Shown here: in pieces, positions 1 to 64,000 of the stretch
Layout of the letters: every line of letters starts with the position of its first letter
Position numbering within the stretch: position 1 is the first letter of the stretch
Source: Escherichia coli
GTDB lineage: Bacteria > Pseudomonadota > Gammaproteobacteria > Enterobacterales > Enterobacteriaceae
Length of the DNA: 64,000 nt
Assembly (NCBI RefSeq): GCF_016903815.1
Contig: NZ_CP069972.1
Strand: one strand, 5' to 3'
Notes under the pieces: model-generated
What the model saw: the letters and a program-made list of their open reading frames with translations, nothing else
The model's database searches: none
Told to the model about the DNA's origin: nothing
Made by a program: the position numbers and the translations under genes

Positions 1-336
1 CAGCATGTCATCCAGTGGATACTCCCTTCACCGCTGGCTTCGCTGATGTCCGATGATACCTGGTTATGGCCATCCGTTCCCGGAACGCCGGCACTGAGTG
101 CCGGTGACTGGCCTGTTATGGATACTGACCCTTCCACCTTACGGCGCGTCAGACGTCGTTCTTTCAGCATCATCGATAACCGGAACAGGAAAGGTTATAT
201 CACCAGGCGATATCAGTGTTTCCCACTGGCCCCACTACCTGAAGACAGAAAATACGACAGCCTTCCTGACCTTGTGCTCCATCCCGAGCAGGAGACAATA
301 AAATGCAAAGAAAAACATTACTCGCAGCCCTTATAG
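1..336 (+). CDS. Partial CDS: 3' end of an upstream transfer-region gene running off the window start
   Basis: Frame 1 is open from nt 1 to TAG at 334-336 and overlaps the next gene start by 34 nt, as in compact tra operons; no recognisable domain. Confidence 0.3.
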   Translation, partial: QHVIQWILPSPLASLMSDDTWLWPSVPGTPALSAGDWPVMDTDPSTLRRVRRRSFSIIDNRNRKGYITRRYQCFPLAPLPEDRKYDSLPDLVLHPEQETIKCKEKHYSQPL

Positions 337-1505
337 CCACCCTGAGTGGAACGGCATGCCAGGCTCATGCTTATTCAGTCACCGTCGTCGCCAGCCGGCC
401 TGTTGAAGAGCAGGTCATCCCCAGAATGGAAGCCATCAAAGATGTCCTTGGCAACATACTGAGTACCCAGACAGCCACGGGTACCGCTATCAATCAGAAC
501 TCTGAAAAGCTGGCAAGTGTCATTGCCCAGAACGGACAGGCGACACGTCAGCAGATGATTTTCAGTAATGAAACTCAGCGCCTCGAGGAGGCTCGGAAAA
601 GCTTCACCGTGCCGGACTCCATCTGCAGTGAATCCGCATCAGGGATTGCAACAGAAAGCAAAAGTGCCTCAGCATCCGCAGCCTCAAAACTCAGTAAAGG
701 TGGCGGTGTGAGCAACCGTAGCCTCCGCGACCGTCTGGCCAGCGCAGCAAACTCTCCCGTGCGGGAAGCTTATGATGGCGCGGCCATACACGCCAGTTAC
801 TGTACAGAAGCAGAATATGCACGTTTTGGAGGAACCGCCGTTTGTCCTTCTGTGGGCGAAATACCAGGTGGAGACAGTCAGGTACGCTCGATTTACCACG
901 GCGCAGGTACAGCGGACACACCTGCGGCACTGACATGGGATCAGAAGCAAATAGATGCAGCGACTGCTTACATGAAAAACACTTCCCGCCCCTCTGCCGG
1001 TCGTGCTCTGGGTAAAGGAGAAGTGAATACCCAGAGTGGGCGAACCTACGTCGGACTCCAGAACGAATACAACGGCATCATTGATTCTGCGTCGAATCCC
1101 CAACTGACGCTGATTGCTGACAGCACGCCTAATGAAAGCACACGTAAAGCACTGGCTGAAACACTGCAGTCAGACTCAGCGGCCGCTTACTTCGACCAGG
1201 TGGCTTCACCAGAAGCAAAAGCACGGGGATATATGAGTACCCGTGAGTTTGAAGCTTTTGAGGCTGGCCGGCGCTACGCCAACACAGCATACCTGGTGGA
1301 TTTACAGGAAATGCAGGGAGATAACCTGCTCCGTGAACTGGTAAGAATCACTGCGCAAATGAACTGGCAACTGAACGACCTGAAAGAACAGATCCGCCAG
1401 GGTAATGTCATCTCTGGACAGCAACTGGCTCTGACCGCCCGCCAGTATTATGAAAAACAACTCGGTAGCCTTGAGAAAACAATCAATCAGGCAAACGCAC
1501 GTTGA
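303..1505 (+). CDS. traW: TraW-like conjugal transfer protein, secreted or lipoprotein (400 aa)
   Basis: RBS GGAGA upstream of ATG; N-terminal signal peptide MQRKTLLAALIATLSGTACQAHA; three genes upstream of excA as in R64 gene order (recollection). Confidence 0.5.
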   Translation: MQRKTLLAALIATLSGTACQAHAYSVTVVASRPVEEQVIPRMEAIKDVLGNILSTQTATGTAINQNSEKLASVIAQNGQATRQQMIFSNETQRLEEARKSFTVPDSICSESASGIATESKSASASAASKLSKGGGVSNRSLRDRLASAANSPVREAYDGAAIHASYCTEAEYARFGGTAVCPSVGEIPGGDSQVRSIYHGAGTADTPAALTWDQKQIDAATAYMKNTSRPSAGRALGKGEVNTQSGRTYVGLQNEYNGIIDSASNPQLTLIADSTPNESTRKALAETLQSDSAAAYFDQVASPEAKARGYMSTREFEAFEAGRRYANTAYLVDLQEMQGDNLLRELVRITAQMNWQLNDLKEQIRQGNVISGQQLALTARQYYEKQLGSLEKTINQANAR

Positions 1506-1533
1506 AAGCTGACGTCAGAACAGGACTGAAAAA

Positions 1534-2118
1534 ATGAATAAGTTACCGGAAAATTCAGACCAGACGAAAAACGTCAAAAAATCACCATCCATAACCCGCA
1601 TAGCCACCCGGGGGATTATTAACATTTTTGTTCCTCTGATGGAGACTCGCCTGATAACGAATTCTGTACAGCATATGCTGGAACAACAAAAACGCAGGCT
1701 GGACAGATTTCGTCAGGTAAATAATAAAAAGGCGCAACTCCACCTCACGTGGGAAGAAGCTCTGCAGGCCAGCCATATGTCAGTAGACGATCTGGATCGT
1801 CGTTTCCGCCGGCGCAGAACAGTATGGCGATTCTGTTGCTGGAGTCTGCTGGCCATCGCTTTGTTTCTCAGTGGTATGCTCTTTGCCGCCTCTTCATTAC
1901 CTCTTACGACTCTGGTACGCGCCATCAGCACTCTTGTGTTGATACTGTCAGGCGTCGCTCTTTGTGCTTCCAGAGCACTGATTGTTACATACCGCCTCTG
2001 GCAGTTGCATGAACGAAAAGTCAGCGAACCCGAGCAGGGGACTTTCCGTGATTTTCTGAACGACCGCAATGGCTGGCGCAATGCCACATTAATTGCCGTA
2101 ACCAGTAAACAATACTGA
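1534..2118 (+). CDS. traX: TraX-like small membrane transfer protein (194 aa)
   Basis: RBS AGGA before ATG; two or three hydrophobic helices in C-terminal half; position between traW-like and traY-like genes. Confidence 0.45.
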   Translation: MNKLPENSDQTKNVKKSPSITRIATRGIINIFVPLMETRLITNSVQHMLEQQKRRLDRFRQVNNKKAQLHLTWEEALQASHMSVDDLDRRFRRRRTVWRFCCWSLLAIALFLSGMLFAASSLPLTTLVRAISTLVLILSGVALCASRALIVTYRLWQLHERKVSEPEQGTFRDFLNDRNGWRNATLIAVTSKQY

Positions 2119-2145
2119 TCACGTCCAGATGCCAGTACCACTGGC

Positions 2146-4383
2146 ATGTCGCCATCCCCCTTAATTAAATCCTGTGTGGCCTTTGCCCATACGCAATTCT
2201 ATTCCGGAGTTACTGTGAAAATTTTACTTCGCGCACTCTGTGCAGGCCTTGCTATATCCTCACTGCCGGCAATGGCTTCAGTGACCTATCAGGATATTGT
2301 GTCTGCCGCAACCAATCCTGACGATCTGTCTCGCCAGGCGCTGGTCACGATATTCGGTGATGTAGTCACCAATCCACTGTCAACCAGCGCCCCCACTCTG
2401 ATCGGAAGCATGTTCGGGGCGTTCAACAGTATCATCGCCGTACTTGCCGTTGTCTGGTTTATGTTCATTGGTATCCGTCATGTTGTGCGTTCGGGGCATC
2501 AGGGACAGGTATTCAGCACCGGACGCGATATCGTCGGCACACTGAGTGTCGTTGCAGGTTTTCTGATGATCGTTCCAACCGGAAATGGCTGGAGTATCGC
2601 TCAGCTCATTATGTTATGGGGCGCATCGATAATGGGGGTTGGGTCCGCCAATGTGATGGTGCAACTTGCCGCTGATAATATCGCAAATGGTTATTCAATG
2701 ACTGTACAGCCAGTTCAGGCATCCACACGAACAGCAGCGCGTGGCATTTTTGAAATGGAACTGTGTAAGTATGCGGTTAACGCAGGACTAAATGATTTTA
2801 ATCAGACGGTCAAATCCTCGACTTCACTGATGACAGAATCAGCTAAAACCGCCAGTGGTAATTACACTGTCACGGTATCCAATGGCAGCGGTATCTGTGG
2901 TTCAGCCAGCCTGTCAGTAGAAGGAAACGGAACAACAGATCAATCGACGATTGGAAAATTCTTTAATCCCTTCAGTAAAAACGAATACAGCGGTGTTATC
3001 TCAGCACAACGTGCAGCCATGGATAATATGATTAGCGACATGGACAACGCTGCCAGTGAGTTTGTGACAACATTTCTGGAAAAAAGAAATTCTGGCAACG
3101 GAACATTGCCGGATATCGAGACACGGATTCAGAGAGCAGCCGATGAGTATGAACGCGCTGTACAAAAATCGCTACCTATTGATAACGGAGAACAATCCAG
3201 GAAAGAAGCTCTCAAGTCTTATCTCACAACCTATGGATGGGTGACGCTTGGCGCGTGGTATCAGACCTTTGCCACTGCTAACCAGCGTCTGGCAGAGCTG
3301 GCTGACAGAGCTCCAGCTGTAACTTCAATGTCATCACTTGGGGAAGTTGGCGATACTGATTTATTTAGTGCTGTTATGGGGGCATACAAGACTCAATTAC
3401 AGAACTCCACATATACTCCAACGATAGGAACGATAACAACTCAAGATGAAAGTAATGCAGCTAATAGCACAGACCCACAAAGTGTGGTCATGAAAAGTAT
3501 AGCGCCAACCATATTAAAATGGACAAACCAAGCTGCTACTGAATGGTCAGGAACAGGAACAACCAGCAACCAAGTTAACCCATTAATTAAGATGAAAAAC
3601 ATCGGCGATTATACATTGGGTACAACAGAAATTCTCTGGACAGGATATACAACTGTCAGAGTTCTCGCGACAATGGGTGATAACTCTATTTTCGGAAAGG
3701 CTGTTAATTTGTTCTCTGGATTACCTAAAGGATTTGTTGCTCTGCTGGATGCTGCAGCTCCCCCAATATATTTCTTGTTGTTCCTGTTGTTTTGTGCGGG
3801 TTTTTCCTTATCAATTTACCTACCATTTATACCATTCATTTTCTGGATGACAGGCATTGGGAACTGGATAGTAAGCGTATTAATAGGATGCACCGCCGGG
3901 CCTCTGTGGGCAGCAACACATCTAGGAACATCAGAGGACAGAGGAAGTCGAGCAGCTTACGGATATATATACTTAATTGACAGCATGATAAGACCACCTC
4001 TCATGGTATTCGGTTTCTTTTTTGCCTCTGTCGCCATCATTGCCGTCGGCACAATATTAAACTCACTGTTTGGCGCAGCACTAGTTAACGTACAGGTAAA
4101 ATCATTAACAGGGATATTCAGCCTTGCCGGGTTCCTGCTAATTTACGCCCGTATGTGTACAACGTCTGTAGCTGCAATATTTGCTTTACAAGCATATCTT
4201 CCTGACCATGTTATCAATTTCTTGGGTGGTAGAGATGGTGTAAATACTCTTGGCAACCTCACCTCATCAGTAAAAGATATTTTTGCAGGTTCTAATAGAA
4301 ATATTAGACACAGCCCTGGAGTTAGAGAGGACAGACTAAAAAATGTCACAAAGGATGATAATAAAGATGGAATAAAAGGATAA
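2146..4383 (+). CDS. traY: TraY-like polytopic inner-membrane transfer protein (entry-exclusion target in IncI1)
   Basis: 745-aa ORF with many hydrophobic segments in N- and C-terminal thirds; alternative GTG start at 2215 has a better RBS (GGAG) and gives a signal-peptide-like N-terminus; excA-like gene directly downstream. Confidence 0.55.
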   Translation: MSPSPLIKSCVAFAHTQFYSGVTVKILLRALCAGLAISSLPAMASVTYQDIVSAATNPDDLSRQALVTIFGDVVTNPLSTSAPTLIGSMFGAFNSIIAVLAVVWFMFIGIRHVVRSGHQGQVFSTGRDIVGTLSVVAGFLMIVPTGNGWSIAQLIMLWGASIMGVGSANVMVQLAADNIANGYSMTVQPVQASTRTAARGIFEMELCKYAVNAGLNDFNQTVKSSTSLMTESAKTASGNYTVTVSNGSGICGSASLSVEGNGTTDQSTIGKFFNPFSKNEYSGVISAQRAAMDNMISDMDNAASEFVTTFLEKRNSGNGTLPDIETRIQRAADEYERAVQKSLPIDNGEQSRKEALKSYLTTYGWVTLGAWYQTFATANQRLAELADRAPAVTSMSSLGEVGDTDLFSAVMGAYKTQLQNSTYTPTIGTITTQDESNAANSTDPQSVVMKSIAPTILKWTNQAATEWSGTGTTSNQVNPLIKMKNIGDYTLGTTEILWTGYTTVRVLATMGDNSIFGKAVNLFSGLPKGFVALLDAAAPPIYFLLFLLFCAGFSLSIYLPFIPFIFWMTGIGNWIVSVLIGCTAGPLWAATHLGTSEDRGSRAAYGYIYLIDSMIRPPLMVFGFFFASVAIIAVGTILNSLFGAALVNVQVKSLTGIFSLAGFLLIYARMCTTSVAAIFALQAYLPDHVINFLGGRDGVNTLGNLTSSVKDIFAGSNRNIRHSPGVREDRLKNVTKDDNKDGIKG

Positions 4384-4432
4384 TTTTAATAAAACAACCT
4401 TGCCATAAACACTCAATCGCATTAAAATATCG

Positions 4433-5107
4433 ATGAGTGTTTATGGAGGGTTTATTATGCAAATGGTAAAAACAATCAATAGATATCCTGCTTGGTGGAC
4501 ATTATATTACGCCCTTAGATTTATATATTTCATAAGCATACCAGTGTTATCCATTTTTATTCTTTTCGGCGTGCTCTCCATTACATCTTCAAGATATGTG
4601 ACGCAAGAAGATTATATTTATACTTGCGTCTGTCTGTTTTTACTAATTGCCCCTGCAATATTGATGTATTCCCGAGCAAGCTCAAGAAAAGACAAAATAA
4701 AAAAAATTGTCGCGGAGATAAAAAACACCGGTTTTTATTCACCTGACAAAGAATATGAGGGACTATCTTTTACTCAGGGCGTCTATTTTGGCGTGGATAC
4801 CAAAAAAGGCACTATGCTGTATGCTCGTGCTTACCCTGGAAATATAATGGATATTATCGGCTTTGACATTGACAACTTCACACGCACTGTGACCGACGCC
4901 AAGACACTAGAGATTTATACAAAATACATAAATATACCAATGGTCTCAATTCCGTCAGGATGCATCCATCCCAAAATGATGGCGGATACAATGCATGCAA
5001 TGGCAGAAAGAGGATATGATTACCCTGTCGACTTTCCTCGCCTAATTCAGGAGAAGCGTAAGGAGTGGGAGCAGATTGCAGGCATGCCTGTAGCCGAAGT
5101 ATTTTAA
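4433..5107 (+). CDS. excA: Entry exclusion protein ExcA-like
   Basis: 224-aa ORF immediately after traY-like gene with N-terminal membrane segments; SD GGAGGG favours internal ATG at 4457 (216 aa). Confidence 0.5.
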
Positions 5108-5127
5108 GATAAGCTCCCTCCATAACA

Positions 5128-5155
5128 GCCGGTTCAAATGAGCCGGCTTTTGTTC
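5128..5155. terminator. Intrinsic terminator hairpin after excA
   Basis: GC stem AGCCGG...CCGGCT followed by TTTTGTT. Confidence 0.45.
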
Positions 5156-5178
5156 ATTACAACAGATAACTTATGCCG

Positions 5179-5388
5179 TTACCGATAAATTCGACCAAGT
5201 GCTTTAATCGCAGCAATTTTTATTTCCATATCATCACTTTGACTCAATCTATGTAATTCACGAGTAATGTTCTCCGCCTGACACCGGCCTTCACCTAATG
5301 CATAGATCGCAGCAAGTGTAACGTCTTTTGATTTACTCTTCATCATTTCAAACAAGAAAGTATTAGCTATCGCAGGAGGCATGCTCAT
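5179..5388 (-). CDS. Small protein with HEAT/PBS-lyase-like repeat (69 aa)
   Basis: RBS GAGGA 7 nt upstream of ATG AGC ATG; repeat-like AIYALGEG...AIKALGRI; AT-rich accessory island. Confidence 0.35.
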   Translation of the reverse strand: MSMPPAIANTFLFEMMKSKSKDVTLAAIYALGEGRCQAENITRELHRLSQSDDMEIKIAAIKALGRIYR

Positions 5389-5779
5389 AATCAATCCTCT
5401 TCATGAAATAAACAATGGCACTCACTTACAAACAGGAGTCCACTATCGCAAGCGACTCAACTTAGCAATATCTCTCAATTTGAATGAAAAAAACAGATGG
5501 CATGTGACAGGGAACCGTCCGCATGATGTCCGTGACCATTTAACCCCATAAGCTAACCTTGTCACAAACGGGCGCAGAACAGCCTGCCAGACAGACAACA
5601 AAACAAAAGTCCAAGATAAAACATGAATACCGGTATCTCAATGCGAAGAAATAATCTCCGTAGAAACCCCCATGAGAAAAATATCATATGGGAGAAAATC
5701 GCAATTATCACAGCCAGCGCATTCATTACTTTCGCTGTGTTCTGGCATTAATTATTTTCAACACAAAAAGGAAAAAACA

Positions 5780-5956
5780 ATGAATCTGGTAGACGCCTTT
5801 GTCAAAAAAGTAATATCCGGTCCATATGAAGAATATGGAAAATGGTGGATAGATGTCGAATACATTTCATGGGGTGTTCCCGGGAAAACAAGACTGATGT
5901 TTGACTCAAAGGAGCAGGCACTGGAAGTTAAGGAAGGGTACAAATTTTTAACGTGA
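5780..5956 (+). CDS. Hypothetical small protein (58 aa)
   Basis: ATG at 5780 preceded by AAGGA; followed by strong hairpin at 5971-6001; no recognised domain. Confidence 0.3.
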   Translation: MNLVDAFVKKVISGPYEEYGKWWIDVEYISWGVPGKTRLMFDSKEQALEVKEGYKFLT

Positions 5957-5970
5957 GATCTCTTTTTGTT

Positions 5971-6001
5971 AAAGGGCAGGAAGCGGTAACTCCCTGCCCT
6001 T
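5971..6001. terminator. Hairpin between convergent small genes
   Basis: 11-bp stem AAGGGCAGGGA / TCCCTGCCCTT with 9-nt loop; no clean U-run on either side. Confidence 0.35.
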
Positions 6002-6020
6002 AGTTACGTTTCCAGGCTTA

Positions 6021-6128
6021 TCAGTCGACAAGTTCCCGGATCAGTTCCAGAACAGCAATCAGCGCGTTTGCAACGGCAACTACTGCCCTGAGAACGATGA
6101 TTAACAGATTAATCATCCGCTTCTCCAT
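6021..6128 (-). CDS. Small hydrophobic peptide (35 aa), DinQ/TisB-like type I toxin candidate
   Basis: ATG at 6128-6126 to TGA at 6023-6021 encodes MEKRMINLLIIVLRAVVAVANALIAVLELIRELVD, one amphipathic helix; weak SD (GGTGA 12 nt upstream); too short for the ORF track. Confidence 0.45.
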   Translation of the reverse strand: MEKRMINLLIIVLRAVVAVANALIAVLELIRELVD

Positions 6129-6187
6129 CACTGGAGGAAATCACCGTTGCTTACTCTTACATTGCCTGTCACAACGGCACTTTCAGT

Positions 6188-6211
6188 GTTAGTTGAAAAG
6201 AGACTTCCTCC
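6188..6211 (-). promoter_or_regulatory. Predicted sRNA-binding site upstream of the toxin ORF
   Basis: 24-nt segment whose reverse complement (GGAGGAAGUCUCUUUUCAACUAAC) pairs with the 5' end of the sRNA at 6375-6398 with one G-U wobble; lies 61-84 nt upstream of the toxin ATG. Confidence 0.4.
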
Positions 6212-6339
6212 TGCCAGAGCACTGAACACAGCACCACCTGTTTGTTCAGCCAGGACTTAAAATCTTGCATCCATAGTCCCGATGGATATCACGGCAGAAG
6301 TGTCGCCAGACAGAGCTAACCTGCGGATTATAAGGATGG

Positions 6340-6368
6340 TTGCTATCAAATGAACAGCTCGCTATTAT
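6340..6368 (+). promoter_or_regulatory. Sigma70-type promoter for the predicted sRNA
   Basis: -35 TTGCTA (6340-6345), 17-nt spacer, -10 TATTAT (6363-6368); predicted TSS at about 6375. Confidence 0.5.
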
Positions 6369-6374
6369 AAGAAC

Positions 6375-6461
6375 GTTAGTTGAAAAGAGATTTCCTCCGG
6401 TCAGGGCCACCCACTCTGTAACGGAACAGTAAAAAAACCGACCTCACCAGTCGGTTTTTTT
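6375..6461 (+). ncRNA. Predicted ~86-nt sRNA, candidate type I antitoxin
   Basis: Starts at the 24-nt repeat GTTAGTTGAAAAGAGATTTCCTCC and ends at an intrinsic terminator (ACCGAC-loop-GTCGGT plus T7 at 6437-6461); no ORF. Confidence 0.5.
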
Positions 6462-6614
6462 ACATCTGTTGTTTCTCAAAATCCGTCCGACATGCCCGTC
6501 ACACCGGGGAAACTCATGCTCTGAATCAGAACCAACCATCTCAACTTTGCCGTCTCCTGAAAAAACTGGCACATTCAGTTCGATAACTACCCATAAATAC
6601 AGAGAGAAAATCCG

Positions 6615-6866
6615 ATGTCAGAAAAGTGGAGTAAAGAATTCGACTCTTGCTTTCAGGTGGGGAGCATAGAAGAAATTGCAGATGCTCTCGAGAAACGCAG
6701 CGGAAGCGAGGAAAATGCGTTAGCCATGCTGGCAATGACAGCCTTCACACTCATGACCCGACGTGGTATCTGCGAAATGCAGAACGTGGCCCCCGATGGC
6801 AAAGGCATTCGGCTGGAGCTAATCGGCTTCAGGGAAAATGAAACAATACCGGATACGCTTCATTGA
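6615..6866 (+). CDS. Hypothetical protein (83 aa)
   Basis: ATG with GAGAGA upstream; followed by hairpin GCGGCGGCAG/CTGCCGCCG at 6905-6928; no recognised domain. Confidence 0.4.
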   Translation: MSEKWSKEFDSCFQVGSIEEIADALEKRSGSEENALAMLAMTAFTLMTRRGICEMQNVAPDGKGIRLELIGFRENETIPDTLH

Positions 6867-6904
6867 AGAAGAAAGGGCGCAATGAGGTCAGCCTTCGCAA
6901 CAAA

Positions 6905-6935
6905 GCGGCGGCAGAAAACCTGCCGCCGTGTTGCC
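6905..6935 (+). terminator. Terminator-like hairpin after the 83-aa ORF
   Basis: 9-10 bp GC stem with AAAAC loop followed by a U-rich tract. Confidence 0.4.
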
Positions 6936-7112
6936 CGTTAACGTTTAACTTCGTAGGCTAACGTTGCCACAAGCACTGTGTTTCCCTGCTGGAGCCGGAG
7001 TCCGCAAAGCGAATCCCTCACCATCCAGACAAAACACAGAATCGTCACACAGATGACGATTAACATCATTAAAAACGTTCGCTGTGGCATCATAGCCCCT
7101 CCATTGCCTTAC

Positions 7113-7206
7113 GGCGGTTATCGGGCTACTATAATGTTGTCTAGGCATTACAGTAGAGCCCTTGGTTGATTGATAAAAAAATCTCCAGGGGCTTTCTGCT
7201 GTATAC
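7113..7206. repeat. 85-bp direct repeat copy 1 with internal imperfect palindrome
   Basis: CGGGCTACTATAATG...CATTACAGTAGAGCCC TTGGTTGATTGA...CTCCAGGGGCTTTCTGCTGTATA; near-identical to 7421-7500. Confidence 0.6.
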
Positions 7207-7420
7207 CGTCCACAAAACGCTTTCGGCATACAGCCTCAAGCGCCCGCAGCTATTCTAACGACTTTCGTATCGGTAACAATCCTTTTAACCAGCCCCACAC
7301 ATCTTTCGGACATGGTGAGTACAAAAGGCTGCGCTCTCGAACATTTGACATTGAAAATGATTCAGGTGACAGCCTGAATGTAGCAGGAGTCCCCGTCCTT
7401 CTGGCATAGAAGATGTCAAC

Positions 7421-7500
7421 GGGCTACTATAATGTCGTTCACGCATTACAGTAGAGCCCTTGGTTGATTGACAAAAATCTCCAGGGGCTTTCTGCTGTAT
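7421..7500. repeat. 85-bp direct repeat copy 2, about 150 bp upstream of the RHH-HTH gene
   Basis: Near-identical to 7113-7206, a few substitutions and one short indel. Confidence 0.6.
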
Positions 7501-7658
7501 ATGGTTTAGTTAACAAAGAGAGCCAGTGTTCCACTGAGCAAAACCAGTAGCTATTCATGCTTACAATTATCTTCTCCATATCTGAAATAACTCAAACAGC
7601 CCAATAGAAACATATTGTTACATCTAAGATCTTGAAAAGACCTCTTTGAGAAATCAAT

Positions 7659-8645
7659 ATGAGATCACGGTATGTTGATAGGATAATATATATGAAGAAA
7701 CTATTGATTCGATTAATACCTGATGCAATATATGAGGCTCTGGAAAAGACAGCTCTGCATTCTGAACGCTCCCTGGAAGCACAGGCCAGATATATCCTTA
7801 GTTGCTCCGTAGATAATGAAAAACAATTAACTGGTGGTGAACGCTATCAAAGAGAAATAACCGCGCGTCTTAATCAAGCGTTATCAGAAGCTAATGAGGT
7901 CATAACAGCCATTAATCTTGTTCCCGCAAGAATTGCAGAACAATTAGGCCATCATGACGCCATAGAATCCGAAAATTGGTTCACCGGAAATGCTGTTCCT
8001 AGCTTTACAGAGCTTGACGAATTAAGCGATATCTTTGGATGCTCTCCAGATTGGTTAAAGTTTGGCGAAAATGTACCTTATCCAAAGAGTTCTAAAGGAA
8101 GGATAAACTGGAATCGTGGCGGAGAAAAAGATATCGATGCACTTTTAGAGCCTGACAACAAAGGTCGTAAAGTCTCATCTATTCATATTTTCAGGGTAAA
8201 TGAATCTGGCAATATACTAATACTGAGAGAATTTGAAAACAGCATAACTACAGATTTTTTCTCAACAAACCTTTACTTATCAGACAAAGAAAAAATAGGA
8301 CAGGGCGGATTCCACGACCTGGTCGATTTCCTTGTAATTTTACAATCCCTTTATTTAAAATATATAAATAGCAATCTGTTAGTGAAAAGCTATAACATTA
8401 GCCAATATGTACTGGATTCCTGTTATAAGAGCGGAGAAAAGCACCCCATAACTATATGTAGTGCAGGTGAGACAAGTACCTGGTGGGAAGACATATGGCA
8501 TGAAGACATGATAGCTCAATCGAGGAATAATGAGTCCTACTTCTGGGATGGTGACAAACCTCTTATTGATAGCCTTCATAAAGAACTTCAAAAAAATAAC
8601 AGATTAAAGCCAAACAGTGAGTTAGATATGCCACTAATTGGTTAA
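7659..8645 (+). CDS. Putative regulator: N-terminal ribbon-helix-helix, central XRE-type HTH, unknown ~190-aa C-terminal domain (328 aa)
   Basis: MKKLLIRLIPDAIYEALEKTALHSERSLEAQARYIL is RHH-like; NAVPSFTELDELSDIFGCSPDWLKFGE is HTH_XRE-like; low GC; alternative start at 7692. Confidence 0.5.
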   Translation: MRSRYVDRIIYMKKLLIRLIPDAIYEALEKTALHSERSLEAQARYILSCSVDNEKQLTGGERYQREITARLNQALSEANEVITAINLVPARIAEQLGHHDAIESENWFTGNAVPSFTELDELSDIFGCSPDWLKFGENVPYPKSSKGRINWNRGGEKDIDALLEPDNKGRKVSSIHIFRVNESGNILILREFENSITTDFFSTNLYLSDKEKIGQGGFHDLVDFLVILQSLYLKYINSNLLVKSYNISQYVLDSCYKSGEKHPITICSAGETSTWWEDIWHEDMIAQSRNNESYFWDGDKPLIDSLHKELQKNNRLKPNSELDMPLIG

Positions 8646-8862
8646 ACACCAATTAAAGATTATCTAGCTAAAACAACATCGTACACGCATACTGCAAAGC
8701 CCTTGGTGAGTTAATAGAAGAATTACTAAGGGCTTATAAAAAATATATACCCCCACATTGGTGACACATTAAAATATTTTTTGTTGATGTGTTACCAGCC
8801 TGACCCAAAAACAATTTTTAATCTTTCCGTTCGATTTAAATTCCAGAAATGGAGACTTTGTC

Positions 8863-10071
8863 ATGTCTTACAATCGACAGCCTGTCGCAGAAGATCCTAT
8901 GCAGATATGGGGCGCTGTTGGTGTCCTTCTTATCCTGCTGCTATTCGTCATATGGTTATTCTTGCCGGAAGTGGTTTACACCAGCTGCCTGATTCTTCAT
9001 ACCTTATGGGGACTGGTCGACTGGGGACCATTTCATAACTATGCAGCACCACGATACAACCTGCTTGCCATGACCGGTAACAACGCCGCCAACATAAGCT
9101 ATAGCCAGTGGGTTAACGTCATGGAACAGACCATAGGTATTCTGTGGATGTACCTCTTACCTGTGACACTCTGGTGTTTGTGGGAATGGTATCAACATCC
9201 GGGACAAAGCCGTTTCACCCGCAGACCAGTAGATATTACCCGACTGCCACACATCTTTGCTTCGTTATCCCCTGCTATCGCCCCTGTACTGGCAGATGGT
9301 GATCCGAAAAAACTCTTTCATGGTGGTAAACGACCTGAACGGCGGGTTGCTCTCACCCCGGAAGCATTTGTCGAACAGCATACTCTCATCACCAATATGC
9401 AGCTCGATGTTGCAGCTGCAAGACGATGTTTCATGGCCCAGTTGGGTAAACCTTTAACGTCCTGGAAAGACATGGCACCACATGAAAAAGCGCTCTTTGC
9501 CATATTTGGCCTTCAGTATTTCCTGGATGATCGGAAGGCAGCATTAAAGCTCATGGATACACTGAACCTCTCATGCAGAATTAAAAGCAAACGGGACAGC
9601 GGGAAATTCTGTACCCCTGTTTATTCATTGGCCAAATCAGCTTTCCAGAGCGTGATTAAAAGCAACGGAGCACAGCAATGGCTGAAACAACATCGCTACG
9701 TCCGCAGTGGGCTGGTCTGGCTGTATGCACATGACCTGCGGCTTACGCCACCCAACTGGATTTGGCTGAAAGGCGTGGACAGAACGCTGTTTTATGCATT
9801 ACACCGCGCCAATACCACGAAAGGATTTATTGAAGGCGCTGGCGTGGTGGCCGTTGCACGTGCAGAGGCCGAAGCCATGCGTTTTGGTCTTCCCTGCCCT
9901 GAACCCTGTGTTGATGAAGCGGTGGAAGGCTTACGGCGGGATATGCTCAGTCTCGGTCTTATCTGGGATGAACCACAACCAGATCGCGACCGGAAACGCC
10001 GCATCCTGACCAACTGGTCCCTCACCGACGACATCCTGCCCCGCACACCTGCTACAGACAACGAATTCTGA
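8863..10071 (+). CDS. trbA: TrbA-like conjugal transfer protein (402 aa)
   Basis: RBS GGAGA; N-terminal TM segment; first of three co-oriented genes between excA island and nikB, matching R64 trbABC order and sizes (recollection). Confidence 0.6.
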   Translation: MSYNRQPVAEDPMQIWGAVGVLLILLLFVIWLFLPEVVYTSCLILHTLWGLVDWGPFHNYAAPRYNLLAMTGNNAANISYSQWVNVMEQTIGILWMYLLPVTLWCLWEWYQHPGQSRFTRRPVDITRLPHIFASLSPAIAPVLADGDPKKLFHGGKRPERRVALTPEAFVEQHTLITNMQLDVAAARRCFMAQLGKPLTSWKDMAPHEKALFAIFGLQYFLDDRKAALKLMDTLNLSCRIKSKRDSGKFCTPVYSLAKSAFQSVIKSNGAQQWLKQHRYVRSGLVWLYAHDLRLTPPNWIWLKGVDRTLFYALHRANTTKGFIEGAGVVAVARAEAEAMRFGLPCPEPCVDEAVEGLRRDMLSLGLIWDEPQPDRDRKRRILTNWSLTDDILPRTPATDNEF

Positions 10072-10089
10072 TTATCCGGAGAACTGAAA

Positions 10090-11160
10090 ATGACAATCGA
10101 GTACTTTGCAACACGCATTGCAAAACATATTTCCGTGCAGGCAATCTGGCCGGATGGCAGGACAGAAATTATTGCCGTCCTTCCACGGGATGCCCTGTCA
10201 GGGCTGGTAACACGAAATAATCAACTGATTCATATAGCCTTTGACGCCATGGGCACCCGTAACAGAGAAACCGTCCTGATTGATAAACAGGAGCATAACG
10301 CTGACCAGATACTTACAGCTATTGATTCCTGCCTGCGCCTTGAATATCTGATGGAACGCCGCTTCAGCAGAACACCTTTGTTCCGTGGCATAATCGCCAG
10401 CGTTGTGCTGTTCGTAATGGCAACGATTGGCTTCTCTCTGTTCCGCTATGTTGATCGTGTATTCTGGGATGATACAACGCCTGAAGCAGTACAGACAGCA
10501 GGTGAGCCACGACTGCTACCCCCTCACCTGAATCACACTGTGCCATTAAATGAAGGCATTCAACTCCCGGTTCCCCCGAAAAAAGACGTCCAGGTCCCGG
10601 AGAAAACAATCACAAGCAAAAATCCGGAAGCCGCAGCTGCGCGACATAATCTGGCTACTGTTCTGAAGCGGAACGCCGATCGGGGCATGTTTACCATCAA
10701 CCTGTCATCCGGTCATGAACGAACCCTGTTCGCATTTCTCGATCCTGCCTGTCCTAACTGCAGACTTCTGGAGCCGGCCTTAAAACGCCTGGCCAGCGAC
10801 TTCAATGTCGTTATCTACCCGGTTTCAGTTATTGGTGGAGAGGAATCCACCGACCGTGTGGCACCACTGCTGTGTGAAAAAGATGCTCAGAAACGTGCTG
10901 CCGGCTGGCACCGACTGTATTCCGCAGATAACGGAATGATGACGCCATCAGAAGAAACAACGCCTGCAGATGAAACATGCCTGAAAGCAGCCAGAGCTGC
11001 GATTGATGTTAACAATGTCGCCTTCCGTAAGTTCGGATTTGCCGGTACCCCATGGGTGCTGTCCGACACCGGCTGGCATCTGCCTACAGGAATTCTGCAG
11101 GAAACTGGCACGCTTAATTTATTCCTGAAAACCACCGACAGCGAGTCTGGCCATGAGTGA
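10090..11160 (+). CDS. trbB: TrbB-like thioredoxin-fold (DsbC-like) transfer protein (356 aa)
   Basis: CPNC motif in FLDPACPNCRLLEP; N-terminal membrane anchor; stop overlaps trbC start. Confidence 0.6.
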   Translation: MTIEYFATRIAKHISVQAIWPDGRTEIIAVLPRDALSGLVTRNNQLIHIAFDAMGTRNRETVLIDKQEHNADQILTAIDSCLRLEYLMERRFSRTPLFRGIIASVVLFVMATIGFSLFRYVDRVFWDDTTPEAVQTAGEPRLLPPHLNHTVPLNEGIQLPVPPKKDVQVPEKTITSKNPEAAAARHNLATVLKRNADRGMFTINLSSGHERTLFAFLDPACPNCRLLEPALKRLASDFNVVIYPVSVIGGEESTDRVAPLLCEKDAQKRAAGWHRLYSADNGMMTPSEETTPADETCLKAARAAIDVNNVAFRKFGFAGTPWVLSDTGWHLPTGILQETGTLNLFLKTTDSESGHE

Positions 11161-13444
11161 ACATCGCGTTAACCCCGAGCTTTTACACCGTACAGCCTGG
11201 GGAAATCCTGTCTGGAATGCACTCCAGAGTCTCAATATCTATGGCTTTTGCCTGGTGGCAAGTCTTGTGGCCAGTTTTATCTGGCCACTTGCATTACCGG
11301 CATGTCTGTTGTTCACACTGATAACAATGCTGGTATTTAGTCTGCAGCGATGGCGCTGCCCTCTTCGTATGCCCATGACGCTGGAATGTGCTGACCCGTC
11401 ACAGGACAGAATGATTAAAAGAAGTCTTTTCAGCTTCTGGCCAACCCTGTTCCAGTATGAGGTCATTCTGGAATCACCGGCCAGCGGCATATTCTATGTT
11501 GGTTATCAACGCGTCAGGGATATTGGCAGGGAGTTATGGCTGAGTATGGACGATCTGACCCGCCATATAATGTTTTTCGCCACCACCGGTGGCGGTAAAA
11601 CGGAAACCATCTTTGCCTGGGCGATTAACCCACTTTGCTGGGCAAGAGGATTCACCCTTGTCGATGGCAAGGCACAGAATGATACGGCAAGAACGATCTG
11701 GTATCTGGCCAGACGCTTTGGACGTGAAGACGATGTGGAAGTCATTAACTTCATGAACGGAGGAAAATCCCGCAGTGAAATCATTCTGAGTGGTGAAAAA
11801 ACGCGTCCTCAGTCAAATACCTGGAATCCCTTCTGTTACAGCACTGAGGCATTCACAGCGGAGACAATGCAGTCAATGCTGCCCCAGAACGTCCAGGGGG
11901 GCGAGTGGCAGTCCCGGGCCATTGCCATGAATAAGGCACTGGTATTTGGTACTAAATTCTGGTGTGTGCGCGAAGGCAAAACAATGTCGCTGCAGATGCT
12001 CCGTGAACATATGACTCTCGAAGGGATGGCCAAACTTTACTGTCGTGGCCTCGATGATCAGTGGCCGGAAGAAGCTATCGCACCGTTACGTAACTACCTT
12101 CAGGACGTTCCCGGTTTCGACCTGTCGCTGGTCAGGACACCATCAGCCTGGACGGAAGAACCCAGAAAACAACATGCTTATCTCTCCGGGCAGTTTTCTG
12201 AAACTTTCAGCACATTCACGGAAGCATTCGGGGATATTTTTGCTGAAGATTCCGGTGATATCGATATCCGTGACAGCATTCACAGCGACAGGATTCTGAT
12301 GGTAATGATCCCCGCTCTGGATACATCAGCGCATACAACGTCTGCTCTTGGACGAATGTTTATCACCCAGAAAAGTATGATTCTCGCCCGTGATTTGGGC
12401 TACCGCCTCGAAGGAACTGATTCCGATGCACTGGAAGTCAAAAAATATAAGGGGCGTTTCCCTTATCTGTGTTTCCTTGATGAAGTGGGGGCATACTATA
12501 CGGACCGTATTGCTGTGGAAGCCACTCAGGTGCGTTCACTGGATTTTGCTCTGATTTTGATGGCACAGGACCAGGAACGTATAGAAGGACAGACAACAGC
12601 CACGAATACTGCAACACTGATGCAGAACACGGGGACAAAATTTGCCGGCAGGATTGTCAGCGAGGGTAGTACGGCCAGAACGCTGAAAAGCGCCGCCGGT
12701 GAAGAAGCCAGGGCGAGGATGAACAACCTGCAGCGTCAGGACGGCATATTTGGTGAATCATGGATTGACAGCCCACAAATCAGCATCCTGATGGAAAGCA
12801 AGATAAATGTTCAGGAGTTGATTGAACTTCATCCTGGCGAGTTCTTTTCTATTTTCCGGGGAGAAACCGTACCATCAGCATCATTCTTCATCCCTGACGA
12901 TGAGAAAAGCTGCAGCAGCGATCCCGTTGTTATAAACAGGTATATCAGCGTGGATGCGCCACGCCTGGACCGTCTCCGCCGTCTTGTTCCCCGTACAGCT
13001 CAACGTCGAATCCCGTCACCGGAAAATGTCAGTGCCATCATTGGCGTCCTGACTGCGAAACCCTCCAGAAAAAGACGAAAAATTCGCACGGAGCCGCACA
13101 CGATCGTGGATACATTCCAGCAACGCATTGCAGGACGTCAGGCGGCTATGGCAATGCTGGAAGAGTACGACACGGATATCAACGCACGTGAAAGTGCCTT
13201 GTGGGAAACAGCGGTGAATACGCTTAAAACGACCACACGGGAAGAGCGACGAATTCGCTATATCACGCTGAACAGGCCAGAACTACCTGAAACAAAAGAG
13301 GAAAATCAGATATCAGTGAGAGCAGAAAGAGCAGGTATAAACCTGTTAACGCTTCCACAGGACAATAACCACCCGACAGGGCGTCCTGTAAACGGGTTTC
13401 ATCATAAAAAAACCAACCGTCCGGACTGGGACGGAATGTACTGA
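11153..13444 (+). CDS. trbC: TrbC-like transfer protein with P-loop NTPase motif (763 aa)
   Basis: Walker A FATTGGGKT; N-terminal TM helices; ATGA overlap with trbB stop. Confidence 0.6.
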   Translation: MSEHRVNPELLHRTAWGNPVWNALQSLNIYGFCLVASLVASFIWPLALPACLLFTLITMLVFSLQRWRCPLRMPMTLECADPSQDRMIKRSLFSFWPTLFQYEVILESPASGIFYVGYQRVRDIGRELWLSMDDLTRHIMFFATTGGGKTETIFAWAINPLCWARGFTLVDGKAQNDTARTIWYLARRFGREDDVEVINFMNGGKSRSEIILSGEKTRPQSNTWNPFCYSTEAFTAETMQSMLPQNVQGGEWQSRAIAMNKALVFGTKFWCVREGKTMSLQMLREHMTLEGMAKLYCRGLDDQWPEEAIAPLRNYLQDVPGFDLSLVRTPSAWTEEPRKQHAYLSGQFSETFSTFTEAFGDIFAEDSGDIDIRDSIHSDRILMVMIPALDTSAHTTSALGRMFITQKSMILARDLGYRLEGTDSDALEVKKYKGRFPYLCFLDEVGAYYTDRIAVEATQVRSLDFALILMAQDQERIEGQTTATNTATLMQNTGTKFAGRIVSEGSTARTLKSAAGEEARARMNNLQRQDGIFGESWIDSPQISILMESKINVQELIELHPGEFFSIFRGETVPSASFFIPDDEKSCSSDPVVINRYISVDAPRLDRLRRLVPRTAQRRIPSPENVSAIIGVLTAKPSRKRRKIRTEPHTIVDTFQQRIAGRQAAMAMLEEYDTDINARESALWETAVNTLKTTTREERRIRYITLNRPELPETKEENQISVRAERAGINLLTLPQDNNHPTGRPVNGFHHKKTNRPDWDGMY

Positions 13445-13449
13445 ACAGT

Positions 13450-13482
13450 GGCCGCGCCGGATTCTGGCGCGGCCTTTTTTTT
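13450..13482 (+). terminator. Intrinsic terminator between convergent trbC and nikB
   Basis: 9-bp stem GGCCGCGCC/GGCGCGGCC followed by T8. Confidence 0.6.
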
Positions 13483-16180
13483 AACCTGGAGAAGGCGGTT
13501 CCCAGCGTTTATCCTGCTCCGGCGGAGGCAGTGATGCGTCATCGTTGCTGTTCGCCGCGATATAATCGCGGTAGTAGCGTTCACTTCCTTCACGGTGATG
13601 ATCCACGTCCGGTCGCGTAATCCTGTAGTCTTCGTGACCGGTACGGCCTGTCACATTATGCCAGGCAACCATTTCAGCAAAGACCTGGTTAAATTGTTTG
13701 TCGTTTCCTTCTGGTTCAAAACCCATGCGTGGATCACGCCCGAATAATACCGGTGCAATCAAATCCAGTTTATCTGCCAGCGCATTGCGGTCATGGTGAT
13801 TACGGAAAACAACCCTGTCACCATAATCCGTACAGACAAACTCTCCCGTCCGACGATCACGGAAACGAACACTCCCGTTCTTCTGCAAACGGGCCTCGAG
13901 ATCACCGGTATTACCGTATACCGGCGTTCCGCCCGGTTCACAAAGCACGACACAGCGGTCTGTTGTCGTTGTGCGTGACTTATCTTTACGGCGATCGCGA
14001 TAATCCCAGCCTCTCAGCTGCGATACAGCAGCCCTGTCTCCCTGAGCAGCCTGAATTTCGACCCACTGACGGTAAGAGGGTGGATACCACTTCCCGTCAG
14101 CAATAAGTTTCTGCCGCTCATTCCTGATGTCTTCTTTCAGCCTGATCAATGCCTGCATTCGCTGAACTTCTGCAATGTGATAATGCAGCTTACGTAATGC
14201 CGGATCATCGTACTGCGCACGAATGTGTGACTTCCGCAGACGGCATGCCTGATGAATTTCCCGACAACGTTCCCCATAACGCAGATCTGGTTTACGCCAT
14301 TGTTCACGCCATGCCAGATAGCGGGCACGCAGGTCAGCACGGGCCTCAGCTCTGGCTTCACGTCGCTGCCGGCGCAGCATTGGGTCACGTTTACTGCTGA
14401 CCCCGTACCTGTCACTGACAGCCAGCTCCGGGTTATAGCGACTTTCAGGTTGCACCCTGTCAAACAAATCTGCTGGGGCACTCACAAAAGGTCCGGCCTG
14501 TGGCTCTGCACGCCCCAGAGTCAGATCAGGATGAATGCTGCTGGCCTTCACCGGCGTTTGCTCATGATTAAAGGCATCAACGACAACAAGCCCGTGATGT
14601 TGTTTCTGTAGCATCAGTCCCTGTTGTGCAAACAACTCATGACAACGCTGCCAGGTAAACTCACCCTGTGTGATCATTTCTTCAATCTGAGGGCTACAAT
14701 GGCTGATGCTGTATCCCCACAGACTTTCTTTGTCAGAAAACAGTTCGCGTTTGATAGCCCCCTGCGGCCCCGTACCTGTACGCATACGGTGCCATTCTTT
14801 ATCGGTCGCAGGACAGCTCTCCATACGACGACCACGGAAGCGTTCTGTTGGCGTAACCTGGAGGAAAATATCTGTTGGTACAGGCTGCCAGCCACCATCG
14901 AGTTGATTCACATTGTCGAGCGTCAGCAGTGACCATACGCTGTCAGCACGAACGGGAGTCTGGTTATGATCATAACCGTCACAGATAACCAGGTGACCAT
15001 GCTGAACACGCATCCATAATCCCGCTTCAGCCAGTGTGCGGTGAATAGCCTGGCAGTTTTCCAGCCGTCCTTCCCGTGCCATTTCCGGCAGACGTTCTCC
15101 AAGATGACGACAGGCATACTGCTGCAGACTTTCTGTTTCAGCGATTTTTTCCGGGCGAACATCAGCTGCAATGAAGTCCGGATTATAGCGTCCTGGTGCT
15201 TCCACCTGGCTGAAAATGTCTTTTGGTACTGGCGTGTAGTCACCCATTTTTTTCATGAGTTTTTCTGCACACCAGGAGGGACCAAACGAGTCAAGCTGTA
15301 CACCTTCCCTGTTGCGATCCCAGCCATCCATCACCAGAAATTTTCCGTCCATCTGAGACAGGTACAGACCATCTTCCGCAAGACGACGATGCAGGGATAA
15401 CCAGTCATTTACAGGTTCACTGCGTAAACCAGCGACCGCTGTCTGCGCGACATACTCGCGAAAAGTTTGTTTTTTTCCGCGTGTCCAAGCGTTCTGGCGA
15501 TCACGTTCAACGGCAGTTTTGCGAACGATACGATTTCCCGGCGCATGGACCCAGCAACCGTTATCCGGAGCAAAACCATGCTTCAGTTCAAGCTCACGGC
15601 AGGCACGACTGAGTTTTTCCTGACTCCATGATAATCGGTTCAGATAACCCGTTTCAGGGTGTACCCGGTTAACAGCCACATGGACGTGCAGATTATCTGT
15701 ATCAGTATGCACGGCAGAGACATACTGATGGTCGGCAAGGCCGAGTGATTTCAGCGTATGACGTACACTGTCATAAATCTGTTCCGGACGCGGGCTTTCA
15801 TGTGACTGCCAGGAAAGGATGTAGTGAAAAACAGGATCAGTGTCATCTTTTGCATAGTGTGCCTGCCGGGCAATGTACTCCATATCTGCAGCGGCAGTTT
15901 CAAGAGAAGTACAGTTATGAAAGCAGGTGACACCATAAAAGTTGACCCATTCGCAGCCGTCCTTCATGACATCAACCAGCGCCACGAATGACTCATTTCG
16001 AAGACGTGTCGCATAATCAACAAGGCGACTGAAACGGCTTCGGTGCGGTTGTTCAGCCTGCGAAGAAGAAGATAAATCCAGTTCCTCATCGGTCATGTCA
16101 TCCCGGACAGAGACGTAGGATACCAGGTCTTCGAACGAAGACTTGCCGTCCCTTCTCTTTTTCGGAATGACTGCATTCAC
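13481..16180 (-). CDS. nikB: Relaxase NikB (899 aa)
   Basis: HxH relaxase motif in LHVHVAVNRVHPETGY; GTG start with SD GAGGA; directly downstream of nikA and adjacent to oriT; 899 aa as R64 NikB (recollection). Confidence 0.85.
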   Translation of the reverse strand: MNAVIPKKRRDGKSSFEDLVSYVSVRDDMTDEELDLSSSSQAEQPHRSRFSRLVDYATRLRNESFVALVDVMKDGCEWVNFYGVTCFHNCTSLETAAADMEYIARQAHYAKDDTDPVFHYILSWQSHESPRPEQIYDSVRHTLKSLGLADHQYVSAVHTDTDNLHVHVAVNRVHPETGYLNRLSWSQEKLSRACRELELKHGFAPDNGCWVHAPGNRIVRKTAVERDRQNAWTRGKKQTFREYVAQTAVAGLRSEPVNDWLSLHRRLAEDGLYLSQMDGKFLVMDGWDRNREGVQLDSFGPSWCAEKLMKKMGDYTPVPKDIFSQVEAPGRYNPDFIAADVRPEKIAETESLQQYACRHLGERLPEMAREGRLENCQAIHRTLAEAGLWMRVQHGHLVICDGYDHNQTPVRADSVWSLLTLDNVNQLDGGWQPVPTDIFLQVTPTERFRGRRMESCPATDKEWHRMRTGTGPQGAIKRELFSDKESLWGYSISHCSPQIEEMITQGEFTWQRCHELFAQQGLMLQKQHHGLVVVDAFNHEQTPVKASSIHPDLTLGRAEPQAGPFVSAPADLFDRVQPESRYNPELAVSDRYGVSSKRDPMLRRQRREARAEARADLRARYLAWREQWRKPDLRYGERCREIHQACRLRKSHIRAQYDDPALRKLHYHIAEVQRMQALIRLKEDIRNERQKLIADGKWYPPSYRQWVEIQAAQGDRAAVSQLRGWDYRDRRKDKSRTTTTDRCVVLCEPGGTPVYGNTGDLEARLQKNGSVRFRDRRTGEFVCTDYGDRVVFRNHHDRNALADKLDLIAPVLFGRDPRMGFEPEGNDKQFNQVFAEMVAWHNVTGRTGHEDYRITRPDVDHHREGSERYYRDYIAANSNDDASLPPPEQDKRWEPPSPG

Positions 16181-16190
16181 CGGAGAATCC

Positions 16191-16523
16191 TCAACCTTCC
16201 ATTAACTGTTTACGCAATGTATTTGTAAGTTCGGTTATGGCAACAAGCACTTCTGCGTATTCCTTGTCACCGGTTCTTTTTCCCTGAACAAACAGATGCT
16301 TCTGCATCCTTCCCAGTCTCATTAACTCCTTCAGAAAAGCATCATCTGTCCGGGAGTTAATTCGCTTATTCAGTGCTGCATTTCGGATGTAAGCAGATAC
16401 AGTAAGTCCGGAATCTTCAGCATTCTTACAGATAGTTTCATCCTCATCCGGTGAGAACCGGACCGCTCTCAGGATCGTCTTTTGCCGTCTTTCACTACCA
16501 CTTCTTTGACGTTTATCACTCAC
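16191..16523 (-). CDS. nikA: oriT-binding relaxosome accessory protein NikA (RHH, 110 aa)
   Basis: GTG start after AAGGAG; 110-aa product VSDKRQRSGSERRQKTILRAVRFSPDEDE... typical RHH Mob accessory protein; precedes nikB. Confidence 0.8.
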   Translation of the reverse strand: MSDKRQRSGSERRQKTILRAVRFSPDEDETICKNAEDSGLTVSAYIRNAALNKRINSRTDDAFLKELMRLGRMQKHLFVQGKRTGDKEYAEVLVAITELTNTLRKQLMEG

Positions 16524-16540
16524 GGTCAGCTCCTTACTGG

Positions 16541-16625
16541 GGTGTCGGGGCGAAGCCCTGACCAGGAGGCAATTGTATAATCGCGCGTGCGCGGTTATAC
16601 AATTGCACATCCTGTCCCGTTTTTC
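16541..16625 (+). other. oriT: Origin of transfer (oriT) with predicted nick site
   Basis: Perfect 10-bp inverted repeat AATTGTATAA/TTATACAATT (16571-16604) followed 10 bp later by ATCCTG^T (nick predicted 16614/16615) resembling the IncP nic motif; leading genes then point toward this site. Confidence 0.65.
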
Positions 16626-16755
16626 AGTCCATTATAGCCTGTTATTTTTGTGCATCATAGTCTTATGCAGACGGCAGAGGCAGGGCGCAGCCCTGCCAGG
16701 AGTCAGTTTTTGATGATAAAATCAGGCTTCAACATTAAACGGAGAGAAAGTGCCA

Positions 16756-17091
16756 ATGGCGTCTAAAAAATTTTACTCAGATGATGACATCCAGCTGGCA
16801 AAAGCTGCTTTATCGGAATTGCCAGACCTCACCGCTCAACGGAAAACATTGCGTGATTTTCTTGATGCCATTCGTGATGACATCATTATCCTGGTAAGGA
16901 CAAAGGGTTATACACTGACAGATGTTCGTGACACGCTCAAAAATGCAGGATATGAAGTAGGAGAGAAAGCACTTCGTGACATTATTCGGGAAGCAGAATC
17001 GAAAAAACCATCCCGCCGTTCTTCCTCTAAAACAGCACCTAAAAAGACAGACTCAGGCAGGAAAGATGGCATCGATATGAACAACAATTGA
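16756..17091 (+). CDS. Hypothetical protein adjacent to oriT (112 aa)
   Basis: ATG at 16756 after GGAGAGA; basic Ser/Lys-rich C-terminal tail; unusually on the + strand for a leading-region gene. Confidence 0.4.
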   Translation: MASKKFYSDDDIQLAKAALSELPDLTAQRKTLRDFLDAIRDDIIILVRTKGYTLTDVRDTLKNAGYEVGEKALRDIIREAESKKPSRRSSSKTAPKKTDSGRKDGIDMNNN

Positions 17092-17176
17092 TGTGACAAT
17101 GTCACATTGTGTTCTGAGATTATGATGATTACAGAAAAAAAAGCCCCGGCATAAATACCTGGGCTTTTCTGTTTAA

Positions 17177-18025
17177 TCAGACTCGTGGCGGCAATGCACC
17201 AGGATAATGCCGTGCAATAATATCATTCAGTTTTTCAACAAGGTCAGAACGCTTAAAGACAATGTGTACGGTCCCTTTCTGGTAGCCACGCACCGTAAAA
17301 TATTCCCCTTCTAACAGCTTACCGACATTGTCACCGTTCCCGAGAAATTCACCATACTGCGCCCCGATGCTGTTCCTGAAGTCAGGAACGTTGCGCCCCT
17401 CCAGCAGATAAAACGGACGTACCAGGTCATCCAGTGCCTCCCGTCCGCTGCAGTCCAGCGTCACACGCCCGTTACTCCAGCGGTACAGTAGGTTTTCAAT
17501 AATTATTTTCTTACCCAGACGGCAGGGATTATTGGTTCTGTAATCCCATGACAATTTCCGGTAGACATCAATCAGCCCCTGTTCAAACGTCTGCATCTTG
17601 CTGGCATTAAGATGGCGGAATGTTGCCAGTACATTGTCCAGGGTGATTTCAGGACAGGTGTCGCTCATCAGCTGGCTGTTCCACTCATCACGCTGGCATG
17701 AACTCATGAAGGTGTACATGCCCGTATCTGTCATCAGGCGGTCCCAGATTTTCCGGTCGGCAAGACGGGTGATATTCCTTTTCGCTTCTTCCGTCTTATC
17801 CATGCGACGAACGGAATCAGTCACGCAGTCTTCAAACCCGTAAAGAAAAATATCACCTGACGCATCGAGCAGAATCTTGCGCGCTGTCGCCAGGCATTCC
17901 ATCGCCTGCATGAACAGTGCAATACCTTCGTTACGCTGCGCGATGATGCGGTCGATAGCTACAGACGGAATAACATCTGTCGTGCCGGCAGTATTCAGGT
18001 CAGCAGTGGGTAAAGTCTGATTCAT
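17177..18025 (-). CDS. Leading-region protein of unknown function (282 aa), first gene behind repeat copy A
   Basis: ATG at 18025 with SD GGAGA; large hairpin repeat immediately upstream; no recognised motif. Confidence 0.55.
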   Translation of the reverse strand: MNQTLPTADLNTAGTTDVIPSVAIDRIIAQRNEGIALFMQAMECLATARKILLDASGDIFLYGFEDCVTDSVRRMDKTEEAKRNITRLADRKIWDRLMTDTGMYTFMSSCQRDEWNSQLMSDTCPEITLDNVLATFRHLNASKMQTFEQGLIDVYRKLSWDYRTNNPCRLGKKIIIENLLYRWSNGRVTLDCSGREALDDLVRPFYLLEGRNVPDFRNSIGAQYGEFLGNGDNVGKLLEGEYFTVRGYQKGTVHIVFKRSDLVEKLNDIIARHYPGALPPRV

Positions 18026-18075
18026 CACATTGTCTCCTCATCGTCACGACTGCCGGGTCAGCCAGGTCATTTCCC

Positions 18076-18386
18076 GGAGGAGCGAAGCTCCTTCTGCCGT
18101 CCGGGTCTTCGGGGATTTCCCCGCAGTGGACCTTTCCGACGGGGGACGCTCACCACGTCACGGGGCAGTTGTCCGGGGGCAGACGCAAAAGTTTTTGACG
18201 CCTGCGGCAAAAAGTTTTGTGGCTGGTACATCTCTCCCCTGGACGACTGAAACGGGATGTGGTCATGTATGTACCCCCGGAAAGTCCGTCTGCGGAGAAC
18301 AGGCCGCAGTGCGGCGGCAGACAGGCAGAGACAGCTGCGCCATCAGGCGCAGTGGCCTTACACACCGTAAGGTGTGCAGGGAGCGC
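18076..18386 (-). promoter_or_regulatory. Family-1 hairpin repeat, copy A (ssDNA-promoter-like, Frpo/ssi-type)
   Basis: Shares about 300 bp with 21469-21964 and 27812-28310, including inverted arms CCCCGCAGTGGACCTTTCC / GGAAAGTCC(A/G)...GGGG and TTGACGC...GCGGCAAAAAGTTTTGTGG. Confidence 0.6.
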
Positions 18387-18501
18387 CGCATACGGCGCGA
18401 CTGAAGAAAAACGACGGCACAACAATGGCATGTGGTGGTCACTGGCACACCACTCCCGCACAGGTGAAAACAGAGAAAACCGCACGACATTTACAACCAA
18501 A

Positions 18502-18594
18502 AAAAGTGAAATTTCTTCACTTTTTCACGCTTATTTTTCGCGTTGATTTGGTGATTATGATGATAAAATAAAGTGAAATTTTTTCACTTTTTCA
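18502..18594. promoter_or_regulatory. Two palindromic operator-like sites overlapping the promoter of the XRE gene
   Basis: AAAAAGTGAA-N5-TTCACTTTTT (18502-18526) and AAAGTGAA-N6-TTCACTTTTT (about 18570-18594) about 70 bp apart, the second abutting the ATG at 18605. Confidence 0.5.
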
Positions 18595-18604
18595 AAGGTG
18601 TTTT

Positions 18605-18856
18605 ATGACCGGCTGGGAACTGCGAATCTGGCGAAAAAGCATGCTCTGGTCACGCGAAAAAGCGGCCAGAGAATTTGGCGTGACGCAGAGAACATGGCAC
18701 GCCTGGGAAAATGCGGAACAGGTGGACGTCACCGTCTGGAGGACCACCCAGGCACTTTCAGTCCGTGACCTGCTGCCTCACATGCAGGGGATGCGTAAGG
18801 CAGATATCATCAGGCGACTGGAAAATGAACTGGGGGAAACGGCAGGGAATGTGTGA
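18605..18856 (+). CDS. Small XRE/Cro-like HTH regulator (83 aa)
   Basis: HTH-like segment WSREKAAREFGVTQRTWHAWE; preceded by paired palindromes; convergent with the Rpn operon. Confidence 0.5.
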   Translation: MTGWELRIWRKSMLWSREKAAREFGVTQRTWHAWENAEQVDVTVWRTTQALSVRDLLPHMQGMRKADIIRRLENELGETAGNV

Positions 18857-18886
18857 GCGTGATTCACAGCCTGGCTGAATGCCAGG

Positions 18887-19069
18887 CTACTGCTCATCAG
18901 GAAACAGCTTTTTCAGTTCTTCACCGGAAAGTCCCGTGACCTCCTGAATCCGTTCCAGCGGCCAGCCTATATCCCGAAGCCGGCAGGCTATTTCCCGCGC
19001 CACTTCAAGAGCCCCTTGTTTAAAACCCTCGTCGAAACCTTTCTGTATAAGACGTTCTGCAATCGTCAT
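18887..19069 (-). CDS. Stand-alone RpnS-like small protein (60 aa), homolog of the Rpn C-terminal domain
   Basis: MTIAERLIQKGFDEGFKQGALEVAREIACRL...TGLSGEELKK aligns with the last 65 aa of the adjacent Rpn; own SD AGGAG; the longer 81-aa ORF would be encoded through the rpn terminator hairpin. Confidence 0.5.
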   Translation of the reverse strand: MTIAERLIQKGFDEGFKQGALEVAREIACRLRDIGWPLERIQEVTGLSGEELKKLFPDEQ

Positions 19070-19092
19070 GCTGTTTGCTCTGCTCCTGCTGA

Positions 19093-19119
19093 CAAAAAAG
19101 CCCGGCATTTTGCCGGGCT
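19093..19119 (-). terminator. Intrinsic terminator after rpn
   Basis: Minus-strand hairpin AGCCCGGC-loop-GCCGGGCT followed by U6. Confidence 0.5.
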
Positions 19120-19131
19120 TTGTGGTTCTCA

Positions 19132-19329
19132 TCAGTGAGTGATTTTCTTCAGTTCGTCATCGGAAAGTCCGGTAGCCTGCTTAATCTGCTCCGGCGTCAT
19201 CCCCATTTTCTGAAGCTGGCACGCAATAGCCAGGGCTTTTTCAAGCGCTCCTTCCATGCGTCCTTCCATGCGTCCTTCCATCCTGCCTTCCTGGCGACCT
19301 TTTTGCTCAAGACGTTCTGCGATAGTCAT
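19132..19329 (-). CDS. Possible intragenic RpnS-like ORF (in-frame internal start, 65 aa)
   Basis: In-frame ATG at 19329 preceded by GAGGAT at -6 to -11 (CATGAGGATAAACTGATG); product corresponds to the Rpn C-terminal domain. Confidence 0.3.
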   Translation of the reverse strand: MTIAERLEQKGRQEGRMEGRMEGRMEGALEKALAIACQLQKMGMTPEQIKQATGLSDDELKKITH

Positions 19330-20058
19330 CAGTTTATCCTCATGCTGCGGCAGACGCTCAGCCAGCGCCCGCATAAATTCCGGTGATACAGAGTCCCCTG
19401 CGTTAACGATGTAATGAATCAGAACACGCACCTGCTCGTCTGAAATTTCCACCATGACCTGCGGGAGTTTGTCCAGCAGCTCCATCATGTCACGATGGCG
19501 GATATGCTTCATCAGCAGCGTCAGTGCGGCCATCCGGCGATGGTTCATGATTTCATTGTCATCAACGACAGTGATATCAACCAGCGGAAACGGCTTTGTG
19601 TATATTTTAGCCGCAAGTGCCGGATTCTCAAAACAGTCCAGCCAGTTCATGCTGTACGGGTACGGGCTGCGCTCACCGTGATAGAACAGCACCGGAATCA
19701 CCAGTGGCAACGTTTTGTGCTGCTCCAGATGTCTCTGCATCGCCGCCACACTGTAGCGTAACATGCGAAAAGGCATGTACAGATTTTCTGTGCTCTGGTG
19801 CTCGATGAGCGTATAAACATAACCATCTTCACCCCCGGTGGTTTTCACGCTCCAGAGGATATCGCTGGCGTACTGATGCAGGTCCGGCTCAACAAAGGTG
19901 GCGGGTTCCAGCTTCAGCGTGGACAGGTCGCACAACTGCCGGTACTCCGCAGGAAGATGCAGTTCCAGAAAATCCCTGGCAACGTCGGGATTCGCCAGGA
20001 ACGACCGGAACGCGGCATCATGCGGCGTGGGCGTTGTGGTGTTTTTCTTCTTACTCAC
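19132..20058 (-). CDS. Rpn family recombination-promoting nuclease (YhgA-like, PDDEXK), 308 aa
   Basis: YhgA-like N-terminal region (LIEHQS...) and conserved C-terminal domain (IAERLEQKG...TGLSDDELKK); GTG start overlapping the stop of the upstream ORF. Confidence 0.6.
   Translation of the reverse strand: MSKKKNTTTPTPHDAAFRSFLANPDVARDFLELHLPAEYRQLCDLSTLKLEPATFVEPDLHQYASDILWSVKTTGGEDGYVYTLIEHQSTENLYMPFRMLRYSVAAMQRHLEQHKTLPLVIPVLFYHGERSPYPYSMNWLDCFENPALAAKIYTKPFPLVDITVVDDNEIMNHRRMAALTLLMKHIRHRDMMELLDKLPQVMVEISDEQVRVLIHYIVNAGDSVSPEFMRALAERLPQHEDKLMTIAERLEQKGRQEGRMEGRMEGRMEGALEKALAIACQLQKMGMTPEQIKQATGLSDDELKKITH
19249..19284. repeat. 12-bp tandem repeat x3 inside rpn (encodes EGRMEGRMEGRM)
   Basis: TCCTTCCATGCG repeated twice plus variant TCCTTCCATCCT; in frame. 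Confidence 0.6.
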
Positions 20059-20444
20059 GGTTCCTCCATCAAATCAGCAGCATCGCAGCAATCATCGCCC
20101 AAATCCCCACAACCGAGAGGACAGCAATTGCGTTCAAAGCCATGACAACAATAGCCGCGTTCTGAGTCACGGCGTATTTCTTCAGCAATCTCTTCTGCGG
20201 AAAGGTAATCAAACTCCTCACGGGCCAGTTCCAGGACCAGTAGATGTTGTTCTGTCGGCAATGTGGCCACAAAATTATCAATAGCAGCACTCAAACGTCG
20301 CTGATATAGCTCATAAACAAGACCACAACGGGGCATTAGTTCTTCGGATAATAGTTCCAGTTTTGAGCGAATTCTGTCAGCGTTGAAAGTGACTTCATCA
20401 AAAGACATATGAAAAGCTTTGTCAGTATCAAAACAAGACTTCAT
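20055..20444 (-). CDS. Hypothetical protein with Cys-rich acidic C-terminus (129 aa), coupled to rpn
   Basis: ATG at 20444 with SD GGAGA; C-terminal CCHGFERNCCPLGCGDLGDDCCD; stop TGA overlaps rpn GTG start (GTGA). Confidence 0.45.
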   Translation of the reverse strand: MKSCFDTDKAFHMSFDEVTFNADRIRSKLELLSEELMPRCGLVYELYQRRLSAAIDNFVATLPTEQHLLVLELAREEFDYLSAEEIAEEIRRDSERGYCCHGFERNCCPLGCGDLGDDCCDAADLMEEP

Positions 20445-20620
20445 TGTTATCTCCAGCCCTCCCGGGCCCTGAATGAAAGAGAATCTGTTTCCCTTTTCTG
20501 TTTTTTGTGGAGACACCATGCAACACAGACGTCGTGATGTTTTTCATCTTGCTCACGGTTCCTCCTGGTAAAGTACCTGAACACATCCTGCCACCTGCAC
20601 AGGCAGACGGCAGGGGTTAA

Positions 20621-20887
20621 TCAGTGACAGACCCGTTCAATTTCAAGCGCGCGGAGCAGGTGGCCCCATTCGCTGACTTTCATGGCGGGGATACGTACCC
20701 GCTTCTGCTCACTGCAGCGTCTGGCGATATGACCGCCCATCGCCAGGACGTCCGGGTTAATCTCATCCGGTGCCAGTTCCTGGCGTCTGAAGCGGGTATG
20801 GCGGTGCAGGGGTTTGTTCTCCCGCAGGCACTCTTCACGCAGACGCTTTACATACTCGGCGGTTGCGAAGATAATTGATGGTCTCAT
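20621..20887 (-). CDS. Hypothetical leading-region protein (88 aa)
   Basis: ATG at 20887 with GGAG 9 nt upstream; basic protein; no recognised domain. Confidence 0.4.
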   Translation of the reverse strand: MRPSIIFATAEYVKRLREECLRENKPLHRHTRFRRQELAPDEINPDVLAMGGHIARRCSEQKRVRIPAMKVSEWGHLLRALEIERVCH

Positions 20888-20979
20888 GGCATAATCTCCA
20901 TAGTTAGTGAATGAGATGCCGGACTTCCGTACGGGGAAGCGCCAGCGGAGAAAGGCAGGGTTTATCGCCCTGCTTTTTT

Positions 20980-21414
20980 TCATTCCGGACAGCGACGCAG
21001 TGCCAGCGCGAGCGCTTTCATCTTCCAGCCTTCCGGCGTGCGGTACATCACCTTCCAGTAGCCGTCGATGAACACATAATGGAAGCGCACCTCTTCAGTG
21101 CTTTCCGTGGCGATGGCCTCCCTGAAAGAACGGTACTCACGCGCCTCACTGTCCATCCGGAAACCACTGTCACGTCCGTAATAAGCCGTCACACCGTCCA
21201 CCGGGTTCTGAAGCGTATGCCCGGCGGGTTTGTCGCAACGGGGACCGAGGCAACGGATATCACCGTGTTCAACCAGGGCTTCGGCCTGCTGACCGGTGGC
21301 ATAGTGGGTATGCAGGATGCGACCGTTCCAGGTCGGCTCACCGTGCAGGTGGCAGTAAACGGTACGGAACACCCCGTCGCGGCAAAAAACGGAAATCGTG
21401 CTGCTGACTGTCAT
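20980..21414 (-). CDS. Hypothetical leading-region protein (144 aa) behind repeat copy B
   Basis: ATG at 21414 with SD GGAGA; the longer 251-aa ORF in the track reads through the GC-rich repeat and is rejected. Confidence 0.5.
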   Translation of the reverse strand: MTVSSTISVFCRDGVFRTVYCHLHGEPTWNGRILHTHYATGQQAEALVEHGDIRCLGPRCDKPAGHTLQNPVDGVTAYYGRDSGFRMDSEAREYRSFREAIATESTEEVRFHYVFIDGYWKVMYRTPEGWKMKALALALRRCPE

Positions 21415-21468
21415 GAAAACGTCTCCTTCTGCTGAATCAGGTCGCCGGGCCGACCGGTTGCTCCCCCG

Positions 21469-21964
21469 GAGGGGCGAAAGCCCCTTCTGCCGTCCACTTC
21501 TTCGGGGTTTCTCCCCGCAGTGGACCTTTCCGATGGGGCAGCGACTGCCACGGCACGGGGCAGTTGTCCGGGGGCAGACGCAAAAGTTTTTGACGCTTGC
21601 GGCAAAAAGTTTTGTGGCTGGTACATCTCTCCCCTGGACGGCTGAAACGTGTTGTGGCCGCTTCAGCCCCCGGAAAGTCCACAGCGGGGAAACAGGCCGC
21701 AGGGGGGGCGGCGGAAGGGCAGACAACTGCGCCATCAGGCGCAGTTTCCTTACACACCGTCAGGTGTGCAGGGAGCGCAGGTCACGGCGCGACAGAGGCG
21801 GCGCGACCGGAACGGTCGCTGCAAGCCTGGTTTTTCAGACATCGGACCGTAGCGGCAGCCCGAAACCGCGCCAGCGGGTTCGGCGGAGACTGGCGGGTGC
21901 GCCAGCAGCTGCCTGTCGGAGTCGGGCCTGACGACCGGATGCCGCCAGGCAGCCGGGAGCCGAA
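21469..21964 (-). promoter_or_regulatory. Family-1 hairpin repeat, copy B
   Basis: About 500 bp shared with copy C and about 300 bp with copy A; long imperfect inverted repeats. Confidence 0.6.
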
Positions 21965-22146
21965 GGGTGTCCCCGCCCCCGGGAGTCAGAACAACAGAAA
22001 CGACAAAACAGAAAAATGCCTCACACTATGACAGGCAGGAAGGGTAGCGCCGCAGGCGCGGCCCTCCTGTATTTCAGGCAGGCGTAAGCCTGCCAGGGTT
22101 TTCCGGGGGCCTGGCAGGCCATCCCCCCGCCGGAGCGGGGAGTAAA

Positions 22147-22647
22147 TCACCGACGGAACACATGACCGTCAATAAAGGTGAAGGAGTCCAGGAATAAATC
22201 CCGCGCATACGCCTCATAGTCAAAATAGAGCGCCACCGTCTCCGGCACGTCAGCCAGCAGGCCGGTATCACTGACGAACTCAACCGCAAAAGCCTCCTCA
22301 CTGTCAGCCTCGCCCCACCAGGCATCGCGGAAGCTGTCAAAATCCGTCTCACCGGTATCATCCACCCAGAGACGATAAGCCTCTTCGCAGCCTTCATCCC
22401 GCGCCTGGCGGAAGCCTTCAACCCAGGCCCAGTTGATATGGCATTCAGAGGCCATATTCCCCGGGAATCCCTCATAATCCTGAAACATCAGTTCCGGGTC
22501 GGTTTCATCCTGGTGAAGGGCACGGCAGGCGGCGAAAAAGTCGCGTTCATCATCAAACGTTGTCAGGTCAAACCAGCGGCCAGCGATGCTTCCACAGTTG
22601 TATTTGTGCCAGGTTCCAACGTATACAGCAGGTGCAACAACAGACAT
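22147..22647 (-). CDS. ardA: Antirestriction protein ArdA (166 aa)
   Basis: MSVVAPAVYVGTWHKYNCGSIAGRWFDLTTFDDE...; acidic; SD GGAGGA; matches ColIb-P9 ArdA (recollection). Confidence 0.85.
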   Translation of the reverse strand: MSVVAPAVYVGTWHKYNCGSIAGRWFDLTTFDDERDFFAACRALHQDETDPELMFQDYEGFPGNMASECHINWAWVEGFRQARDEGCEEAYRLWVDDTGETDFDSFRDAWWGEADSEEAFAVEFVSDTGLLADVPETVALYFDYEAYARDLFLDSFTFIDGHVFRR

Positions 22648-22659
22648 TCCCGAATCCTC

Positions 22660-22992
22660 CATAGTCACATGTTCTGCGACACCGGGCGGTGCCGTGCCTC
22701 CATCTTTGCCGGGCCTGCAGGGATGCAAGGGCGCAAGGGAAGCCGCAGCCCGACGCACACGGCTGGCGGGAGTTGGAGGGTGAGACCGCGAAATCTGAGC
22801 GGGTGAACGACCGGAAAATCACGGCAGACGGGAAGGAGGGACCGGGTGACCGCAGCGGTTCATCTTACCTTGCATCCCGCCCGCAGAAGCCCGGCTACGA
22901 TGGAGGCACGGCACAGCCCGCACACGACACGGCGGCCACATAACTGAAAACCCACAAGGCCATGCCCCGCATGGCCGGGTAAAAGCGGAGCC
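22660..22992 (-). promoter_or_regulatory. Family-2 hairpin repeat, copy 1 (upstream of ardA)
   Basis: About 330 bp nearly identical to 31955-32286; about 45-nt inverted arms (GTGCCGTGCCTCCATC...GATGGAGGCACGGCAC) separated by about 150 nt. Confidence 0.6.
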
Positions 22993-23108
22993 GGCGGCGA
23001 CGTCCTTATTCCGGCGAGAGCAGGGAGCACACCGCATGATCTCCAGACCACCCCTGGAACGAAACGATCATGACCGGCATGTCCCTGCGTAAAATATACA
23101 TGCCTGGT

Positions 23109-23705
23109 TCACCGGAGAATATCTGTGATATCCACAAGTTTTCTGTCGCGCAGCCAGTCCTGCGCTTCACGCACCACACAACTGTCCGGTTTCACCGCTT
23201 TCAGCGATGATGCCAGTCGCTTGATCAACATCACCAGTTCCCGTGTCTGTATGTCCGGCATTGTCTCCGGCGGAGCAGGGGGACTCTCATTTCCGACGCT
23301 CATCCCATGCGCTTCCAGTGTGGCACGGACAAACCAGGCGGCATCGACCAGTTGCTGTCCAATCCAGGCCAGATCGGCATTTCTGTCACGGGCTGCCATT
23401 CGCTCGCCCGACAGCGCCTTGCTGATATGGCTGCGCACCAGATTATCCAGGAGTGCCTGCGCTTCTTCCGGTGAAAAGCCACCTGGTATCTCTGTGCGCA
23501 ACAGCCCTTTCCTGTACAGAAGCTGCAGCAGATCAACCTGCGACCGCACAGCAACTATCAGTACATAACGGACAACATTCGCACTGGCAGTGGTTTCTGT
23601 ATCATTCAGCAGTTCTTCCGGATCGTTCCCCCCGGTGTTGCAGAGCAACGGCAACAGAGGTCGCATCCACGCGGGAACCTGGTATTTTTCGTCTGATTTC
23701 ATCAT
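23109..23705 (-). CDS. Hypothetical protein (198 aa), translationally coupled to psiA
   Basis: ATG at 23705 overlaps psiA stop (ATGATGA); SD GGAGAA; no recognised domain. Confidence 0.5.
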   Translation of the reverse strand: MMKSDEKYQVPAWMRPLLPLLCNTGGNDPEELLNDTETTASANVVRYVLIVAVRSQVDLLQLLYRKGLLRTEIPGGFSPEEAQALLDNLVRSHISKALSGERMAARDRNADLAWIGQQLVDAAWFVRATLEAHGMSVGNESPPAPPETMPDIQTRELVMLIKRLASSLKAVKPDSCVVREAQDWLRDRKLVDITDILR

Positions 23706-24421
23706 ATTACGTTCTCCAGCTTGTTCGGGATCATCCACTGCTCAAGTGCACGTACCTGTACCGGTGCACCACGACCGGCCTCACCGGCTTCAAAAATCAG
23801 CCGCCAGAGTGGTTCCTCCTGCCAGAAAAACCGGTCAAATGATGACAGTGATGGAAAACGCCCGCACCACCCCCAGAAAATCGTTTCCAGATCATGCTCC
23901 TCAACAACACCAGACCAGCGGGACAACCAGCTTCCGACCGTGGCGGGAGTATGAAACGCAAGGTCAATCTGCGCCTGAGCAAAACATGTCTGGTATTCCA
24001 GTTCCCGTCGTTCTGCCTCACGTTCCCGCTGGCGGCTGTATTTCTGCTCTGTCAGCGTGGTTTTCTGACGACGACGCTCACCTTCACGAAAAGGCACGGA
24101 CGGGAACAGACGGTGCCCCGCATCGGATGGCAGGGGAAGAACACAGACTTCCCCAAAACTTTCAATCAGTTTATCCACGGCAGCCAGCCACAGGAGACGG
24201 TTGCCATGAAATTCCTCCTTCGTCAGCGCAGGGGCAAAAAAGCGGAGATCGGTCAGCGAAATCCGGCGACTGCCATTCAGGCAGCGAAAGAAAGCGGTGG
24301 CATAAGGCCATGCTGAAAGTGTGCGTCCCTGACGACGACGTTGTTCTGTGACAGCCACCGCCTGCATGGCGGCCTGTTGTTCTGCGCTGAGGGGGATCAG
24401 TGCCCGTGAACGTGCGCTCAT
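23702..24421 (-). CDS. psiA: Plasmid SOS inhibition protein PsiA (239 aa)
   Basis: [53 protein letters not shown]...; ATGA overlap with psiB stop. Confidence 0.85.
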
Positions 24422-24852
24422 GCCTGACCTCCTTCTGCCATCAGGATATGGATGATGTCGTTAACACTGTATCCCTGCGCATCCAGTGTCGCGGCAAGCG
24501 CCAGCGTGTGACTGATCGCGACAGGCGTGAAGATATGTTGCACCTGAACGACGGCGAAAGGCTGTCCACCACCATTCACCAGAACCAGCATCCAGAGCTG
24601 AGAGACGTCTCCCGGCGAACATAATGCCAGGTGGAAACGTTCGTGGGCTGGCGTGAAACGAACCTGGACGGGGAAAAAGCCCCCGAACTCACTGCCATAC
24701 TCTCCGTTCATCACCCAGTTAGCCGGTGCGTCCACTTCACGCATCACCTCGTGAGTGAGATTACGGCGCATATCGCTTCCCGCAGCACGGATATCTTCAT
24801 ATTCCTGTGCGTTCATGGACTGCAGGGCATTCAGGGTCAGTTCAGTTTTCAT
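24418..24852 (-). CDS. psiB: Plasmid SOS inhibition protein PsiB (144 aa)
   Basis: [40 protein letters not shown]...; SD AGGGAG. Confidence 0.9.
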
Positions 24853-24906
24853 CACGGTATCTCCCTTGCTGCCGCCCCGTCTCCGGCGGGGCGGTGTGGT
24901 TGTTCA

Positions 24907-26865
24907 TCAGGCGGCATCAGCCAGGTTAGCGGTGTGTTCAGTGGCATCCGTCTGTGGACGTGGTGCACACATCCAGCCAGGCACCCAGCGGTTGTCTTTC
25001 ATATGGAACTCTGCATGTTCAGCCGCATCGCCTTTCTTCATTTTCTCCGCGTCCCGTGCGGCACCGGACAGTCCGGCCTCATTCAGGGCTGCGATAATCT
25101 GCGGCTTTTTCAGGTGTCCGAAGAAGTTTGCTTTTGTCGGCTGCCACCAGTCGCGCATGTGAAAGCCGATGGCGGTTTCCAGCGAGTCCAGCGGACTGCG
25201 TGACGTGTGACCACACTCGCGGGTCTGGACACCGTTAAGACTGCACGCGGTACAGAAACTGAGCAGGGATAACAGCACCTCCTGGCTAAGTGACAGGAAC
25301 GTCGTCATATCCCGTTCCCATCCTTCCGGCAGCAGGGCAGCAAAACGAGAGTGTTCTGCCATCAGCGCCATGAATGCGGCACCTTCCTTCCCTGACGGTG
25401 CATCGCTGGTCAGCGCATAATGCTCACATTCCAGGCGAATTCTGGCGGGACTACTATGCGCTTTGCTGTCAAACACATTCAGGCAGAGCGTCCATGCCAG
25501 CAGTGCCAGGGATTTGTCCGGTTGCTGCATCAGTGCTGCCTGGACTGCCAGCGTGCGCTCTGAGGTCAATTTAGTCAGCAACGGCAGACTAATTTCCTCC
25601 ACTGACGCGCTCTCCAGCCCCTGTTCCGTGCGGTCAGCGTCGTCAGCCACATCATCCTCACTGCGCAACTGCACACCACGCTGGATACACACATTACCGT
25701 AACGCCAGGACACCACCACGCCACTTCCGGCACGCATCTCCGGCGTCCACGCCCTGACCTTCGCCATGCAGTCAATCAGCTTCATTTCTGCTGCCAGCAG
25801 GTCAGATTCCTCACACTGGTTTTCCAGCGAGTCGTAACGAGCCATCAGTTCGTTCAGACGTTCGTCTTCCGCCTCCGTCAGCACCGCTTCCGGCTCCGGC
25901 AGGTTGCGGTATGCCCGGGCATCTTCACGGCACTCACCGACAGGCTCCATGCGTCCGGCGCACCATTCCCAGCCTTCGGCTTCCCGAAGGAACTCTGCGA
26001 CAGCCTGGAGTTTTTCCAGCAGGGCGGCATCGAGCGCCACGCGGTCGACATAACCGTCCCCGTCATCGCTGAACAAATCGGTGCGCAGTTCGTCTGGCGA
26101 GAAGGCATCAGCCCCCACGAAGCGGAATTTACTGTTCCCCGCCACCGCCACTTCACTTTCGGTCACCAGACGACGAATGGTCTGTACTTCCGGTTTACCG
26201 CCCCATCCCGACTGGCAGGCGGCTTCAAACACCTGCACCTGACGCGCGGTGTCGTTCTCCAGCGCCAGCGCCTGACAGTGCTCTGTGGTGATGCGGTCTT
26301 CTGCCAGCGCATCGAGGATAACCGGAGCAAGGTCTGCCAGTTTCAGCATTCGCTGAACGTGGCGGGGTGAATAGCCCAGCAAATCACCGATTTGTGCAGG
26401 CGTTTTGCCTTCCTGCGCCATTGCGCGGAATCCGGCAATCTGTTCGGCAGGGTGCATATCCCGACGCTGACCGTTCTCGGTCATCGATGCGGCAGTCGCC
26501 AGCTCCTGCGGAATGACCTTCACGCGTACAGGCCAGTCAGCCGGAAGGATGTTGCGCTCTGCCAGCATGTTGAGTGCTGCCAGTCGGCGACCGCCTGCGG
26601 CGACAGCGTAACGGTCACCAGGCAGGGTATGCACGACCAGATTCTGCAGCAGTCCGACGCCCTTAATGGACTCCGCCAGTTCGCTGACGGACTCCGCAGA
26701 ATACGGCACCGTGCGCACATTCAGCGGTGATTTAATCAGCGAGGCCAGCGGCACGCTCACTTCCTCCGTCTGCGCCAGCAGGGCAGACAGGACAGTTTCC
26801 TGCGTTTTTACAGATTTACGGCTTGCTTTGCGGGTGGTTTCTGGTTCACACTTCGTTACAGGCAT
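24907..26865 (-). CDS. ParB-like nuclease domain protein of the leading region (about 652 aa)
   Basis: N-terminal ParB/Sulfiredoxin-like region (…VVHTLPGDRYAVAAGGRRLAAL…) plus long C-terminal extension; upstream of psiB. Confidence 0.65.
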   Translation of the reverse strand: MPVTKCEPETTRKASRKSVKTQETVLSALLAQTEEVSVPLASLIKSPLNVRTVPYSAESVSELAESIKGVGLLQNLVVHTLPGDRYAVAAGGRRLAALNMLAERNILPADWPVRVKVIPQELATAASMTENGQRRDMHPAEQIAGFRAMAQEGKTPAQIGDLLGYSPRHVQRMLKLADLAPVILDALAEDRITTEHCQALALENDTARQVQVFEAACQSGWGGKPEVQTIRRLVTESEVAVAGNSKFRFVGADAFSPDELRTDLFSDDGDGYVDRVALDAALLEKLQAVAEFLREAEGWEWCAGRMEPVGECREDARAYRNLPEPEAVLTEAEDERLNELMARYDSLENQCEESDLLAAEMKLIDCMAKVRAWTPEMRAGSGVVVSWRYGNVCIQRGVQLRSEDDVADDADRTEQGLESASVEEISLPLLTKLTSERTLAVQAALMQQPDKSLALLAWTLCLNVFDSKAHSSPARIRLECEHYALTSDAPSGKEGAAFMALMAEHSRFAALLPEGWERDMTTFLSLSQEVLLSLLSFCTACSLNGVQTRECGHTSRSPLDSLETAIGFHMRDWWQPTKANFFGHLKKPQIIAALNEAGLSGAARDAEKMKKGDAAEHAEFHMKDNRWVPGWMCAPRPQTDATEHTANLADAA

Positions 26866-26923
26866 AATCATCCCCTTATAATTGCTTATGTCCTGCCGGA
26901 CGTTCGCGCGTCCGGCACCTCTC

Positions 26924-27157
26924 TTACTTAAGAATCCCGAAATCCCTGATGTACTGGTTCATCCAGTACCCGGCACAGTCCTCAAAATTCCAGGAGCGCC
27001 AGATCAACGTGCCATCCTGACGGACAACCAGGCGAAAATGCGTTCCCTGATCATCCTCGATAAAGACGTTCCGGTACTGTGCGGCAACGGCTTCCGCCTG
27101 TTCGCGGGTAAAGGAGCCGTCCGGCAGTCCCTGAAGTATTCTGAAATATTCGCTCAT
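26924..27157 (-). CDS. Small hypothetical leading-region protein (77 aa)
   Basis: ATG at 27157 with GGAG 8 nt upstream; between ssb and the ParB-like gene. Confidence 0.45.
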
Positions 27158-27214
27158 CCTCATATCTCCGGTGATGCCCCGCACAGGGCGGGGCGGTTGT
27201 CACAGTCAGCCCGA

Positions 27215-27742
27215 TCAGAACGGGATGTCGTCTGAAAACCCGTAATCCTCCCCCTCCGGCGGTTGCGGCTGAGGCTCTGGCTGCGCGGCCTTACGTCCAC
27301 GGCCTTTCGTTTTCGCGCCACCTTTTTTCGTCGCGTCAGCACTCTGTGGCTGCCCATTCTGCTGAGGCTTCGGTTGCGCCTGAGCGTTCTGCTGTGGTGC
27401 ACGTCCCAGCATCTGCACGGTGCCCGTGGTCTTAACAAGAATTTCAGTGACGTAACGGGTGATACCGTTATCTTCCCAGCTACGGGTGCGAAGCTGACCT
27501 TCGATGTAGACCTGCGCACCCTTGCGCAGATATTCACCTGCCACTTCCGCGAGCTTGCCGAACAGCACCACGCGGTGCCATTCCGTCTGCTCCCGCATCT
27601 CCCCCGTCTGTTTGTCACGCCAGCTTTCTGATGTGGCCACCTGCAGGTTTGCCACTGCGCCCCCGTTGGGGATGTAACGGACTTCCGGATCATTGCCCAG
27701 ACGCCCGACGAGGATGACCTTGTTGATACCACGTGCACTCAT
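27215..27742 (-). CDS. ssb: Plasmid single-stranded DNA-binding protein (175 aa)
   Basis: [48 protein letters not shown]...; Gly/Pro/Gln-rich linker and acidic DDIPF tail; SD AGGAGG. Confidence 0.9.
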
Positions 27743-27811
27743 AAGAACCTCCTGACTGAAAGATGTGAGATAAACCGGATACCGGCGACGGGACGTTCAT
27801 GTGCCCCTTCA

Positions 27812-28310
27812 GAGGAGCGAAAGCTCCTCCTGCCGTCCACTTCACAGGGGTTTCTCCCCGCAGTGGACCTTTCCGATGGGGGCCCGTTTACCGCCTCACG
27901 GGGCAGCTGTCCGGGGGCGGACGCAAAATTTTTTGCCGGGTTCATGGCTAAAAATTTTGTGGCCGGTGCATCTCACCCTGGACAGATGGAACGGGAGGGG
28001 GTTACGTCTGCCCCCCGGAAAGTCCACAGCGGGGAAACAGGCCGCAGGGGGGGCGGCAGGAGGGAGGACTGCTGCGCCATCAGGCGCAGTTTCCTCACAC
28101 ACCGTCAGGTGTGCAGGGAGCGCAGGTCACGGCGCGACAGGGGCGGCGCGACCGGAACGGTCGCTGCAAGCCCGGGTTTTCACGCATCGGACCGTAGCGG
28201 CAGCCCGAAACCGCGCCAGCGGGTTCGGCGGAGACTGGCGGGTGCGCCAGCAGCTGCCCGTCGGAGTCGGGCCTGACGACCGGATGCCGCCAGGCAGCCG
28301 GGAGCCGAAG
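27812..28310 (-). promoter_or_regulatory. Family-1 hairpin repeat, copy C (upstream of ssb)
   Basis: Near-identical to copy B over about 500 bp; homology ends at about 28310, right where the group II intron begins. Confidence 0.6.
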
Positions 28311-28316
28311 TGGGCG

Positions 28317-30650
28317 GTGCGACAGGAAGTCGCTTAACGTATTGTTTTACATTGATAAAACCAGCTATCCCATTAGCTGTAGCCTACCGGGACAGGCGTT
28401 GCCGGCAACGGCGGGGTCTGAAGCTCCCGGGACAACGAGAGCCGGGCGTCAGCCCGGGTAATGCCCCGTGAGGGGCTTTACCTTGCTGCAAGCATCATGC
28501 GGCAGGAGAGCAAGGCTGGTCAGAAGGGTTAACACATGTGAACTGTTGATAAACACCGTTATCGGCAACAGGCCAAAGATGCTGACAGGCCTGAACCAAA
28601 AGGTACGGGGTCCGGTTGCTACCTCGCGCACAGGGAGCACATGGGCGCAGAGACCCCCGGTGAAGAGACAGAACCCGCCCTGACCCTCTGTATGTTAAGC
28701 GGAACCTGGTAAACCCGTATCGCTGCCTCACAGGCAGGTGAACCGCAAGGAACACTGTTAGCGGTGCGGGCATAGGAGGACGGAAAAAGCGAATGCCCGG
28801 CTGTAATAACCGGGATACGGGGCAGGTTCCCCGACGCGAAAGCGGGCAGACTTCCGTCTGGTCTTTAATTGCATGAAAAGCTGTAAAGCAGTCAAAAGGA
28901 TATCAGCGAGATGAATACACACATCAGTGTGTCCACGATACCCCACCCGACAGGCTGGCACACCATAAACTGGAAAGCATGCCATGCCCGGGTGCGAAAG
29001 CTACAGTTACGGATTGCAAAGGCAACCCGACAGCAACAATGGCGGCAGGTCAGAGAACTACAGCGCATCCTCACCCGCTCATTCTCCGGCAAAGCCGTGG
29101 CTGTCAGGCGTGTAACTGAAAATACCGGTAAAAGGACACCCGGTATTGACGGAAAAATATGGCACACACCGAAGGAGAAATGGGAAGGAATATGCAGCCT
29201 GAATCTGTGTGGTTACAGGCCACAGCCACTACGGCGAATACATATCCCAAAATCAAACGGCAAAACGCGACCGCTGGGCATACCCACAATGAGGGACCGG
29301 GCCATGCAGGCACTGTGGCTGCTGGCTCTGGAACCCGTATCCGAGACCACTGCTGACCATAACAGCTATGGTTTCAGACCAATGCGCAGCACGCATGACG
29401 CCATTGAGTCCATTTTTCTGCGGATGAGCCAGAAAGTATCGCCCAAATGGATACTGGAGGGCGATATTAAAGGGTGCTTCGATAACATCAGCCATGACTG
29501 GCTGCTTTCCCATATTCCGATGGACAGGAGACTGCTTAAAAAATGGTTGAAAGCAGGTTACATGGAAAGAGGCGTGTTTAACCATACGAACAGCGGGACA
29601 CCGCAGGGAGGCATCATATCCCCTGTTCTCGCCAACATGGCTCTGGACGGACTGGAGAAGGAACTGATGCAAACGTTCAGGAAAAGTGGTTATCACAGTG
29701 CAAAGCACCAGGTGAATTATGTGAGATATGCTGATGATTTCATCTGTTCAGGCAGCTCCCGTGAATTGCTGGAAAATGAGGTCAGACCACTGATTGCAGC
29801 TTTCATGCGCGAACGAGGGCTGGAACTGTCGGAAGAAAAAACAGCGATCACACATATAGATAAAGGCTTCGACTTTTTAGGGCAGAACGTCAGGAAGTAC
29901 AACGGTAAAATGCTGATTAAACCGTCGAAGAAAAACCTGAAGAACTTCCTCTGTAAAGTCAGAGAAATAATTAAACGCAATCCGACGCTCCCGGCATGGA
30001 AACTGATAGGCCAGCTAAACCCGGTGATCCGGGGATGGGCTACCTATCACCGACACGTCGTGGCGAAAGAAACATTTAATTATGTCGACACCCAAATCTG
30101 GCGAGCTATATGGCGATGGTGTGTAAGACGGCATCCCCGGAAAGGATTGCGGTGGATCGCCGGACGATACTTCTCCTTTGAAGGCAGGCGCTGGATCTTT
30201 AAAGCCATAACCCCGGAAGGGAAAATTCTGACACTCTTCCGGGCAATGGAAACACCGATAAAGCGCCATATAAAAATCAAAGGCGAAGCAACACCATACA
30301 CCCCCGGAATGGAAATCTACTTTGAACGTCGTCTGGATCTAATCTGGAAAGGCAAATCAAAGAAGATGAAGACAGTAGTTCAACTCTGGAAGAGGCAGGG
30401 GAAACACTGTCCGCAGTGCGGACAACTCATAACCAACCAGACCGGATGGAATATACATCACCGGATCAGGAAAGTTATGGGCGGCAGTGACGAACTGACC
30501 AATCTCGAGTTGTTACATCCGAACTGCCACCGACAGTTACACAGCAGGGAAGCCGGTGCTCACCGAAAGCACTTATAAAGGCTTGAGCGGAGTGCGGGGA
30601 AACTCGCACGCTCCGTTCTTAGGGGGCGGCGGCGCAGCAATGTGCCGCTG
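28317..30650 (+). mobile_element. Group II intron (about 2.3 kb) with intron-encoded RT/maturase/HNH protein
   Basis: 5' GTGCG at 28317; about 590 nt of upstream structured RNA; ORF in domain IV; domain V hairpin GAGCGGAGTGCGGGGAAACTCGCACGCTCCGTTC at 30585-30618; 3' end approximate. Confidence 0.75.
28911..30578 (+). CDS. Group II intron-encoded protein: reverse transcriptase, maturase, HNH endonuclease (555 aa)
   Basis: RT motifs (GIDG, YADD) and C-terminal Cys/His HNH segment (CPQCGQ...HHRIRKVMGGSD...HPNCH). Confidence 0.85.
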   Translation: MNTHISVSTIPHPTGWHTINWKACHARVRKLQLRIAKATRQQQWRQVRELQRILTRSFSGKAVAVRRVTENTGKRTPGIDGKIWHTPKEKWEGICSLNLCGYRPQPLRRIHIPKSNGKTRPLGIPTMRDRAMQALWLLALEPVSETTADHNSYGFRPMRSTHDAIESIFLRMSQKVSPKWILEGDIKGCFDNISHDWLLSHIPMDRRLLKKWLKAGYMERGVFNHTNSGTPQGGIISPVLANMALDGLEKELMQTFRKSGYHSAKHQVNYVRYADDFICSGSSRELLENEVRPLIAAFMRERGLELSEEKTAITHIDKGFDFLGQNVRKYNGKMLIKPSKKNLKNFLCKVREIIKRNPTLPAWKLIGQLNPVIRGWATYHRHVVAKETFNYVDTQIWRAIWRWCVRRHPRKGLRWIAGRYFSFEGRRWIFKAITPEGKILTLFRAMETPIKRHIKIKGEATPYTPGMEIYFERRLDLIWKGKSKKMKTVVQLWKRQGKHCPQCGQLITNQTGWNIHHRIRKVMGGSDELTNLELLHPNCHRQLHSREAGAHRKHL

Positions 30651-30856
30651 CTACCCGACCAATAAAAGACAGCCAGAAACGGTGACAGTGTCACGGAATA
30701 TCACACCTGTTCCCTGCATACAGCCATACACTACCTTCTGACCGGAAAGCCGGGCCGGCAGCGCCGCAGGCGCTGCACCCCGCGTTTCCGGCAGGCGTCA
30801 GCCTGCCAGGGGTTTTCGCGCGGGCTGACAGGCGGCCTCCACCGCCTGCCCCTGTA

Positions 30857-31048
30857 TCACCTGTTTCTGCTGCCCTGAAGGATGTAGTGACCGCCCAGGA
30901 AAACCGCCTGCTGATTCGCCACAAAATCGCAGATTTCATCAACAATCTGCGCGGTGGTGAGCGGTTTCTGCCCCATTTCACGACGCCGCGCATTAATCAC
31001 GGCCCTGTAATTACGCAGAATTTCGCGGGTTTCTGTGCTGATATTCAT
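30857..31048 (-). CDS. Small hypothetical leading-region protein (63 aa)
   Basis: ATG overlaps stop of upstream ORF (ATGA); SD GGAGA. Confidence 0.4.
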   Translation of the reverse strand: MNISTETREILRNYRAVINARRREMGQKPLTTAQIVDEICDFVANQQAVFLGGHYILQGSRNR

Positions 31049-31467
31049 GACATCGTCTCCCCGTCCAGCGCCTGCAACACAACGTCCATTGCTTCGAGTT
31101 CCTCCCTGACGAATGCGTCACCGTCGCCCCCGTTCTCACTCCCGACGGCATACAGGCGCTTCATTTCACTACCTGCCAGCGCCATCACTTTTTCCAGCAT
31201 CACCGCCGGGACTGTCACATGACGGCTGGCGCGCTTTTCTTCCATCAGTTCATTGACAATATCGGAAACAACTCTGTCACATGCGCCATATACAAAAGCA
31301 TCGTCCAGCCGCTGCATGACGGTTTCCAGCTCATCGTCTGACAGGTTCCAGTCCTGGGCTATGTGACGCACATCCCCACGGGTCAGCACCACGGCAAAAA
31401 CGCATTCACTGTCCGGCACGTCTGTATCCAGTACATCGCGGATGATTTCTTTAACAGTACAGTACAT
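31045..31467 (-). CDS. Hypothetical leading-region protein (140 aa), paralog of 33170-33604
   Basis: SD AAAGGAGA; shares the LSDxEixTVxxRLxD segment and overall pattern with the 144-aa ORF at 33170-33604. Confidence 0.5.
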   Translation of the reverse strand: MYCTVKEIIRDVLDTDVPDSECVFAVVLTRGDVRHIAQDWNLSDDELETVMQRLDDAFVYGACDRVVSDIVNELMEEKRASRHVTVPAVMLEKVMALAGSEMKRLYAVGSENGGDGDAFVREELEAMDVVLQALDGETMS

Positions 31468-31513
31468 GTTCTCGTCTCCTTTACAGGGGCGGCATTGCCG
31501 CCCCGTCCGTTAA

Positions 31514-31939
31514 TCAGTCAAGTGCCGCGTAAATCGCGTTGCATTCGGGGTGAAATTCGATGTGGCTCCACAACTGCGCATCACGCATCCTGTACAGGTG
31601 TGTCAACCCTGCATCCCCGCTGTCGTGGTACAGCCACAACTGGCGGTTAATCACAAGGGAGGTAAGGATGATGCCTGCGGCATCAGCGCTCACGGTACGG
31701 TCAAACCAGTTTGCACCGTTCACCATGTGGAAACGGTCGCCATCCGGCATCATGTAACCGCCACCGTCCGGCAGGCGGATGAAGTGCCAGAATCCGCCTT
31801 CATATTCCGGCATCATTTTTTTCGCCAGCGCGTATACAGACGCTTCGGCATACAGAAAATCCAGGCCAAACAGGTAAGGCAGAAAAGACAGACGGTCGCA
31901 CTCTTCAACGTTCAGAGTGACAGGTTTCGCATATTGCAT
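31514..31939 (-). CDS. KlcA/ArdB-like antirestriction protein (141 aa)
   Basis: Size and sequence character of the KlcA/ArdB family; sits behind the same hairpin repeat family that precedes ardA; SD GGAGGA. Confidence 0.55.
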
Positions 31940-31954
31940 GATGTTTTCCTCCGT

Positions 31955-32286
31955 TGTTCACATATTCCGCGACACCGGGCGGTGCCGTGCCTCCATCTTT
32001 GCCGGGCCTGCAGGGTTGCAAGGGCGCAAGGGAAGCCGCAGCCTGACGCGCACGGCTGACGGGAGTTGAAGGGTGAGACCGCGAAATCTGAGCGGGTGAA
32101 CGACCGGAAAATCACGGCAGACGGGAAGGAGGGACCGGGTGACCGCAGCGGTTCACCTTACCTTGCAACCCGCCCGCAGAAGCCCGGCTACGATGGAGGC
32201 ACGGCACAGCCCGCACACGGCGCTGAGGCCACATAACTGAAAACCCACAAGGCCATGCCCCGCATGGCCGGGTAAAGCGGAGCCTG
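31955..32286 (-). promoter_or_regulatory. Family-2 hairpin repeat, copy 2 (upstream of klcA-like gene)
   Basis: Near-identical to 22660-22992. Confidence 0.6.
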
Positions 32287-32354
32287 CGGCGACATCCTTT
32301 TGCTCTTTCCGGGGACCGGCTGGAAAAGGCGGAGATTTTTCCCCGCCAGCGTCA

Positions 32355-33125
32355 TCATTTCCGGATTTTCGCCAGTGCATCCGCCATGCTGCGGATTTCA
32401 GTCCGGGCTTCCAGGACCACCTCCCGCAGAATATCCCGGTCAAACCAGCGACGGGACGGTTCATCCGGTATACGCAGCACATCGCAGGCCAGCCCACTGG
32501 ACAGGATATGCTCCACACACTCACTGACCAGATACATTTCCACCGACGAAAAACGAGCGCCCCGGTTCAGGATGGCATCGAGCACCACGGGCAGGTTTTC
32601 GTCGTCTTCATCGAGCCAGCAGGGGTGATCGCTTTCCTTCACAACCAGGCGAAAGCGGCGCGTCTGGCGGGTCAGCAACGTCTGACCGGTTGTGGTCAGC
32701 GCCGCCCTGATACGCCGCGCATCTTCTGCCACCCGGCAACTGACACTGCGTACCGCATCGTGCACCGCATCAAGAACTGCCCTGATTTCGTCTTCGGTCA
32801 GCCATTCTCCGGCATACGGGAAAGACACCTGCGTTCCGTCTGCCGGAAGTACCGGCAGCGACTGCCACTGACTGCCGGACAGAACAAGTTCCGCCCCGGT
32901 TCCGGTCAGTTTCTGAATGGCAGAGGCCAGGAGCGGCGGCAGTACGCCGCCGTGACGGTTGATAAGTAACGTCGCCAGCCGGGGCGCATCCAGCAGAACA
33001 TAAATGCTGATCCAGCCCGGATACTTCGGGTTACGCTGGTCAACATCCGTCTCTTCCGGCCAGCCCTGCGCCAGCAGCAGGTTACGGGCGTGGCGACAAA
33101 TCAGTGCATTCAGCGTTTCGTTCAT
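32355..33125 (-). CDS. Hypothetical leading-region protein (256 aa)
   Basis: ATG at 33125 with GGGAGA upstream; no recognised domain. Confidence 0.45.
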
Positions 33126-33169
33126 GATTCATGGTCTCCCTGAATCGCCGCCCGCAGGCGGCGATAACA

Positions 33170-33604
33170 TCAGTCGTTTTCGCGTGTGTTGTTTTTCAGC
33201 AGGGCGCGGGCCTGATTAACCACCGCCTGTCGGCGGGTGACGCATTCCGGGACGGCGAGGCCGTTATCACGGGCGGCCCACTCACGTTTCCACAGTGCCT
33301 GTTCGGCGGTCTGAATCAGGGACGCCAGCAGTTCAGCAGGGACGGTCACCTGGCGGTTTTCTCTCACGTTATTGATGATCTCCATCGCCGCACCGGAAGA
33401 AATACCGGATTCAGTCCGCTGGTCTTCCGGGATGTCCTCCAGGCGCGCCAGGACAGTCCTGATTTCATGATCGGACAGGGAAATATCCATTCCGTCAGCG
33501 AGGGCCTGAATTTCTTCCGGGGACCAGATAACCAGCATCAGCGGCGTATCTCCCGGATACTTTGCTGCCAGCGCCCGGCAGAGCGTTTCGCATGTTCCGT
33601 ACAT
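33170..33604 (-). CDS. Hypothetical leading-region protein (144 aa), paralog of 31045-31467
   Basis: SD AAGGAGA; similar to the 140-aa ORF. Confidence 0.5.
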   Translation of the reverse strand: MYGTCETLCRALAAKYPGDTPLMLVIWSPEEIQALADGMDISLSDHEIRTVLARLEDIPEDQRTESGISSGAAMEIINNVRENRQVTVPAELLASLIQTAEQALWKREWAARDNGLAVPECVTRRQAVVNQARALLKNNTREND

Positions 33605-33617
33605 TCTCGTCTCCTTC

Positions 33618-33839
33618 TCAATCTTTGAAGCAGGAATCCAGTTCCAGAATTTCGGTATACGCTTCCATGAACAGGCGATTGGCGCGATACAGCGTCTGGC
33701 GTGTCAGGCGTTCAACAAGCACATCGGAATCAAAGCGACAGCGATGCTCCATATCGTTCAGCCTGGCCCGAAGGTCACACATGGTGTTGGCCACCTCCGC
33801 CACGTCGGCGCGAAGTTTTTCGTGTCCGGCATAGTTCAT
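33618..33839 (-). CDS. Small hypothetical protein (73 aa) downstream of the methyltransferase
   Basis: ATG directly after the methyltransferase stop (TAAATG); SD CCGGAGG. Confidence 0.4.
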   Translation of the reverse strand: MNYAGHEKLRADVAEVANTMCDLRARLNDMEHRCRFDSDVLVERLTRQTLYRANRLFMEAYTEILELDSCFKD

Positions 33840-34523
33840 TTACGCAGCCTCCGGTTCAAACCAGTTATCATTCGCGGCCCCCTGCTGCATGGCCCGTTGC
33901 ACGGCGGTCAGTCGTTGCTGTCCGGCACGGTGATACTGTTCAAGCAGCTCGATACCGATATACCGGCGTCCGGACTGAAGAGCGGCCACGCAGGTTGATC
34001 CGCTGCCTGCAAACGGGTCCAGCACAATCGCGTTCGGATGTGTGAAGCTCTCAATCAGTGGTTGCAGGCTGGTAACGGGCTTTTCCGTCGGGTGATGGCG
34101 ATTGCCCGAATATTTCCAGCCCAGCACGTCCGGCAGCGGGTTTTGTGGCAGACGTGGACGGCCTTTTGCCAGGATGTAGGCACATTCGTGGCGATAGCCC
34201 ACATATGCGGCCTTCGATGTGTAGTTTTTGGTGAAGACCAGGTGACCAACAACGCTGAATCCCGCATTTTTCCAGGCAGACATAAAACGATCGACGCGAT
34301 TCCAGCCATAGAAGCTCACCATTAACGCGTCTTTTTTGAGTACGCGGTACATCTCATTACAGGCCGGTTGCAGCCATTCATCGGTTTTATCGCCGGCAAT
34401 GGTACGCCCCTGACGGTCACGAAAACCGACGAGGTACGGCGGGTCGGTGAGGATGAAATCAATGGCGTTATCAGGGATACGGGCCATAACATCGATGCAG
34501 TTACCGAGGACAAAACGGGACAT
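33840..34523 (-). CDS. Orphan DNA methyltransferase, DPPY motif (227 aa)
   Basis: Catalytic motif IV DPPY (FILTDPPYL) and AdoMet motif (LDPFAGSGST); no adjacent restriction endonuclease gene. Confidence 0.75.
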   Translation of the reverse strand: MSRFVLGNCIDVMARIPDNAIDFILTDPPYLVGFRDRQGRTIAGDKTDEWLQPACNEMYRVLKKDALMVSFYGWNRVDRFMSAWKNAGFSVVGHLVFTKNYTSKAAYVGYRHECAYILAKGRPRLPQNPLPDVLGWKYSGNRHHPTEKPVTSLQPLIESFTHPNAIVLDPFAGSGSTCVAALQSGRRYIGIELLEQYHRAGQQRLTAVQRAMQQGAANDNWFEPEAA

Positions 34524-34876
34524 ACCAAACTCCTTCTCTTACAGAGGGCACCGGGAGGGCACCCCTGTGGTGCCCGTTCCCCGCTGCCTGTGGGCTGTTC
34601 ACCGCGTCCGGTAACGGGTCAGGCCGACCGTGGAATACCGCAGCCGTCGTCTTTTTGACGGCAAGGCTATGCCGCGAAAGCGGCTTGAAGGGCGTTCATC
34701 AGAAAAGGGCGACGGGCTGGCGTACACTGTCACCGACGCCAGCCGGGAGCGGTAAAAGCGCCCGTCCCGTGCCCGGCCGGACGCGGACACTGACCACAGG
34801 CAGCGTTTATGCCGCGCCGCGTCAGCCGGCGCAGTAAAAAGAGGAGCACGGCGACATCCTTTACCGGAAAAGAAAC

Positions 34877-34900
34877 GGGCGGTTGCCCGCCCGTCTCCGT
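34877..34900 (-). terminator. Intrinsic terminator after the 308-aa ORF
   Basis: Minus-strand hairpin ACGGGCGGGCAACCGCCCGT followed by a U-rich tract. Confidence 0.45.
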
Positions 34901-34906
34901 CATACT

Positions 34907-35833
34907 TCATCCGCCATAATGCGCCACATTGTCGATTATCCACGCAGGTCCGGTGACTTCCGGCAGCTCATCATCATCTGTCGGGGAAGACCATTCCAGT
35001 TCCCCCCACAGCACATCAACGAGCTCTCCGCGCTCATACAACTGCCAGCCACAGAAATTGCAGCCCTGTTCGGCGTACCAGTGCTCCAGCGTGCAGCCGA
35101 AACGGCGGCTTAATTCTGCAACAACGTCGCTTTCCGGCTGACACCACGGCGTGTCGAAATCTACCTGAATGAAGTTTTCCCCCTGACTGCTGATATTCAG
35201 GTCATACCCACAAGGCCACTTCACGCCATACCGTTCTGTATACCAGTGATATGCAGAAGGAACACCGTTCAGAACACCGCCGTTAAAGCCATTCACTTCA
35301 ATATCCAGGCGGGTCGGCAAAACCGTCAGCAGGTCAAACGGCATGGTTTTTTCCGGCAGTACGTTGTCACACAGACGGTTCCACCACACCGATACATCCT
35401 CGTTACCCCAGATGTCACACCAGTCACCTCTTTTTGCGGTGAAATGCACAGTGATAGTTTCCCTGACATCATCCGGTAACTCTTCCCAGCGACGCTGTCC
35501 AGTACCGCTCTGCAGCCAGAGTTCATGCAGCATCAGGCAGTTTTGCTCATCCAGCAGTACACCGTTCTGCAGGTGTGTCAGCCAGCGGGTGAACGCGATA
35601 TTTTCCGGTGATACAGCACCACGTCCGGCAGCCGTCACTCCGGGGCACTGCTCAGAGCGGATATTTTCAGTGATCTGCAGAAGTCCGGCACTTCCGGCCA
35701 GAAACAGCTGAATACCTTCATTTGTGGCGCGGCGATAAAGCGGTGTAACTGCACCGCTGGCCAGTCGTTTAATCTCAGCGATCTGTGCCGGTTCACCAGA
35801 AAAATACATACGATTCGAGCACCAGTTTGGCAT
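34907..35833 (-). CDS. Hypothetical leading-region protein (308 aa)
   Basis: ATG at 35833 with SD GGAG 8 nt upstream; Trp/Cys-rich; no recognised domain. Confidence 0.5.
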   Translation of the reverse strand: MPNWCSNRMYFSGEPAQIAEIKRLASGAVTPLYRRATNEGIQLFLAGSAGLLQITENIRSEQCPGVTAAGRGAVSPENIAFTRWLTHLQNGVLLDEQNCLMLHELWLQSGTGQRRWEELPDDVRETITVHFTAKRGDWCDIWGNEDVSVWWNRLCDNVLPEKTMPFDLLTVLPTRLDIEVNGFNGGVLNGVPSAYHWYTERYGVKWPCGYDLNISSQGENFIQVDFDTPWCQPESDVVAELSRRFGCTLEHWYAEQGCNFCGWQLYERGELVDVLWGELEWSSPTDDDELPEVTGPAWIIDNVAHYGG

Positions 35834-36156
35834 GGGAATTCTCCTCTCACATGCGGCCTCCATCAGGCCGTGCCGCACCTGTTACCGGGCGACCGCATAC
35901 GAATGCAGGTGCGGCCCCGAAGCCGCAGCGCGTGGAGGAGGAACGACGAAACGTGACCGGGTGAGGAGGCCGGCGACAGCGACACACTTGCATCGGATGC
36001 AGCCCGGTTAACGTGCCGGCACGGCCTGGGTAACCAGGTATTTTGTCCACAGAACCGTGCACAAAATGCTGTGGATAAGCTGGACACAGCAGCCCACAGC
36101 AGGCATACAGCCACACACTCAGAGAATTGAGCGTTTTTTAGTCACAACAATGACAT

Positions 36157-36203
36157 TTGACTGTGTGCGGATTCAGTTATTAGAATACTGTATAAACATA
36201 CAG
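36157..36203 (+). promoter_or_regulatory. impCAB promoter with LexA (SOS) box
   Basis: -35 TTGACT (36157-36162), -10 TAGAAT (36181-36186), then perfect SOS box CTGTATAAACATACAG (36188-36203). Confidence 0.75.
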
Positions 36204-36227
36204 CATAAAGAAAAGGGAGATGAGAAC

Positions 36228-36476
36228 ATGATCCGCATTGAAATTCTTTTCGACCGCCAGAGCACAAAAAACCTCAAATCAGGCACACTTCAGGCGCTAC
36301 AGAATGAAATCGAACAACGTCTGAAACCACACTACCCGGAAATCTGGCTGCGTATAGACCAGGGCAGCGCCCCGTCTGTATCTGTCACAGGAGCCCGCAA
36401 CGACAAGGATAAAGAACGTATCCTGTCTCTGCTGGAAGAAATCTGGCAGGACGACAGCTGGCTGCCTGCAGCATGA
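36228..36476 (+). CDS. impC: ImpC (82 aa), first gene of the impCAB operon
   Basis: ATG at 36228 after AAGGGAG; small protein preceding umuD-like and umuC-like genes. Confidence 0.75.
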   Translation: MIRIEILFDRQSTKNLKSGTLQALQNEIEQRLKPHYPEIWLRIDQGSAPSVSVTGARNDKDKERILSLLEEIWQDDSWLPAA

Positions 36477-36910
36477 GTACCGTTTATCACCGTCCGGCTG
36501 ACCCTTCAGGCGATGACAGTTACGTGCGACCGTTGTTTGCCGATCGTTGCCAGGCCGGTTTTCCTTCGCCTGCCACTGATTATGCTGAGCAGGAACTGGA
36601 TCTGAACAGCTATTGCATCAGCAGACCTGCAGCCACCTTCTTTCTGCGCGCCAGCGGTGAATCGATGAACCAGGCTGGCGTGCAGAATGGTGATCTGCTG
36701 GTAGTGGACAGGGCCGAAAAACCACAACACGGGGACATCGTTATCGCTGAGATCGACGGTGAGTTCACCGTCAAACGACTGCTGTTGCGCCCACGCCCGG
36801 CACTGGAGCCGGTTTCAGACAGCCCGGAGTTCCGCACACTGTATCCGGAAAACATCTGTATTTTTGGTGTTGTCACTCACGTGATACACAGGACGCGGGA
36901 GTTACGCTGA
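36473..36910 (+). CDS. impA: ImpA, UmuD-like S24 peptidase (145 aa)
   Basis: LexA/UmuD-type Ser-Lys dyad context (ASGESM ... K); ATGA overlap with impC stop. Confidence 0.85.
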   Translation: MSTVYHRPADPSGDDSYVRPLFADRCQAGFPSPATDYAEQELDLNSYCISRPAATFFLRASGESMNQAGVQNGDLLVVDRAEKPQHGDIVIAEIDGEFTVKRLLLRPRPALEPVSDSPEFRTLYPENICIFGVVTHVIHRTRELR

Positions 36911-38181
36911 TGTTTGCACTGGCTGATATCAACAGTTTCTACGCCTCATGTGAAAAAGTTTTCCGCCCGGACCTTCGCAACGAACCGGTCATCGTACTCA
37001 GCAATAACGATGGCTGTGTGATCGCGCGCAGCCCGGAGGCAAAAGCCCTTGGCATCAGAATGGGGCAGCCCTGGTTTCAGGTGAGACAAATGCGCCTGGA
37101 GAAGAAAATACATGTATTTTCCAGCAATTATGCGCTGTACCACAGCATGAGCCAACGGGTTATGGCTGTTCTGGAGTCGCTTTCTCCCGCAGTTGAGCCC
37201 TACTCAATTGATGAAATGTTCATTGATTTGCGGGGGATAAATCATTGCATCTCTCCGGAGATTTTTGGTCATCAGCTCAGGGAACAGGTAAAGAGCTGGA
37301 CAGGACTCACCATGGGGGTGGGCATTGCGCCTACAAAAACGCTGGCTAAAAGTGCCCAGTGGGCAACAAAGCAATGGCCACAGTTTTCCGGTGTGGTCGC
37401 GCTGACGGCAGAAAACCGTAATCGGATCTTGAAGCTACTGGGGTTGCAGCCAGTTGGTGAGGTCTGGGGAGTAGGACGCAGACTGACGGAAAAGCTGAAT
37501 GCGCTGGGTATTAACACAGCACTGCAGCTGGCGCAGGCTAACACGGCATTCATCCGGAAAAACTTCAGCGTCATTCTTGAGCGTACGGTACGCGAACTCA
37601 ACGGCGAGTCCTGCATATCTCTGGAAGAAGCACCGCCGGCAAAACAGCAGATTGTCTGTAGTCGCAGTTTTGGTGAACGAATCACAGACAAAGATGCCAT
37701 GCACCAGGCTGTTGTTCAGTATGCAGAGCGGGCCGCAGAGAAACTACGTGGGGAGCGTCAGTATTGCCGGCAGGTGACGACATTTGTACGGACATCCCCC
37801 TTTGCAGTAAAAGAACCCTGTTACAGCAATGCCGCTGTGGAAAAGCTTCCATTGCCCACACAGGACAGCCGGGACATTATTGCCGCAGCATGCAGAGCGT
37901 TAAACCATGTCTGGCGTGAAGGGTACCGCTATATGAAGGCAGGTGTCATGCTGGCTGATTTCACACCATCGGGTATAGCGCAGCCGGGATTATTTGATGA
38001 AATCCAGCCCCGTAAAAACAGTGAAAAGTTAATGAAAACACTCGATGAACTGAACCAGTCGGGAAAAGGGAAAGTGTGGTTTGCGGGGCGAGGAACCGCC
38101 CCTGAATGGCAAATGAAACGGGAAATGCTTTCTCCTGCGTATACCACCAGATGGACAGATTTGCCAGTAGCCCAGTTATGA
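36910..38181 (+). CDS. impB: ImpB, UmuC-like Y-family translesion polymerase (423 aa)
   Basis: N-terminal MFALADINSFYASCE typical of UmuC/DinB family; overlaps impA stop. Confidence 0.85.
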   Translation: MFALADINSFYASCEKVFRPDLRNEPVIVLSNNDGCVIARSPEAKALGIRMGQPWFQVRQMRLEKKIHVFSSNYALYHSMSQRVMAVLESLSPAVEPYSIDEMFIDLRGINHCISPEIFGHQLREQVKSWTGLTMGVGIAPTKTLAKSAQWATKQWPQFSGVVALTAENRNRILKLLGLQPVGEVWGVGRRLTEKLNALGINTALQLAQANTAFIRKNFSVILERTVRELNGESCISLEEAPPAKQQIVCSRSFGERITDKDAMHQAVVQYAERAAEKLRGERQYCRQVTTFVRTSPFAVKEPCYSNAAVEKLPLPTQDSRDIIAAACRALNHVWREGYRYMKAGVMLADFTPSGIAQPGLFDEIQPRKNSEKLMKTLDELNQSGKGKVWFAGRGTAPEWQMKREMLSPAYTTRWTDLPVAQL

Positions 38182-38202
38182 ATATGTAATCCACCCATAA
38201 TA

Positions 38203-38276
38203 TTGTTATCCTGTTATCCTGCTATCTTGTTATCTTGTTATCTTGTTATCTTGTTATCTTGTTATCTTGTTATCTT
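38203..38276. repeat. Array of about nine tandem 8-bp TTGTTATC repeats upstream of parA (centromere-like)
   Basis: Direct reading; followed by imperfect palindromes (TTAACAACTTGCTAAGTTGTTAA). Confidence 0.65.
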
Positions 38277-38400
38277 AATTAATCTATAAATCAAATACTT
38301 AACAACTTGCTAAGTTGTTAACATAACAAAAATAATTGCATGGTTCGCGTTCAGATGGCAATATTAAGTTGTTAACTTAACAGCTTAATATGAGGCTATA

Positions 38401-39027
38401 ATGATAATAGTATTAGGTAGTCAAAAGGGTGGGGTAGGTAAAAGTACACTGGCGGTATCTATAGCTGCGTATCTGATGTCACTAGGCAATAGAGTGATTA
38501 TTGTCGACGCAGATGACCAGAAATCAGTATTAACCTGGTACAACAATCGCCCTGAAGATCTCCCTCATATTCCGGTTACAGGCGCGACAGGTAACATCAA
38601 AGCCATGTTAAAGGAACACGAAAAATCCTATGATTTTGTTATTGCAGACTGTGCTGGCCGTGATAGCGCAGAAATGCGTAGTGGATTGATGGCCGCAGAT
38701 GTATTCATTTCTCCTTTGCGCCCATCTCAGATGGACCTGGATGTTGTGCCTCATACATGCTCCGTTTTTACAGCAGCAAAAGATTTTAATGAGGATGTTC
38801 GGGGATATCTCGTTTTAAACATGACGCCCACAAATATGTTTGTTAATGAAGCCAATGAGGCAGCTGAAGTACTTAAGGATTACCCTGAAATGCATCTGGC
38901 AAACTCCCGGGTATGTGATCGTAAAGCACATCGAGATGCTTGGGCCGAATCAATGACAATTTTTGAAACGCAAAATGATAAAGCCCAGCAAGAAATCGAA
39001 GCGTTAGTGAAAGAGGTTATTCTGTGA
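38401..39027 (+). CDS. parA: ParA-family partition ATPase (208 aa)
   Basis: Deviant Walker A GSQKGGVGKST. Confidence 0.75.
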   Translation: MIIVLGSQKGGVGKSTLAVSIAAYLMSLGNRVIIVDADDQKSVLTWYNNRPEDLPHIPVTGATGNIKAMLKEHEKSYDFVIADCAGRDSAEMRSGLMAADVFISPLRPSQMDLDVVPHTCSVFTAAKDFNEDVRGYLVLNMTPTNMFVNEANEAAEVLKDYPEMHLANSRVCDRKAHRDAWAESMTIFETQNDKAQQEIEALVKEVIL

Positions 39028-39326
39028 GAAATAGAGCAAACACTTCACCTCGTGACGAGGCAGCATTTATTAACGGTGGCACGGCTGGCCTTGATAATAC
39101 CAAAAAGTCATCAGATAAATCATCGGTTGTAAGCAAAGCAAAACCAGTGAGTATTTCTTTTTTTGAAGAAAACCTAAAAGACATTGATGCCCTTATAACG
39201 GCTGAGATGGTTTCAGGTAAAGGCAGAGTGAATCGTTCTGATGTTGTCAGGGCGGCGGTAGAAGCACTTAAAACACTATCAAAAACAGAGGTATCACGAT
39301 TGATAGCAGAAGTAAAACAAAGATAA
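39024..39326 (+). CDS. Small centromere-binding partner of ParA (100 aa)
   Basis: Overlaps parA stop; small basic protein; flanked by repeat arrays. Confidence 0.5.
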   Translation: MRNRANTSPRDEAAFINGGTAGLDNTKKSSDKSSVVSKAKPVSISFFEENLKDIDALITAEMVSGKGRVNRSDVVRAAVEALKTLSKTEVSRLIAEVKQR

Positions 39327-39330
39327 CACC

Positions 39331-39396
39331 TTGTTATCTTGTTATCTTGTTATCTTGTTATCTTGTTATCTTGTTATCTTGTTATCTTGTTATCTT
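39331..39396. repeat. Second array of about eight tandem TTGTTATC repeats downstream of the par genes
   Basis: Same 8-bp unit as 38203-38276. Confidence 0.65.
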
Positions 39397-39451
39397 CAAT
39401 GTATTTTAGGATGACCTATGTTGAATAGAACCTAAAACAAAACAAATATTA

Positions 39452-39743
39452 ATAGGGGTCCGCTTGGAAAAGGGAAATTTTCCCACGCTAAGAGAATTGA
39501 GTTGAACGAGTGGTTACATCCAGGCCAGCTAACTCACTGAACGTAAAGGCTGTACGAAATGTTCCGGCCGTCCGATAACCGTTTGGCTTACTTCCGTACA
39601 TTCCCTTGCGTAGATGTACAGAATTGTACGATTTCGGACACCAAAACCGCTGTTGTCCCGCCATTCTGGCGATTCCTGAAAGTCCTTTGACTAAAAAATA
39701 GTCTTAACGTGGTTTATTTTCCGAATTCCAAGCGGACCCCTAT
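39452..39743. mobile_element. MITE-like element (about 290 bp) with perfect 18-bp terminal inverted repeats
   Basis: ATAGGGGTCCGCTTGGAA at 39452-39469 and its exact reverse complement at 39726-39743; no ORF inside. Confidence 0.4.
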
Positions 39744-39764
39744 CAGGCCTGCCGTGGGGATTTT

Positions 39765-39926
39765 GTGGTGCGTCTCGACGGCAGCACCTGTCTGCAGTTA
39801 TGGAATAAAGAAGGCAGGGTGGTACGCCGGGAGGGCGATCCGCTGGAAGTGGCGCAGTGGCTGCTGGCCTGTCATGACGCAGGAATAGAAGTTCGCGTAC
39901 AGATAAATGAAAGTGCCGCTCCGTAA
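39765..39926 (+). CDS. Possible small ORF or 3' remnant of a disrupted gene next to the MITE-like element
   Basis: Open frame ending VRLDGSTCLQLWNKEGRVVRREGDPLEVAQWLLACHDAGIEVRVQINESAAP; only GTG starts available; frame runs into the element's right inverted repeat. Confidence 0.25.
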   Translation: MVRLDGSTCLQLWNKEGRVVRREGDPLEVAQWLLACHDAGIEVRVQINESAAP

Positions 39927-39945
39927 GAACACGCCTGTGCACGGT

Positions 39946-40293
39946 TTACACATCATCCCATGGTGGCAGCCGGTTAACTTTCCTGCGCCACCAGTGGAAA
40001 GAGGCCATGCACAGTCCGAACAAAAAACCCCCCGTGATACTTATAATAATGGCCTCACCTGCCACCATTCCTGACGGCCCCCAGTAGATAAACCACATTG
40101 CACATCCCCAGGAAATGCCCCATAAGCCCCCCGTCAGCACCGTGACCTGCCAGAACGGCATAAAGGGTAATGGCGGAAGCCGGATACCCAGCCGCCATAG
40201 AATACGCAGAAGAGGAGGGGCATAATTGCTCCGCCACATCTTTTTGCTGTCCATCAGGGCAATGGCCCGGGCTTTTTTCTGCTCAAAGGTCAC
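39946..40293 (-). CDS. Hypothetical membrane protein (115 aa)
   Basis: GTG start with SD GGAGG 7 nt upstream; two or three TM helices; adjacent to the colicin immunity gene. Confidence 0.45.
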   Translation of the reverse strand: MTFEQKKARAIALMDSKKMWRSNYAPPLLRILWRLGIRLPPLPFMPFWQVTVLTGGLWGISWGCAMWFIYWGPSGMVAGEAIIISITGGFLFGLCMASFHWWRRKVNRLPPWDDV

Positions 40294-40421
40294 AGGAGCA
40301 CCTCCGTTCCATGATGTAAACGTGACACAGCTTATTGTTATTGATTATTATTATCATGCTGTGGTTATGTTGTCATGCATCAGTACACTGACAAAAGTGC
40401 AAAAGAAAGGAAAACAGGCAG

Positions 40422-40757
40422 ATGAACAGAAAATATTATTTTAATAATATGTGGTGGGGATGGGTGACGGGGGGATATATGCTGTATATGTCATGGGATT
40501 ATGATTTTAAATACAGATTACTGTTCTGGTGTATTTCTCTCTGCGGAATGGTTTTGTATCCAGTTGCAAAATGGTATATTGAGGATACAGCTCTGAAATT
40601 TACCCGGCCTGATTTCTGGAACAGCGGTTTTTTTGCTGATACACCTGGAAAAATGGGATTGCTTGCTGTTTATACGGGTACTGTTTTCATATTATCTCTT
40701 CCGTTAAGTATGATATATACTCTTTCTGTTATTATAAAAAGGCTGTCTGTAAGATAG
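40422..40757 (+). CDS. iia: Colicin Ia immunity protein (111 aa)
   Basis: MNRKYYFNNMWWGWVTGGYMLYMSWDY...; convergent with and immediately downstream of the colicin gene; 111 aa as for Ia immunity (recollection). Confidence 0.8.
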   Translation: MNRKYYFNNMWWGWVTGGYMLYMSWDYDFKYRLLFWCISLCGMVLYPVAKWYIEDTALKFTRPDFWNSGFFADTPGKMGLLAVYTGTVFILSLPLSMIYTLSVIIKRLSVR

Positions 40758-40778
40758 ACAGCCTGTCTTATATTTTAT

Positions 40779-42659
40779 TTAAATACCCCAGAACTTATTC
40801 GCTTTTTCCACAAGCGATTCATCAATCAGCGCACCGGTGACAGCCATCAGTAAACCATACCCGATAATGCCTAAAGCGCTTCCGGTAAGAATACTGAAGA
40901 CCAGTGCAACAAGAGCCGTTGCGGCATTGCCTGCTATAATGGCTTCTGTTTTAACAAAAAGAGGACGCCAGTTCTCTGTCCGGACAGCCTTACCAAACTC
41001 AGTGATCCAGTCAGCAAGACTTGTAAATTTTCCTGCATATCCCAGTCCCCGACTGAATCTGTTCAGATTAGACGATATATCAGACAGCTTCACAGACTCA
41101 AGGGCTGCGGCAATCGCTGCACGATCTTTTGCATTAATTTTTTTGTTAATGTCAGCCCGGTACTTTTCATACGTTTTTAATGCCTCTTCAACATTACGTA
41201 TTTTCTTCCCTTTAGCCTGCCCGGCCATCTCTCTGGCTAACTGCTCAGCTTTTGCACCATATTTTTCTGAAACTGATTTCAGGAACTCTGTTGTGAAATT
41301 AATTGCGTCTTTCGTTTCCTTCAGTTCATCCTGTTTTCTTTTCTCTTCCGCTATCTTCTGATTGATGCCGGCAAGCTGGTTACGGATATTCTCTTTTTCC
41401 TTCAACAGGGCATTAAGAGCGTCATTTGCATGCTTTTGCTCATTTGTTCTGGCACTGAGGTTATTTCTCGCCGAATTTACCGCAGATTCAGCAGAGGTGA
41501 TTTTATTTCTGGCATCAAGCAATCTTTGCCGTAACTTATCCCATTCAGCAACTTCAGCATTATAAATTTTCTTGTCACCTTCCACATCCTCTGTCACCAC
41601 CGGATTCCGGTCATTCAGAATATTGCGTTTATAGTCCAGACCGGAATGGGTCAGAAGATAATTCAGGTTTGCACGGTTATCGATGACTGCGCTGGTTGTG
41701 ATTTTTATCGTACCGGCAAATCTCGGATCACCGCTCACAACAATAGAATGATTTGTTGATGAACGCCCCGGGAATTTTTCAGGGGAAACTATCGTTTTGC
41801 CGTCAGGCGTGTTTTTCTGTTGCGTCAGCTGTTGTTCAGCTCTGGTTAATGCATTACGGGCCGTGTTAAGCGATTCCGTCACTGAACTGAGTTTATTCCG
41901 GGCCTCTGAAATGGCCCTGTCATTCCGTGTCTGCTGCCCGAGCAGACGGGCCTGTTGTGCATCAAGAACGGCAAGGGCTGCCCCGCCATTTTTTTCCAGC
42001 TCTGACAACCGCGTGTCCAGAATACCTTTTCTGCGCTCGTATTCAGCAAGCATATCAGCGGCCTTCTTGTCTGCGTTCTGCGCATCCTTCTGCCGTTTTT
42101 CAGCCTGTTCGATTAACGACCTGGCCTCCCGGGGAGATATACGAAGAGAATCAGCATCAGCAAAGAGCATCCGGCTCTCTGTATGCAGCCGGAGGGCATC
42201 ATATCCGGCGATTTCAGTACGGAATCCGTATTCTCTCAGCTCTGCCTGCAGGAGTCTGAACTCCTGTCGTGTAATATCAGCGGCATCTGCGTTTCCGGCA
42301 CGGAGTGTTTTCAGTGTGTTTTCATCTTTTTCCCTTGCAGCAATCGCCGCAGAGAGGCGTTTTCCGGCTTCAGTACGCTTATTCTCATTCTCTTTCTGCT
42401 GCGCGCTGAGCGTGTTTTTGTACGCTGTGATTTCCTTGTCCCTTTTTTCGATATCACTTCGGGTTGGGGAATCATCAACCCACTCGTTTCCGCCCCAGAT
42501 GGTTTTGTTCCCGAAGGAACTCCATGCAGGCGGGGTACCATGAAAGACATCGACACGTGGAGGGTTTACATAAATATCAACGGCCATAATTTCATGGCCA
42601 TCTGAATCATACCCCAGCGATTCTGCACCGGGATTTGTAATACGTACAGGGTCAGACAT
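40779..42659 (-). CDS. cia: Colicin Ia, pore-forming (626 aa)
   Basis: MSDPVRITNPGAESLGYDSDGHEIMAVDIYVNPPRVDVFHGTPPAW... N-terminus and C-terminal hydrophobic hairpin of the Ia/Ib family; Ia vs Ib call rests on the immunity protein. Confidence 0.85.
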   Translation of the reverse strand: MSDPVRITNPGAESLGYDSDGHEIMAVDIYVNPPRVDVFHGTPPAWSSFGNKTIWGGNEWVDDSPTRSDIEKRDKEITAYKNTLSAQQKENENKRTEAGKRLSAAIAAREKDENTLKTLRAGNADAADITRQEFRLLQAELREYGFRTEIAGYDALRLHTESRMLFADADSLRISPREARSLIEQAEKRQKDAQNADKKAADMLAEYERRKGILDTRLSELEKNGGAALAVLDAQQARLLGQQTRNDRAISEARNKLSSVTESLNTARNALTRAEQQLTQQKNTPDGKTIVSPEKFPGRSSTNHSIVVSGDPRFAGTIKITTSAVIDNRANLNYLLTHSGLDYKRNILNDRNPVVTEDVEGDKKIYNAEVAEWDKLRQRLLDARNKITSAESAVNSARNNLSARTNEQKHANDALNALLKEKENIRNQLAGINQKIAEEKRKQDELKETKDAINFTTEFLKSVSEKYGAKAEQLAREMAGQAKGKKIRNVEEALKTYEKYRADINKKINAKDRAAIAAALESVKLSDISSNLNRFSRGLGYAGKFTSLADWITEFGKAVRTENWRPLFVKTEAIIAGNAATALVALVFSILTGSALGIIGYGLLMAVTGALIDESLVEKANKFWGI

Positions 42660-42699
42660 TCGGTATCTCCTTCATCCTCTGAGGAAAACAAATGAATTA

Positions 42700-42760
42700 A
42701 CTGCTTACGCATATGGATACATATACAGTATTAATTTATTAAGGAGAAAATGGCATGTCA
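42700..42760 (-). promoter_or_regulatory. Colicin promoter with LexA-box-like operator
   Basis: Minus-strand TTGACA-17-TAAATT followed by TACTGTATATGTATCCATATGCGTAAGCAG (CTGT...CAG elements). Confidence 0.55.
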
Positions 42761-42937
42761 AGATTTGATGATAGTGATTATCATTAACATGAAGTGATGT
42801 TACACCGTTCAGAAAGCCTGCTGACGCTGTGGCAGCATCACAGTCTGGGTATTCTCTGGTGCAATACAAAAACCGGACTTTCCCGTAACAACAGACAATG
42901 TTACGGGAAAAGTTACAGAACTGAGCCACAAAATATC

Positions 42938-44284
42938 TCAGTACCTGAGATGCATAAAAACACCGTACATATGTTTCTTAAAAGGGGGATGCTCGTTATC
43001 CAGCCATTTCGGTGGATCGGTATGCAGAACACCAATCTGCTTCATGCCGGTATGCTGCCTGGATTTTCTCGCGCAGTAATCACTGTCTTCATATCCCATC
43101 GTTTCGATGACCACTCTGGCCGTCTTTCCGTCAGGAGCCCTTGCTGTGACAATGAAATCCGGCAGTACATATTTCTTTTCACCATTAACATAAACTTCTG
43201 TATCAAACAGGGGCCTTTCCAGACTTAATTCCGGCGTACCTGGCTTTCTTTTAAGCCAGCTGGCCACATTCAGAAGAGCAGTGAGCGTGTTTCGTTCCAG
43301 TTTGCTGTCCACAGGCACCGGACATGTCAGTTGATAAAGAGCATGAGCATACCCTTCACTGCAGATGATTCTGCCATCGGCACTCCGGCAAAAAGCAAGA
43401 ATAACCCAGTAAGGGGGACGTATTCCGCCCTGCGCTTCACCATTAATACTGATCCCCCGCACAGGTCTGATGACCTGAATATTACCGTTCGCCCAGTGAA
43501 TTTCCACAGCATCACGACAGATGTGCTGCGCCATAAAAATCTGAAAGAACATATGCTTTCTTCTGGCAGGCCAGTGTCGTTCTGAATTCTCCAGCGTTTC
43601 CATTAACCGCTCCTGAGACCTTTCAGACATTCCTGGCCGGAAATGGATAATTTCAGATAAGGCTCTTCCCCGAATATACTCCTGCTGTAGTGTAACCTGC
43701 CGTATGGCATCAAGACACTCACGATAATTAGTCCGGATACGGGGATTAGCCAGGGAATCCAGTTTATTCAGCCCTGCATCTTCAATAAGCGACAGGAGTA
43801 AACGGCCAAGGCGCGGACGTTTCTTGCGAACGGAGGAGCGCTCACCATTATGGTAAGCAGAGCGGGCCTGCAGTCTGATAACAGAATTACTGTCATCAGG
43901 TGGTAAAAAGTTTCTGTAATTTATACGGGTGCTAACGGGATGCCGGCTTGCTCCGAAGGATGTTTCCTCTTCATTTCCGGATAACTGACGATACATGGGG
44001 CATTCAGGTGCATGCTCATGATTAAAACTGGACAGATAAAGAGTACCCGTATTGTTTTTAAGAGCAGCAAAATTCATGGCCGGCGAATCTCCCGGAATAC
44101 AGTCACACTGTAACCATGCATCATACTCACGCATTTCCCGGAGAAGATCATTGGCCAGGTTATGTTGTGCCATGGTTGCTGGCCTTTTCAGTCCACAGAC
44201 CGTCTTTACTGCAGTCTCTTCCTCACTGCTAAGCTCCCGAATCACTTTGCCCCGGGGATTCTTCTTTACAAGTATCATTGGCAT
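42938..44284 (-). CDS. Hypothetical protein (448 aa) between colicin and replicon
   Basis: ATG at 44284 with AGGAG upstream; no recognised domain. Confidence 0.45.
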   Translation of the reverse strand: MPMILVKKNPRGKVIRELSSEEETAVKTVCGLKRPATMAQHNLANDLLREMREYDAWLQCDCIPGDSPAMNFAALKNNTGTLYLSSFNHEHAPECPMYRQLSGNEEETSFGASRHPVSTRINYRNFLPPDDSNSVIRLQARSAYHNGERSSVRKKRPRLGRLLLSLIEDAGLNKLDSLANPRIRTNYRECLDAIRQVTLQQEYIRGRALSEIIHFRPGMSERSQERLMETLENSERHWPARRKHMFFQIFMAQHICRDAVEIHWANGNIQVIRPVRGISINGEAQGGIRPPYWVILAFCRSADGRIICSEGYAHALYQLTCPVPVDSKLERNTLTALLNVASWLKRKPGTPELSLERPLFDTEVYVNGEKKYVLPDFIVTARAPDGKTARVVIETMGYEDSDYCARKSRQHTGMKQIGVLHTDPPKWLDNEHPPFKKHMYGVFMHLRY

Positions 44285-44637
44285 AATGAAAGCACTCCTT
44301 ATGTACATGCTTAAACAGTAAGTAAAATATACAAAGAACCCCCCATGAAACAAAGGCAGAGATGAACTGTGCGCCCCGATATCTTCTTCTGATATCCTTT
44401 CAAATGAATTGTTTTTATTTATATCATGACAACATTAAAGTGAGAGAATATATCAACCATGTTTCTGTCAGGGTTCAGTAGAATATCAATTCGACTGTCA
44501 CGCCATAACTGTAACTACCTCGAGTATAAATATTCAGAGAATGGACTTATTAGCCATGAAAAATCACCTGATGGGAAATTTACTAATTTATGGATTGTGA
44601 TATTATTAAAGAGTAAAACCAGCCAGCCGAGGTATTT

Positions 44638-45240
44638 ATGGGAAAAAATCAGGAAGAAAGGAAAACTCCCGTCATTGTGGTGAAAAAACGTCGTACTTTT
44701 TCGCCACCGTCCTTATCCGAAAAAACAGATATTATCGCACCTGTATTTACTGAACAGACGGCAGAATCAGCCCCCGCCGGAATAAATTCATCTGCCGTCG
44801 AAACACATATCCCCGAAGCGCCAGCCAGGAAGAAGAAAAAGAAAAAACGCCGTTTCCCACGTCCCTCCCACTGGACCCGTGAGTATACTCACGAGTGCGT
44901 GGAAAAAATAAAGATCCTGTTTCCTCATCTTCGTGCTGAAGGTGGTGGATTTATTCCCCTGAAAATTGGCATAAACAATGATATTTCAGCATTTCTGGCA
45001 GAACACCCGGAGACAGAACTGACCATGGACGAATGGCTCTGTGCAGTGTCCTGCATCACCTCACGCCGTGTATATCTGCAGCGGACAGCTGTCGCCGGCG
45101 TCCCACGTTATGGTCTGGATGGTCACCCCAAAGGGCAGGTCTCAGACTCTGAAGCACAGAGTGCCGGTCGCAGACTGGCGACATTAGAACAAAAGTTGCT
45201 CAGGATGCAGGCACAGCAGGAGAATATTTCTGGGCAATAA
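44638..45240 (+). CDS. FinO/ProQ-domain RNA-binding protein (FopA-like, 200 aa)
   Basis: Hallmark FinO/ProQ segment ...GFIPLKIGINNDISAFLAEHPE...; basic N-terminal tail with KKKKKKRR. Confidence 0.6.
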   Translation: MGKNQEERKTPVIVVKKRRTFSPPSLSEKTDIIAPVFTEQTAESAPAGINSSAVETHIPEAPARKKKKKKRRFPRPSHWTREYTHECVEKIKILFPHLRAEGGGFIPLKIGINNDISAFLAEHPETELTMDEWLCAVSCITSRRVYLQRTAVAGVPRYGLDGHPKGQVSDSEAQSAGRRLATLEQKLLRMQAQQENISGQ

Positions 45241-45295
45241 ACACTCCTGATAACAGCTGGACATTACGTATCAGAAAAATGGGAAGAGAATTATT

Positions 45296-45805
45296 ATGAG
45301 TAAATCAGGTGCAGAAAAAATTCAATTCATCCTGAATAATCATGAACAGGCATACAGACGCCTGAAGCCTGTATATACTTTTTTAGAACTGGCATCTTGG
45401 ATTTCGGTTGTTCTGCTGATTATATACCTATCAGGCAAGAATCACGTGCTTACAGCAGCTTTTCTCTGCTTTGCATGGACAGCATTCTGGGTTCTTTTCC
45501 TTTTACATTATTTCCCAAAAGTTTTCTTTATTCTCGATCGTCAGAGTCTGCTCAACCTCATGGAGGCCACCAAAGACTCACCAGATGTAAAGCAGGAGCT
45601 GCTTAACCGCCTTTTTTCCGGAAAAAGAATGACCGGGCGGGATGAAATGGATATCTGCCGTCTTCTGAGAAAAAATGAAGAAGAAAAAATCCGTCAGAGT
45701 GAACTGAATATCATCAGGAATTTTATTGATGAACAGCAGTTAACGAATAGTGATATTCCGAAGAAAAGTACGGTTCCAAATGAAGATAAAAAAGGCATAA
45801 GATGA
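45296..45805 (+). CDS. Hypothetical membrane protein (169 aa)
   Basis: Two N-terminal TM helices, charged C-terminal tail. Confidence 0.4.
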   Translation: MSKSGAEKIQFILNNHEQAYRRLKPVYTFLELASWISVVLLIIYLSGKNHVLTAAFLCFAWTAFWVLFLLHYFPKVFFILDRQSLLNLMEATKDSPDVKQELLNRLFSGKRMTGRDEMDICRLLRKNEEEKIRQSELNIIRNFIDEQQLTNSDIPKKSTVPNEDKKGIR

Positions 45806-46499
45806 TATGAAATTAATAACCAGGCAAGCAGAGGATGGCGTGGTTTCATCCTAAGATTGATAGGGGTTAACCTGTAAGATAAAAGGACCGTGTTTACACG
45901 ACGTCTCTGAAGGGCTTCGTTTGGGAAACGGACAATATCTAACTGACGAGGAAATTAAATAAGGGTTTAAAAATTAACGCACCATATATTATACACAGTA
46001 TATAACGATTCAGATATCGTCACCAGGATATGCCGCGTCAGCGGCATGGAAGGCGGCACGCTGTGGTTACATGTGATACCGGAGTAAAACCGCCGAAGCC
46101 CGGCGTAAGCCGGTACGGATTGATAGATTTCACCTTACCCATCCCCAGCCCTGCTAGACCATACCCGTTTTCAGTCATGACAGAGCTTCTGTGCGCGGTC
46201 GGAGTGGTCCCGACAAGGGTTTACCCGCAGTCGGGGCGTATCTCCGCGTTAGCGGGCCGTAAGGGCCGCTTACGAGCGTGTACTGAGGACTTCCAGCCAG
46301 AAGACTGGCAGCGATGACAATGTAGTTACAACATTCATAATTAAAAGCGATGTTGTTCCCGCCCTTTGGGCGGGGGCGGCCTCGCTTTTCAGTTATGAGG
46401 GGTGGGCACGGTGCTGCGTTTGTGTGGTGTTTTTATTCCTGATGTTTTTTTGTTGTGGTTTCAGAACGGTGAGGTTCGGGGCCCGCGCGTCAGCGTGGG

Positions 46500-46870
46500 A
46501 GGTGCTTTTAGATTCTGAGCGGCGCGGCCTTGGCCGCTGCAAGCGAAGGCCTCTTTGTATTTGTTCACAGTGGTCTCAGAGATAAAGATTTTCCCTGCGG
46601 CGAAGCAACGCAGGGGATTAAATAATGGGGTTAAGACTATATTGCAGGTTTGCTGTTTCAGGTTTGCAGCTTCTTAAAGTTCTTTGTTTGCGGATTTATG
46701 TGGATAACTGAAACAACGTGGCCATGTTCTGATGACTGATGCGTGGTTTTATGGGCAGATATGCCCCTCTGAGGGGATTTAAGGTGACTACTAAGGATTT
46801 TGGGCTGAGCGGAATCTGCGCCGAAAGCCCCGGAGGGGCTGGCGATGATTCAGTGCTGAGGGAATGATGC
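46500..46870 (-). other. Replication origin region (oriV and CIS-like sequence) downstream of repZ
   Basis: Perfect DnaA box TTATCCACA (reverse complement at 46699-46707) about 170 bp downstream of repZ stop; GC-rich hairpins. Confidence 0.55.
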
Positions 46871-46873
46871 TGT

Positions 46874-47905
46874 CTAGTGCGGTGGCGGGGCAGCCAGCGT
46901 CAGTTCAAGCTGACGCAACTCCCTGATGGCCAGTCGCTTCAGATGGTCATCGGAACAGAAATAGGCTTCATCCGGCGGCAGACGCTTCCGGAGATGCTCA
47001 GCCATCTCATAAATCTGCTGGTCAACAGGTAATTTCTTCAGGCGGTTGGCACGCTTGCTGGCTGCGGCTTTTTCTCGGCGCTTCTTCAGGGCATCCTGGC
47101 TGCGCTGCAGATACCAGCGTTTTCTGGCCGCATGAACGGAGATATCTTCATCCTCACGCAGAACACCTTCCCGAATGAGCTGCTGGCGGATTTCACTTTC
47201 ACGCAGTCGTTTCTGCTGCTGTTCGTGAAGTTTTACCATGTCGACGCCCAGCATCTGCCAGCCTGCCGGTGTTATCCAGACGTAACGTGGCAGACGCTGA
47301 CGATGTTCACGGTCCCACATTGTTTCCTCTGACACACCCAGCACACCAAAGCGCACCTGTTCGGCCAGCAGACGGGAAAGACGGGAGACCGTCACTTCCA
47401 GTTCCGGAATAACATGTCCCTCGCTGTCTTTCGGGCTGATTTCTTCAGCCAGCCGAGTGACGCTCATCCCCACGGTATGTGTGCCGGCATCACTGAAGCT
47501 GACCAGAACCGGCCAGATGGCATCGAGGAGACGTTGTTTTTCCGGCCGGAAAGCGTATTTGCGACCGACGAACGTCCGTTTCTGTACATAAAAAGGATGC
47601 CGCGACATGCGCATGCGCAGGCTCTGCTCGCCGGTCACCGGGTCCTTTTTCACCAGACGGTTATAGGCGTGCCCAAGCTGCCCTTTCAGCGCTTTATAGC
47701 GCTCAGGACGATACCAGGACGGATTTTCGCATTTGGGTTTGGTGGAGTGCTCACCGCGACGGCGCTTCGTGCGCTTCCTTTCCGGTTCAACCAGGAAAGT
47801 GGTCGCCCTTCCCGCTTCATAGTCTTCCCAGAAACGGATCTGCTCTTCGGGTGCTAACTGACTCCAGTGTACTGCGTTATATGGAGTATTCTTCAGACCT
47901 GCCAC
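46874..47905 (-). CDS. repZ: Replication initiator RepZ (343 aa, GTG start coupled to repY)
   Basis: GTG at 47905 lies 7 nt before the repY stop; 343 aa as ColIb-P9 RepZ (recollection); the 358-aa track ORF starts at an upstream GTG. Confidence 0.8.
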   Translation of the reverse strand: MAGLKNTPYNAVHWSQLAPEEQIRFWEDYEAGRATTFLVEPERKRTKRRRGEHSTKPKCENPSWYRPERYKALKGQLGHAYNRLVKKDPVTGEQSLRMRMSRHPFYVQKRTFVGRKYAFRPEKQRLLDAIWPVLVSFSDAGTHTVGMSVTRLAEEISPKDSEGHVIPELEVTVSRLSRLLAEQVRFGVLGVSEETMWDREHRQRLPRYVWITPAGWQMLGVDMVKLHEQQQKRLRESEIRQQLIREGVLREDEDISVHAARKRWYLQRSQDALKKRREKAAASKRANRLKKLPVDQQIYEMAEHLRKRLPPDEAYFCSDDHLKRLAIRELRQLELTLAAPPPH

Positions 47906-47982
47906 AAGCTGTCGCTTATGGCGGAGCGATTGTGCCGTGTATTTATACACTGCACAGGGTTGAATCTCTGGTACGGTTTCAT
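47893..47982 (-). CDS. repY: Leader peptide RepY (29 aa)
   Basis: ATG at 47982 to TGA at 47893 encodes MKPYQRFNPVQCINTRHNRSAISDSLWQV; stop overlaps repZ start region. Confidence 0.65.
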   Translation of the reverse strand: MKPYQRFNPVQCINTRHNRSAISDSLWQV

Positions 47983-47994
47983 TATACTTTACCC

Positions 47995-48070
47995 GTATTC
48001 TGTGAGGCCCCCACTATCTTTCGTCGTTCCGCCAAGTTCGTAAGAAAGATAGTGGGGGTTTTCCTTTTAT
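47995..48070 (+). ncRNA. inc: Inc antisense RNA (about 70 nt) of the repZ replicon
   Basis: Promoter TTGAAT-17-TATACT (47960-47988); 15-bp stem CCCCCACTATCTTTC/GAAAGATAGTGGGGG with loop containing CGCCAA, then T-run; antisense to repZ leader. Confidence 0.6.
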
Positions 48071-49058
48071 GGCTTCCGGAACATCTTCAGTCTTCTGACT
48101 TACTGCCCGTACATGCCATCTCTCCTGAATGCCTTATGGCGCATTCTGCCGTCCGGCTTTCGCCGCTTTGCTCCACAGAGTGCCACCCTCTGCACAGCTA
48201 ATAACAGCCGAAATATACCCGCTTTACGTTAATTTGAAAAGCATTACAACGATCTCTTCTCTTCCAGTGCCTCCTCACTGATACCTCTAATAAGTTAATC
48301 TTGACCTGCGTCAAAAAAATAAAATCTATTTTTAAAAGCAGATTTTTCTGCTTTAGATCTTTCTTTTGGATTAAAAGATCGACTTTTGTCCTACTCACGA
48401 TCATTTATCTTACAACCGATCTACCTAACAGAATAATATTCTGTTTTAATGCAATTAAACGATCTAAATAACCTTTAAAAAATCATTTTGTAGATCATTC
48501 GATCGTAAATAGAATAATTCTTAGATGATAAAACCATTTGTTACACAACCCGCCAATTGTGTAACAACAGCCTCTACAAGAGCATATTTGTTCATATGTT
48601 CGTCAGAACTGCGGATTGTCTGGACGAGGGTCAGACACCGTTTCGTGCATATGGACCAGCATGTTCGAACGCCACAAAGCAGAAGCATCATGCCTGGATC
48701 GCTTCGGCGCGGAGCGTTAAGTTTTGACGCTTTTTTGTATGTTTTTTAAGCTGTTAGTTGACTCGGTGCGTTATACTAAGTACCCTTTACTGGTCACAGG
48801 CAAAACTGTGATCGGGCGTAGGAACCCGCGTAGTCATCGTCGGCGCAGAAGTTAATTTCTTCATTTGGCGTCGTTTTTTGCCATACCATAAAGACAGGAA
48901 CTTGTATTTCTTGTCGTCATCTATGGTAGCTCAGGCGGGGCAGGCATTAGCCTGGCCGGTTTCCGATGACGCCGGTATTCCTACCCCCGTCTGGGCTATC
49001 ACCAATGAGCGTAGGAACTCGGTGATAGCGTTTTTAGTTGTCATCGGAGACCGTTGCT

Positions 49059-49346
49059 ATGTCACCTCAAATGATACAGAAACTCCCGGCCATCACTCTG
49101 TTGGAAGGCATGTTTCCCGAGCTATCAACAAACCAGCTTAAAGTCTGCGTTTTTTACGCAATGGGTGTTCCTTACGACGCCATTGCTCAGAACTGTCGGC
49201 TTTCTCCCGAAACGGTACGAACCTACCTGAAGCGAAGCCTGAAGAACTTAAATCTGGAAGGATATGATGCACTTCGCTCTGCTGTGCTGATGCGAACGTT
49301 CGTTTTCATGATTAGCAATACAGCTAAAGAAAACGAAAAAATGTGA
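49059..49346 (+). CDS. LuxR/GerE-type HTH regulator (95 aa)
   Basis: LSTNQLKVCVFYAMGVPYDAIAQNCRLSPETVRTYLKRSLKNL is a LuxR-type HTH; SD GGAGA; hairpin terminator at 49351-49380. Confidence 0.55.
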   Translation: MSPQMIQKLPAITLLEGMFPELSTNQLKVCVFYAMGVPYDAIAQNCRLSPETVRTYLKRSLKNLNLEGYDALRSAVLMRTFVFMISNTAKENEKM

Positions 49347-49787
49347 ACAGGTGTCCCCATTAAAGGGGACACTTTCATGGAAATTGCATTTTGCACTTTA
49401 CAGGCGATCCCAAATTGATAAACATAAACACCAAGCACAAGTTACTTTAATAAAGCAAATCACTTCAGACGGTGTCCCAGTTATTTGTATCTGGCTCATG
49501 CCCGATATATGGCGACCTTACTCTGAACTGACGTGCTGATGTTTTATTTCGCGTATCACAATACTGTGCCACTGTATTGCTGATATTAGTGCTTAGCCGT
49601 TCTTTATCTGTGAGTTCGCCAAATCACCGATACAGAACGTACTAGAGTCTGCTGGTTATATGCCTGTCAGAACTGCAGTTTATCCAGATATGGGCTGGAC
49701 ACTGCTTCAGACATATGATTTAGCATATTCGCCTGACATCGCAAAATCGTCCATCATGGATCGGTTTTGCGCGGAGCGTTGAACTTC

Positions 49788-50321
49788 GTGAATATAGAAC
49801 ACCTGAATAACCGGAACTGGTATCTTGCGCAATATAATACAGCCGGCAAAAACAGAGAATCTTTATTCTCATGGCTGAATGAGCAAAACGTCGTACCATG
49901 GACTCCATTAATAACAAGAAAGATAAGACGGGCAGACTCCAGGTGCTGTTACCGTGAAAGAATATTCGCTATTTTTCCAGGGTACTTTTTTATTCTGGCT
50001 AATTTTGACATTCACCCAGTATCAGCATTACGTCGACATAGCGCCTTCATTGATTTCGTGAAGTTTGGCGGTGAAATAAAACCCGTCAATAAAGATATTG
50101 TTGATGGATTAATGAAGATTTACCCGGACCCTGTGCTAAATCCGGGAGCCAGGGAAGAGCTGAATGCGGCTTCCAGCATATGGCTGACAAAAGCACAATA
50201 TCAGTATCTCCTCAGAATGGAAAATACTCTCCAGCCTGAGTCGAGGATATCCCTGCTCCTGGAACTGGTATCAAATGCCGAACATCACGGCTTTATGGAG
50301 CGCCTTGTAAACATCCCATAG
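49788..50321 (+). CDS. NusG/RfaH-family transcription antiterminator paralog (TraB-like)
   Basis: N-terminal NWYLAQY... resembles RfaH WYLLYCK; the track ORF starts at TTG 49767; GTG 49788 has an SD; terminator at 50331-50357. Confidence 0.5.
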   Translation: MNIEHLNNRNWYLAQYNTAGKNRESLFSWLNEQNVVPWTPLITRKIRRADSRCCYRERIFAIFPGYFFILANFDIHPVSALRRHSAFIDFVKFGGEIKPVNKDIVDGLMKIYPDPVLNPGAREELNAASSIWLTKAQYQYLLRMENTLQPESRISLLLELVSNAEHHGFMERLVNIP

Positions 50322-50574
50322 CCAGTATTTCCCGGCCTTCGGGCCGGGCTTTTTTCAATTCCAGAGAATATTCCGGAGTGAAGCCTGCACGAAGCCATCC
50401 CCACCATGGACTCCCCCTGTCTTTTGATGGAACCGTGTATTTCTTAATGGCGAAAGAAATAAAAGGCTTCACCCCAGAGTATTGATTCGTTTTATCAAAG
50501 GCCGGCCCGTGCCATCACGTGTGGCGGAGAGAACGGATACCGGTCTTCTTTTCATCTCACAGTAGGACATTCGC

Positions 50575-51258
50575 ATGACCACGACAGAACATCCCGTGCG
50601 CCAGTTGCTCTGGTGTGCACTGAATGCCCTGAAAACGGCACAGGAAAACCACAATATAACCAGTGAAACCGGATTACGGCATTACCTGCTTGAATGGCTT
50701 TCTGGTGCCAGCAGACATCCTGAGTTCCGTAGTCTCCCTGGCGAAATCATGGCGTTAAAAGCATTGACCGAAAAAGATCGCAATATTCCCATCATCGGAA
50801 CGCTGAATACGCTCTTTCTCAGCTCTGCCACTGTCGGGGAATGTCCGTTGTTTCGTTTTCGGGCTGCACTGGGTAAATTACAGAAAGCAGGCTGGCGCAC
50901 ATATGTCTGCCCATGGCCTGAGAGGGTGTTCAATGAATCCATTGAACGGGCCTGTTCCGGGAAACGTCATCTGCTACAACTAAGTCGCACCGAAGAGTGT
51001 TTTCTACCGACAGGCGATATGAGGGCACCAGTTACGTTGCAGCTGATCACTCCACTACACCGCAAAACTATGCAGCTTCTGGAAACGGCAGAGTTAATAT
51101 TCTCCGACGAAGGATTTCAGGTGGTGAGAGGATACGAACATCAATTCGGGATCGAACGCAGAGAAACCCTCTTTCACACCCTATTTATCGGGCTGCCCAG
51201 CCTGCCAGAAGATGTCTGGGGTGCAACACAGGAGCAGACGACTATCACATTACACTGA
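50575..51258 (+). CDS. Hypothetical regulator (227 aa), TraC-like by position
   Basis: SD AGGA; located between the NusG-like gene and pilI. Confidence 0.4.
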   Translation: MTTTEHPVRQLLWCALNALKTAQENHNITSETGLRHYLLEWLSGASRHPEFRSLPGEIMALKALTEKDRNIPIIGTLNTLFLSSATVGECPLFRFRAALGKLQKAGWRTYVCPWPERVFNESIERACSGKRHLLQLSRTEECFLPTGDMRAPVTLQLITPLHRKTMQLLETAELIFSDEGFQVVRGYEHQFGIERRETLFHTLFIGLPSLPEDVWGATQEQTTITLH

Positions 51259-51269
51259 GGATGTGTAAT

Positions 51270-51390
51270 CCCCGGCATACCCCGTTTCCAGTCTTCGCAG
51301 CCTGTACCACCCTTCCTGCCGTTTCCGACATTCTTTCTGTCACTACTCGCTTGTGCCATTTTTTCGCAAGCGGCCCCCATCGACATGACG
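51270..51390 (+). repeat. About 100-bp direct repeat, copy 1 (upstream of pilI)
   Basis: CCGTTTCCxGTCTTCGCAGCCTGTACCxCCCTTCCTGCCGTTTCCGACATTCTTTCTGTCACTACTCGCTTGTGCCxTTTTTTCGCAA, near-identical to 51985-52095. Confidence 0.6.
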
Positions 51391-51430
51391 GTGCGAGTCT
51401 TTCTTTTTACCCTGAGAGGAAATTAACAGC

Positions 51431-51982
51431 ATGAAAAAACAACCACTACTCTGGATGACGATAGCCGCCGCACTGCTGTCCGGCTGCACAGGCCACAGGG
51501 AACATCACCCGCAGGTGACATTCACGGTCGATACCGTGCGAACAGACACAACGGCCAGCAACCCAATCTGCCTGGCGGAAAAATACGGAAGCCTTCTTAA
51601 TGAGCGCCATCCGGACCTGTTTGCCGGTGCTCAGGGGAGTATTTCACGCAGTGCATTTTTTAATGACAGCCTGACGCTGACACCTGAAACGCTCCACGGG
51701 ATGATACAGAATACGCCCTGTGTTGAATCACTGGTAACGTCCGTAGGTCCGGATACCTTCACTGCAGATGTCTCTCCCGGTGTCAGAATGCAGGTATCAC
51801 CGGATATTCACGGTGCGCCCGGAAATATCACTCTGCGACTCTCGACCACAGACCAGAAACGAAAACAGACTGTTGAACAAAGCATTTCTCTCAGACCGGA
51901 ACAGTCCCTTGTCGTGAATGGATTCACCGGAGACGGAGCTGGCGAAAAGCGCGTCGTTCTCATCACACCTCACGTGCGTTAA
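51431..51982 (+). CDS. Lipoprotein (183 aa), PilI-like by position
   Basis: Signal peptide with lipobox LLSGC; first gene of the pil cluster. Confidence 0.45.
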   Translation: MKKQPLLWMTIAAALLSGCTGHREHHPQVTFTVDTVRTDTTASNPICLAEKYGSLLNERHPDLFAGAQGSISRSAFFNDSLTLTPETLHGMIQNTPCVESLVTSVGPDTFTADVSPGVRMQVSPDIHGAPGNITLRLSTTDQKRKQTVEQSISLRPEQSLVVNGFTGDGAGEKRVVLITPHVR

Positions 51983-51984
51983 TT

Positions 51985-52095
51985 CCCAACACAACCCGTT
52001 TCCCGTCTTCGCAGCCTGTACCGCCCTTCCTGCCGTTTCCGACATTCTTTCTGTCACTACTCGCTTGTGCCGTTTTTTCGCAACCGGTACGTGCA
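51985..52095 (+). repeat. About 100-bp direct repeat, copy 2 (upstream of pilJ-like gene)
   Basis: See copy 1. Confidence 0.6.
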
Positions 52096-52143
52096 GTTAT
52101 GACGGTACAGCTGCTTCTTTTCCCGTTCCGGAAGGAGTCTTTG

Positions 52144-52398
52144 ATGCCACAGCAACATCCTGGACGACTGCAAATACTGGTCGTCGACGCACACTGCAAA
52201 CGCAGGCTGTTTTCAACGAAAACACCGACAGACCCCGATGAGCTTGCCCGACGTTTCTGCACGCCGGATAACTGTCTCGTGGTGGTACTACGCGACAACC
52301 GATTTCTGTTCCGACTGGAGCGTGCTCCCGGCAGCCACTGCCGCTGGCACAAGGGCAGCAGCTCCCGCCATCAGCATCTACAGGACTGGCTGTCGTAA
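52144..52398 (+). CDS. Small protein (84 aa), PilJ-like by position
   Basis: ATG at 52144 with SD GGAG. Confidence 0.35.
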   Translation: MPQQHPGRLQILVVDAHCKRRLFSTKTPTDPDELARRFCTPDNCLVVVLRDNRFLFRLERAPGSHCRWHKGSSSRHQHLQDWLS

Positions 52399-52564
52399 AC
52401 ACAACAAAAACAAAAGACCTCGTCAAAACAGGTGGGGGCCGTGTTCTTTTTAGTTAAATTAACCATCGCGATTGCGATTGTCTGTGTACACCTTTTAACG
52501 ATTTTAATTTAGCCGTTTGTTGCCATCTTTATTACCTCTCTCCCTTTTATCATGGAGATTAACG

Positions 52565-52861
52565 ATGTTTACCATGTTCTTTCTAGTTAAATTAACCATC
52601 GCGATTGTGATTGTCTGTGGAATCCTTTCTCCGATTTTAGTTTCACCACATAACAAACTGTCCACACTTTTTTGGAAGATACCAAACGCGTTCTGGATTT
52701 TCCTGATTTGCATATACTTTGCAATCGCCATGGCGGTGTTAATAGAAAGCAGTGAACAGACACGCATCCGCCGCCAACAATATTTCCAACAGTGCGAAGT
52801 GCCAAATGAGACACATAAAAATGTGGTGATAGAAAACAGTATTAAAAGTCAACTAATATGA
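52565..52861 (+). CDS. Small membrane protein (98 aa)
   Basis: SD GGAGA; two TM helices; its first about 50 nt are duplicated at 52441-52512. Confidence 0.4.
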   Translation: MFTMFFLVKLTIAIVIVCGILSPILVSPHNKLSTLFWKIPNAFWIFLICIYFAIAMAVLIESSEQTRIRRQQYFQQCEVPNETHKNVVIENSIKSQLI

Positions 52862-53451
52862 AAAATAATAACGTACCATTATATCTATGGTTGCTTTGGT
52901 GTACGCTTTGTCTGTACATCACTACCCCATGGCAATACTTACGTTATCCATACACTGACAACTTATCATTGCCTTATATGTTATATTTCTGTGTGGTGGT
53001 TGTGATTTGCATTTTCCCACTACTTTTCAGATGTGTACTTCTTATTGTAAGGTCTGCATCTAAATACGACTTCACATTCTTTGTGAAGAAGAAAAAGGGA
53101 AGCAAGAAATCAACTATACATCTTAGCCCCTATGCTGACACACGTTGCCCGAAGTCAATGAGGAAACACTGGGATGTATTGCTTTCTCTGATATCAAAAG
53201 CAATTAATAATGATGAAATCATTGTCATGCATTCACATCTCTTTACTCCAGCAAGAATAAATAAACTTATAAAGAGACTGGAATCTTATGATTTGAGTTT
53301 TTCAGTTATTACATACCCACGGAAAACAAGTCTGTACGAAAAATTATCAATTCCTTTTATATATCTCTTATTTCAGTGGTCTTTCCCGCATTTGCATTCG
53401 GACGGAATGACAGTCGTCATTCGTCCTCTCCAGCCGCCTCACACCAATTAA
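52858..53451 (+). CDS. Membrane protein (197 aa), PilK-like by position
   Basis: ATGA overlap with upstream stop; hydrophobic N-terminal half. Confidence 0.4.
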   Translation: MKNNNVPLYLWLLWCTLCLYITTPWQYLRYPYTDNLSLPYMLYFCVVVVICIFPLLFRCVLLIVRSASKYDFTFFVKKKKGSKKSTIHLSPYADTRCPKSMRKHWDVLLSLISKAINNDEIIVMHSHLFTPARINKLIKRLESYDLSFSVITYPRKTSLYEKLSIPFIYLLFQWSFPHLHSDGMTVVIRPLQPPHTN

Positions 53452-53484
53452 CAAACACGTATATACGAACACGGAGTCTCCGTT

Positions 53485-54552
53485 ATGAAAAAAAACTGTC
53501 TGACACTTATACTGCCGTCATTATTGTCCGGCTGTGCCGGAATTTCCGGCAGCAATAACGTGGCACCATCAGATACGCCTGCTCTGGTTTTTGTTGACGG
53601 ACAAATCAGTGAAAGTGCTGGCGTTCTGGCACTTACGCAACAACGTCTTTCTCCACCTAAAATAACTCCCCCCCCGAGAGTCAGCGTGCCAGAGACAGTA
53701 AAAACAGCACAGCCTGTTAGCGAATCCCGACCGTTACCTTCACCAACAATAAGTCAGAATTTCTCCCGGTTAATCATTACAGGCAAGCCTGGTAGCGCCC
53801 CTGTAACACTATCGCCGACGGCCCGTAACCGGACCGTCAGTCAGTGGATAAAAACATTACTACCGGAAGGATGGAAATTCAGACAAGAGAATGCAGCCAC
53901 GCCCAAGCTGAATACCAAACTGGTTTCATGGTCTGCCAATGATCAGTGGACCCGTTCTCTGAACCGGTTGCTGGAAGAACAACACCTATGGGGCCATCTG
54001 GACTGGGATAATAAAACGTTGACCGTCACAACATCAGCTGCTGCACCGGCACAGGACACGGCAACCACTATCTCGCCAGCAGCCATGGTAACCACATCCA
54101 CTTCCCCTGAATCTCCAACAACAGCAAATAGCCAGAACAAACCACGAAATCCATTCAGAGGAAACAGCGTATCTTCGTCAACCCCCGCCGCCACCCCAAC
54201 TCCAACCGGCTCCACAGTCAAGTCTATCCCGCTCATGACCGGGACGCCTGTCAAACCGGTATCTCAGGGTAAAGAGTGGCGTGCGCCGGCAGGCACCACA
54301 TTAAGAGAGAACATTATTAAGTGGGCAGAAGAAACAAAATGCGAAAGCATGGCATCAACGCACTGGATGGTCATATGGCCACTTTCTGTAACCGATTACC
54401 GTCTGGATGCGCCTTTAATGTTCCGGGGATCATTTGAATCAGCCATGGAGCAGGTATTTGAGTTATATCGGACTGCGCAAAAACCTTTATACGCACAGGC
54501 TTCTCGCATGCAGTGCATCATTACAGTTTCTGATACAAGGGATGGTCGCTAA
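53485..54552 (+). CDS. pilL: Thin-pilus lipoprotein PilL (355 aa)
   Basis: Lipobox LLSGCAG; Pro/Thr-rich linker; begins the conserved pilL-to-pilV order. Confidence 0.7.
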   Translation: MKKNCLTLILPSLLSGCAGISGSNNVAPSDTPALVFVDGQISESAGVLALTQQRLSPPKITPPPRVSVPETVKTAQPVSESRPLPSPTISQNFSRLIITGKPGSAPVTLSPTARNRTVSQWIKTLLPEGWKFRQENAATPKLNTKLVSWSANDQWTRSLNRLLEEQHLWGHLDWDNKTLTVTTSAAAPAQDTATTISPAAMVTTSTSPESPTTANSQNKPRNPFRGNSVSSSTPAATPTPTGSTVKSIPLMTGTPVKPVSQGKEWRAPAGTTLRENIIKWAEETKCESMASTHWMVIWPLSVTDYRLDAPLMFRGSFESAMEQVFELYRTAQKPLYAQASRMQCIITVSDTRDGR

Positions 54553-54989
54553 TGGGATGGCTGGTCATGGCCGTCGGCCTGACCATTCTGATTATCACTG
54601 GTAGCTACCAGAATCAGAAGATGTCTGAAACCACAAACGCCCAGCAATATGCAAGTGCGTCTGTATGGGCAAGTCAGATACTAATGATTGCTAACAGAAT
54701 CAATGATATCAGATACGTATCAGGCCAGCAGGACGGAGTAATTTCCTCAGATAAACTGGCTCTCCCTGTCACTCCGGACTCCCGAATTAAACATCAGTTA
54801 CAACAGGGGCGTCTGTGGGTATGGATGCCTGAACAACCAGGACTTGTTGAAACTTTGCGTTCAAAAAGTCGTGGTTCTGCACTAATAGGGATCTTCCAAA
54901 ACGGGCAACTCACCTGGCTATCAGGAACTGCAACCGGTCTGACACCCCCGGCAGGCATTACTGCTGGTTCTGTCGTCTACGTTAACTAA
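54552..54989 (+). CDS. pilM: PilM (145 aa)
   Basis: N-terminal TM anchor; overlaps pilL stop. Confidence 0.65.
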   Translation: MGWLVMAVGLTILIITGSYQNQKMSETTNAQQYASASVWASQILMIANRINDIRYVSGQQDGVISSDKLALPVTPDSRIKHQLQQGRLWVWMPEQPGLVETLRSKSRGSALIGIFQNGQLTWLSGTATGLTPPAGITAGSVVYVN

Positions 54990-55002
54990 TCTGGATATAT
55001 TC

Positions 55003-56685
55003 ATGAAAAAATCACACCAGCGTTCAATGAAGCTGGCGGTGCTCCCCTGCATGATCGCCGTCGCTCTTTCCATCTCCGGATGTACTTTCAGCGAAATCAA
55101 CAAAATGCAGAAAAAAGCACAGGAAGACTCAGCACATGCACGGGAAAAGGTATCAGCCCTTTCGGCCCGTAAATCGCAGGCTCTCACCTGGCTCGATAAT
55201 CAATGGATAAACCCTGTTCCGGTCGCTCAGGTATCAAGAGAGAAAAAACAAACAGCTCCGGCCTGCTACATCACGCAGGCAAGAAAAGGAGAGATCACTC
55301 TGCAGGAACTGGGGCAACGTATTACTGCCGTATGCGGCATCCCTGTAATCATCACGCCTGACGCAGCCAATTCAACTCTTGAAGGAGGCGCTACCCGCCA
55401 GATGACAGGAACACTACCAGCACCAGATGAAAATGGACGTCTACCGTTAAGCAGCCTGGGCAGCACAACAATGACTACCTCCACTCAGCCATTAACGCTG
55501 AATAACCTCATGTGGCAGGGAGATATCAATGGTCTTCTGGATCTGATGGCCAGCCGGAGTGGTCTGTACTGGCGCATGGATAATGGTCGGATTGTATTCT
55601 ATCTGACTGAAACCAGAACGTATCCACTTCATATGCTGAACACCAAAACCAGCAGCAGTTCCAGTGTCAGCTCTGGCTCAACAAGCACAATGGGGGCAAC
55701 AGGAGGCCAGGATAACTCAGCATCCGGTGATGCAACGTCCTCTCAGAGCACAACCGTTGGTCAGGAATACGATCTGTATGAAGACATCCGGAAAACTATT
55801 GAAGCAATGCTGACACCAGAAAAAGGCCGTTACTGGTTATCTGCATCGAGCTCAACGCTAACAGTCACTGATACTCCTGCTGTCCAGGAAGCCGTCGCAC
55901 GATATGTGGACGAACAAAACAGTATTATGAACCGCCAGGTAGCCCTGAACGTACAGGTTCTGAGCGTCAGCAATACCAGAAACGAGCAGTTCGGTCTGGA
56001 CTGGAACCTTGTTTACAAATCGCTACATTCCGCCGGAGCAACGTTGAACAATGCAAGCGGAGATTTTACAGGCGCTACATCTGCAGGCGTATCAATTCTG
56101 GATACGGCAACAGGGAATGCCGCCAAATTCAGCGGTTCCAGCCTTCTGATTAAAGCACTGAGTGAACAAGGCGATGTCAGCGTTGTAACTTCACAAGAAA
56201 GCACTGTCACAAACCTGACGCCGGTACCTATCCAGATGGCAGATCAGACAGTTTACGTCGCCCAGTCAGCAACAACTACGACTACGGATGTAGGAGCAAC
56301 AACAACATTAACACCGGGCATGATCACCACTGGATTCAATATGACCCTACTGCCTTTAATTCAGAAAACAGGCAATCTCCAGTTGCAGATGAACTTTAAT
56401 CTGTCTGATCCCCCAACTATCCGTAGCTTTACGTCAAAAGACGGAAACAGTTACATCGAAATGCCATATACCAAACTGCGTTCACTGAGCCAGAAGGTCA
56501 ATCTGAAAGAAGGGCAATCACTTGTCGTTACTGGTTTCGATCAGAACAATACGACGACAAGTAAAGCCGGTACGTTTACGCCAGCAAATCCATTATTTGG
56601 TGGTTCACAAACCGGGAAAAATGAACGCAGCACGCTTGTGATCATCATTACCCCGACTTTCCCGTCAGGAGGCAATAATGGCTGA
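55003..56685 (+). CDS. pilN: PilN secretin-like outer-membrane lipoprotein (560 aa)
   Basis: Lipoprotein signal ISGCTF; Ser/Thr-rich region; secretin-like C-terminal half. Confidence 0.75.
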   Translation: MKKSHQRSMKLAVLPCMIAVALSISGCTFSEINKMQKKAQEDSAHAREKVSALSARKSQALTWLDNQWINPVPVAQVSREKKQTAPACYITQARKGEITLQELGQRITAVCGIPVIITPDAANSTLEGGATRQMTGTLPAPDENGRLPLSSLGSTTMTTSTQPLTLNNLMWQGDINGLLDLMASRSGLYWRMDNGRIVFYLTETRTYPLHMLNTKTSSSSSVSSGSTSTMGATGGQDNSASGDATSSQSTTVGQEYDLYEDIRKTIEAMLTPEKGRYWLSASSSTLTVTDTPAVQEAVARYVDEQNSIMNRQVALNVQVLSVSNTRNEQFGLDWNLVYKSLHSAGATLNNASGDFTGATSAGVSILDTATGNAAKFSGSSLLIKALSEQGDVSVVTSQESTVTNLTPVPIQMADQTVYVAQSATTTTTDVGATTTLTPGMITTGFNMTLLPLIQKTGNLQLQMNFNLSDPPTIRSFTSKDGNSYIEMPYTKLRSLSQKVNLKEGQSLVVTGFDQNNTTTSKAGTFTPANPLFGGSQTGKNERSTLVIIITPTFPSGGNNG

Positions 56686-57973
56686 TGAAGATATCAACCC
56701 GGTAGTGCTTCTCGAAGATCCTAAAGTAAATCATCGCGTGTGGGCTGCCTGTCTTAAATGGACTCCTGTCGTAAAAAAACAGCGCGTCCCCTCACATCAT
56801 AAACACAAGTCTCATGTAAAACCCAGACGGCTTACCTCCCTGAAAGTGACTGTAGGCAGCAGAAATTCCCGTGGAAAGATCAGCCGCCTTACCGGCACAG
56901 GAATACTGACCAGGCCAGAACGCAATCATTATTTTTCCCTGGCACTGGCTTTCTGCTCATGGGTCAGAAATGGATACGGTGTCTTCCGGTACAGCGATAA
57001 GGAGCTCTTATTCCTTGCTTCCATTAATGGCCAGCCTGCCGTTATGGCTGACTTATCAGGAAATGATGCCGACGTTGCCCAAAAGGTCAGCCTTTTTCTG
57101 GCGATGAACGAAGAGCCCCCCGAAAAATGGCAGGTTGTATCGTCTCTGGAACATCCTGATAACTGGGAAAGTATTATTACCCGGTTATCATCAGCAGACC
57201 TCCGCCGTTGCAAACTTACTGTCGGCAATCGCAGCAAATTCACACTGCCTGCCGTACTGTTTTTAGTAGCAGCCGGCGCAGGCACTGTATTCTGGATGAC
57301 TCAGCCAGAGCCGGATGTCGTACCGACGCCCGAGGAGATAGCTGCTCGGGCAAGATTGCAGTTTAAAAAGCCCGATCCACCGCCAGAACTCCCGCATCCA
57401 TGGGCATCACAACCTGTAATCAGTGATTTTCTGAAAGCCTGCGCGGACCTTCGAAAACCGTCACCGGTCGCACTGGAAGGCTGGAAACTTACCGGCGGAA
57501 CATGTACTCCTGAGACATTCACACTGATTTACGAACGACAGCCTGGAGGAACCATTGAGGGTTTTCTGGCAAGAAGTAAAGAAATCTTTGGTGTTATTCC
57601 TGACTTTAACCTTAAAGATGGTGCACGCCAGGTTTCTGTAACCCGTCCACTGCCGTCCCTGCCCGGCAGGGATGAGGCTGTCCCGGCCCCCTCAGAACAA
57701 CTGATGCGGGTGTTCACGTGGTTTCAGAAAAAACAGTTAACACCGGCCATTAATGAAATAGCCATACCGGAGCCATTACCAGGCAACGATGGTGAACCAG
57801 CCCCTGTTCAGAAATGGAAAGAATATCAGTTCAGTTTATCAACTCCTGTAAATCCTGATGAGTTTTTCCCTTTACTTCAGGATACCGGCGTCCGTCTGAG
57901 CAATATCCATTTTGAATTAAACGGCGGTACTTTCAGTTATTCCTCAGAAGGTCATATATATGCGTCCAAGTAA
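56678..57973 (+). CDS. pilO: PilO (431 aa)
   Basis: Overlaps pilN stop; position and size. Confidence 0.65.
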   Translation: MADEDINPVVLLEDPKVNHRVWAACLKWTPVVKKQRVPSHHKHKSHVKPRRLTSLKVTVGSRNSRGKISRLTGTGILTRPERNHYFSLALAFCSWVRNGYGVFRYSDKELLFLASINGQPAVMADLSGNDADVAQKVSLFLAMNEEPPEKWQVVSSLEHPDNWESIITRLSSADLRRCKLTVGNRSKFTLPAVLFLVAAGAGTVFWMTQPEPDVVPTPEEIAARARLQFKKPDPPPELPHPWASQPVISDFLKACADLRKPSPVALEGWKLTGGTCTPETFTLIYERQPGGTIEGFLARSKEIFGVIPDFNLKDGARQVSVTRPLPSLPGRDEAVPAPSEQLMRVFTWFQKKQLTPAINEIAIPEPLPGNDGEPAPVQKWKEYQFSLSTPVNPDEFFPLLQDTGVRLSNIHFELNGGTFSYSSEGHIYASK

Positions 57974-58412
57974 ATTACTCATTATTCCTTCCATATTTTT
58001 CTTCTCTGGTTTTTCATTTGCCACAACACAACCTCTTGTCACAATAGGAGAACTTGAAGCACAACAAAACCGGAATATTCTTTTACAGGCAAAAGTTCAG
58101 GGTGCACAGTTACAGAAACAACTTGAAGAATCAGATGTTACTTCATCATCTGAAACTGTTTCAGGTTTCTCTGGTGTGACCGCCCCCTTGCCATCAGTTT
58201 CAGAGCAAACGGCACCGAAAAACAGAAAAGAATTGCCCATCATTATGGAAATAAACGGCAAAGATAAACGTCTTCATGCCGTTCTTCGCATGGCTGATGG
58301 ACGTCAGACAAGCGTCACCACTGGCAGCCAGCTTCCAGGTACATCCGTCACGGTGAAGTCGATCTCATTGTCTGGCGTCACGTTAAGTGATGGCACTACC
58401 CTTACTTTCTGA
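57960..58412 (+). CDS. pilP: PilP (150 aa)
   Basis: N-terminal signal/TM segment; position and size. Confidence 0.6.
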   Translation: MRPSKLLIIPSIFFFSGFSFATTQPLVTIGELEAQQNRNILLQAKVQGAQLQKQLEESDVTSSSETVSGFSGVTAPLPSVSEQTAPKNRKELPIIMEINGKDKRLHAVLRMADGRQTSVTTGSQLPGTSVTVKSISLSGVTLSDGTTLTF

Positions 58413-58422
58413 GTAACGTGAT

Positions 58423-59976
58423 ATGGATAAATATAATCTGAAGGATGCTCTCCTTTTTATATCCCGGGGAGACACCCATGAAATTCTTATAGAAACAAAC
58501 CAGCGGACAAGGCCTGACGTACAAAGTAATCTCCAGGAACTGCTAAAATTATATCCGGGTATCAACCCAAAAGTAGTCTCGTTGTCGGAGTTACAGGAAG
58601 CAGGTCAGGATGAAAAAAACAGAGGCCCGAAAGAACGAATTATTCATCTGAAAGATCTTGCTGATGTCAGTGAAAGTGAGAAGAAAGTTCTATCTTATTT
58701 TGAAACGGCCAGAAAACTTGGTGCTTCAGATATTCATTTTTTAATTTCTGAGTCTATTTTCAAAGTTCGCATGAGAATATTCGGTGAACTGCAGACTGTA
58801 GATGAAGATCAACCAGCACTGGGCTATTCACTTTGCGCAACAGCCATTCTGTCAATGGCTGATGTCACTGAAACCAGTTTCTTCCCTCAAAGGGAACAGG
58901 ATGCGCGCCTGTCCCCACAATTAATGCGAAAAATAGGAATATTTGGTGCACGCTACAGTCACAGACCTACGGGAGACGGTCTGATTGCAGTTATGCGCCT
59001 GATACCCGATGACGGAGATAAAGTTCCCACGTTTAAACAACTGGGCTTTATCCCGGAACAAATCCGGTTGCTGAACATAATGCTGCGCCGCCCGGAAGGA
59101 AAAATAGTCCTGTCAGGTCCAACCGGTTCCGGTAAATCGACAACGTTACGCAGCGCCTGCCGTGTATATCTTGACGATAATCAGGGGCGACACCTGCTAA
59201 CAATCGAAGATCCGCTGGAAGGACAGATACTGGGAGCAACACAGACTCCGATTATCTGCGACAAATCCGACGAAGATGCCGTCAAACTGGCATGGAGTCG
59301 GGCTATTTCATCGGCAATGCGACTTGACCCTGATGCCATCATGGAAGGGGAAATGCGCGATCTTATCTCGATGATGTCAACCACCTACGCGGCACAGACC
59401 GGGCACATAGTTCTGACGACATTACATACAAACTCAGCTCTGGGTATACCGGAGCGAATGATTACGATGGGTATGAATGCCGATCTTATTTGCGATGCGC
59501 AATTACTGATTGGGATGATCAGCCAGCGCCTTGTACCAACTCTGTGTCCCTCCTGCCGTATTCCATGGGAAACGCGAGCACCTGAACTTAGAGACGACGA
59601 GCGTGATTACCTTGAGCGGCACTGCAATAAAGATTCACTCTGCAGTACAGATAATATCTGGTTCCGAAATCCTCACGGATGCTCTGAATGTAATCACGAC
59701 GTAATCATTAACGGCAGAAAGCGCGGTGAAATAGGTAAAGGCCTCACCGGCAGGACTGTAATTGCTGAGGTGATAGAACCTGATAACCGCTTATTTCAGA
59801 TTCTGAAAACACGCGGCAAAGTTGCAGCACGTAAATACTGGCTGGAAAACATGAAAGGCATCAGTCGTGTAGAGCATCTTCTTCGCCGTATCAATGAAGG
59901 TCTGGTAGACCCTCTTGAAGCCGACAGAATCATCCCTCTGGACGAAGACGAGCGCCTCAGCATCGATGATGTCTAA
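58423..59976 (+). CDS. pilQ: PilQ type IV pilus assembly ATPase (517 aa)
   Basis: Walker A GPTGSGKST; tetracysteine motif (CPSC...CSEC). Confidence 0.8.
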   Translation: MDKYNLKDALLFISRGDTHEILIETNQRTRPDVQSNLQELLKLYPGINPKVVSLSELQEAGQDEKNRGPKERIIHLKDLADVSESEKKVLSYFETARKLGASDIHFLISESIFKVRMRIFGELQTVDEDQPALGYSLCATAILSMADVTETSFFPQREQDARLSPQLMRKIGIFGARYSHRPTGDGLIAVMRLIPDDGDKVPTFKQLGFIPEQIRLLNIMLRRPEGKIVLSGPTGSGKSTTLRSACRVYLDDNQGRHLLTIEDPLEGQILGATQTPIICDKSDEDAVKLAWSRAISSAMRLDPDAIMEGEMRDLISMMSTTYAAQTGHIVLTTLHTNSALGIPERMITMGMNADLICDAQLLIGMISQRLVPTLCPSCRIPWETRAPELRDDERDYLERHCNKDSLCSTDNIWFRNPHGCSECNHDVIINGRKRGEIGKGLTGRTVIAEVIEPDNRLFQILKTRGKVAARKYWLENMKGISRVEHLLRRINEGLVDPLEADRIIPLDEDERLSIDDV

Positions 59977-59988
59977 CAGGAGAACAAC

Positions 59989-61086
59989 ATGCGTGAAATG
60001 AATTTCAGTCAACGGCTGAGGCGTTTCATTGTCAGAAAAACGTTCAGCGCCCCCTACAGGGTGCAGTTTTACGAAGCCCTGCGTTTTCTGCTGGAAAATA
60101 AACAGCCATTAAAGACCGCACTGGAACAGATGCGGGATGCCTGGACAGACTTTGGACGAAAATGGCATCCCTTTGCTGAACTGGCCACAGACTGCATTGA
60201 GTCTCTTCGTGAAAACAGTGGCGAAAACTCTCTGGAATATACTCTTAGTTTATGGGTTCCTCAGGAAGAGGCCGCAGTAATCAGCGCCGGGATAAGAAGT
60301 GGTTCAATTGTGGATGCACTGCAATTCGCCACCACTCTTACAGATGCAAAAGAACAAATCCATCAGGCTATATGGCAAATGGCTATTTATCCGGTGGGAT
60401 TGTTAATCATGATGACGGGGACATTATATGTTCTGAATACACAGCTAATACCTGAACTGAGCAAAATAAGCTCCCCCGATTCATGGAGTGGTGCTCTTGG
60501 TTTTCTTTATGGATTATCTGTTTTTGTCGATAATTACGGCGCTATATGTGCCGTTCTTTTTGCAGTGATCACAGGTTTAATATCATGGTCTCTGCCAAAC
60601 TGGAAAAGCCCTGACAGTGTTCGTACTTTTGCCGACAAGATAATGCCATGGAGTATTTATCAGGATATACAGGGAGCAACATTTCTCCTGAATATGGCTG
60701 CACTTCTGAAAGCCAAAATGACGACGCTCAACTCACTAAACATTCTTCAGGAGTTTGCATCACCATGGTTAAGCACACGTCTTGACAGCATTATTTACCG
60801 CGTCCGCCAGGGGGATCATCTTGGACTGGCTTTGCGTCAGTGCGGTTATCAGTTCCCATCCAGGGAAGCAGCCAACTTCCTGTCTTTATTACAGGGAGAT
60901 GGCGCAACAGAGCTAATCAGCAATTATGGTCAACGATGGCTTAGTCAAACACTTCAACGTGTAAAGAAACGGGCAAACGTGATTCGTTTAATTATGCTGA
61001 TATTTCTTGTCATGTCTCTCATGTTACTGGTTTTTGCCATTATGGATATTCAGTCTATTAGTGACAACAGCATGGGTAACTTTTAA
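59989..61086 (+). CDS. pilR: PilR, GspF/TadB-like inner-membrane platform protein (365 aa)
   Basis: Polytopic membrane protein directly after the ATPase. Confidence 0.7.
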   Translation: MREMNFSQRLRRFIVRKTFSAPYRVQFYEALRFLLENKQPLKTALEQMRDAWTDFGRKWHPFAELATDCIESLRENSGENSLEYTLSLWVPQEEAAVISAGIRSGSIVDALQFATTLTDAKEQIHQAIWQMAIYPVGLLIMMTGTLYVLNTQLIPELSKISSPDSWSGALGFLYGLSVFVDNYGAICAVLFAVITGLISWSLPNWKSPDSVRTFADKIMPWSIYQDIQGATFLLNMAALLKAKMTTLNSLNILQEFASPWLSTRLDSIIYRVRQGDHLGLALRQCGYQFPSREAANFLSLLQGDGATELISNYGQRWLSQTLQRVKKRANVIRLIMLIFLVMSLMLLVFAIMDIQSISDNSMGNF

Positions 61087-61103
61087 ACAAAACGAGGATA
61101 TTT

Positions 61104-61718
61104 ATGTTAGTAGAAAATATTAATGCCACTTTAACTGGAAATAATAAGAAGAATGAGCCTCATGATAAAGGATGGGGAATTTTGGAGCAGGGAACAATAG
61201 CGCTCGTTGTTCTTTTTGTTATAGTCGTTGTTCTGGGTAGTTTGTATGCGTTACGTACAAGAACCAATGTGGCAACTGAAACCGCAAATATACAAACAAT
61301 TATCACAAGTGCCCAGAGCCTGCTAAAAGGTAGCGATGGATATACATTTACCAGCAGTGCCAAAATGACAGGTGCCCTCATTCAGATGGGGGCCGTTCCC
61401 TCTGGGATGACAGTACAGGGCAACAAAACATCTGGTACAGCAACGCTCTATAACGCATGGGGCGGTGCTGTAACTGTTGCCCCGGCTTCAACATCAGGGT
61501 TCAACAACGGTTTTACCGTTACCTATGATAAAGTCCCACAGGATGCCTGTATCCAGATTGCCACACGGATCAGTAAAACTGGTTTAACTAACGGCATTAC
61601 CCTGAACAGTACTGCTCACAGTGATGGAAAAGTCACTACTGAAGAAGCCAGTACGCAATGCAAGGCAGATAATGGCAGCACTGGTACAAACAAACTTATC
61701 TTCACCATCAATGGTTAA
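61104..61718 (+). CDS. pilS: PilS type IV prepilin (204 aa)
   Basis: Leader ending at Gly followed by hydrophobic stretch ...KGWGILEQGTIALVVLFVIVVVLGSLYAL. Confidence 0.75.
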   Translation: MLVENINATLTGNNKKNEPHDKGWGILEQGTIALVVLFVIVVVLGSLYALRTRTNVATETANIQTIITSAQSLLKGSDGYTFTSSAKMTGALIQMGAVPSGMTVQGNKTSGTATLYNAWGGAVTVAPASTSGFNNGFTVTYDKVPQDACIQIATRISKTGLTNGITLNSTAHSDGKVTTEEASTQCKADNGSTGTNKLIFTING

Positions 61719-61727
61719 GGAGTTTTA

Positions 61728-62288
61728 ATGTCAGGGGGTACAGTACCCCTCAGACTTATTTCATTAATCCTGCTTTTTTCTCTTATTCCACCCGCCCGAG
61801 CTTCATACGTAGCCCCCAAACAGATCTGGACCAACAAGTGGGACAATTGCTTTGCCGCTGCCGGCGCGCGCTATCAAATTGAACCATTATTATTGAAGGC
61901 TATTTCTGCCGGGGAATCTTCGTTGAGGCCGGGCGCAATTAATATAAATAAGGACAAAAAAACAGGTAAAGCCAGTAGCACGGATTATGGGTTGATGCAA
62001 ATAAACTCAACCCATATTCCAAAGCTGATAAATATGGGCGTAATAAAAAAGTCTGAGGATTTAATCACCAAACCATGCCTTAATATCCATATAGGAAGCT
62101 GGATACTGGCAAGACATTTTCAGATATGTGGCGTCAGCTGGAATTGCCTTGGGTCATACAATGCCGGATTCCGTAAGGACAGACATGAAACAAGAGAGCA
62201 ATATGCCAATAAAATATGGAGAATTTATCGTGACATGAAAGGGATATGTCTTCCCGGACAGGGAGGCAGGCAATGCAGACAATCGTAG
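61728..62288 (+). CDS. pilT: PilT lytic transglycosylase (SLT domain, 186 aa)
   Basis: SLT motifs ISAGESSL and GLMQINSTH; signal peptide. Confidence 0.75.
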   Translation: MSGGTVPLRLISLILLFSLIPPARASYVAPKQIWTNKWDNCFAAAGARYQIEPLLLKAISAGESSLRPGAININKDKKTGKASSTDYGLMQINSTHIPKLINMGVIKKSEDLITKPCLNIHIGSWILARHFQICGVSWNCLGSYNAGFRKDRHETREQYANKIWRIYRDMKGICLPGQGGRQCRQS

Positions 62289-62929
62289 GCATAAGTCTAT
62301 CCCCTGTTTATATACTGCCATTGATGTTCACATTTTCCATTATTGGACGAACTCTGCTATTCAGAGTTCGTTATTTTTTATCTGATACGGGACATCTCTG
62401 GTATAAGACACACCCTGCTGTTCTGTCAGGAATATGGCTATACAGTATAGCTGTGGCGTTAATTATTTTATCATCATCACCACTGCTCTACCGTATTCAT
62501 GCTGTCCTTATTCTTTCGTTCATACTGCAAATGGCGGTAACGGATGCACTGACAGGTTTATTACCAGGAACATTCACCCGGCGTTTTTTAATTGCAGGAA
62601 TGCTATCACAAATCACGACTGATATATGGTGGTTCCGTACAACAGAATTTGCCACTGCTGCAATTGTCTTATTCTGCCTTCATAAATTAGTTAACCGCCA
62701 TCGTCTTAATATTGGCACTGGAGACCTGTGGCTTATTGCAGGTATTACCGCATGGTCAGGGTTATATAACGCCATATGGTGTGTGTTGCTGGGCACAGGA
62801 GGATTTGTCTTATGGCATTCAACATGGTGCATAAAAGGGCATAAAGAAGGCCCTCTGGGTCCATGGCTATGTTTTGGCCATGTCCTTTTGCTGCTGGATA
62901 ATCTTTATCAACCACTATGGGTAATCTGA
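62273..62929 (+). CDS. pilU: PilU prepilin peptidase (218 aa from ATG 62273)
   Basis: Polytopic membrane protein after the prepilin gene; SD GGGAGG before ATG 62273. Confidence 0.7.
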
Positions 62930-64000
62930 TGAAAAAATATGACCGAGGCTGGGCATCGCTGGAAACTGGCGCGGCTTTACTGATTGTTATGCTCCTGATT
63001 GCCTGGGGAGCGGGCATATGGCAGGACTATATTCAAACAAAAGGATGGCAAACTGAAGCACGTCTTGTCAGCAACTGGACCAGTGCGGCCCGCTCTTATA
63101 TAGGGAAAAACTACACGACTCTCCAGGGCAGTAGTACCACAACAACTCCTGCCGTTATCACGACAACCATGCTGAAAAATACCGGCTTTTTGTCCAGCGG
63201 GTTTACTGAGACAAACAGCGAGGGGCAGCGGTTACAGGCATATGTGGTTCGAAACGCCCAAAACCCGGAATTACTACAGGCAATGGTTGTATCCAGTGGT
63301 GGCACACCTTATCCAGTGAAAGCACTTATCCAGATGGCTAAGGATATTACCACTGGTCTTGGTGGATATATCCAGGACGGCAAAACAGCCACAGGTGCAT
63401 TACGTTCCTGGTCAGTAGCTTTAAGTAATTATGGTGCCAAAAGCGGTAACGGGCATATTGCCGTATTGTTATCGACAGATGAACTTAGTGGTGCAGCTGA
63501 GGACACTGATCGTCTTTACAGATTCCAGGTCAATGGTCGCCCTGACTTAAACAAAATGCACACGGCCATTGATATGGGATCAAATAACCTGAATAACGTT
63601 GGGGCAGTAAATGCCCAGACAGGTAATTTCAGCGGCAATGTGAATGGTGTAAATGGCACTTTCAGCGGTCAGGTAAAAGGCAATAGCGGAAACTTTGACG
63701 TAAATGTCACCGCTGGCGGTGATATCAGAAGTAATAATGGTTGGTTAATTACTCGTAACAGTAAAGGCTGGCTCAATGAAACTCACGGTGGCGGATTTTA
63801 TATGTCCGATGGATCATGGGTTCGAAGTGTAAACAACAAGGGCATCTATACCGGCGGTCAGGTGAAAGGCGGTACTGTTCGGGCTGATGGTCGCCTTTAT
63901 ACTGGTGAATACTTACAACTGGAAAGAACTGCCGTTGCTGGCGCATCATGTTCGCCTAACGGCCTTGTAGGCCGCGATAATACAGGGGCAATACTTTCGT
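62929..64000 (+). CDS. pilV: PilV thin-pilus tip adhesin, N-terminal constant region (partial, runs off window end)
   Basis: ATG at 62929 overlapping pilU stop; prepilin-like N-terminus ([26 protein letters not shown]); frame open to the window end; shufflon not in window. Confidence 0.7.

Follow-up and report, generated by a model that had tools for sequence, protein, structure and literature searches.

Does the small gene beside the colicin Ia immunity gene belong to the colicin system? In the window (the whole 64-kb stretch of Escherichia coli DNA analysed here), a gene for a 115-residue protein diverges from the immunity gene, and a sequence-only reading had taken its product for a second immunity-like or accessory membrane protein. 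The answer we favor, with a probability of about 0.6, is that a standard ColIa locus is joined by an autonomous, Fur-derepressed gene, ybaA, whose product does not act as a colicin-specific immunity protein and is not needed for colicin production or immunity. The three open reading frames were confirmed and are arranged as follows.

39946–40293, minus strand: ybaA, DUF6404 family, 115 amino acids, GTG start (Pfam PF19942, phrog_31022)
40422–40757, plus strand: imm, colicin Ia immunity protein, 111 amino acids, ATG start (Pfam PF03526 and plasmid annotation)
40740–40764, both strands: hairpin where imm and cia converge (terminator scan)
40779–42659, minus strand: cia, colicin Ia, 626 amino acids, ATG start (PDB and Pfam matches)

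The locus is a standard, well-known colicin Ia determinant of IncI-type plasmids, and the sequence-only reading was right to see in it colicin Ia with a convergent 111-residue immunity gene. The 626-residue protein matches colicin Ia (PDB 1CII) with 1278 bits over residues 23–624 (602 residues), whereas 8IOM, a channel domain of colicin Ib, is matched with just 182 bits (chain residues 1–195 of 205). It contains the Pfam Colicin_Ia domain (E = 5e-51) and the pore-forming Colicin domain (E = 7e-48), combining the Ia/Ib receptor-binding domain with an Ia-type pore-forming domain at its C terminus. The cognate immunity gene lies directly downstream on the opposite strand; its product matches the colicin E1/microcin immunity family PF03526 (E = 2.6e-7) and is labelled ‘colicin 1A immunity protein’ in plasmids with 99.5% identity. 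The hairpin between the two genes is terminator-like on both strands, its stem measuring 11 bp on the plus and 9 bp on the minus strand. The colicin Ia/Ib determinants of IncI1-type plasmids (ColIb-P9, pCol1B9, pS88) share the order yagA, cia, imm, ybaA, the 626-residue colicin, the convergent 111-residue immunity gene, a promoter with LexA and Fur sites and the absence of a lysis gene. The best plasmid matches to the locus have 98–99.5% nucleotide identity, and its colicin genes show no substantive difference from the known determinants, whereas a 631-bp deletion here takes out two hypothetical genes beyond ybaA. The locus is already known, and ybaA is already catalogued and annotated; far from being an ‘extra’ gene, as it had been called, it is a standard annotated neighbor of the colicin I locus in ~2000 plasmids.

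Upstream of cia, a promoter is flanked by two operators.

42711–42730, minus strand: LexA (SOS) box TACTGTATATGTATCCATAT, 15/20 to consensus, directly downstream of the cia −10 hexamer
42733–42761, minus strand: cia promoter, −35 TTGACA at 42761–42756, 17-nt spacer, −10 TAAATT at 42738–42733 (consensus scan, 10/12)
42770–42788, minus strand: Fur box GTTAATGATAATCACTATC, 17/19 to consensus, just upstream of the cia −35 hexamer

The SOS-box-like promoter noticed from sequence alone is real, and its LexA box is the second-best match to the LexA consensus within the 64-kb window. The Fur box is the best Fur match in the same window, and none of 5000 shuffles reached its score. Two Fur boxes, this one and another at 40337–40355, had not been listed in the earlier reading. 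Both operators of the cia promoter are present in the sequence; the regulation itself is known from published work, in which ColIa and ColIb are LexA- and Fur-dependent and a Fur site is described in the cib promoter (PMC3879352). In the reading we favor, the cia promoter is repressed by both Fur and LexA, and imm has its own promoter and a hairpin terminator in common with cia, in a locus devoid of a lysis gene.

Comparison of ColIa with ColIb plasmids separates ybaA from the part of the locus that sets colicin type.

40389–41324: Ia-specific cassette, comprising imm and the last ~181 codons of cia, which encode the pore-forming domain (blastn)

When the window was aligned with pND11_107 and ColIb-P9 by blastn, homology extended over 39741–40388 (95–97%) and 41325–44400 (98–99%), with none between, and the cassette is the sole part of the locus that is non-homologous between ColIa and ColIb plasmids. 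The break at 40388/40389 therefore leaves ybaA and both the ybaA and imm promoters in the common segment (39741–40388). Outside the cassette, the same ybaA allele (95–98% nucleotide identity) stands beside Ia and Ib immunity genes, and ybaA therefore does not co-vary with toxin type or pair with a particular pore domain. Because it lies just outside the recombining Ia/Ib cassette, ybaA is not a specificity determinant.

The association with the immunity gene is nevertheless persistent. At least 80% of ybaA is present in 2054 plasmids, where it adjoins the Ia immunity gene in 954 and the Ib immunity gene in 648, so that ~78% of plasmid-borne copies abut a colicin I immunity gene; complete cia and imm occur in only 337 plasmids. 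Some IncF and IncHI2 plasmids that have lost the colicin gene carry ‘orphan’ imm modules, and these too keep ybaA beside imm. We propose that ybaA would be co-inherited with imm because just 128 bp, containing overlapping divergent promoters, separate the two genes. The adjacency is equally expected, however, from a functional partnership between ybaA and imm.

The identity of ybaA is well defined. Its product matches Pfam DUF6404 (PF19942) with E = 2.7e-37 and 128.1 bits, against a gathering cut-off of 27.6, and residues 1–114 align to profile positions 1–114 of 115, making it a full-length, single-domain member of the family. It also matches phrog_31022 (E = 2.1e-37), and RefSeq annotates the same 348-bp coding sequence beside imm. 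The earlier description of a genuine gene for 115 residues, divergent from imm, with a Shine–Dalgarno sequence before a GTG start and a small membrane protein as its product, is upheld. The name ybaA is used in plasmid records and also for pS88106 of pS88; a gene called ‘ybaA’ in the F plasmid is apparently a different one, named by map position.

40301–40305, minus strand: ybaA Shine–Dalgarno sequence GGAGG (40305–40301), 7-nt spacer to the GTG, read from the sequence

The Shine–Dalgarno region is invariant over Ia, Ib, IncF and ColV plasmid contexts, and in alignment A1 the copies from IncF and ColV plasmids have ACT in place of ACC at codon 2, a synonymous change.

An alignment of 27 DUF6404 sequences has 22 invariant columns, and the ybaA product keeps all the invariant residues of the family (W20, S22–L29, W33, G36, P40–P41, W62–G63, M66, W71, G93, P110 and W112). 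As in the family, a conserved N-terminal motif, MWRSNYAPPLLR..PPLPF (WRSNYAPPLL..PPLPF), precedes two hydrophobic helices. An AlphaFold2 model (mean pLDDT 90.8) contains helices at residues 3–16, 27–34, 47–71 and 78–106, of which those at about 47–71 and 78–106 are predicted to span the membrane. An N-in/C-in orientation is suggested by the basic N- and C-termini. YbaA is presumably a small protein of the inner membrane, and would form a transmembrane hairpin whose basic termini face the cytoplasm and whose N-terminal motif is highly conserved.

Could such a protein be a second immunity protein? Immunity proteins of pore-forming colicins (PF03526) are likewise small membrane proteins of ~110–115 residues encoded beside the colicin gene. 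YbaA, by contrast, has no sequence or profile similarity to them, two predicted transmembrane helices, a long conserved N-terminal segment and membership of a family that is not linked to toxins. Comparison of the YbaA family alignment with the Ia and Ib immunity proteins by hhalign detected no relation, with probabilities of 0.3% and 0.1%, and DUF6404 was its only Pfam match at E ≤ 0.01, with PF03526 absent. Nothing in its sequence points to a second immunity protein. The immunity-like or accessory role first suggested for it is not supported by these comparisons, nor by the common allele beside Ia and Ib, the absence of colicins at 37 of 37 family loci sampled in other genera and the frameshift in ColIb-P9 described below.

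Colicin lysis proteins and phage holins are also small, membrane-associated and found near toxin or lysis functions, and the two-helix hairpin with a basic C-terminus gives YbaA a superficial likeness to a class II holin. Unlike colicin lysis proteins, however, YbaA has no lipoprotein signal, signal peptide or lipobox on inspection of its sequence, and its gene lies beyond imm, divergent and with its own promoter, rather than downstream in the SOS operon. The best LexA match upstream of ybaA is 10/20, which does not constitute a LexA box. No endolysin gene lies near ybaA, and fold searches of PDB and BFVD gave only non-significant matches (E > 1 for holins) to small helical proteins such as holins; a profile search of PDB sequences with the YbaA family gave no match.

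The regulatory region between ybaA and imm is compact.

40322–40351, plus strand: predicted σ70 promoter of imm, −35 GTGACA, 18-nt spacer, −10 TATTAT (consensus scan, 10/12)
40337–40355, minus strand: Fur-box-like site GATAATAATAATCAATAAC, 16/19 to consensus
40347–40376, minus strand: predicted σ70 promoter of ybaA, −35 ATGACA, 18-nt spacer, −10 AATAAT (consensus scan, 10/12)

The Fur-box-like site overlaps the −10 hexamers of both predicted promoters. It is the second-best Fur match in the 64-kb window and is invariant in four plasmid contexts, and its score was reached by none of 5000 dinucleotide shuffles of the ybaA–imm intergenic region. Transcription of ybaA beside imm has been detected by RT-qPCR in pS88, where gene order and name link pS88106 to this open reading frame; the increases in its transcript were 5.25-fold for dipyridyl, 4.87-fold for serum and 8.9-fold for urine, all non-significant (p = 0.096–0.197), and imm changed 1.10-fold with dipyridyl (PMC3438092). 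The cia transcript of pS88, like that of ybaA, rose about 5-fold with the iron chelator (PMC3438092). On this evidence ybaA is probably Fur-controlled, although the box lies equally over the predicted imm promoter and may control imm instead. That pS88 study is the sole paper found on ybaA and colicin (PMC3438092): searches of the literature returned no paper naming DUF6404 and no experiment on ybaA and colicin protection, and the pCol1B9 transcriptome papers yielded nothing on ybaA. In the arrangement we propose, ybaA would be an autonomous single-gene unit with its own σ70 promoter and a Fur box over the −10 hexamer. It sits in the backbone segment common to ColIa and ColIb plasmids, next to but not within the type-specific cassette of imm and pore domain, and iron starvation would relieve its repression together with that of cia. 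The site also offers a testable handle on a DUF family with ~760 cluster representatives.

The DUF6404 family comprises 762 representatives of 50%-identity clusters. The DNA within 5 kb of 37 homologue loci of other genera gave no tblastn match to cia, imm or yagA, and clustering of all open reading frames within 5 kb of these loci revealed no conserved neighbor; the largest neighbor cluster occurs at 7 of the 37, in varying position and orientation. Chromosomal and prophage members, with 50–60% identity, stand alone in variable islands, whereas proximity to a colicin locus was seen for the plasmid clade alone. For example, one member lies in a Xenorhabdus prophage region beside genes for an Mrr-like nuclease and an Arc/antirepressor, and others lie near phage lysis genes in Serratia. 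Fur-like boxes are weakly enriched upstream of the other-genus homologues (9 of 37, versus an intergenic background of 7%), but five of these nine loci, from Serratia/Ewingella, are closely related and have near-identical boxes; the counts are therefore not independent, and family-wide Fur regulation is suggestive at most.

Several other ideas about the family were considered and set aside. An ancestral yagA–ybaA pair split by insertion of the colicin genes was rejected, as the 453-residue protein encoded upstream of a Klebsiella homologue has no BLASTP match to YagA and is a lactonase-like beta-propeller; the Mrr-like Xenorhabdus neighbor is likewise unrelated to YagA. Longer DUF6404 proteins (P0247, P0177, P0229 and others) contain no second Pfam domain, and the apparent joining to PsiA and to LPG_synthase in P0111 and P0112 most likely arose as an artefact at the junction of a truncated allele.

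Dispensability of YbaA for the colicin system is suggested by the frequency with which its gene is broken. A plasmid carrying imm only shielded E. coli BL21 during ColIb overexpression (PMC3879352), and many plasmid copies of ybaA are disrupted, often at one site.

40022–40033, minus strand: G6T6 homopolymer (A6C6 on the plus strand), ybaA codons 88–91, a frameshift hot spot

In ColIb-P9, ybaA is frameshifted at this tract to give a 106-residue product; the frameshift sits in a homopolymer of an old sequence, although 50 clustered sequences share that product. Divergence at the G6T6 point marks protein clusters P0021 (50 members) and P0020 (85 members), and a ColV plasmid also carries a frameshifted ybaA. 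The clusters of disrupted alleles include P0020, P0021, P0025 and P0031 (535 members), among others. Constraint on the plasmid alleles is weaker for ybaA than for imm or cia, with a pN/pS of 0.66 against 0.25 (imm) and 0.10 (cia codons 1–440), from 5–6 alleles for ybaA and imm and 4 for cia, with non-independent pairs. Substitutions include R30C, at a nearly invariant family position, and W71R, at an invariant one.

Such observations invite the reading that plasmid ybaA is a functionless, decaying hitch-hiker, captured from a chromosomal or prophage island and retained solely through its position against the imm promoter. The relaxed pN/pS with changes at family-invariant residues, the G6T6 frameshifts, insertion-like breaks and many truncated clusters would all fit such decay, as would 78-bp ybaA remnants at 2196 places in E. 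coli chromosomes and the deletion of the flanking hypothetical genes in this window. Intact 115-residue alleles, however, form the majority in databases (P0001, 1842 members; P0004, 585; P0006, 349), the Shine–Dalgarno sequence, start codon and promoter, Fur box included, do not vary among four plasmid contexts, a transcript was detected in pS88 (PMC3438092) and pN/pS is still below 1. We regard this explanation as unlikely.

No better placed is the proposal that YbaA is a type-independent colicin I accessory, Fur-derepressed, that limits self-intoxication when iron starvation raises Cir, TonB and colicin synthesis, which it might do by damping TonB-dependent import or by assisting Imm; this sharpens the idea of the earlier reading. 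First, the linkage of ybaA to imm is tight and lasting over IncI, IncF and IncHI2 plasmids, orphan-immunity modules included. Second, the Fur boxes at the cia and ybaA/imm promoters are the two best in 64 kb, and the co-regulation that they predict for ybaA and cia could mirror a common function. Finally, in pS88 both ybaA and cia rose ~5-fold with the chelator, the ybaA rise being non-significant, and imm did not (PMC3438092). By contrast, a preprint found strain D23580, which lacks pCol1B9, equally tolerant, with the effect partly traced to CirA. Family members at all 37 loci of other genera lack a colicin or immunity gene, ybaA is frameshifted in ColIb-P9 and many other plasmids, selection on it is relaxed relative to imm, and YbaA does not resemble immunity proteins.

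A still bolder version, which we consider improbable, holds that YbaA, and DUF6404 with it, is a Fur-controlled iron-starvation membrane protein that confers protection or tolerance regardless of colicin type, for example by modulating TonB/Cir-dependent uptake. If true, it would explain why ybaA stays with Ia and Ib immunity genes even in orphan modules, and would add a second, general layer of colicin I self-protection; an effect of ybaA on colicin or TonB-dependent uptake would be of moderate interest for bacteriocin and plasmid ecology. As it stands the finding matters little, the colicin Ia locus being a textbook system and ybaA/DUF6404 being annotated in thousands of plasmids.

The block that ColIb imposes on growth of phages T5 and BF23 is classical, and YbaA might be part of it as a phage-exclusion or abortive-infection membrane protein, in keeping with the phrog_31022 match, the Xenorhabdus and Serratia settings, a homologue in a 109.6-kb Klebsiella phage record, the accessory genes beyond ybaA in ColIb-P9 and the presence in ColIb of ibfA and ibfB, which inhibit BF23; this is nonetheless very unlikely, as homologues occur in only 2 of 50,697 phage records, the fold matches are non-significant, no conserved defence partner was found, PADLOC had no match for ybaA or YagA, nor for either flanking hypothetical protein apart from a marginal JetA match (E = 0.004) that was ignored, and T5/BF23 exclusion was described in ColIb-P9 itself, where ybaA is frameshifted. 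Nor is ybaA itself ibfA, as the IncI1 IbfA is a 518-residue ATPase-TOPRIM protein; a search for ibfA and ibfB of ColIb did not place them.

The far flank of ybaA is where this locus departs from its relatives.

39741–39926, plus strand: 3′ remnant (last ~60 codons) of a 196-residue hypothetical gene, normally convergent to ybaA (blastn)

The corresponding segment of ColIb-P9 holds accessory genes, such as one for a DUF4238 protein. We considered equating the flanking hypothetical genes with ydeA and ydfA of pS88, but the coordinates of yacA, yagA and ybaA suggest that ColIb-P9 genes are named by map position, in which case ydeA and ydfA would be genes located elsewhere, and the two names are not used here. 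The 631-bp deletion, with its junction at 39740/39741, cut the 196-residue hypothetical gene: in a blastn alignment to pSA53IncI2, window positions 39330–39740 correspond to 2732–3141, and 39741–40300 to 3773–4330.

The locus is a standard colicin Ia determinant, and both the determinant and the neighbouring ybaA are already known and annotated. The three genes claimed in the sequence-only reading were all found, in the ORF list and in the sequence, at exactly the positions claimed for them.

Features of the colicin Ia locus (window coordinates)
Upstream of cia, minus strand: predicted cia promoter, -35 TTGACA, -10 TAAATT (promoter scan)
40779-42659, minus strand: cia, colicin Ia gene, 626-aa ORF (ORF list and sequence)
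40740-40764, terminator-like on both strands: hairpin between the convergent imm and cia (terminator score)
40422-40757, plus strand: imm, immunity gene, 111-aa ORF convergent to cia
7 nt 5' of the ybaA GTG, minus strand: Shine-Dalgarno sequence GGAGG (read from the sequence)
39946-40293, minus strand: ybaA, 115-aa ORF with a GTG start, divergent from imm
40022-40033, minus strand: G6T6 homopolymer run, ybaA codons 88-91 (sequence)

The 626-aa protein matches PDB entry 1CII (colicin Ia) with 1278 bits over 602 residues, as against only 182 bits for 8IOM, a colicin Ib channel-domain entry (chain residues 1-195 of 205), and contains the Pfam domains Colicin_Ia (receptor-binding) and Colicin (pore-forming); by these sequence matches it is colicin Ia, not Ib. 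The 111-aa protein matches the Pfam colicin E1/microcin immunity family and is annotated as 'colicin 1A immunity protein' in 99.5%-identical plasmids, bearing out the earlier assignment of a colicin Ia locus with a convergent immunity gene. The window resembles IncI-type plasmids, with pSA53IncI2 matching best across the full 3.4 kb (98.4% identity).

The 115-aa gene is, as described, divergent from imm and preceded by a strong Shine-Dalgarno sequence. Its product matches Pfam DUF6404 over its full length (E 2.7e-37, 128 bits versus a cut-off of 27.6) and belongs to phrog_31022, with no match in NCBIfam or PADLOC. Of 72,556 plasmid records, 2054 contain at least 80% of ybaA, and RefSeq labels the same 348-bp CDS 'DUF6404 family protein' in related plasmids, some records using the name ybaA; the gene is therefore not the 'extra' one it had been taken for. 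By gene order and name, we tentatively equate it with pS88106, the pS88 ybaA listed beside cia and imm (PMC3438092). An alignment of 27 DUF6404 members (43-97% identity) has 22 invariant columns, mostly in an N-terminal motif, M-W-R-S-N-Y-A-P-P-L-L-R-x-L-W-x-x-G-x-x-x-P-P-x-P-F; the first hydrophobic helix also holds invariant W62-G63, M66 and W71, and the C-terminal tail holds P110 and W112. An AlphaFold2 model on this alignment (mean pLDDT 90.8) places helices at 3-16, 27-34, 47-71 and 78-106. Lys and Arg abound in the first 45 residues and again in the tail, and loop 72-77 is short and uncharged. From the model and the positive-inside rule, YbaA is likely a two-helix transmembrane hairpin, N-in/C-in; nothing significantly similar was found among solved structures and viral models.

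We favor a reading, at a probability of about 0.6, in which ybaA is not a second immunity gene beside the standard Ia determinant. Instead, it would be an autonomous, probably iron-regulated gene for a small inner-membrane protein, lying in the backbone common to ColIa and ColIb plasmids and tied to imm by proximity. The proposal of a second immunity-like protein lacks support on two counts. First, profile-to-sequence comparison of DUF6404 with the Ia and Ib immunity proteins gave probabilities of 0.3% and 0.1%, respectively. Second, the same ybaA allele occurs beside both colicin types, which would not be expected of an immunity protein specific for the Ia pore. Alignment of four plasmid contexts, together with blastn against two ColIb plasmids, shows Ia/Ib homology at 95-97% across 39741-40388, resuming from 41325 at 98-99% and leaving only 40389-41324, comprising imm and the last ~181 codons of cia, as type-specific. 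ybaA, its Shine-Dalgarno sequence and the whole divergent promoter region fall in the common backbone, ~30 bp outside this cassette.

The best case for a functional tie is the linkage to imm, yet 128 bp of shared, overlapping divergent promoters would produce such linkage just as well. ybaA is contiguous with Ia imm in 954 of the 2054 plasmids and with Ib imm in 648. Complete cia plus imm is present in only 337 plasmids, and the ybaA-imm pair therefore outlasts colicin loss as an 'orphan immunity' module, IncF and IncHI2 plasmids included. ColV plasmids are among the ~450 copies not contiguous with either imm. In the one examined (NZ_CP126941.1; L012 4376-4784), ybaA is frameshifted by a 1-nt deletion near its 5' end, and backbone homology ends at ~40388, the Ia/Ib divergence boundary, followed by unrelated sequence before cvaA. 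That ColV, Ia and Ib plasmids have this end point in common suggests that recombination recurs at a junction immediately 5' of imm.

Fur-box-like sites lie at the cia promoter and between ybaA and imm. The cia promoter had been called SOS-box-like, and a LexA box, TACTGTATATGTATCCATAT, does lie directly 3' of its -10 (15/20 consensus positions, the second-best LexA match in the window), but that description missed a Fur box, GTTAATGATAATCACTATC, 8 nt 5' of the -35. The latter matches 17/19 consensus positions, is the best Fur match in the 64-kb window, and has a score reached by 0/5000 dinucleotide shuffles. The one new observation at the locus is a second Fur-box-like site, GATAATAATAATCAATAAC, at the ybaA and imm promoters (40355-40337, minus strand; 16/19 positions), which ranks next after the cia site and has a score reached in none of 5000 shuffles of the ybaA-imm region. 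It overlaps the -10 of the predicted ybaA promoter (ATGACA, 18 nt, AATAAT) and, on the opposite strand, that of the predicted imm promoter, and is unchanged in four of four plasmid contexts. In pS88, the ybaA transcript was detected, and its level went up with dipyridyl (5.25-fold), in serum (4.87-fold) and in urine (8.9-fold), changes that were not significant (p 0.096-0.197); dipyridyl raised cia 5.11-fold and imm 1.10-fold (PMC3438092). Upstream of other-genus homologues, Fur-like boxes are only weakly enriched (9/37 versus a 7% intergenic background), and five of these nine loci, from Serratia/Ewingella, are closely related to one another and carry almost the same box. We therefore propose Fur repression of ybaA as probable, not as a demonstrated fact.

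Might YbaA nevertheless help iron-starved cells to protect themselves, as an accessory that works regardless of colicin type? In a preprint, SL1344 lacking cib and imm was reported to tolerate ColIb, but a strain without that plasmid tolerates it too, and we regard such a role as unlikely. We give equally little weight to ybaA as a decaying hitch-hiker.

Several observations bear on whether ybaA is dispensable. During ColIb over-production, an imm-only plasmid was used to protect E. coli BL21 (PMC3879352). The reference plasmid ColIb-P9 carries a ybaA frameshifted in the homopolymer run (G9; L051 10918), with a 106-aa product missing the end of TM2 and the conserved tail, and its gene table lists no CDS there. 

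The 106-aa product recurs in a database cluster of 50, a related frameshift at the run occurs in a cluster of 85, and other YbaA clusters are cut short by apparent insertions, one of 535 members being without the conserved N-terminus. The G6T6 frameshifts could be simple decay or could mark a slippage-prone on/off site. Summed over allele pairs, pN/pS comes to 0.66 in ybaA, 0.25 in imm and 0.10 in the common 440 codons of cia, from a small sample of non-independent pairs (5-6 plasmid alleles each of ybaA and imm, 4 of cia). In the Ib-linked allele, R30C changes a nearly invariant and W71R an invariant family position. Small samples aside, all of this evidence points to ybaA being dispensable both for making colicin I and for immunity to it.

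More broadly, an exhaustive search found 762 representatives of 50%-identity clusters in DUF6404. We compared 37 other-genus loci, from Klebsiella, Xenorhabdus, Serratia, Salmonella, Enterobacter, Kluyvera, Erwinia, Pantoea, Raoultella, Yersinia and two Burkholderiales. Within 5 kb of these genes, tblastn matched neither colicin Ia nor its immunity protein nor YagA, and all-against-all clustering of neighbouring ORFs yielded no conserved partner; DUF6404 genes therefore stand alone in variable islands and are not one half of a toxin/immunity pair. Their settings range from a prophage region to islands of fimbrial, TonB-receptor and H-NS-containing type, and no domain fusion was informative. 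Phage exclusion by YbaA is very improbable, with DUF6404 matches in only two phage records, Klebsiella phage GArcari-2022b being one.

The GArcari-2022b homologue (CP101896.1 84059-84400; 52.6% identity) comes from a circular 'phage' record of 109.6 kb that carries no annotation and may be a phage-plasmid. On a metagenome-assembled contig, ERR10300408 (L015 2641-8206), a homologue of 58% identity has a TonB-dependent receptor gene on either side and an iron-type ABC transporter downstream, with all of these genes in one orientation. This is the only context hinting at iron uptake; no strong Fur box lies upstream of it (10/19). E. coli chromosomes carry a 78-bp DUF6404 remnant, annotated as a pseudogene and 94% identical to the ybaA 3' end, for example near fecIR, flanked by a phytase-like esterase gene and an IS66 element (NZ_CP027118.1 3974972-3975049; L019 5001-5078); an 80-bp remnant match occurs at 2196 chromosomal places in 5426 complete E. 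coli genomes.

Relative to pSA53IncI2, the window has a 631-bp deletion at 39740/39741 (L002 3142-3772) that takes out two hypothetical genes normally convergent to ybaA: the whole of an 84-aa one and all but the last third (~60 codons, 39741-39926) of a 196-aa one. Neither product belongs to a Pfam family; the 196-aa protein matches phrog_19460, which carries no functional annotation. The best LexA box of the window, TACTGTATAAACATACAGCA (36186-36205; 17/20), includes the perfect palindrome CTGTATAAACATACAG and precedes ORFs 36057-36476, 36473-36910 and 36910-38181. By position, these correspond to genes that are annotated as DinI-like, UmuD-like and Y-family polymerase (impCAB-type) in related plasmids. 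Immediately 5' of the cia promoter, yagA (42938-44353, minus strand; 448-471 aa) has no match in Pfam, NCBIfam, PHROGs or PADLOC; it is conserved in ColIa and ColIb plasmids, with a pN/pS of 0.48 across five plasmid alleles.

What the first reader, a model, noticed from the sequence alone, without database searches (positions are those of the whole stretch)
45880..46330. GC-rich, hairpin-dense non-coding segment between the 169-aa membrane protein gene and oriV
Seen in sequence: about 450 bp with many short GC stems (for example CCGGC-GTAA-GCCGG, GTCGG...CCGAC, CCCGCCC-TTT-GGGCGGG); the only long ORF (46030-46317) has implausible composition. The DnaA box I take as the origin lies about 400 bp further on. 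Inference: a structured ncRNA, a primosome assembly site, or decayed coding sequence; I cannot decide which.
Basis: seen in the sequence. Interest (0 to 1): 0.4.

Follow-up and report, generated by a model that had tools for sequence, protein, structure and literature searches.

The report
Plasmid leading-strand priming site and terminus
This hairpin-rich stretch is the already known non-coding replication module that sits just past the origin of IncFII and IncI-type plasmids: a site where host primase starts the leading strand, plus a Tus-binding terminus that stops the fork after one round.

Summary
The hairpins are real. The + strand of 45990-46345 folds better than all 100 shuffles (z = -3.7). 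"GC-rich" holds only for 46025-46330 (58% against a window mean of 50%); 45880-45989 is AT-rich, lineage-specific spacer.

Window 45990-46407 is a block present in more than 5000 enterobacterial plasmids. It is 91.6% identical to R100 90141-90557, the "repA4 region" between oriR and tir. Its parts are:
- conserved + strand hairpins with compensatory changes;
- an invariant CTG (46151-46153) inside the motif CTGCWAAGCYA;
- a perfect Ter core (46323-46336, - strand) oriented to stop forks arriving from the repZ/ori side;
- a covarying terminator-like hairpin (46343-46389).

That motif, derived from the plasmids, hits the phage G4 genome once, exactly at its annotated primer start. A nine-base form of it also marks the alpha3 and phiK G-H intergenic regions.

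The 95-aa ORF is open only in this lineage; it is broken in all 19 homologues examined. There is no Rfam, Pfam or NCBIfam match.

Verdict: this is the known plasmid G site (primase-dependent leading-strand start) plus the terRR-type terminus. The exact primer start and the role of the near-invariant core 46196-46282 are inferred. Low interest.

The parts
45880..45989 (.). Lineage-specific AT-rich spacer after the 169-aa gene. It is not part of the conserved module. It holds a terminator-like hairpin on the - strand (45902 to 45887).
   Evidence: Only about 273 of the 5000 best plasmid records cover at least 80% of the 45800-46420 query, which includes this stretch; all others start at 45990 or later. 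G+C is 38%. Terminator-like site.
45990..46407 (+). Conserved post-origin module, called the 'repA4 region' in IncFII plasmids. It is shared by IncFII, IncFIA/FIC, IncI1/B/O, IncK/Z and IncI-gamma replicons.
   Evidence: At least 5000 plasmid records match at 90-100%. It is 91.6% identical over 418 bp to R100 90141-90557, between oriR and tir. Homologues at 68-84% identity occur in Klebsiella, Entomohabitans, Serratia and Erwinia.
46030..46047 (+). Hairpin H1 (ATGCCGC-GTCA-GCGGCAT), on the template 5' of the primer start.
   Evidence: -8.9 kcal/mol. The hairpin is kept in distant homologues with changed sequence (Serratia ATGCGC/GCGCAT).
46052..46094 (+). Long hairpin H2 (GGCGG...CCGCC) with a variable interior.
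   Evidence: The stem is kept through changes on both sides (GGCGCC/GGCGCC in Entomohabitans, K. michiganensis L030 and Erwinia; GGCGAC/GTCGCC in Serratia) while the interior diverges.
46100..46113 (+). Hairpin H3 (CCGGC-GTAA-GCCGG). It resembles the top of stem-loop I of phage G4 (GGCGAAAGCC).
   Evidence: The loop base varies (GTAA/GTCA) while the stem is kept.
46151..46161 (+). Proposed primer-start motif CTGCTAGACCA (family consensus CTGCWAAGCYA). Primer RNA would start opposite T46152 and run towards lower coordinates, away from the origin.
   Evidence: CTG at 46151-46153 is invariant in all 20 aligned homologues. The consensus motif hits the G4 genome once, at 3996-4006, which is the annotated primer start/origin (expected 0.03). 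The 9-mer CTGCWAAGC occurs once each in alpha3 and phiK, in the G-H intergenic region just after a stem-loop like G4 stem-loop I. The stretch is unpaired in the centroid fold.
46200..46246 (+). Hairpin SL-A, a 16-bp interrupted stem. It is part of the most conserved core (46193-46282).
   Evidence: There are compensatory changes in the middle and top stems (C-G to A-T, A-T to G-C, G-C to C-G), and 98-100% of cells are paired. A conserved T-G pair and sporadic G-T pairs occur on the + strand only (24 G-T against 1 A-C).
46247..46274 (+). Hairpin SL-B (GTAA-type loop), followed by GTACTG at 46281-46286.
   Evidence: -11.3 kcal/mol on the + strand against -7.8 on the - strand. Eight of 10 pairs never vary and only the loop base varies. 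Part of this invariance is ascertainment, because the scan pattern lies at 46257-46276.
46321..46343 (-). Tus-binding Ter site, homologous to terRR of R1/R100: 5'-ATTATGAATGTTGTAACTACATT-3' on the - strand. Its fork-blocking face points towards the origin and repZ.
   Evidence: It is the only zero-mismatch match to GNRNGTTGTAACKA in the 64 kb. TAGTTACAACAT is kept in 18 of the 20 homologues, with one base changed in two. Polarity was calibrated on E. coli TerB next to tus. R1 ter function: PMC10331603.
46343..46389 (.). Hairpin with an A-tract before it and a T-tract after it (looks like a two-way intrinsic terminator), between Ter1 and the origin.
   Evidence: -17.0 and -15.3 kcal/mol. Strong covariation: CCCGCCC/GGGCGGG, CCGGCCC/GGGCCGG, CCGGGCC/GGCCCGG (helix 10: 9 and 4 double changes).
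46447..46469 (+). Degenerate remnant of the second Ter site (terRL of R100). It reads GTTGTGGT here instead of GTTGTAAC.
   Evidence: In alignment A1, the R100-type sequences L002 and L004 have GTGTGTTGTAACTAAAGT at this position, while the window, IncK2/Z, FIB and IncI-gamma sequences do not. No match with up to 2 mismatches exists here.
46699..46707 (-). DnaA box of the origin. repZ lies at 46874-47950 on the - strand, upstream of it. Given as context.
   Evidence: The repZ leader pseudoknot (Rfam PK-repZ) scores 194.5 bits at 47918-48066.

Best explanation
Window 45990-46407 is the cis-acting, non-coding module that follows the origin in the IncFII / IncI-complex replicon family, historically called the repA4 region of R100/NR1/R1.

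Proposed mechanism:
1. RepZ and DnaA open the origin (DnaA box 46699-46707) and DnaB unwinds towards lower coordinates.
2. The + strand, which is the leading-strand template for that fork, becomes single-stranded and folds into conserved hairpins (46030-46113 and 46200-46274).
3. Host primase DnaG, with SSB, starts a primer at the invariant CTG (46151-46153). This is a 'G site'. The leading strand then runs away from the origin.
4. After one round the fork returns through repZ and the origin and is stopped by Tus bound to the Ter site at 46321-46343. The blocking face of that site points towards the origin. This prevents displacement of the new strand's 5' end, over-replication and rolling-circle forms.
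5. The hairpin at 46343-46389 probably ends transcription that enters from either side.

Shown here: the homology, the conserved structure, the strand bias, the Ter core and its orientation, and the start motif shared with phage origins.

Inferred: the exact primer start, the actual primase and Tus activity, and the role of the nearly invariant core 46193-46282.
For: - Homology: 91.6% identity over 418 bp to R100 90141-90557, between oriR and tir. The same block is in at least 5000 plasmids. Its near edge lies about 470 bp past the repA stop in both the window and the R100-type plasmid L002.
- Literature on the homologous R1/R100 region: two ter sites lie between oriR and the start site of leading-strand synthesis. 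terRR stops the fork after a round, and loss of Tus gives multimers and rolling-circle forms (PMC10331603). The repA4 region holds the ter sites and matters for stability, and transposon mutagenesis listed it as required for maintenance of pEC958 (PMC4398462).
- Ter: a perfect core, unique in the window, conserved across genera. Polarity follows from TerB next to tus plus the established fact that TerB halts clockwise forks.
- G site: an invariant CTG within CTGCWAAGCYA. That plasmid-derived motif hits G4 once, at the annotated primer start. CTGCTAAGCC follows the stem-loop in the G-H intergenic regions of alpha3 and phiK.
- Structure: fold z = -3.7. 92.5% of pair cells are paired against 34-45% when partners are slid, and 14 pairs change on both sides (0 of 500 shuffles reach this).
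- Strand: 24 G-T against 1 A-C in SL-A/B, and the + strand is more stable (-23.9 against -18.6 kcal/mol). The + strand is the leading-strand template for a fork moving away from repZ.
- Position: the R100 equivalent of the CTG (about 90395) lies roughly 365-380 bp past the end of a 188-bp oriR that starts at the DnaA box. This fits my recollection of Masai & Arai 1989 and Jiang et al. 1993 (about 380-400 bp downstream of oriR).
Against: - No experiment on this plasmid was available, and the primary G-site papers (Masai & Arai 1989; Nomura et al. 1991; Tanaka et al. 1992, 1994; Jiang et al. 1993) could not be read here. The link between 'G site' and particular bases therefore rests on my own mapping.
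- There is no significant overall sequence similarity to G4 oric or to the F ssiA region. Only an 11-nt motif is shared. In the window it has two mismatches to the consensus (AGAC for AAGC). R100 reads CTGCCAGACCA, which has three.
- Two other GTACTG sites (consensus at 46113-46118, which reads TACGG in this window, and 46281-46286) could be the start instead. Each is kept in only about half of the homologues.
- The most conserved core (46193-46282) lies 3' of the proposed start on the template. This is unlike G4, where all three stem-loops lie 5' of it.
- A DnaB helicase moving from the origin towards the G site would meet the blocking face of Tus-Ter1. How initiation gets past it is not explained by my model.
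Confidence: 0.85

Rival explanations
1. The near-invariant core 46193-46282 (SL-A and SL-B) is a separate cis-acting element, not part of the primase signal. It could be the determinant of stable inheritance reported for the repA4 region, or a binding site for a host or plasmid factor on single-stranded or cruciform DNA. This does not exclude the main explanation for the rest of the block.
For: It is the most conserved segment: 84% identity to the window in the six distant homologues, against 46-77% for the other segments, with 46 of 90 columns invariant. It lies 3' of the invariant CTG, outside what a G4-like signal would need. Insertions in repA4 destabilised pEC958 (PMC4398462). From memory, Jiang et al. 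1993 found instability without a protein product.
Against: Twenty of the invariant columns were fixed by the scan pattern used to find the homologues. From memory, Tanaka et al. 1994 described the R100 G site as two separated domains with highly conserved blocks, which this core could simply be. The + strand-specific G-T pairs fit a template-strand signal.
Confidence: 0.2
2. The hairpins form a PriA-dependent (phiX174-type) primosome assembly site rather than a primase-only G site.
For: The region is hairpin-rich single-strand-capable DNA next to an origin. Such sites have no sequence consensus, so they cannot be excluded by sequence.
Against: The shared CTGCWAAGC start motif is that of the primase-only origins of G4, alpha3 and phiK. 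The homologous R1 site is remembered as primed by primase alone (Masai & Arai 1989, from memory). The folded strand is the leading-strand template, whereas primosome assembly sites usually serve the lagging strand.
Confidence: 0.06
3. The block encodes a structured small RNA read on the + strand and ended by the hairpin at 46343-46389.
For: Conserved hairpins show compensatory changes and a + strand G-U bias. A terminator-like hairpin with a conserved T-run lies downstream. One paper reports RT-qPCR signal with 'repA4' primers (PMC11237657).
Against: There is no Rfam match at E <= 1. The only promoter-like site in 45700-46900 overlaps Ter1, its -35 element is not conserved, and shuffles give as many. 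The block's position and Ter content tie it to replication. The core is conserved at the sequence level more than an RNA structure would require.
Confidence: 0.05
4. The region is a real or decayed protein gene: the 95-aa + strand ORF, or the - strand repA4 ORF of R100.
For: An open 95-aa frame exists at 46030-46317. R100 has a 128-aa ORF across the region. Some records annotate short 'RepA4' proteins or hypothetical proteins here.
Against: The 95-aa frame is interrupted by stops or frameshifts in 19 of 19 homologues. It is open here only because consensus TACTG reads TACGG, which removes a TGA stop. Indels of 1-2 nt occur within the block. No Pfam or NCBIfam match exists. No reading frame stays open across the block in all homologues.
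Confidence: 0.03

Closest known systems
G site and ter region ('repA4 region') downstream of oriR in IncFII plasmids R100/NR1 and R1
   Same: Direct homologue: 91.6% identity over 418 bp. The order is the same: repA, DnaA box/origin, ter, priming region, then accessory genes. The terRR-type Ter site, the covarying hairpin, the hairpin core and the invariant CTG are all the same.
   Different: The Rep protein and the origin proper are of the IncI1/B/O (repZ) type and do not align with R100 beyond 46407. The second Ter site (terRL) is degenerate here. The neighbouring genes differ: a 169-aa membrane protein and a ProQ/FinO-family gene instead of tir and pemIK.
Origin of complementary-strand synthesis of phages G4, alpha3 and phiK (primase-only priming)
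   Same: CTG start within CTGC(A/T)AAGCC. Hairpins lie on the template 5' of the start. One hairpin top (GGCGTAAGCC) resembles G4 stem-loop I (GGCGAAAGCC). The proposed mechanism is the same: SSB-coated single strand, primase alone.
   Different: No significant overall similarity. In the phages the stem-loop abuts the start, whereas here the nearest strong hairpin is 37 nt away. The most conserved hairpins lie on the other (3') side of the start.
Tus-Ter replication fork barriers (E. coli TerA-J, R6K ter)
   Same: The core GAATGTTGTAACTA matches the consensus, including the G at position 6. The action is polar, and the site serves to prevent over-replication of a circle (PMC10331603).
   Different: There is a single site right next to a unidirectional origin, not a pair forming a trap. 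R100 keeps the pair.
ssiA of plasmid F (priming signal next to oriV-2/repE)
   Same: A single-strand initiation signal next to a plasmid origin (PMC4398462). It carries a G4-like CTACTG after hairpins on the bottom strand (read from the sequence).
   Different: No detectable sequence similarity to the window block. It belongs to a different replicon family (iteron-type RepE).

Membership tests
Plasmid G site / ter module of IncFII-IncI replicons (R100, R1) | Sequence homology to the R100 segment between oriR and tir | tested here: met
   91.6% identity over 418 bp, E = 4e-173. At least 5000 plasmid records share the block.
Plasmid G site / ter module of IncFII-IncI replicons (R100, R1) | Position downstream of the origin, beyond the ter site(s), on the leading-strand template of the fork that moves away from the rep gene | tested here: met
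   The order is repZ 47950-46874, DnaA box 46707-46699, Ter 46343-46321, CTG 46153-46151. The folded strand is the + strand. A primer made on the + strand extends towards lower coordinates, as the G4 annotation shows.
Plasmid G site / ter module of IncFII-IncI replicons (R100, R1) | Priming on SSB-coated single-stranded DNA by DnaG primase alone | not testable with these tools
   Needs an M13 origin-defective plaque assay or in vitro priming.
Plasmid G site / ter module of IncFII-IncI replicons (R100, R1) | 5'-CTG-3' start site with limited homology to phage G sites near the start (as I remember from Tanaka et al. 1994) | tested here: met
   The CTG is invariant in 20 of 20 homologues. The consensus motif hits G4 only at its primer start, and its 9-nt form hits the alpha3 and phiK G-H intergenic regions once each.
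Tus-binding Ter site | Match to the core consensus GNRNGTTGTAACKA, including G at position 6 | tested here: met
   Zero mismatches at 46323-46336 on the - strand, the only such site in 64 kb.
Tus-binding Ter site | Orientation consistent with arrest of the fork that has completed a round | tested here: met
   The 5' end of the GTTGTAAC strand faces the origin. The same end of TerB faces incoming clockwise forks in MG1655. That TerB blocks clockwise forks is established knowledge.
Tus-binding Ter site | Tus binding and polar fork arrest | not testable with these tools
   Needs a gel shift or two-dimensional gels in tus+ and tus- hosts.
Phage G4-type complementary-strand origin | Overall sequence similarity and three stem-loops immediately 5' of the CTG | tested here: not met
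   No blastn or Smith-Waterman similarity above shuffles. Three hairpins exist 5' of the CTG, but the nearest is 37 nt away, and the strongest conserved hairpins lie 3' of it.
phiX174-type primosome assembly site (PriA) | PriA-dependent ATPase and primosome assembly on the hairpin; no sequence consensus | not testable with these tools
   No sequence criterion exists.
Known non-coding RNA families (Rfam 15) | Covariance-model match | tested here: not met
   No match at E <= 1 within 45880-46400. The matches in the 5-kb scan lie at 47918-49000.
Protein-coding gene (95-aa ORF / repA4) | Reading frame kept in homologues; match to a protein family | tested here: not met
   The frame is broken in 19 of 19 homologues. 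No Pfam or NCBIfam match.

The most novel reading that the evidence does not exclude
The nearly invariant double hairpin 46196-46282, which folds specifically on the + strand and lies between the Ter site and the primer start, may be a distinct and still uncharacterised single-stranded-DNA element. It could help DnaB or primase get past or wait at Tus-Ter, or it could be the unexplained stability determinant of the repA4 region. Under this reading it is not merely one of the conserved blocks of the known G site.
Probability: 0.15. Interest if true: 0.5.

Novelty: already known. Interest (0 to 1): 0.15.

Why it matters
The finding mainly matters for annotation. Thousands of clinically relevant IncF and IncI resistance plasmids carry this roughly 420-bp block. 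In the records listed, annotation pipelines leave it blank in most and call spurious 'hypothetical protein' or 'RepA4' genes in others. Recognising it as a priming site plus terminus explains why it is so conserved and why insertions there destabilise plasmids. It also gives a compact sequence signature: Ter, the hairpin core and CTGCWAAGCYA. Two details are small but may be useful. IncI-complex plasmids keep only one of the two ter sites found in R100. It is also unexplained how the initiating helicase passes the blocking face of that site.

Tried and rejected
- Rfam scan of 44000-49000 at E <= 1: nothing in the region.
- blastn of the block against 50,697 phage records: no match.
- Smith-Waterman and blastn against G4 oric and the F ssiA region: not above shuffles. 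Shared 6-mers showed no collinear blocks.
- Pfam and NCBIfam on all ORFs of the region: nothing.
- First guess for the primer start, GTACTG at 46281-46286 after SL-B. Second guess, consensus TACTG after hairpin H3 (46114-46118). Both were demoted because their CTG is kept in only about half of the homologues, whereas CTG 46151-46153 is invariant.
- Promoter scan: one weak site overlapping Ter1, not conserved, and no more than shuffles give.
- A search for a second Ter site in the window found none with up to 2 mismatches.
- Attempts to read the primary papers failed because they are not held. These were Tanaka 1992 NAR, del Solar 1998, Jiang 1993 and Lilly & Camps 2015. Literature searches for G site and ssi terms gave mostly irrelevant hits.
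- The G4 oric query against phages returned only close G4 relatives, so alpha3 and phiK were fetched by accession instead.
- GC skew was not used. With unidirectional replication no sign change is expected, and local gene orientation dominates.

Full report
**Setting**

The window is an IncI1/B/O-type conjugative plasmid. Positions 45800-46900 are 100% identical to E. coli E41-1 plasmid p2. repZ lies on the - strand at 47950-46874. Its leader pseudoknot matches Rfam PK-repZ at 194.5 bits. The DnaA box TTATCCACA is at 46699-46707 on the - strand. The finding therefore lies downstream of the origin in the direction of repZ transcription.

**Checking the observation**

The named hairpins exist. 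As single-stranded DNA, 45990-46345 folds better than every one of 100 dinucleotide shuffles on either strand. The + strand gives z = -3.73 and the - strand z = -2.69.

'GC-rich' is true only for 46025-46330: 57.8% against 49.9% for the window, about the 87th percentile. 45880-45989 is 38% G+C.

The 95-aa ORF is real as an open frame.

**What the block is**

All of them share window 45990-46407 at 90-100% identity (a subset starts a little further in, at 46023-46034). The 5000 best hits are listed mainly under Escherichia, Klebsiella, Salmonella and Shigella, and the records I fetched are typed IncFII-type, IncFIA/FIB/FIC, IncK2/Z, IncI-gamma/K1 and IncI1/B/O. Only about 273 records also cover the left part of the finding.

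In R100 (NC_002134) the block is 90141-90557, 91.6% identical over 418 bp. It lies between the origin (repA1 stop 89669, DnaA box 89845) and tir (90608). This is the segment historically called repA4.

A genome-wide pattern scan brought in homologues at 68-84% identity from K. pneumoniae ATCC 13883, K. michiganensis, Entomohabitans, Serratia and Erwinia. The Entomohabitans copy lies next to a RepZ-like gene (68% identity) with DnaA boxes and Ter sites. To the left of the block each lineage carries different genes: tir-pemIK, yacAB, relE/phd, or here a 169-aa membrane protein. So 45990 is a module boundary.

**Not coding, not a known RNA**

The 95-aa frame is interrupted in all 19 other homologues. 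It is open here only because the consensus TACTG reads TACGG, which removes a TGA stop. The alignment has 1-2 nt indels. R100's own 128-aa 'repA4' frame is not open in the window. No Pfam or NCBIfam family matches any ORF of the region. No Rfam family matches at E <= 1. No convincing promoter is present.

**Anatomy on the + strand** (alignments A1-A3)

- 46030-46113: three hairpins. The stems are kept through compensatory changes while the interior of the second hairpin is free to vary.
- 46114-46192: a less structured stretch. It holds an absolutely invariant CTG (46151-46153) within CCTG[C/A][A/T]AAGC[C/T]A.
- 46193-46282: the most conserved part, two hairpins (46200-46246 and 46247-46274). 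It is 84% identical to the window in the six distant homologues, against 46-77% for the other segments. Forty-six of 90 columns are invariant, of which 20 are fixed by my scan pattern.
- 46321-46343, - strand: a Ter site.
- 46343-46389: a hairpin with an A-tract before it and a T-tract after it.

For the whole proposed structure, 92.5% of pair cells are standard pairs, against 34-45% when the partners are slid by 1-3 columns. Fourteen pairs change on both sides, and 0 of 500 shuffles reach this. In the core, G-T pairs occur 24 times on the + strand against one A-C. The + strand is also the more stable (-23.9 against -18.6 kcal/mol). So the + strand is the one that folds.

**The Ter site**

GAATGTTGTAACTA at 46323-46336 on the - strand is the only zero-mismatch match to the Ter core in 64 kb. 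It is kept in 18 of the 20 homologues, with one base changed in two.

To fix its polarity I read E. coli TerB in MG1655. It lies on the + strand just upstream of tus as AATAAGTATGTTGTAACTAAAGT. TerB halts clockwise forks, which is established knowledge, so the 5' end of the GTTGTAAC strand is the blocking face. In the window that face is at 46343, towards the origin and repZ. The site therefore blocks forks that travel from the repZ/origin side towards lower coordinates.

R100-type sequences carry a second, inverted Ter (GTGTGTTGTAACTAAAGT) nearer the origin. In the window and in the IncK2/Z, FIB and IncI-gamma sequences of the alignment this position reads GTTGTGGTTTCAGAAC and no longer matches.

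A 2023 review describes R1 in exactly these terms. Two ter sites lie between oriR and the start site of leading-strand synthesis. terRL stops the counter-clockwise fork at once, and terRR stops the clockwise fork after it has copied the plasmid. Without Tus, multimers and rolling-circle forms accumulate (PMC10331603). The window's site is the terRR homologue.

The pEC958 study states that the repA4 region contains the ter sites and matters for stability. Its transposon mutagenesis listed repA4 among the elements required for maintenance (PMC4398462).

**The priming site**

From memory, not readable here:
- Leading-strand synthesis of R1 is primed by primase alone at a 'G site' about 380-400 bp downstream of oriR (Masai & Arai 1989; Jiang et al. 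1993).
- Plasmid G sites share conserved blocks with each other but only limited homology with phage G sites near the primer start (Tanaka et al. 1994).

I tested the second point. The motif CTGCWAAGCYA, derived only from the plasmid alignment, occurs once in the 5577-nt G4 genome, at 3996-4006. The record annotates the primer RNA at 3970-3997 and the origin of complementary-strand synthesis at 3998. Chance expectation is 0.03, and 5 of 200 shuffles have a match.

The 9-nt form CTGCWAAGC occurs once each in alpha3 and phiK. In both it lies in the G-H intergenic region, right after a stem-loop like G4 stem-loop I (GGAAGGCGTTAGCCGCCTTCC-CTCCTGCTAAGCC). K. pneumoniae ATCC 13883 carries the exact G4 11-mer.

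The window reads CTGCTAGACCA and R100 reads CTGCCAGACCA.

A primer made on the + strand grows towards lower coordinates, as the G4 annotation shows. That is away from the origin, in the direction expected for this replicon family. The R100 equivalent of the CTG (about 90395) lies roughly 365-380 bp beyond the end of a 188-bp oriR that begins at the DnaA box. This fits the remembered distance.

I therefore take T46152 as the most likely primer start, with confidence of about 0.6-0.7. Two GTACTG sites (46113-46118 in the consensus, and 46281-46286) are weaker alternatives, because their CTG is kept in only about half of the homologues.

**Mechanism, with shown and inferred steps**

Shown:
- homology to the R100 module;
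- conserved + strand hairpins;
- the Ter core and its orientation;
- the start motif shared with primase-only phage origins.

Inferred:
- DnaB loaded at the origin unwinds leftwards.
- The + strand folds, and DnaG with SSB primes at the CTG.
- The leading strand runs around the plasmid.
- Tus at 46321-46343 stops the returning fork about 170-190 bp short of the new strand's 5' end, which prevents strand displacement.
- The hairpin at 46343-46389 shields the module from transcription.

Unexplained:
- How the initiating helicase passes the blocking face of Tus-Ter1.
- Why the strongest conservation lies 3' of the start.

**Comparison and novelty**

This is a member of a known module, the IncFII/IncI-complex G site plus ter. 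It works like the primase-only origins of G4-type phages, but it is not a sequence relative of them beyond the start motif. It shows no similarity to F ssiA.

Nothing here is new in kind. The minor points are the loss of terRL in the IncI-complex lineage, the lineage-specific spurious ORF, and the striking invariance of the double-hairpin core.

Interest is low (0.15).

Noticed in passing
window 48780-49000 (+): Rfam matches to C4 antisense RNA (65.2 bits, above its gathering score, cut by the end of my scan range), to its a1/b1 targets (32.9 bits) and to isrK (31.6 bits), about 1 kb upstream of repZ. This looks like a P1 c4-type antisense RNA locus on the plasmid.
   Followed up: no
L009 (plasmid F, NC_002483) 40560-40860, - strand: F carries a decayed copy of the same block about 3 kb from its RepFIB rep gene. 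A 39-bp stretch is 85% identical to window 46244-46282, with further recognisable pieces, but the CTG motif and the Ter site are missing.
   Followed up: partly
window 46447-46469; L002 2973 and 3170; L005 2165: The origin-proximal Ter (terRL) of R100-type plasmids is degenerate in the window and in the IncK2/Z, FIB and IncI-gamma sequences. R100-type and IncK2/Z plasmids have a further GTTGTAAC about 40 bp from the DnaA box, which the window lacks.
   Followed up: partly
window 45989-45997 (+): A one-mismatch DnaA box (TTATACACA) sits exactly at the left border of the conserved block. A paper on mini-R1 calls a nearby site 'DnaA-box3' and reports a mild copy-number effect when it is mutated (PMC5883639). 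One-mismatch boxes are not enriched in the window (20 found against 14 expected).
   Followed up: partly
window 45887-45902 (-): A terminator-like hairpin followed by a T-run on the - strand lies just after the 3' end of the convergent 169-aa gene. It may end leftward transcription leaving the replication module.
   Followed up: no
L010, L011, L012, L017-L019, L024, L025: Contigs carrying this E. coli-type plasmid block at 88-96% identity are filed under genomes or MAGs of Lachnospiraceae, Clostridiales, Collinsella, Streptomyces morookaense, Ignatzschineria and Sporosarcina. This is most likely contamination or mis-binning of enterobacterial plasmid contigs.
   Followed up: no
   Followed up: no
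L013, L015, L021, L022, L026 (Rhizobium); L014 (Boseongicola), L027 (Methyloceanibacter): The 20-nt scan pattern CCGTNAGGGCCGCTTACGAG also occurs in several Rhizobium genomes and in two other alphaproteobacterial MAGs, with no similarity beyond 21-22 nt. It is either a chance match or an unrelated conserved sequence in Rhizobium.
   Followed up: no

Follow-up and report, generated by a model that had tools for sequence, protein, structure and literature searches.

Why should a plasmid that otherwise avoids the Dam methylation site GATC carry eight copies of it in one short spacer, between the gene of its replication initiator and the regulators of its conjugative transfer? In E. coli and Salmonella, IncI1 and the related I-complex plasmids rank among the chief vehicles of ESBL and AmpC resistance genes; the Hft "superspreader" locus is, to our knowledge, the only mapped cis-regulator of IncI1 transfer, and we know of no published mechanism for it. 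In the literature on the IncI1 region that holds the GATC array, no mention of GATC, Dam, SeqA, Lrp or a methylome was found, and the two papers on Hft mention neither GATC nor Dam. An initial annotation had drawn attention to the cluster and had proposed, by analogy with replication origins and methylation-controlled promoters, that Dam methylation controls either the timing of replication or the neighbouring regulator genes.

Setting of the Array in the IncI1 Plasmid

The window (the whole 64-kb stretch of DNA analysed here) is an IncI1 plasmid. In a comparison of plasmid records, the segment 47900-49400 is 100% identical to that of many IncI1 plasmids from E. coli and Shigella, and this segment is present at an identity of at least 93% in more than 1,400 records. 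The cluster lies, as the initial annotation had it, between the region upstream of repZ and a LuxR-like gene, the latter being traA; the array falls within the 1.15-kb gap separating the repZ module from the transfer-regulator module, in which traA is followed on the right by traB (NusG family) and then by traC (Table 1).

Table 1: Features of the region between repZ and traA and of the genes on its two sides, in window coordinates.
Feature	Position	Strand	Basis or remark
repZ (annotated RepA; RepA initiator)	46874..47905	-	First gene left of the control region
repZ leader pseudoknot and Inc RNA target	47918-48066		Rfam PK-repZ, 194 bits
Candidate repZ promoter, TTTTCA-17-TATATT	48212..48240	-	Promoter scan and cross-clade invariance
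Eight-site GATC (Dam) array	48251..48504		Count and shuffles, phasing, core conservation
FNR-like palindrome TTGACctgcGTCAA	48301..48314		Kept as TTGAnCTnnnTCAA in clade 2
Weaker Lrp-like site in hairpin AAAGCAGATTTTTCTGCTTT	48336..48350	+	13/15; directly left of GATC-2
Three shared GATC: GATC-3 (48377), GATC-4 (48399, ACGATC), GATC-6 (48461, AACGATCTA)	48377..48464		Alignment
Perfect Lrp-consensus site CAGAATATTATTCTG, palindrome between GATC-5 and GATC-6	48429..48443	-	15/15 to YAGHAWATTWTDCTR
Candidate rightward promoter, TTGTAG-16-TAGAAT	48488..48515	+	Inferred by manual reading; below promoter-scan threshold
Weaker Lrp-like palindrome TAGAATAATTCTTAG (repeat D10)	48510..48524	-	12/15; directly right of GATC-8
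Perfect 11-bp inverted repeat	48538..48567	-	Terminator-like on the minus strand, loop containing UUGGCG
Inferred c4-traA operon promoter, TTGACT-17-TACCCT	48758..48786	+	Left edge of Hft
c4-type antisense RNA, inside Hft	48919..49006	+	Rfam RF01695, 77.5 bits (gathering score 45)
traA, LuxR-type HTH regulator	49059..49346	+	First gene right of the control region

Because one putative promoter (48212-48240) reads left towards repZ and another (48758-48786) reads right into the c4-RNA/traA operon, the array is placed in a control region that spans about 590 bp between divergent promoters. Both hexamer blocks of the leftward promoter are unchanged across the clades in the alignment of relatives (see below), and this site is likely, by inference, to be the repZ promoter. 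The rightward promoter, separated from the closest array site by about 255 bp, is kept in distant plasmids as TTGACT-17-TAGTCT or TAGCCT, and its position at the left edge of Hft fits the loss of traA expression upon deletion of this locus, by which traA::lacZ expression is abolished (PMC5801416). A further possible promoter reading right may lie within the array itself: GATC-7 overlaps the end of its -35 element, GATC-8 falls in its spacer, and its counterpart in the aligned second clade of relatives is TTGCCA...TATATT, upstream of traB. The right boundary of the array is formed by an inverted repeat.

Density and Context of the GATC Sites

The eight sites start at 48251, 48356, 48377, 48399, 48418, 48461, 48493 and 48501 (spacings of 105, 21, 22, 19, 43, 32 and 8 bp) in DNA with a G+C content of 24-37%. 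The earlier estimate of eight sites in about 280 bp, with about one expected, is confirmed: in 20,000 dinucleotide-preserving shuffles of 48240-48520, the mean was 1.3 and the maximum 7, none of them reaching 8. The density of 8 GATC in 254 bp compares with one per 478 bp in the window, where the tetranucleotide is depleted two-fold (134 observed versus 257-261 expected) and where, outside the array, no 280-bp segment contains more than four, five or more being found in the array only. Eight of the 29 G residues of this stretch belong to GATC, and among the other 4-bp palindromes in it none is enriched except TTAA. The CGATCT and AGATCT contexts pointed out initially also recur, the former at 48250, 48417 and 48460 and the latter at 48355, together with AGATCG at 48376; the wider context ACGATC(T) surrounds four of the eight array sites, compared with 19 of the 126 GATC elsewhere (p=0.03). 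With respect to the candidate repZ promoter, GATC-1, at 11 bp upstream from the -35 hexamer, is the sole GATC within 50 bp of the promoter.

Several known types of element were considered as identities of the cluster and rejected. IncI1 origins are known to lie downstream of repZ, and the analogy with origins drawn in the initial annotation is not supported: a perfect DnaA box is found at 46699, downstream of repZ, the interval 45536-47837 is free of GATC, and the cluster contains no DnaA box, no IHF site and no exact 13-mer of the oriC type (GATCTnTTnTTTT), the best matches to the latter in the array being 12/13 and 11/13 and scattered. With oriC and the dnaA promoter the array does share the GATC density and the same-face spacing of about 20 bp, and it adjoins the candidate promoter of an initiator (PMC2912659); unlike oriC, it is no origin, and synthesis of the initiator is here ruled by an antisense RNA and a pseudoknot. 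An iteron array is equally rejected, given that long repeats are absent, as are regularly spaced series of at least three direct repeats of about 17-22 bp; the repeats of the array are two-copy, imperfect and 9-18 nt long, and some of the short ones (D2-D4) carry GATC. As for a structured RNA in the cluster, Rfam gave just a spurious sub-threshold snoRNA match. Finally, the array is not the published Hft locus, which corresponds to pESBL-EA11 35394-35663 (PMC4288162) and maps to 48769-49036 of the window, 265 bp to the right; the transposon insertions that raise transfer in TnSeq were mapped to Hft, not to the array (PMC4288162).

Helical Phasing and Curvature

The positions of the eight sites are phased at exactly 10.5 bp (R=0.875), a period that scores better than any other between 5 and 40 bp (p=0.0014 for the B-DNA range; p=0.02 for any period), and the AA/TT dinucleotides of the same DNA recur with a period of about 10.3 bp (p=0.002). 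Since the GATC sites are phased, and offset from AA/TT by half a helical turn, the Dam sites share one face of predicted curved, AT-rich DNA. The phasing was also considered as a by-product of that of the A-tracts and this was rejected, the remaining G/C positions being unphased. In the second clade, same-face phasing is again present in most plasmids (R 0.86-0.98 at 10.2-10.3 bp). These distances are relevant to SeqA, whose preferred targets are GATC pairs that look the same way on the helix at a separation of about 10 or 20 bp and below 50 bp (PMC2912659, PMC2691817); with one-sided spacings of 19-32 bp the array conforms to this pair rule, and every I-complex lineage retains at least one GATC pair about 21 bp apart.

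Conservation among I-Complex Plasmids

Relatives of the region (83 homologous loci) were collected by scanning metagenomes and genomes with the promoter pattern; the metagenome scan was productive, whereas in the scan of genome contigs all but 2 of 20 matches were due to chance. Clade 1, of the IncI1/I-gamma type, comprises 25 unique variants, the most divergent at 79% identity; clade 2, of the IncB/O/K/Z type, contributed 32 unique variants to the count of variable positions. In clade 1, all eight sites are found in at least 22 of the 25 variants, some of which show only 91-95% identity. Positions varying in two or more sequences amount to 1 of 32 within GATC versus 38 of 248 outside (p=0.04), those varying in three or more to 0 of 32 versus 29 of 248 (p=0.024), and some of the commonest polymorphisms fall on the bases immediately next to GATC-2 and GATC-5. 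The plasmids of clade 2 lack traA, and their repA-traB gap is only about 700 bp, in which they carry a cluster of their own (6-9 GATC in about 290 bp); here, 3 of 24 GATC positions vary at all versus 107 of 305 others (p=0.016), and 2 of 24 versus 97 of 305 vary in at least two sequences (p=0.009).

Three sites (GATC-3, GATC-4 and GATC-6) are common to all I-complex lineages sampled. Measured from the repZ promoter anchor they stand at 286, 308 and 370 in clade 1 and at 287, 308 and 369 in clade 2, that is, at most 1 bp apart, so that the same promoter-relative positions are held across a sequence divergence of about 40%; it is the repZ promoter, and not the tra genes, from which these sites keep a constant distance. 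In clade 2, moreover, one GATC coincides with the predicted start site. The other sites are lineage-specific, with differing flanks, and were gained independently in the two lineages, on both sides of a deep split. Judged by these comparisons, the cluster is a real array of Dam sites kept by selection. The full array is, however, not indispensable, given that GATC-4 to GATC-7 were lost in one lineage (L076), in which AACACTCTAATA is repeated three times where the GATC are missing; another relative (L008) shows a tandem expansion of a 7-mer, with three copies of ACGATCT. In distant rep_cluster_1444 plasmids with traA-like genes, GATC is no more than weakly grouped (5-6 sites in 330 bp, or 3 in 22 bp), which argues that the array is specific to the I-complex.

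Lrp-Like Sites and Comparison with Known Dam-Controlled Regions

Between GATC-5, which ends 7 bp before it, and GATC-6, which starts 17 bp after it, the array contains a palindrome matching at all 15 positions the sequence YAGHAWATTWTDCTR, which we take to be the SELEX consensus of Lrp (Cui et al. 1995). It is the sole 15/15 match in the 64 kb, 0.66 matches with at most one mismatch being expected per window. Clade 2 keeps an Lrp-like site at 13/15, and ten R64-like plasmids have one at 14/15. Two weaker sites adjoin GATC-2 and GATC-8, the one beside GATC-2 lying 93 bp from the perfect site. The derepressed plasmid R64-drd11 carries two substitutions nearby (48426 and 48442, the second inside the Lrp site); that they cause its derepression was considered and rejected, since ten natural plasmids share both.

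The combination of GATC and Lrp-type DNA recalls the pap regulatory region, and the papI-papB region was accordingly fetched and its two GATC boxes, 102 bp apart, were read from the sequence. ACGATC is presumably the motif typical of pap boxes, the boxes themselves having been verified in this way. Compared with a null set formed by the 126 other GATC sites (mean 12/28, maximum 16), the sites of the window are only modestly similar to the pap box (ACGATCTTTTA-type), at 16-18/28; the strong matches are found in relatives, the clade 2 site aligned with GATC-4 of the window (L007_3023) being identical to a pap box at 23 of 28 positions and another clade 2 site having the 16/16 core ACGATCTTTTATGCTG in common with pap. 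With pap and its relatives (sfa, daa, fae and pef) the array would share ACGATCT-containing GATC boxes in AT-rich, Lrp-type DNA upstream of divergent promoters. There are differences too: pap has two GATC, whereas the array has eight (6-9 in relatives) and none of the proximal/distal pair architecture of the pap type, the only comparable spacing being the 105 bp between GATC-1 and GATC-2; pap is flanked by fimbrial genes, the array by a plasmid initiator and transfer regulators. A search of the 64-kb window for a PapI homologue gave none (tblastn, best E=1.5).

A parallel in the control of conjugation is the upstream activating sequence of traJ in pSLT, where, according to the account of Camacho and Casadesus 2002 given in PMC5013300, Lrp and Dam control conjugation. 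In the pSLT sequence, which was checked, a GATC abuts a 13/15 Lrp-like site upstream of traJ; both cases would therefore have an Lrp-type site beside a GATC, upstream of a conjugation regulator, in an enterobacterial plasmid. pSLT, however, is F-like and has a single GATC and a 13/15 site, compared with eight phased GATC and a 15/15 site in the array; the regulators next to the array (LuxR-type TraA, NusG-type TraB and the c4 RNA) are unrelated to traJ, the array adjoins a replicon, and the distance of about 350 bp from the Lrp-consensus/GATC pair to the traA-operon promoter is much greater than in pSLT traJ. Switches operated by OxyR and Dam (agn43, opvAB, gtr) and the HdfR/SeqA/Dam control of the std fimbriae likewise have several GATC inside a regulator-binding region; as in those systems, methylation patterns of the array could be heritable, but its sequence implies Lrp as the regulator.

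Evidence on host regulators comes from pESI, in which the activators are FNR and TraB (PMC5013300). In LB cultures grown microaerobically, loss of lrp caused no significant change in the pilV mRNA of this plasmid (PMC5013300), a result that speaks against any strong effect of Lrp on the pilus genes. pESI carries the array region with the FNR-like palindrome of Table 1, and this palindrome may be the site at which FNR acts to activate transfer of the plasmid (PMC5013300).

Proposed Mechanism and Alternative Explanations

The reading that we favour, to which we assign a probability of about 40%, is that the array would constitute a methylation-sensitive platform, read by Lrp and probably bound by SeqA in its hemimethylated form, that tunes the flanking promoters; the binding of these proteins, the sensitivity to methylation and the target promoter are all deduced from sequence. 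Lrp would assemble on the GATC-bearing face of the curved DNA, where it would be hindered by methylated GATC and would in turn shield the GATC from Dam, as in pap and in traJ of pSLT. Right after replication or conjugative entry the array would be hemimethylated and, with its same-face spacing of about 20 bp, would offer a good target to SeqA; the state of the platform would then tune the flanking promoters, those of the transfer regulators and perhaps that of repZ. Several observations count against this reading: the lack of a significant response of pilV mRNA to the lrp deletion in pESI, the failure to find a PapI homologue in the window, the modest pap similarity of the window's own sites, the missing GATC-4 to GATC-7 of L076, the 14/15 Lrp site of ten R64-like plasmids, the distance of about 255 bp between array and traA-operon promoter, and the mapping of the TnSeq insertions to Hft (PMC4288162). 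The mini-replicons of ColIb-P9, moreover, presumably end at the BglII site that is GATC-2; if the minimal replicon does end there, sites 3-8 are dispensable for replication. In view of the Lrp- and pap-like features, which the initial annotation had missed, a methylation-pattern switch of the pap/traJ kind is at least as likely as control of replication timing by SeqA. Of the Dam-dependent control proposed initially, the central idea thus gains support from the conservation of the GATC cores, the independent gains, the one-face spacing of about 20 bp, the Lrp site and the pap-like boxes, with the loss of the origin analogy; as to its target, replication and the transfer regulators both stay possible, because the array flanks the candidate repZ promoter as well as the transfer-regulator module. 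So understood, the array is a putative new example within a known class, that of Dam-controlled regulatory regions.

A second scheme, which corresponds to the replication timing of the initial annotation and which we hold to be rather unlikely, dispenses with Lrp and with any pattern switch: after replication of the plasmid, SeqA would bind the hemimethylated array and briefly occlude the repZ promoter, as at dnaAp2, thereby imposing a refractory period. The number of sites and the same-face spacings of 21, 22, 19 and 32 bp match the preferences of SeqA (PMC2912659, PMC2691817), fresh transconjugants contain less repZ mRNA than donors do (PMC12672017), and the same scheme would account for the pair of about 21 bp kept in every lineage, for the constant distance of the shared sites to the repZ promoter rather than to the tra genes, for the proximity of GATC-1 to the -35 hexamer and for the clade 2 site at the predicted start site. 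SeqA, however, reads GATC alone, and the perfect Lrp site and the 23/28 identity to the pap box would be left unexplained; the origin and the repZ gene are free of GATC, most of the array sites are 150-300 bp upstream of the candidate repZ promoter, and pESI, in which the sequence from 48261 onward is present at 99.4% identity, retains sites 2-8 without any repZ. The synthesis of RepZ, moreover, is controlled mainly at the level of translation, via Inc RNA, so that a pause in transcription would have little leverage.

Less probable still is a protein-binding or architectural element indifferent to methylation, in which GATC would merely form part of an ACGATCT motif for a plasmid or host factor, or would lie in a curved region controlled by H-NS or FNR. 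The recurrence of ACGATC(T), the local expansions at the same spot (ACGATCT in L008 and AACACTCTAATA in L076, three copies each), the periodicity of the A-tracts, the FNR-like palindrome and the published FNR dependence of pESI (PMC5013300) are all consistent with it; but the flanks of the GATC vary freely while the cores are constant, the lineage-specific sites have differing flanks, long iteron-like repeats are absent, and an eightfold coincidence with the host Dam site is unexpected in a plasmid that avoids GATC. That the cluster has no function and arose incidentally, through drift and small duplications within a non-coding spacer, as the short imperfect GATC-bearing repeats (D2-D4), the tandem 7-mer expansion, the loss of half of the sites in one lineage and the transposon insertions in the stretch without reported phenotype (PMC4288162) might suggest, is the least credible explanation, given the preferential retention of the cores in two clades, the independent enrichment of GATC on both sides of a deep split, a helical phasing specific to GATC and promoter-relative positions held across about 40% divergence.

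The platform read by Lrp admits a more far-reaching form, which we consider improbable: the array would be the missing epigenetic element of the IncI complex, a sensor of the Dam pattern or of hemimethylation that chooses the cells in which the TraA/TraB/TraC cascade starts, and it would be reset by replication and by conjugative entry, in which one methylated strand is delivered. If this were true, it would explain why few donors are transfer-competent and why fresh IncI1 transconjugants show a transient 'high-frequency transfer', and it would tie transfer to copy number and, via Lrp, to the nutrient status of the host.

A Putative c4 Antisense RNA within Hft

To the right of the array, the Hft locus appears to encode a phage-P1-type c4 antisense RNA that would mask the ribosome-binding site of traA. 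The Rfam match to C4 antisense RNA is full-length (the a1/b1 targets and isrK were matched below threshold); the loop of c4 (48962-48970, UCCGAUGAC) shows complementarity to 49040-49048 (GUCAUCGGA), a segment spanning the Shine-Dalgarno sequence of traA, and 48978-48984 can pair with 49011-49017. Both target boxes of c4 are repeated upstream, at 48818-48824 and 48833-48839, which is the layout of immI in phage P1. Within Hft, two changes are specific to R64-drd11, one in the c4 stem (48930) and one 3 nt past the a2 box (49020). No link between a c4 RNA and IncI1 plasmids was found in the literature, and Poidevin et al. merely suspected small RNAs. Masking of the traA ribosome-binding site by c4 would provide a direct mechanism for the superspreader mutations.

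Implications

The Salmonella Infantis megaplasmids of the pESI type carry the same array. If the methylation-dependent platform proposed here is correct, it offers a concrete set of eight bases for mutation, and the spread of these plasmids would be tied to their replication, to their entry into new cells and to the physiology of the host through Lrp and possibly FNR.

Distribution of GATC sites and variation of the array

The dense array of eight GATC sites (48251-48504), immediately upstream of the repZ promoter, stands in contrast to the replicon core, where no GATC is found in 2.3 kb (45536-47837), a segment that takes in CIS, almost all of repZ and the origin region, whose perfect DnaA box lies at 46699. 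The window as a whole contains half the GATC sites expected; a 6.5 kb stretch of 54% G+C (16473-23038) has none; the plasmid-wide frequency predicts about 14 there, and base composition about 26. The presence of ardA, together with a YhgA-like and a DUF4942 gene, marks this stretch as the leading region, the first to enter the recipient.

Comparison among plasmids places a module boundary at about 48261-48267: the pESI megaplasmids (locus L152, CP052793) have the region from 48261 rightward, with GATC-2 to GATC-8 and the tra regulators, and are devoid of repZ, while pSEP (L151, NZ_LR794377) has the replicon up to 48267, including GATC-1, followed by unrelated DNA. The region of the FNR-like palindrome is carried by pESI, whose pilus genes and conjugation are activated by FNR (PMC5013300). 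Small tandem expansions occur at one common spot of the array, both in the clade 2 (IncB/O/K/Z type) loci L008, L066 and L072 and in locus L076; in L008-type plasmids ACGATCT is present three times, giving rise to extra GATC sites, and in L076 three copies of AACACTCTAATA occupy the place of a lost GATC.

Two array positions in the R64 record (L156, NC_005014), 48426 and 48442, depart from the base seen in most IncI1 plasmids; one of the changes lies inside the perfect Lrp site and lowers its match to 14/15. An origin of these changes in the drd11 mutation was considered and rejected; the allele recurs in 10 plasmid records, some of them from natural isolates, and is therefore a lineage polymorphism.

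Features of the plasmid discussed in the text
Feature	Position	Strand	Remarks
ardA	22147-22758		in the GATC-free stretch
FNR-like palindrome TTGACctgcGTCAA	48301-48314		counterpart TTGAnCTnnnTCAA kept in IncB/O/K/Z relatives
Perfect 11-bp inverted repeat TTGTTACACAA-N8-TTGTGTAACAA	48538-48567		terminator-like on minus strand
Terminator-like hairpins, GGAGCGTTAAGTTTTGACGCTTT then T-run	48700-48745	plus	just ahead of inferred c4-traA promoter

RNA elements between the array and traA

The perfect inverted repeat, missing from clade 2 plasmids, has in its minus-strand loop UUGGCG, the hexanucleotide of the Inc-RNA target loop in the repZ leader. Judging from sequence, a candidate promoter at 48488-48515 and the plus-strand hairpins would delimit a transcript of about 225 nt, absent from the annotation, between the array and Hft.

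Within the segment 48780-49048, the published 'superspreader' locus Hft includes a full-length phage-P1-type C4 antisense RNA (48919-49006; Rfam, 77.5 bits). Four boxes are complementary to the c4 loops: 48818-24 and 48833-39 lie upstream, 49011-17 and 49040-48 downstream, and the box at 49040-48 covers the Shine-Dalgarno sequence of traA. The positions altered in R64-drd11, 48930 and 49020, lie within or beside these elements. A link between c4 RNA and Hft was not found in any paper of the literature searched. Pairing of the c4 RNA with the traA region, as predicted from complementarity, would explain the derepression of traA by Hft insertions and point mutations.

Follow-up and report, generated by a model that had tools for sequence, protein, structure and literature searches.

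The thin-pilus operon of plasmid R64, which runs from pilI to pilV, is said to have been described by Kim and Komano in 1997 and by Yoshida and co-workers in 1999. The title of the latter work reportedly states that 'Twelve pil genes are required' (of 14), and pilI and pilJ are said to be not required. In R64, pilJ is a single-copy gene of 150 aa that starts 42 nt after pilI behind an AGGAGG Shine-Dalgarno (SD) sequence, whereas the ColIb-type gene encodes 98 aa; the differences between the two types are mainly amino-acid replacements. For pil gene sets of the ColIb-P9 type, a '60 bp insert, not in R64' has been described adjacent to pilJ, with a tandem repeat of 9 bp that is polymorphic; in these sets, trcD takes the place of traD (PMC8004404). 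Another system that is relevant here is found in IncI2 plasmids (e.g., NZ_CP024142), where an unannotated membrane ORF of 99 codons, orf99, lies between an SPFH gene and nfeD. Two intact genes meet in translational coupling at the orf99/nfeD junction, with the stop codon of orf99 being followed by 2 nt and then by the nfeD ATG.

The DNA analysed here, a stretch of 64,000 nt from Escherichia coli (contig NZ_CP069972.1, assembly GCF_016903815.1; hereafter the window), is an IncI1 plasmid of the ColIb-P9 type with its thin-pilus (type IVb) operon. Many E. coli IncI1 plasmids, such as NZ_CP028485.1, match region 51400-54600 at 100% identity, and gene coordinates were mapped from the annotation of such identical plasmids. 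All genes of this region lie on the plus strand, in the order traC (50575-51258), trcD of ColIb-P9 (an ORF for a 183-aa lipoprotein, 51431-51982), pilI (84 aa, 52144-52398, annotated as PilI and matching Pfam PF10623 PilI with E = 2.9e-32), pilJ (98 aa, 52565-52861), pilK (52858-53451) and pilL (53485-54552), followed by pilM, pilN and the rest of the operon. The order from traC to pilN is the same in the identical annotated plasmids and in ColIb-P9 (NC_002122), which shares the layout and is identical to the window over the entire two-copy segment described below; the two pilJ genes are separated by a single nucleotide difference, in a Cys/Tyr codon. In the identical plasmids, pilJ is annotated as pilJ or as a hypothetical protein. 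It is intact, with two predicted transmembrane segments, and it occupies the place of IncI1 PilJ between pilI and pilK in the traABC(D)-pilI-V transfer region. It is homologous to R64-type pilJ, which has the same neighbors and the same N-terminal two-transmembrane region, and with which it can be aligned over 92 codons with 39 nucleotide differences.

A preliminary description of this DNA had reported about 50 nt at 52441-52500 that recur at 52575-52630, and had taken them for the duplicated 5' end of a small membrane-protein gene. A repeat search of the window showed that the repeat is real and longer than first noted, spanning 72 nt at 52439-52510 and 52572-52643, with 62/72 positions (86%) identical, a start-to-start distance of 133 nt and a longest perfect identity between the copies of 24 nt. 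A core of 44 nt, GTTCTTTTTAGTTAAATTAACCATCGCGATTGCGATTGTCTGTG, occurs without mismatches at 52443-52486 and with 2 mismatches at 52576-52619, and no match to it was found in 100 dinucleotide-preserving shuffles of the window. The duplicated gene is pilJ, as the downstream copy covers codons 3-27 of this gene on the plus strand, while the upstream copy sits within the 166-nt spacer between pilI and pilJ. This upstream copy remains open as an ORF of 23 codons (the stub ORF, plus strand, 52441-52512) that extends from a GTG at 52441 to a TAG at 52510-52512 and is headed by the SD sequence AGGTGGGGG at 52430-52438. Its predicted translation, (M)FFLVKLTIAIAIVCVHLLTILI, has a mean hydropathy of 2.57, in agreement with the 23-aa hydrophobic peptide that had been envisaged for this copy.

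To place the two copies, the pilI-pilK interval was taken from a spread of IncI plasmids and aligned. A single-copy pilJ is present in R64 itself (L027, NC_005014), in the R64-type plasmids L006 and L026, and in the ColIb-like plasmids L004, L024 and L025, relative to which the window carries 133 nt extra. In these plasmids pilJ starts 33-42 nt past pilI, at the site of the upstream copy of the window, and its SD is AGGTGGGGG with a GTG start in the ColIb-like plasmids and AGGAGGGGA with an ATG start in the R64 type. Since the single-copy relatives begin pilJ at the position of the upstream copy, and with its SD, the upstream copy is the ancestral pilJ start together with the ancestral ribosome-binding site, and the downstream, functional copy is the one that has gained a new start. 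The duplication itself thus stands as first described, whereas the roles given to the copies are reversed, the upstream one being the original start and the downstream one having the new start. The annotated pilJ begins at ATG 52565 with Met-Phe-Thr, which derives from the sequence of the junction, and the repeat follows from codon 4.

The preliminary description had further proposed a recent tandem duplication. If replication slippage had recently produced a simple tandem duplication, and the spacer were a diverged part of the duplicated unit, two direct copies 133 nt apart in one gene region would be accounted for. However, in such a 133-nt unit the 61-nt spacer (52511-52571) should look like the DNA just past the downstream copy (52644-52704). 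The two have no similarity, and the repetition extends over only 72 of the 133 nt, so that a tandem arrangement is contradicted. Instead, the intervening DNA is homologous to the IncI2 orf99/nfeD junction, at 78-87% identity and with a conserved reading frame. Nor is the structure recent, given that it is common to ColIb-P9 and hundreds of other plasmids and that the copies differ at 10/72 positions. In light of these observations, slippage is a highly improbable origin.

The IncI2 homology of the spacer was recovered at both the nucleotide and the protein level. In blastn, window positions 52503-52569 matched IncI2 plasmids with 78.5% identity (E = 1e-7 to 6e-8 against 7.3 Gb), and the spacer, with nothing else from the query, was matched in 381 IncI2 plasmids. 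In the reverse direction, a tblastn search of orf99 against the window returned the spacer as its sole match (E = 3e-4). The homologous segment, 52509-52567 on the plus strand, corresponds to the 3' end of the 99-codon IncI2 ORF, the 2 nt after it and the start codon of nfeD, the full IncI2 counterpart being the last 20 codons of orf99. In the window it holds 17 codons of the orf99 end after a loss of 9 nt, reading LAVCCHLYYLSPFYHGD* with the stop TAA at 52560-52562, and it contributes both the new SD, GGAG at 52554-52557, and the new pilJ ATG at 52565. The likeness to the IncI2 junction includes the reading frame, the terminal ...FYHGD*, the GGAG, its spacing and the start codon. The difference lies in what surrounds these elements, as the window has only the last 17-20 codons of the upstream gene, with no start, and pilJ, a gene unrelated to nfeD, follows downstream.

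The homology runs a few codons past the start codon, with ATG TTT ACC ATG TTC TTT CTA in the window against ATG TTA TGG TTT ACA CTG TTT CTT CTG in IncI2, and this prompted consideration of PilJ as an NfeD homolog. This idea was rejected, as the BLASTP match between R64-type PilJ and IncI2 NfeD had an E value of 0.052 and involved a non-equivalent region, and PilJ had no Pfam NfeD match. The likeness between PilJ and NfeD is limited to the ribosome-binding region and the first few codons, and exists at the DNA level only.

The spacer also occurs in a longer form. The window has a single unit of TCTTTATT(A), at 52526-52534 on the plus strand, while the unit is doubled, with 9 nt more, in most two-copy plasmids and in the IncI2 homolog. 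The form with the extra TCTTTATTT is 70 nt long and 59/68 (87%) identical to the IncI2 junction. It reads LAVCCHLYFLYYLSPFYHGD, as compared to LAVCYHLYYLYSLSAFYHGD in IncI2, in the same frame and with 20 codons plus a stop in both. This agreement in codon count and frame suggests that the longer form is the older one, and that one unit was lost in the form shared by ColIb-P9 and the window rather than gained elsewhere. A donor closer than 87% to the spacer was not found in scans of PLSDB, genomes or metagenomes. Specifically, a tblastn search of the 99-aa IncI2 ORF against all PLSDB plasmids returned only IncI2 alleles and the IncI1 spacer itself; a scan of genome contigs by shared 19-mer gave only 7 chance matches, in unrelated MAGs; and a metagenome scan anchored on the orf99/nfeD junction gave only the three known IncI2 alleles and one variant with orf99 deleted. 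Within the 64-kb window, no homolog of orf99, nfeD or the SPFH gene was found elsewhere.

The reverse polarity was also considered, in which the two-copy layout is ancestral and recombination between its repeats gave rise to the single-copy plasmids. The latter are shorter by exactly 133 nt, as this would produce, and a deletion of this kind apparently removed trcD between 108-nt repeats in L004, L008 and L009. Against this, the longest perfect identity between the pilJ copies is only 24 nt, the spacer is foreign in origin and the divergent R64 type is also single-copy. Furthermore, the window copies differ at three sites in the first ~80 nt, and at each of these every single-copy ColIb-like allele agrees with the R64 type (T, C, A), which indicates that such alleles are not simple crossover revertants of the known two-copy alleles; they remain R64-type beyond any possible crossover, where both known two-copy alleles are derived. 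An ancestral two-copy layout is very unlikely on this evidence, and the comparison of alleles shows the single copy to be the ancestral condition.

Taken together, the repeat is probably the scar of an illegitimate recombination that captured IncI2-like DNA and stranded the ancestral pilJ start as a stub. The ancestral layout, kept in R64 and in the single-copy ColIb-like plasmids, would have been pilI, a spacer of 33-42 nt, a strong SD and pilJ. A single complex, microhomology-mediated event in the ColIb-P9 lineage of IncI1 plasmids would then have added about 142 nt, now 133 nt, made up of some 60-70 nt of an IncI2-like orf99/nfeD junction and, after it, a repetition of the initial ~72 nt of pilJ. 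As a result, the original SD and GTG would have come to head the open stub of 23 codons ending at TAG 52510-52512. The full pilJ frame would have been kept downstream, with initiation at ATG 52565 by means of the captured nfeD-type GGAG and with Met-Phe-Thr added to the N-terminus. A later slippage deletion of 9 nt in the spacer would have given rise to the form found in ColIb-P9 and the window.

Template switching of the FoSTeS/MMBIR type yields rearrangements that combine duplication with insertion. The present locus resembles such cases in that a duplicated segment flanks an insert taken from a different template, each joint being marked by a short microhomology; here the mechanism is read from the product alone, and the joints are placed only approximately. 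For this locus, the preferred and most parsimonious route would be a replication template switch from about nt 72 of pilJ to an IncI2-like plasmid for ~75-85 nt, and then back to about nt 1 of pilJ, and the chances that this particular path was taken are roughly even. The left-hand joint lies at TTTAAT/ATT-TAG, and the right-hand joint would sit in a TGTT.TTCT microhomology with codons 1-4 of pilJ. Both microhomologies are approximate, because identity between the spacer and known IncI2 sequences is no higher than 78-87%. Insertion of a transposable element or MITE was rejected as a source of the extra DNA, which is bracketed by no inverted repeat, carries no transposase and has a flanking duplication of 72 nt, as compared to 2-14 bp for such elements.

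One segment does not follow from this scheme. Compared with single-copy L004, the upstream copy has 2 differences in its first 48 nt and 7 in the next 24, and the simple model does not explain the divergence of 52489-52510 from the ancestral allele. It may hint at a patchy junction, with a different parental allele as another possibility. Across 52489-52510, nucleotide identity is ~78% to pilJ and ~48% to orf99, figures which favor an origin in pilJ over derivation from orf99. In this 3' third of the upstream copy, however, 4/7 differences from ancestral pilJ coincide with IncI2 orf99 states, a coincidence that hints at a patchy junction.

In PLSDB, where structural classes were counted by the identity band of blastn matches, there are about 430 two-copy plasmids, about 46 single-copy ColIb-like plasmids and about 374 single-copy R64-like plasmids. 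Among the two-copy plasmids, 127 have the window/ColIb-P9 form and ~297 have the extra 9 nt. The comparison with related pil clusters that had been recommended at the outset thus found the duplication in many relatives. The presence of the same structure in ColIb-P9 and in the approximately 430 PLSDB plasmids, with copies that have diverged to 86% identity, contradicts the recent date first given to it, and the two-copy structure is an old and stable marker of a lineage rather than a recent event.

The published 60-bp insert is found at window positions 52511-52571, and TCTTTATTT of the spacer accounts for its 9-bp repeat, so that both the locus and the sequence are the same (PMC8004404). It was described there as a plain insert, with no mention of a duplicated pilJ 5' end, a stub ORF or a likeness to IncI2. 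A BLAST alignment in two HSPs would leave exactly 52511-52571 unaligned, and would thereby mask the duplication. The duplicated end, the stub and the likeness to IncI2 were likewise not found mentioned in the searchable literature. The polymorphism is nonetheless ordinary and already catalogued, and these three features are small refinements of it. It concerns the structure of a gene that can be dispensed with, in a family of plasmids that is very well known, and carries little weight for biology at large. It does allow IncI1 transfer regions to be typed cleanly by lineage, as single-copy, two-copy or two-copy plus 9 nt, and it explains the uneven RefSeq annotation of pilJ, which is called a hypothetical protein, left uncalled or replaced by an antisense ORF. 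In addition, the capture of a short IncI2-like sequence by an IncI1 operon illustrates how plasmid families that reside together can exchange DNA.

With regard to pilJ itself, several observations bear on its importance. L008 has lost the gene by deletion, L009 has it fused with pilI, and about half of IncI1 plasmids count as lacking it if the scoring relies on R64 references. Likewise, pilJ is absent from pEC_Bactec, which still conjugates (PMC2887853), and from pESBL, which also still conjugates. Between the ColIb and R64 types (window 52574-52849 against pilJ of L006/R64), pN/pS for pilJ is 2.46, with 3.8 synonymous and 35.2 nonsynonymous differences (one-sided P = 0.07 against neutrality), while the values for its neighbors are 0.17 for pilI, 0.31 for pilK, 0.07 for pilL and 0 for pilN. 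Synonymous divergence is also lower in pilJ (0.066) than in pilI (0.25) and pilK (0.19). These comparisons suggest that pilJ is dispensable and evolves without purifying selection, although a replacement-biased divergence with pN/pS of ~2.5 could also reflect diversifying selection on a small membrane protein. If pilJ is indeed dispensable and free of purifying selection, the rearrangement is most probably without important function, and it is most likely to be a neutral scar of microhomology-mediated recombination.

The gene downstream of pilJ is arranged differently in the two plasmid types. In the window, the pilK ATG overlaps the pilJ stop codon (ATGA, 52858-52861), and pilK has no SD, the predicted duplex with the anti-SD being only -0.4 kcal/mol; in the R64 type the two genes are ~50 nt apart. 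This arrangement suggests that pilK is translationally coupled to pilJ in plasmids of the ColIb type.

As the stub ORF kept the ancestral ribosome-binding site, its possible expression was also evaluated. The predicted SD:anti-SD duplex is -8.4 kcal/mol for the stub, -6.4 kcal/mol for the new pilJ start, the same value as for IncI2 nfeD, and -10.8 kcal/mol for R64 pilJ. A promoter and terminator scan, whose counts were at chance level, detected neither on the plus strand at the repeat site, and with no terminator between pilI and the stub or between the stub and pilJ, the stub ORF is probably translated. The ORF is intact, with its strong SD, in all but one of the sampled two-copy plasmids. 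Variation among the sampled two-copy alleles is very low and comprises one frameshift (L022, a 1-nt loss in a T-run), one replacement (TTA to TTT, the L023 class) and no synonymous change, with no evidence of constraint on the ORF.

Whether the stub serves as a functional small membrane protein or leader, such that the peptide or its translation modulates PilJ/PilK or the pilus and selection has kept the allele, is a separate question. Such a role would agree with an intact ORF whose SD is stronger than that of the new pilJ start, with its location inside an operon that has no terminator upstream of it, with the very hydrophobic nature of a peptide that copies PilJ transmembrane segment 1, and with the persistence of the structure in ~430 plasmids. 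Moreover, upstream translation could matter for a pilK that lacks an SD and overlaps the pilJ stop. However, the stub stop lies 52 nt upstream of the pilJ ATG, a distance without coupling geometry. Nor is the stub joined to the pilJ start by an RNA structure that is stable or out of the ordinary: for 52400-52600 the predicted minimum free energy is -28 kcal/mol, while shuffles average -32.6 (z = +1.16), making the fold less stable than shuffles. The 23-aa peptide has no Pfam match, and a search of Rfam over 50000-54000 gave nothing relevant, with only a chance-level SorX match elsewhere. The one frameshift and one replacement, set against no synonymous change, also speak against function, as does the absence of the stub from about half of the pilJ-bearing plasmids, in a setting where pilJ itself is dispensable. 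A selected role for the stub is consequently unlikely. The more specific proposal, that the stub is translated from the ancestral SD as a free PilJ transmembrane helix 1 which modulates PilJ or the thin-pilus machinery, or lowers PilJ/PilK output, is slightly less likely still. If the stub were active, the two-copy allele of the ColIb-P9 type would be a functional variant rather than a neutral scar, and a peptide both made and active would be a modest example of a small protein born from partial gene duplication.

Short hydrophobic ORFs with a good SD upstream of a gene are familiar from leader peptides and upstream ORFs, such as repY-repZ of IncI1, and from type I toxins such as Pnd/Hok, which occur on the same plasmids. 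The stub shares this outline, but unlike leader peptides and Pnd/Hok it shows no coupling geometry, conserved RNA structure, antisense RNA or toxin family, and it is the decapitated start of the gene downstream. A regulatory RNA, attenuator or leader peptide was rejected on the fold z score of +1.16, the lack of an Rfam family, the 52-nt gap from stop to start and the lack of a plus-strand promoter or terminator. Similarly, the small hydrophobic toxin of a type I toxin-antitoxin system was rejected, with no Pfam toxin family and no Rfam antisense RNA match in 50000-54000.

The annotation of this locus raises a further alternative, namely that the real gene is an 87-aa ORF on the minus strand (52504-52767), annotated by PGAP in some plasmids, and that the repeat is incidental. 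The antisense frame is free of stops across all of pilJ, a run of 114 codons in the window and of 162 codons in R64-type plasmids, and PGAP calls WP_159372940.1 in place of pilJ in L005 and L007; a weak promoter-like match also lies just upstream on the minus strand, at 52805-52777. Yet PGAP calls the plus-strand pilJ in other plasmids of the same sequence (e.g., L023), and the number of promoter-like matches is within chance, with 4 found against 1.9 +/- 1.5 expected. The antisense ORF has no family match, is oriented opposite to a unidirectional operon and has a pN/pS of 2.63, a non-coding-like value that matches that of pilJ because the two frames share third codon positions. An antisense gene as the true occupant of the locus is thus extremely improbable.

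Other rearrangements are found close to the repeat. A second pair of direct repeats, 108 nt long and 92% identical, flanks trcD at 51266-51373 and 51980-52087. Plasmids without trcD (L004, L008 and L009) carry one hybrid copy of this repeat, as would be expected from deletion of trcD by recombination between the repeats. In R64-type plasmids, a remnant of the trcD 3' end is retained downstream of traD. The TraD of R64 (L006, 130-696) matches PilK (window 52858-53451) in BLASTP with E = 1e-11 and 32% identity over 97 residues, a match that makes it a paralog of PilK, and the gene replacing trcD in R64-type plasmids is therefore a pilK-like duplicate. The pilJ region of individual plasmids has undergone changes of other kinds. 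An unrelated ISCro1, of the IS66 family, is inserted in the upstream pilJ copy of L007 (NZ_MW390513), around positions 1170-1240 of that locus. In L009 (1386-1760), a deletion fuses pilI to the 3' end of an R64-type pilJ, with a product of 124 aa, while L008 (1685-1810) shows a complete loss of pilJ.

In IncI2 plasmids, the unannotated 99-codon membrane ORF between the SPFH gene and nfeD lies at 2273-2572 of L010 (NZ_CP024142) and at 1501-1800 of L020 and L021. It occurs as two alleles of equal length with ~55% protein identity, is deleted in one metagenome contig (L034), and is probably a real gene that annotation has missed.
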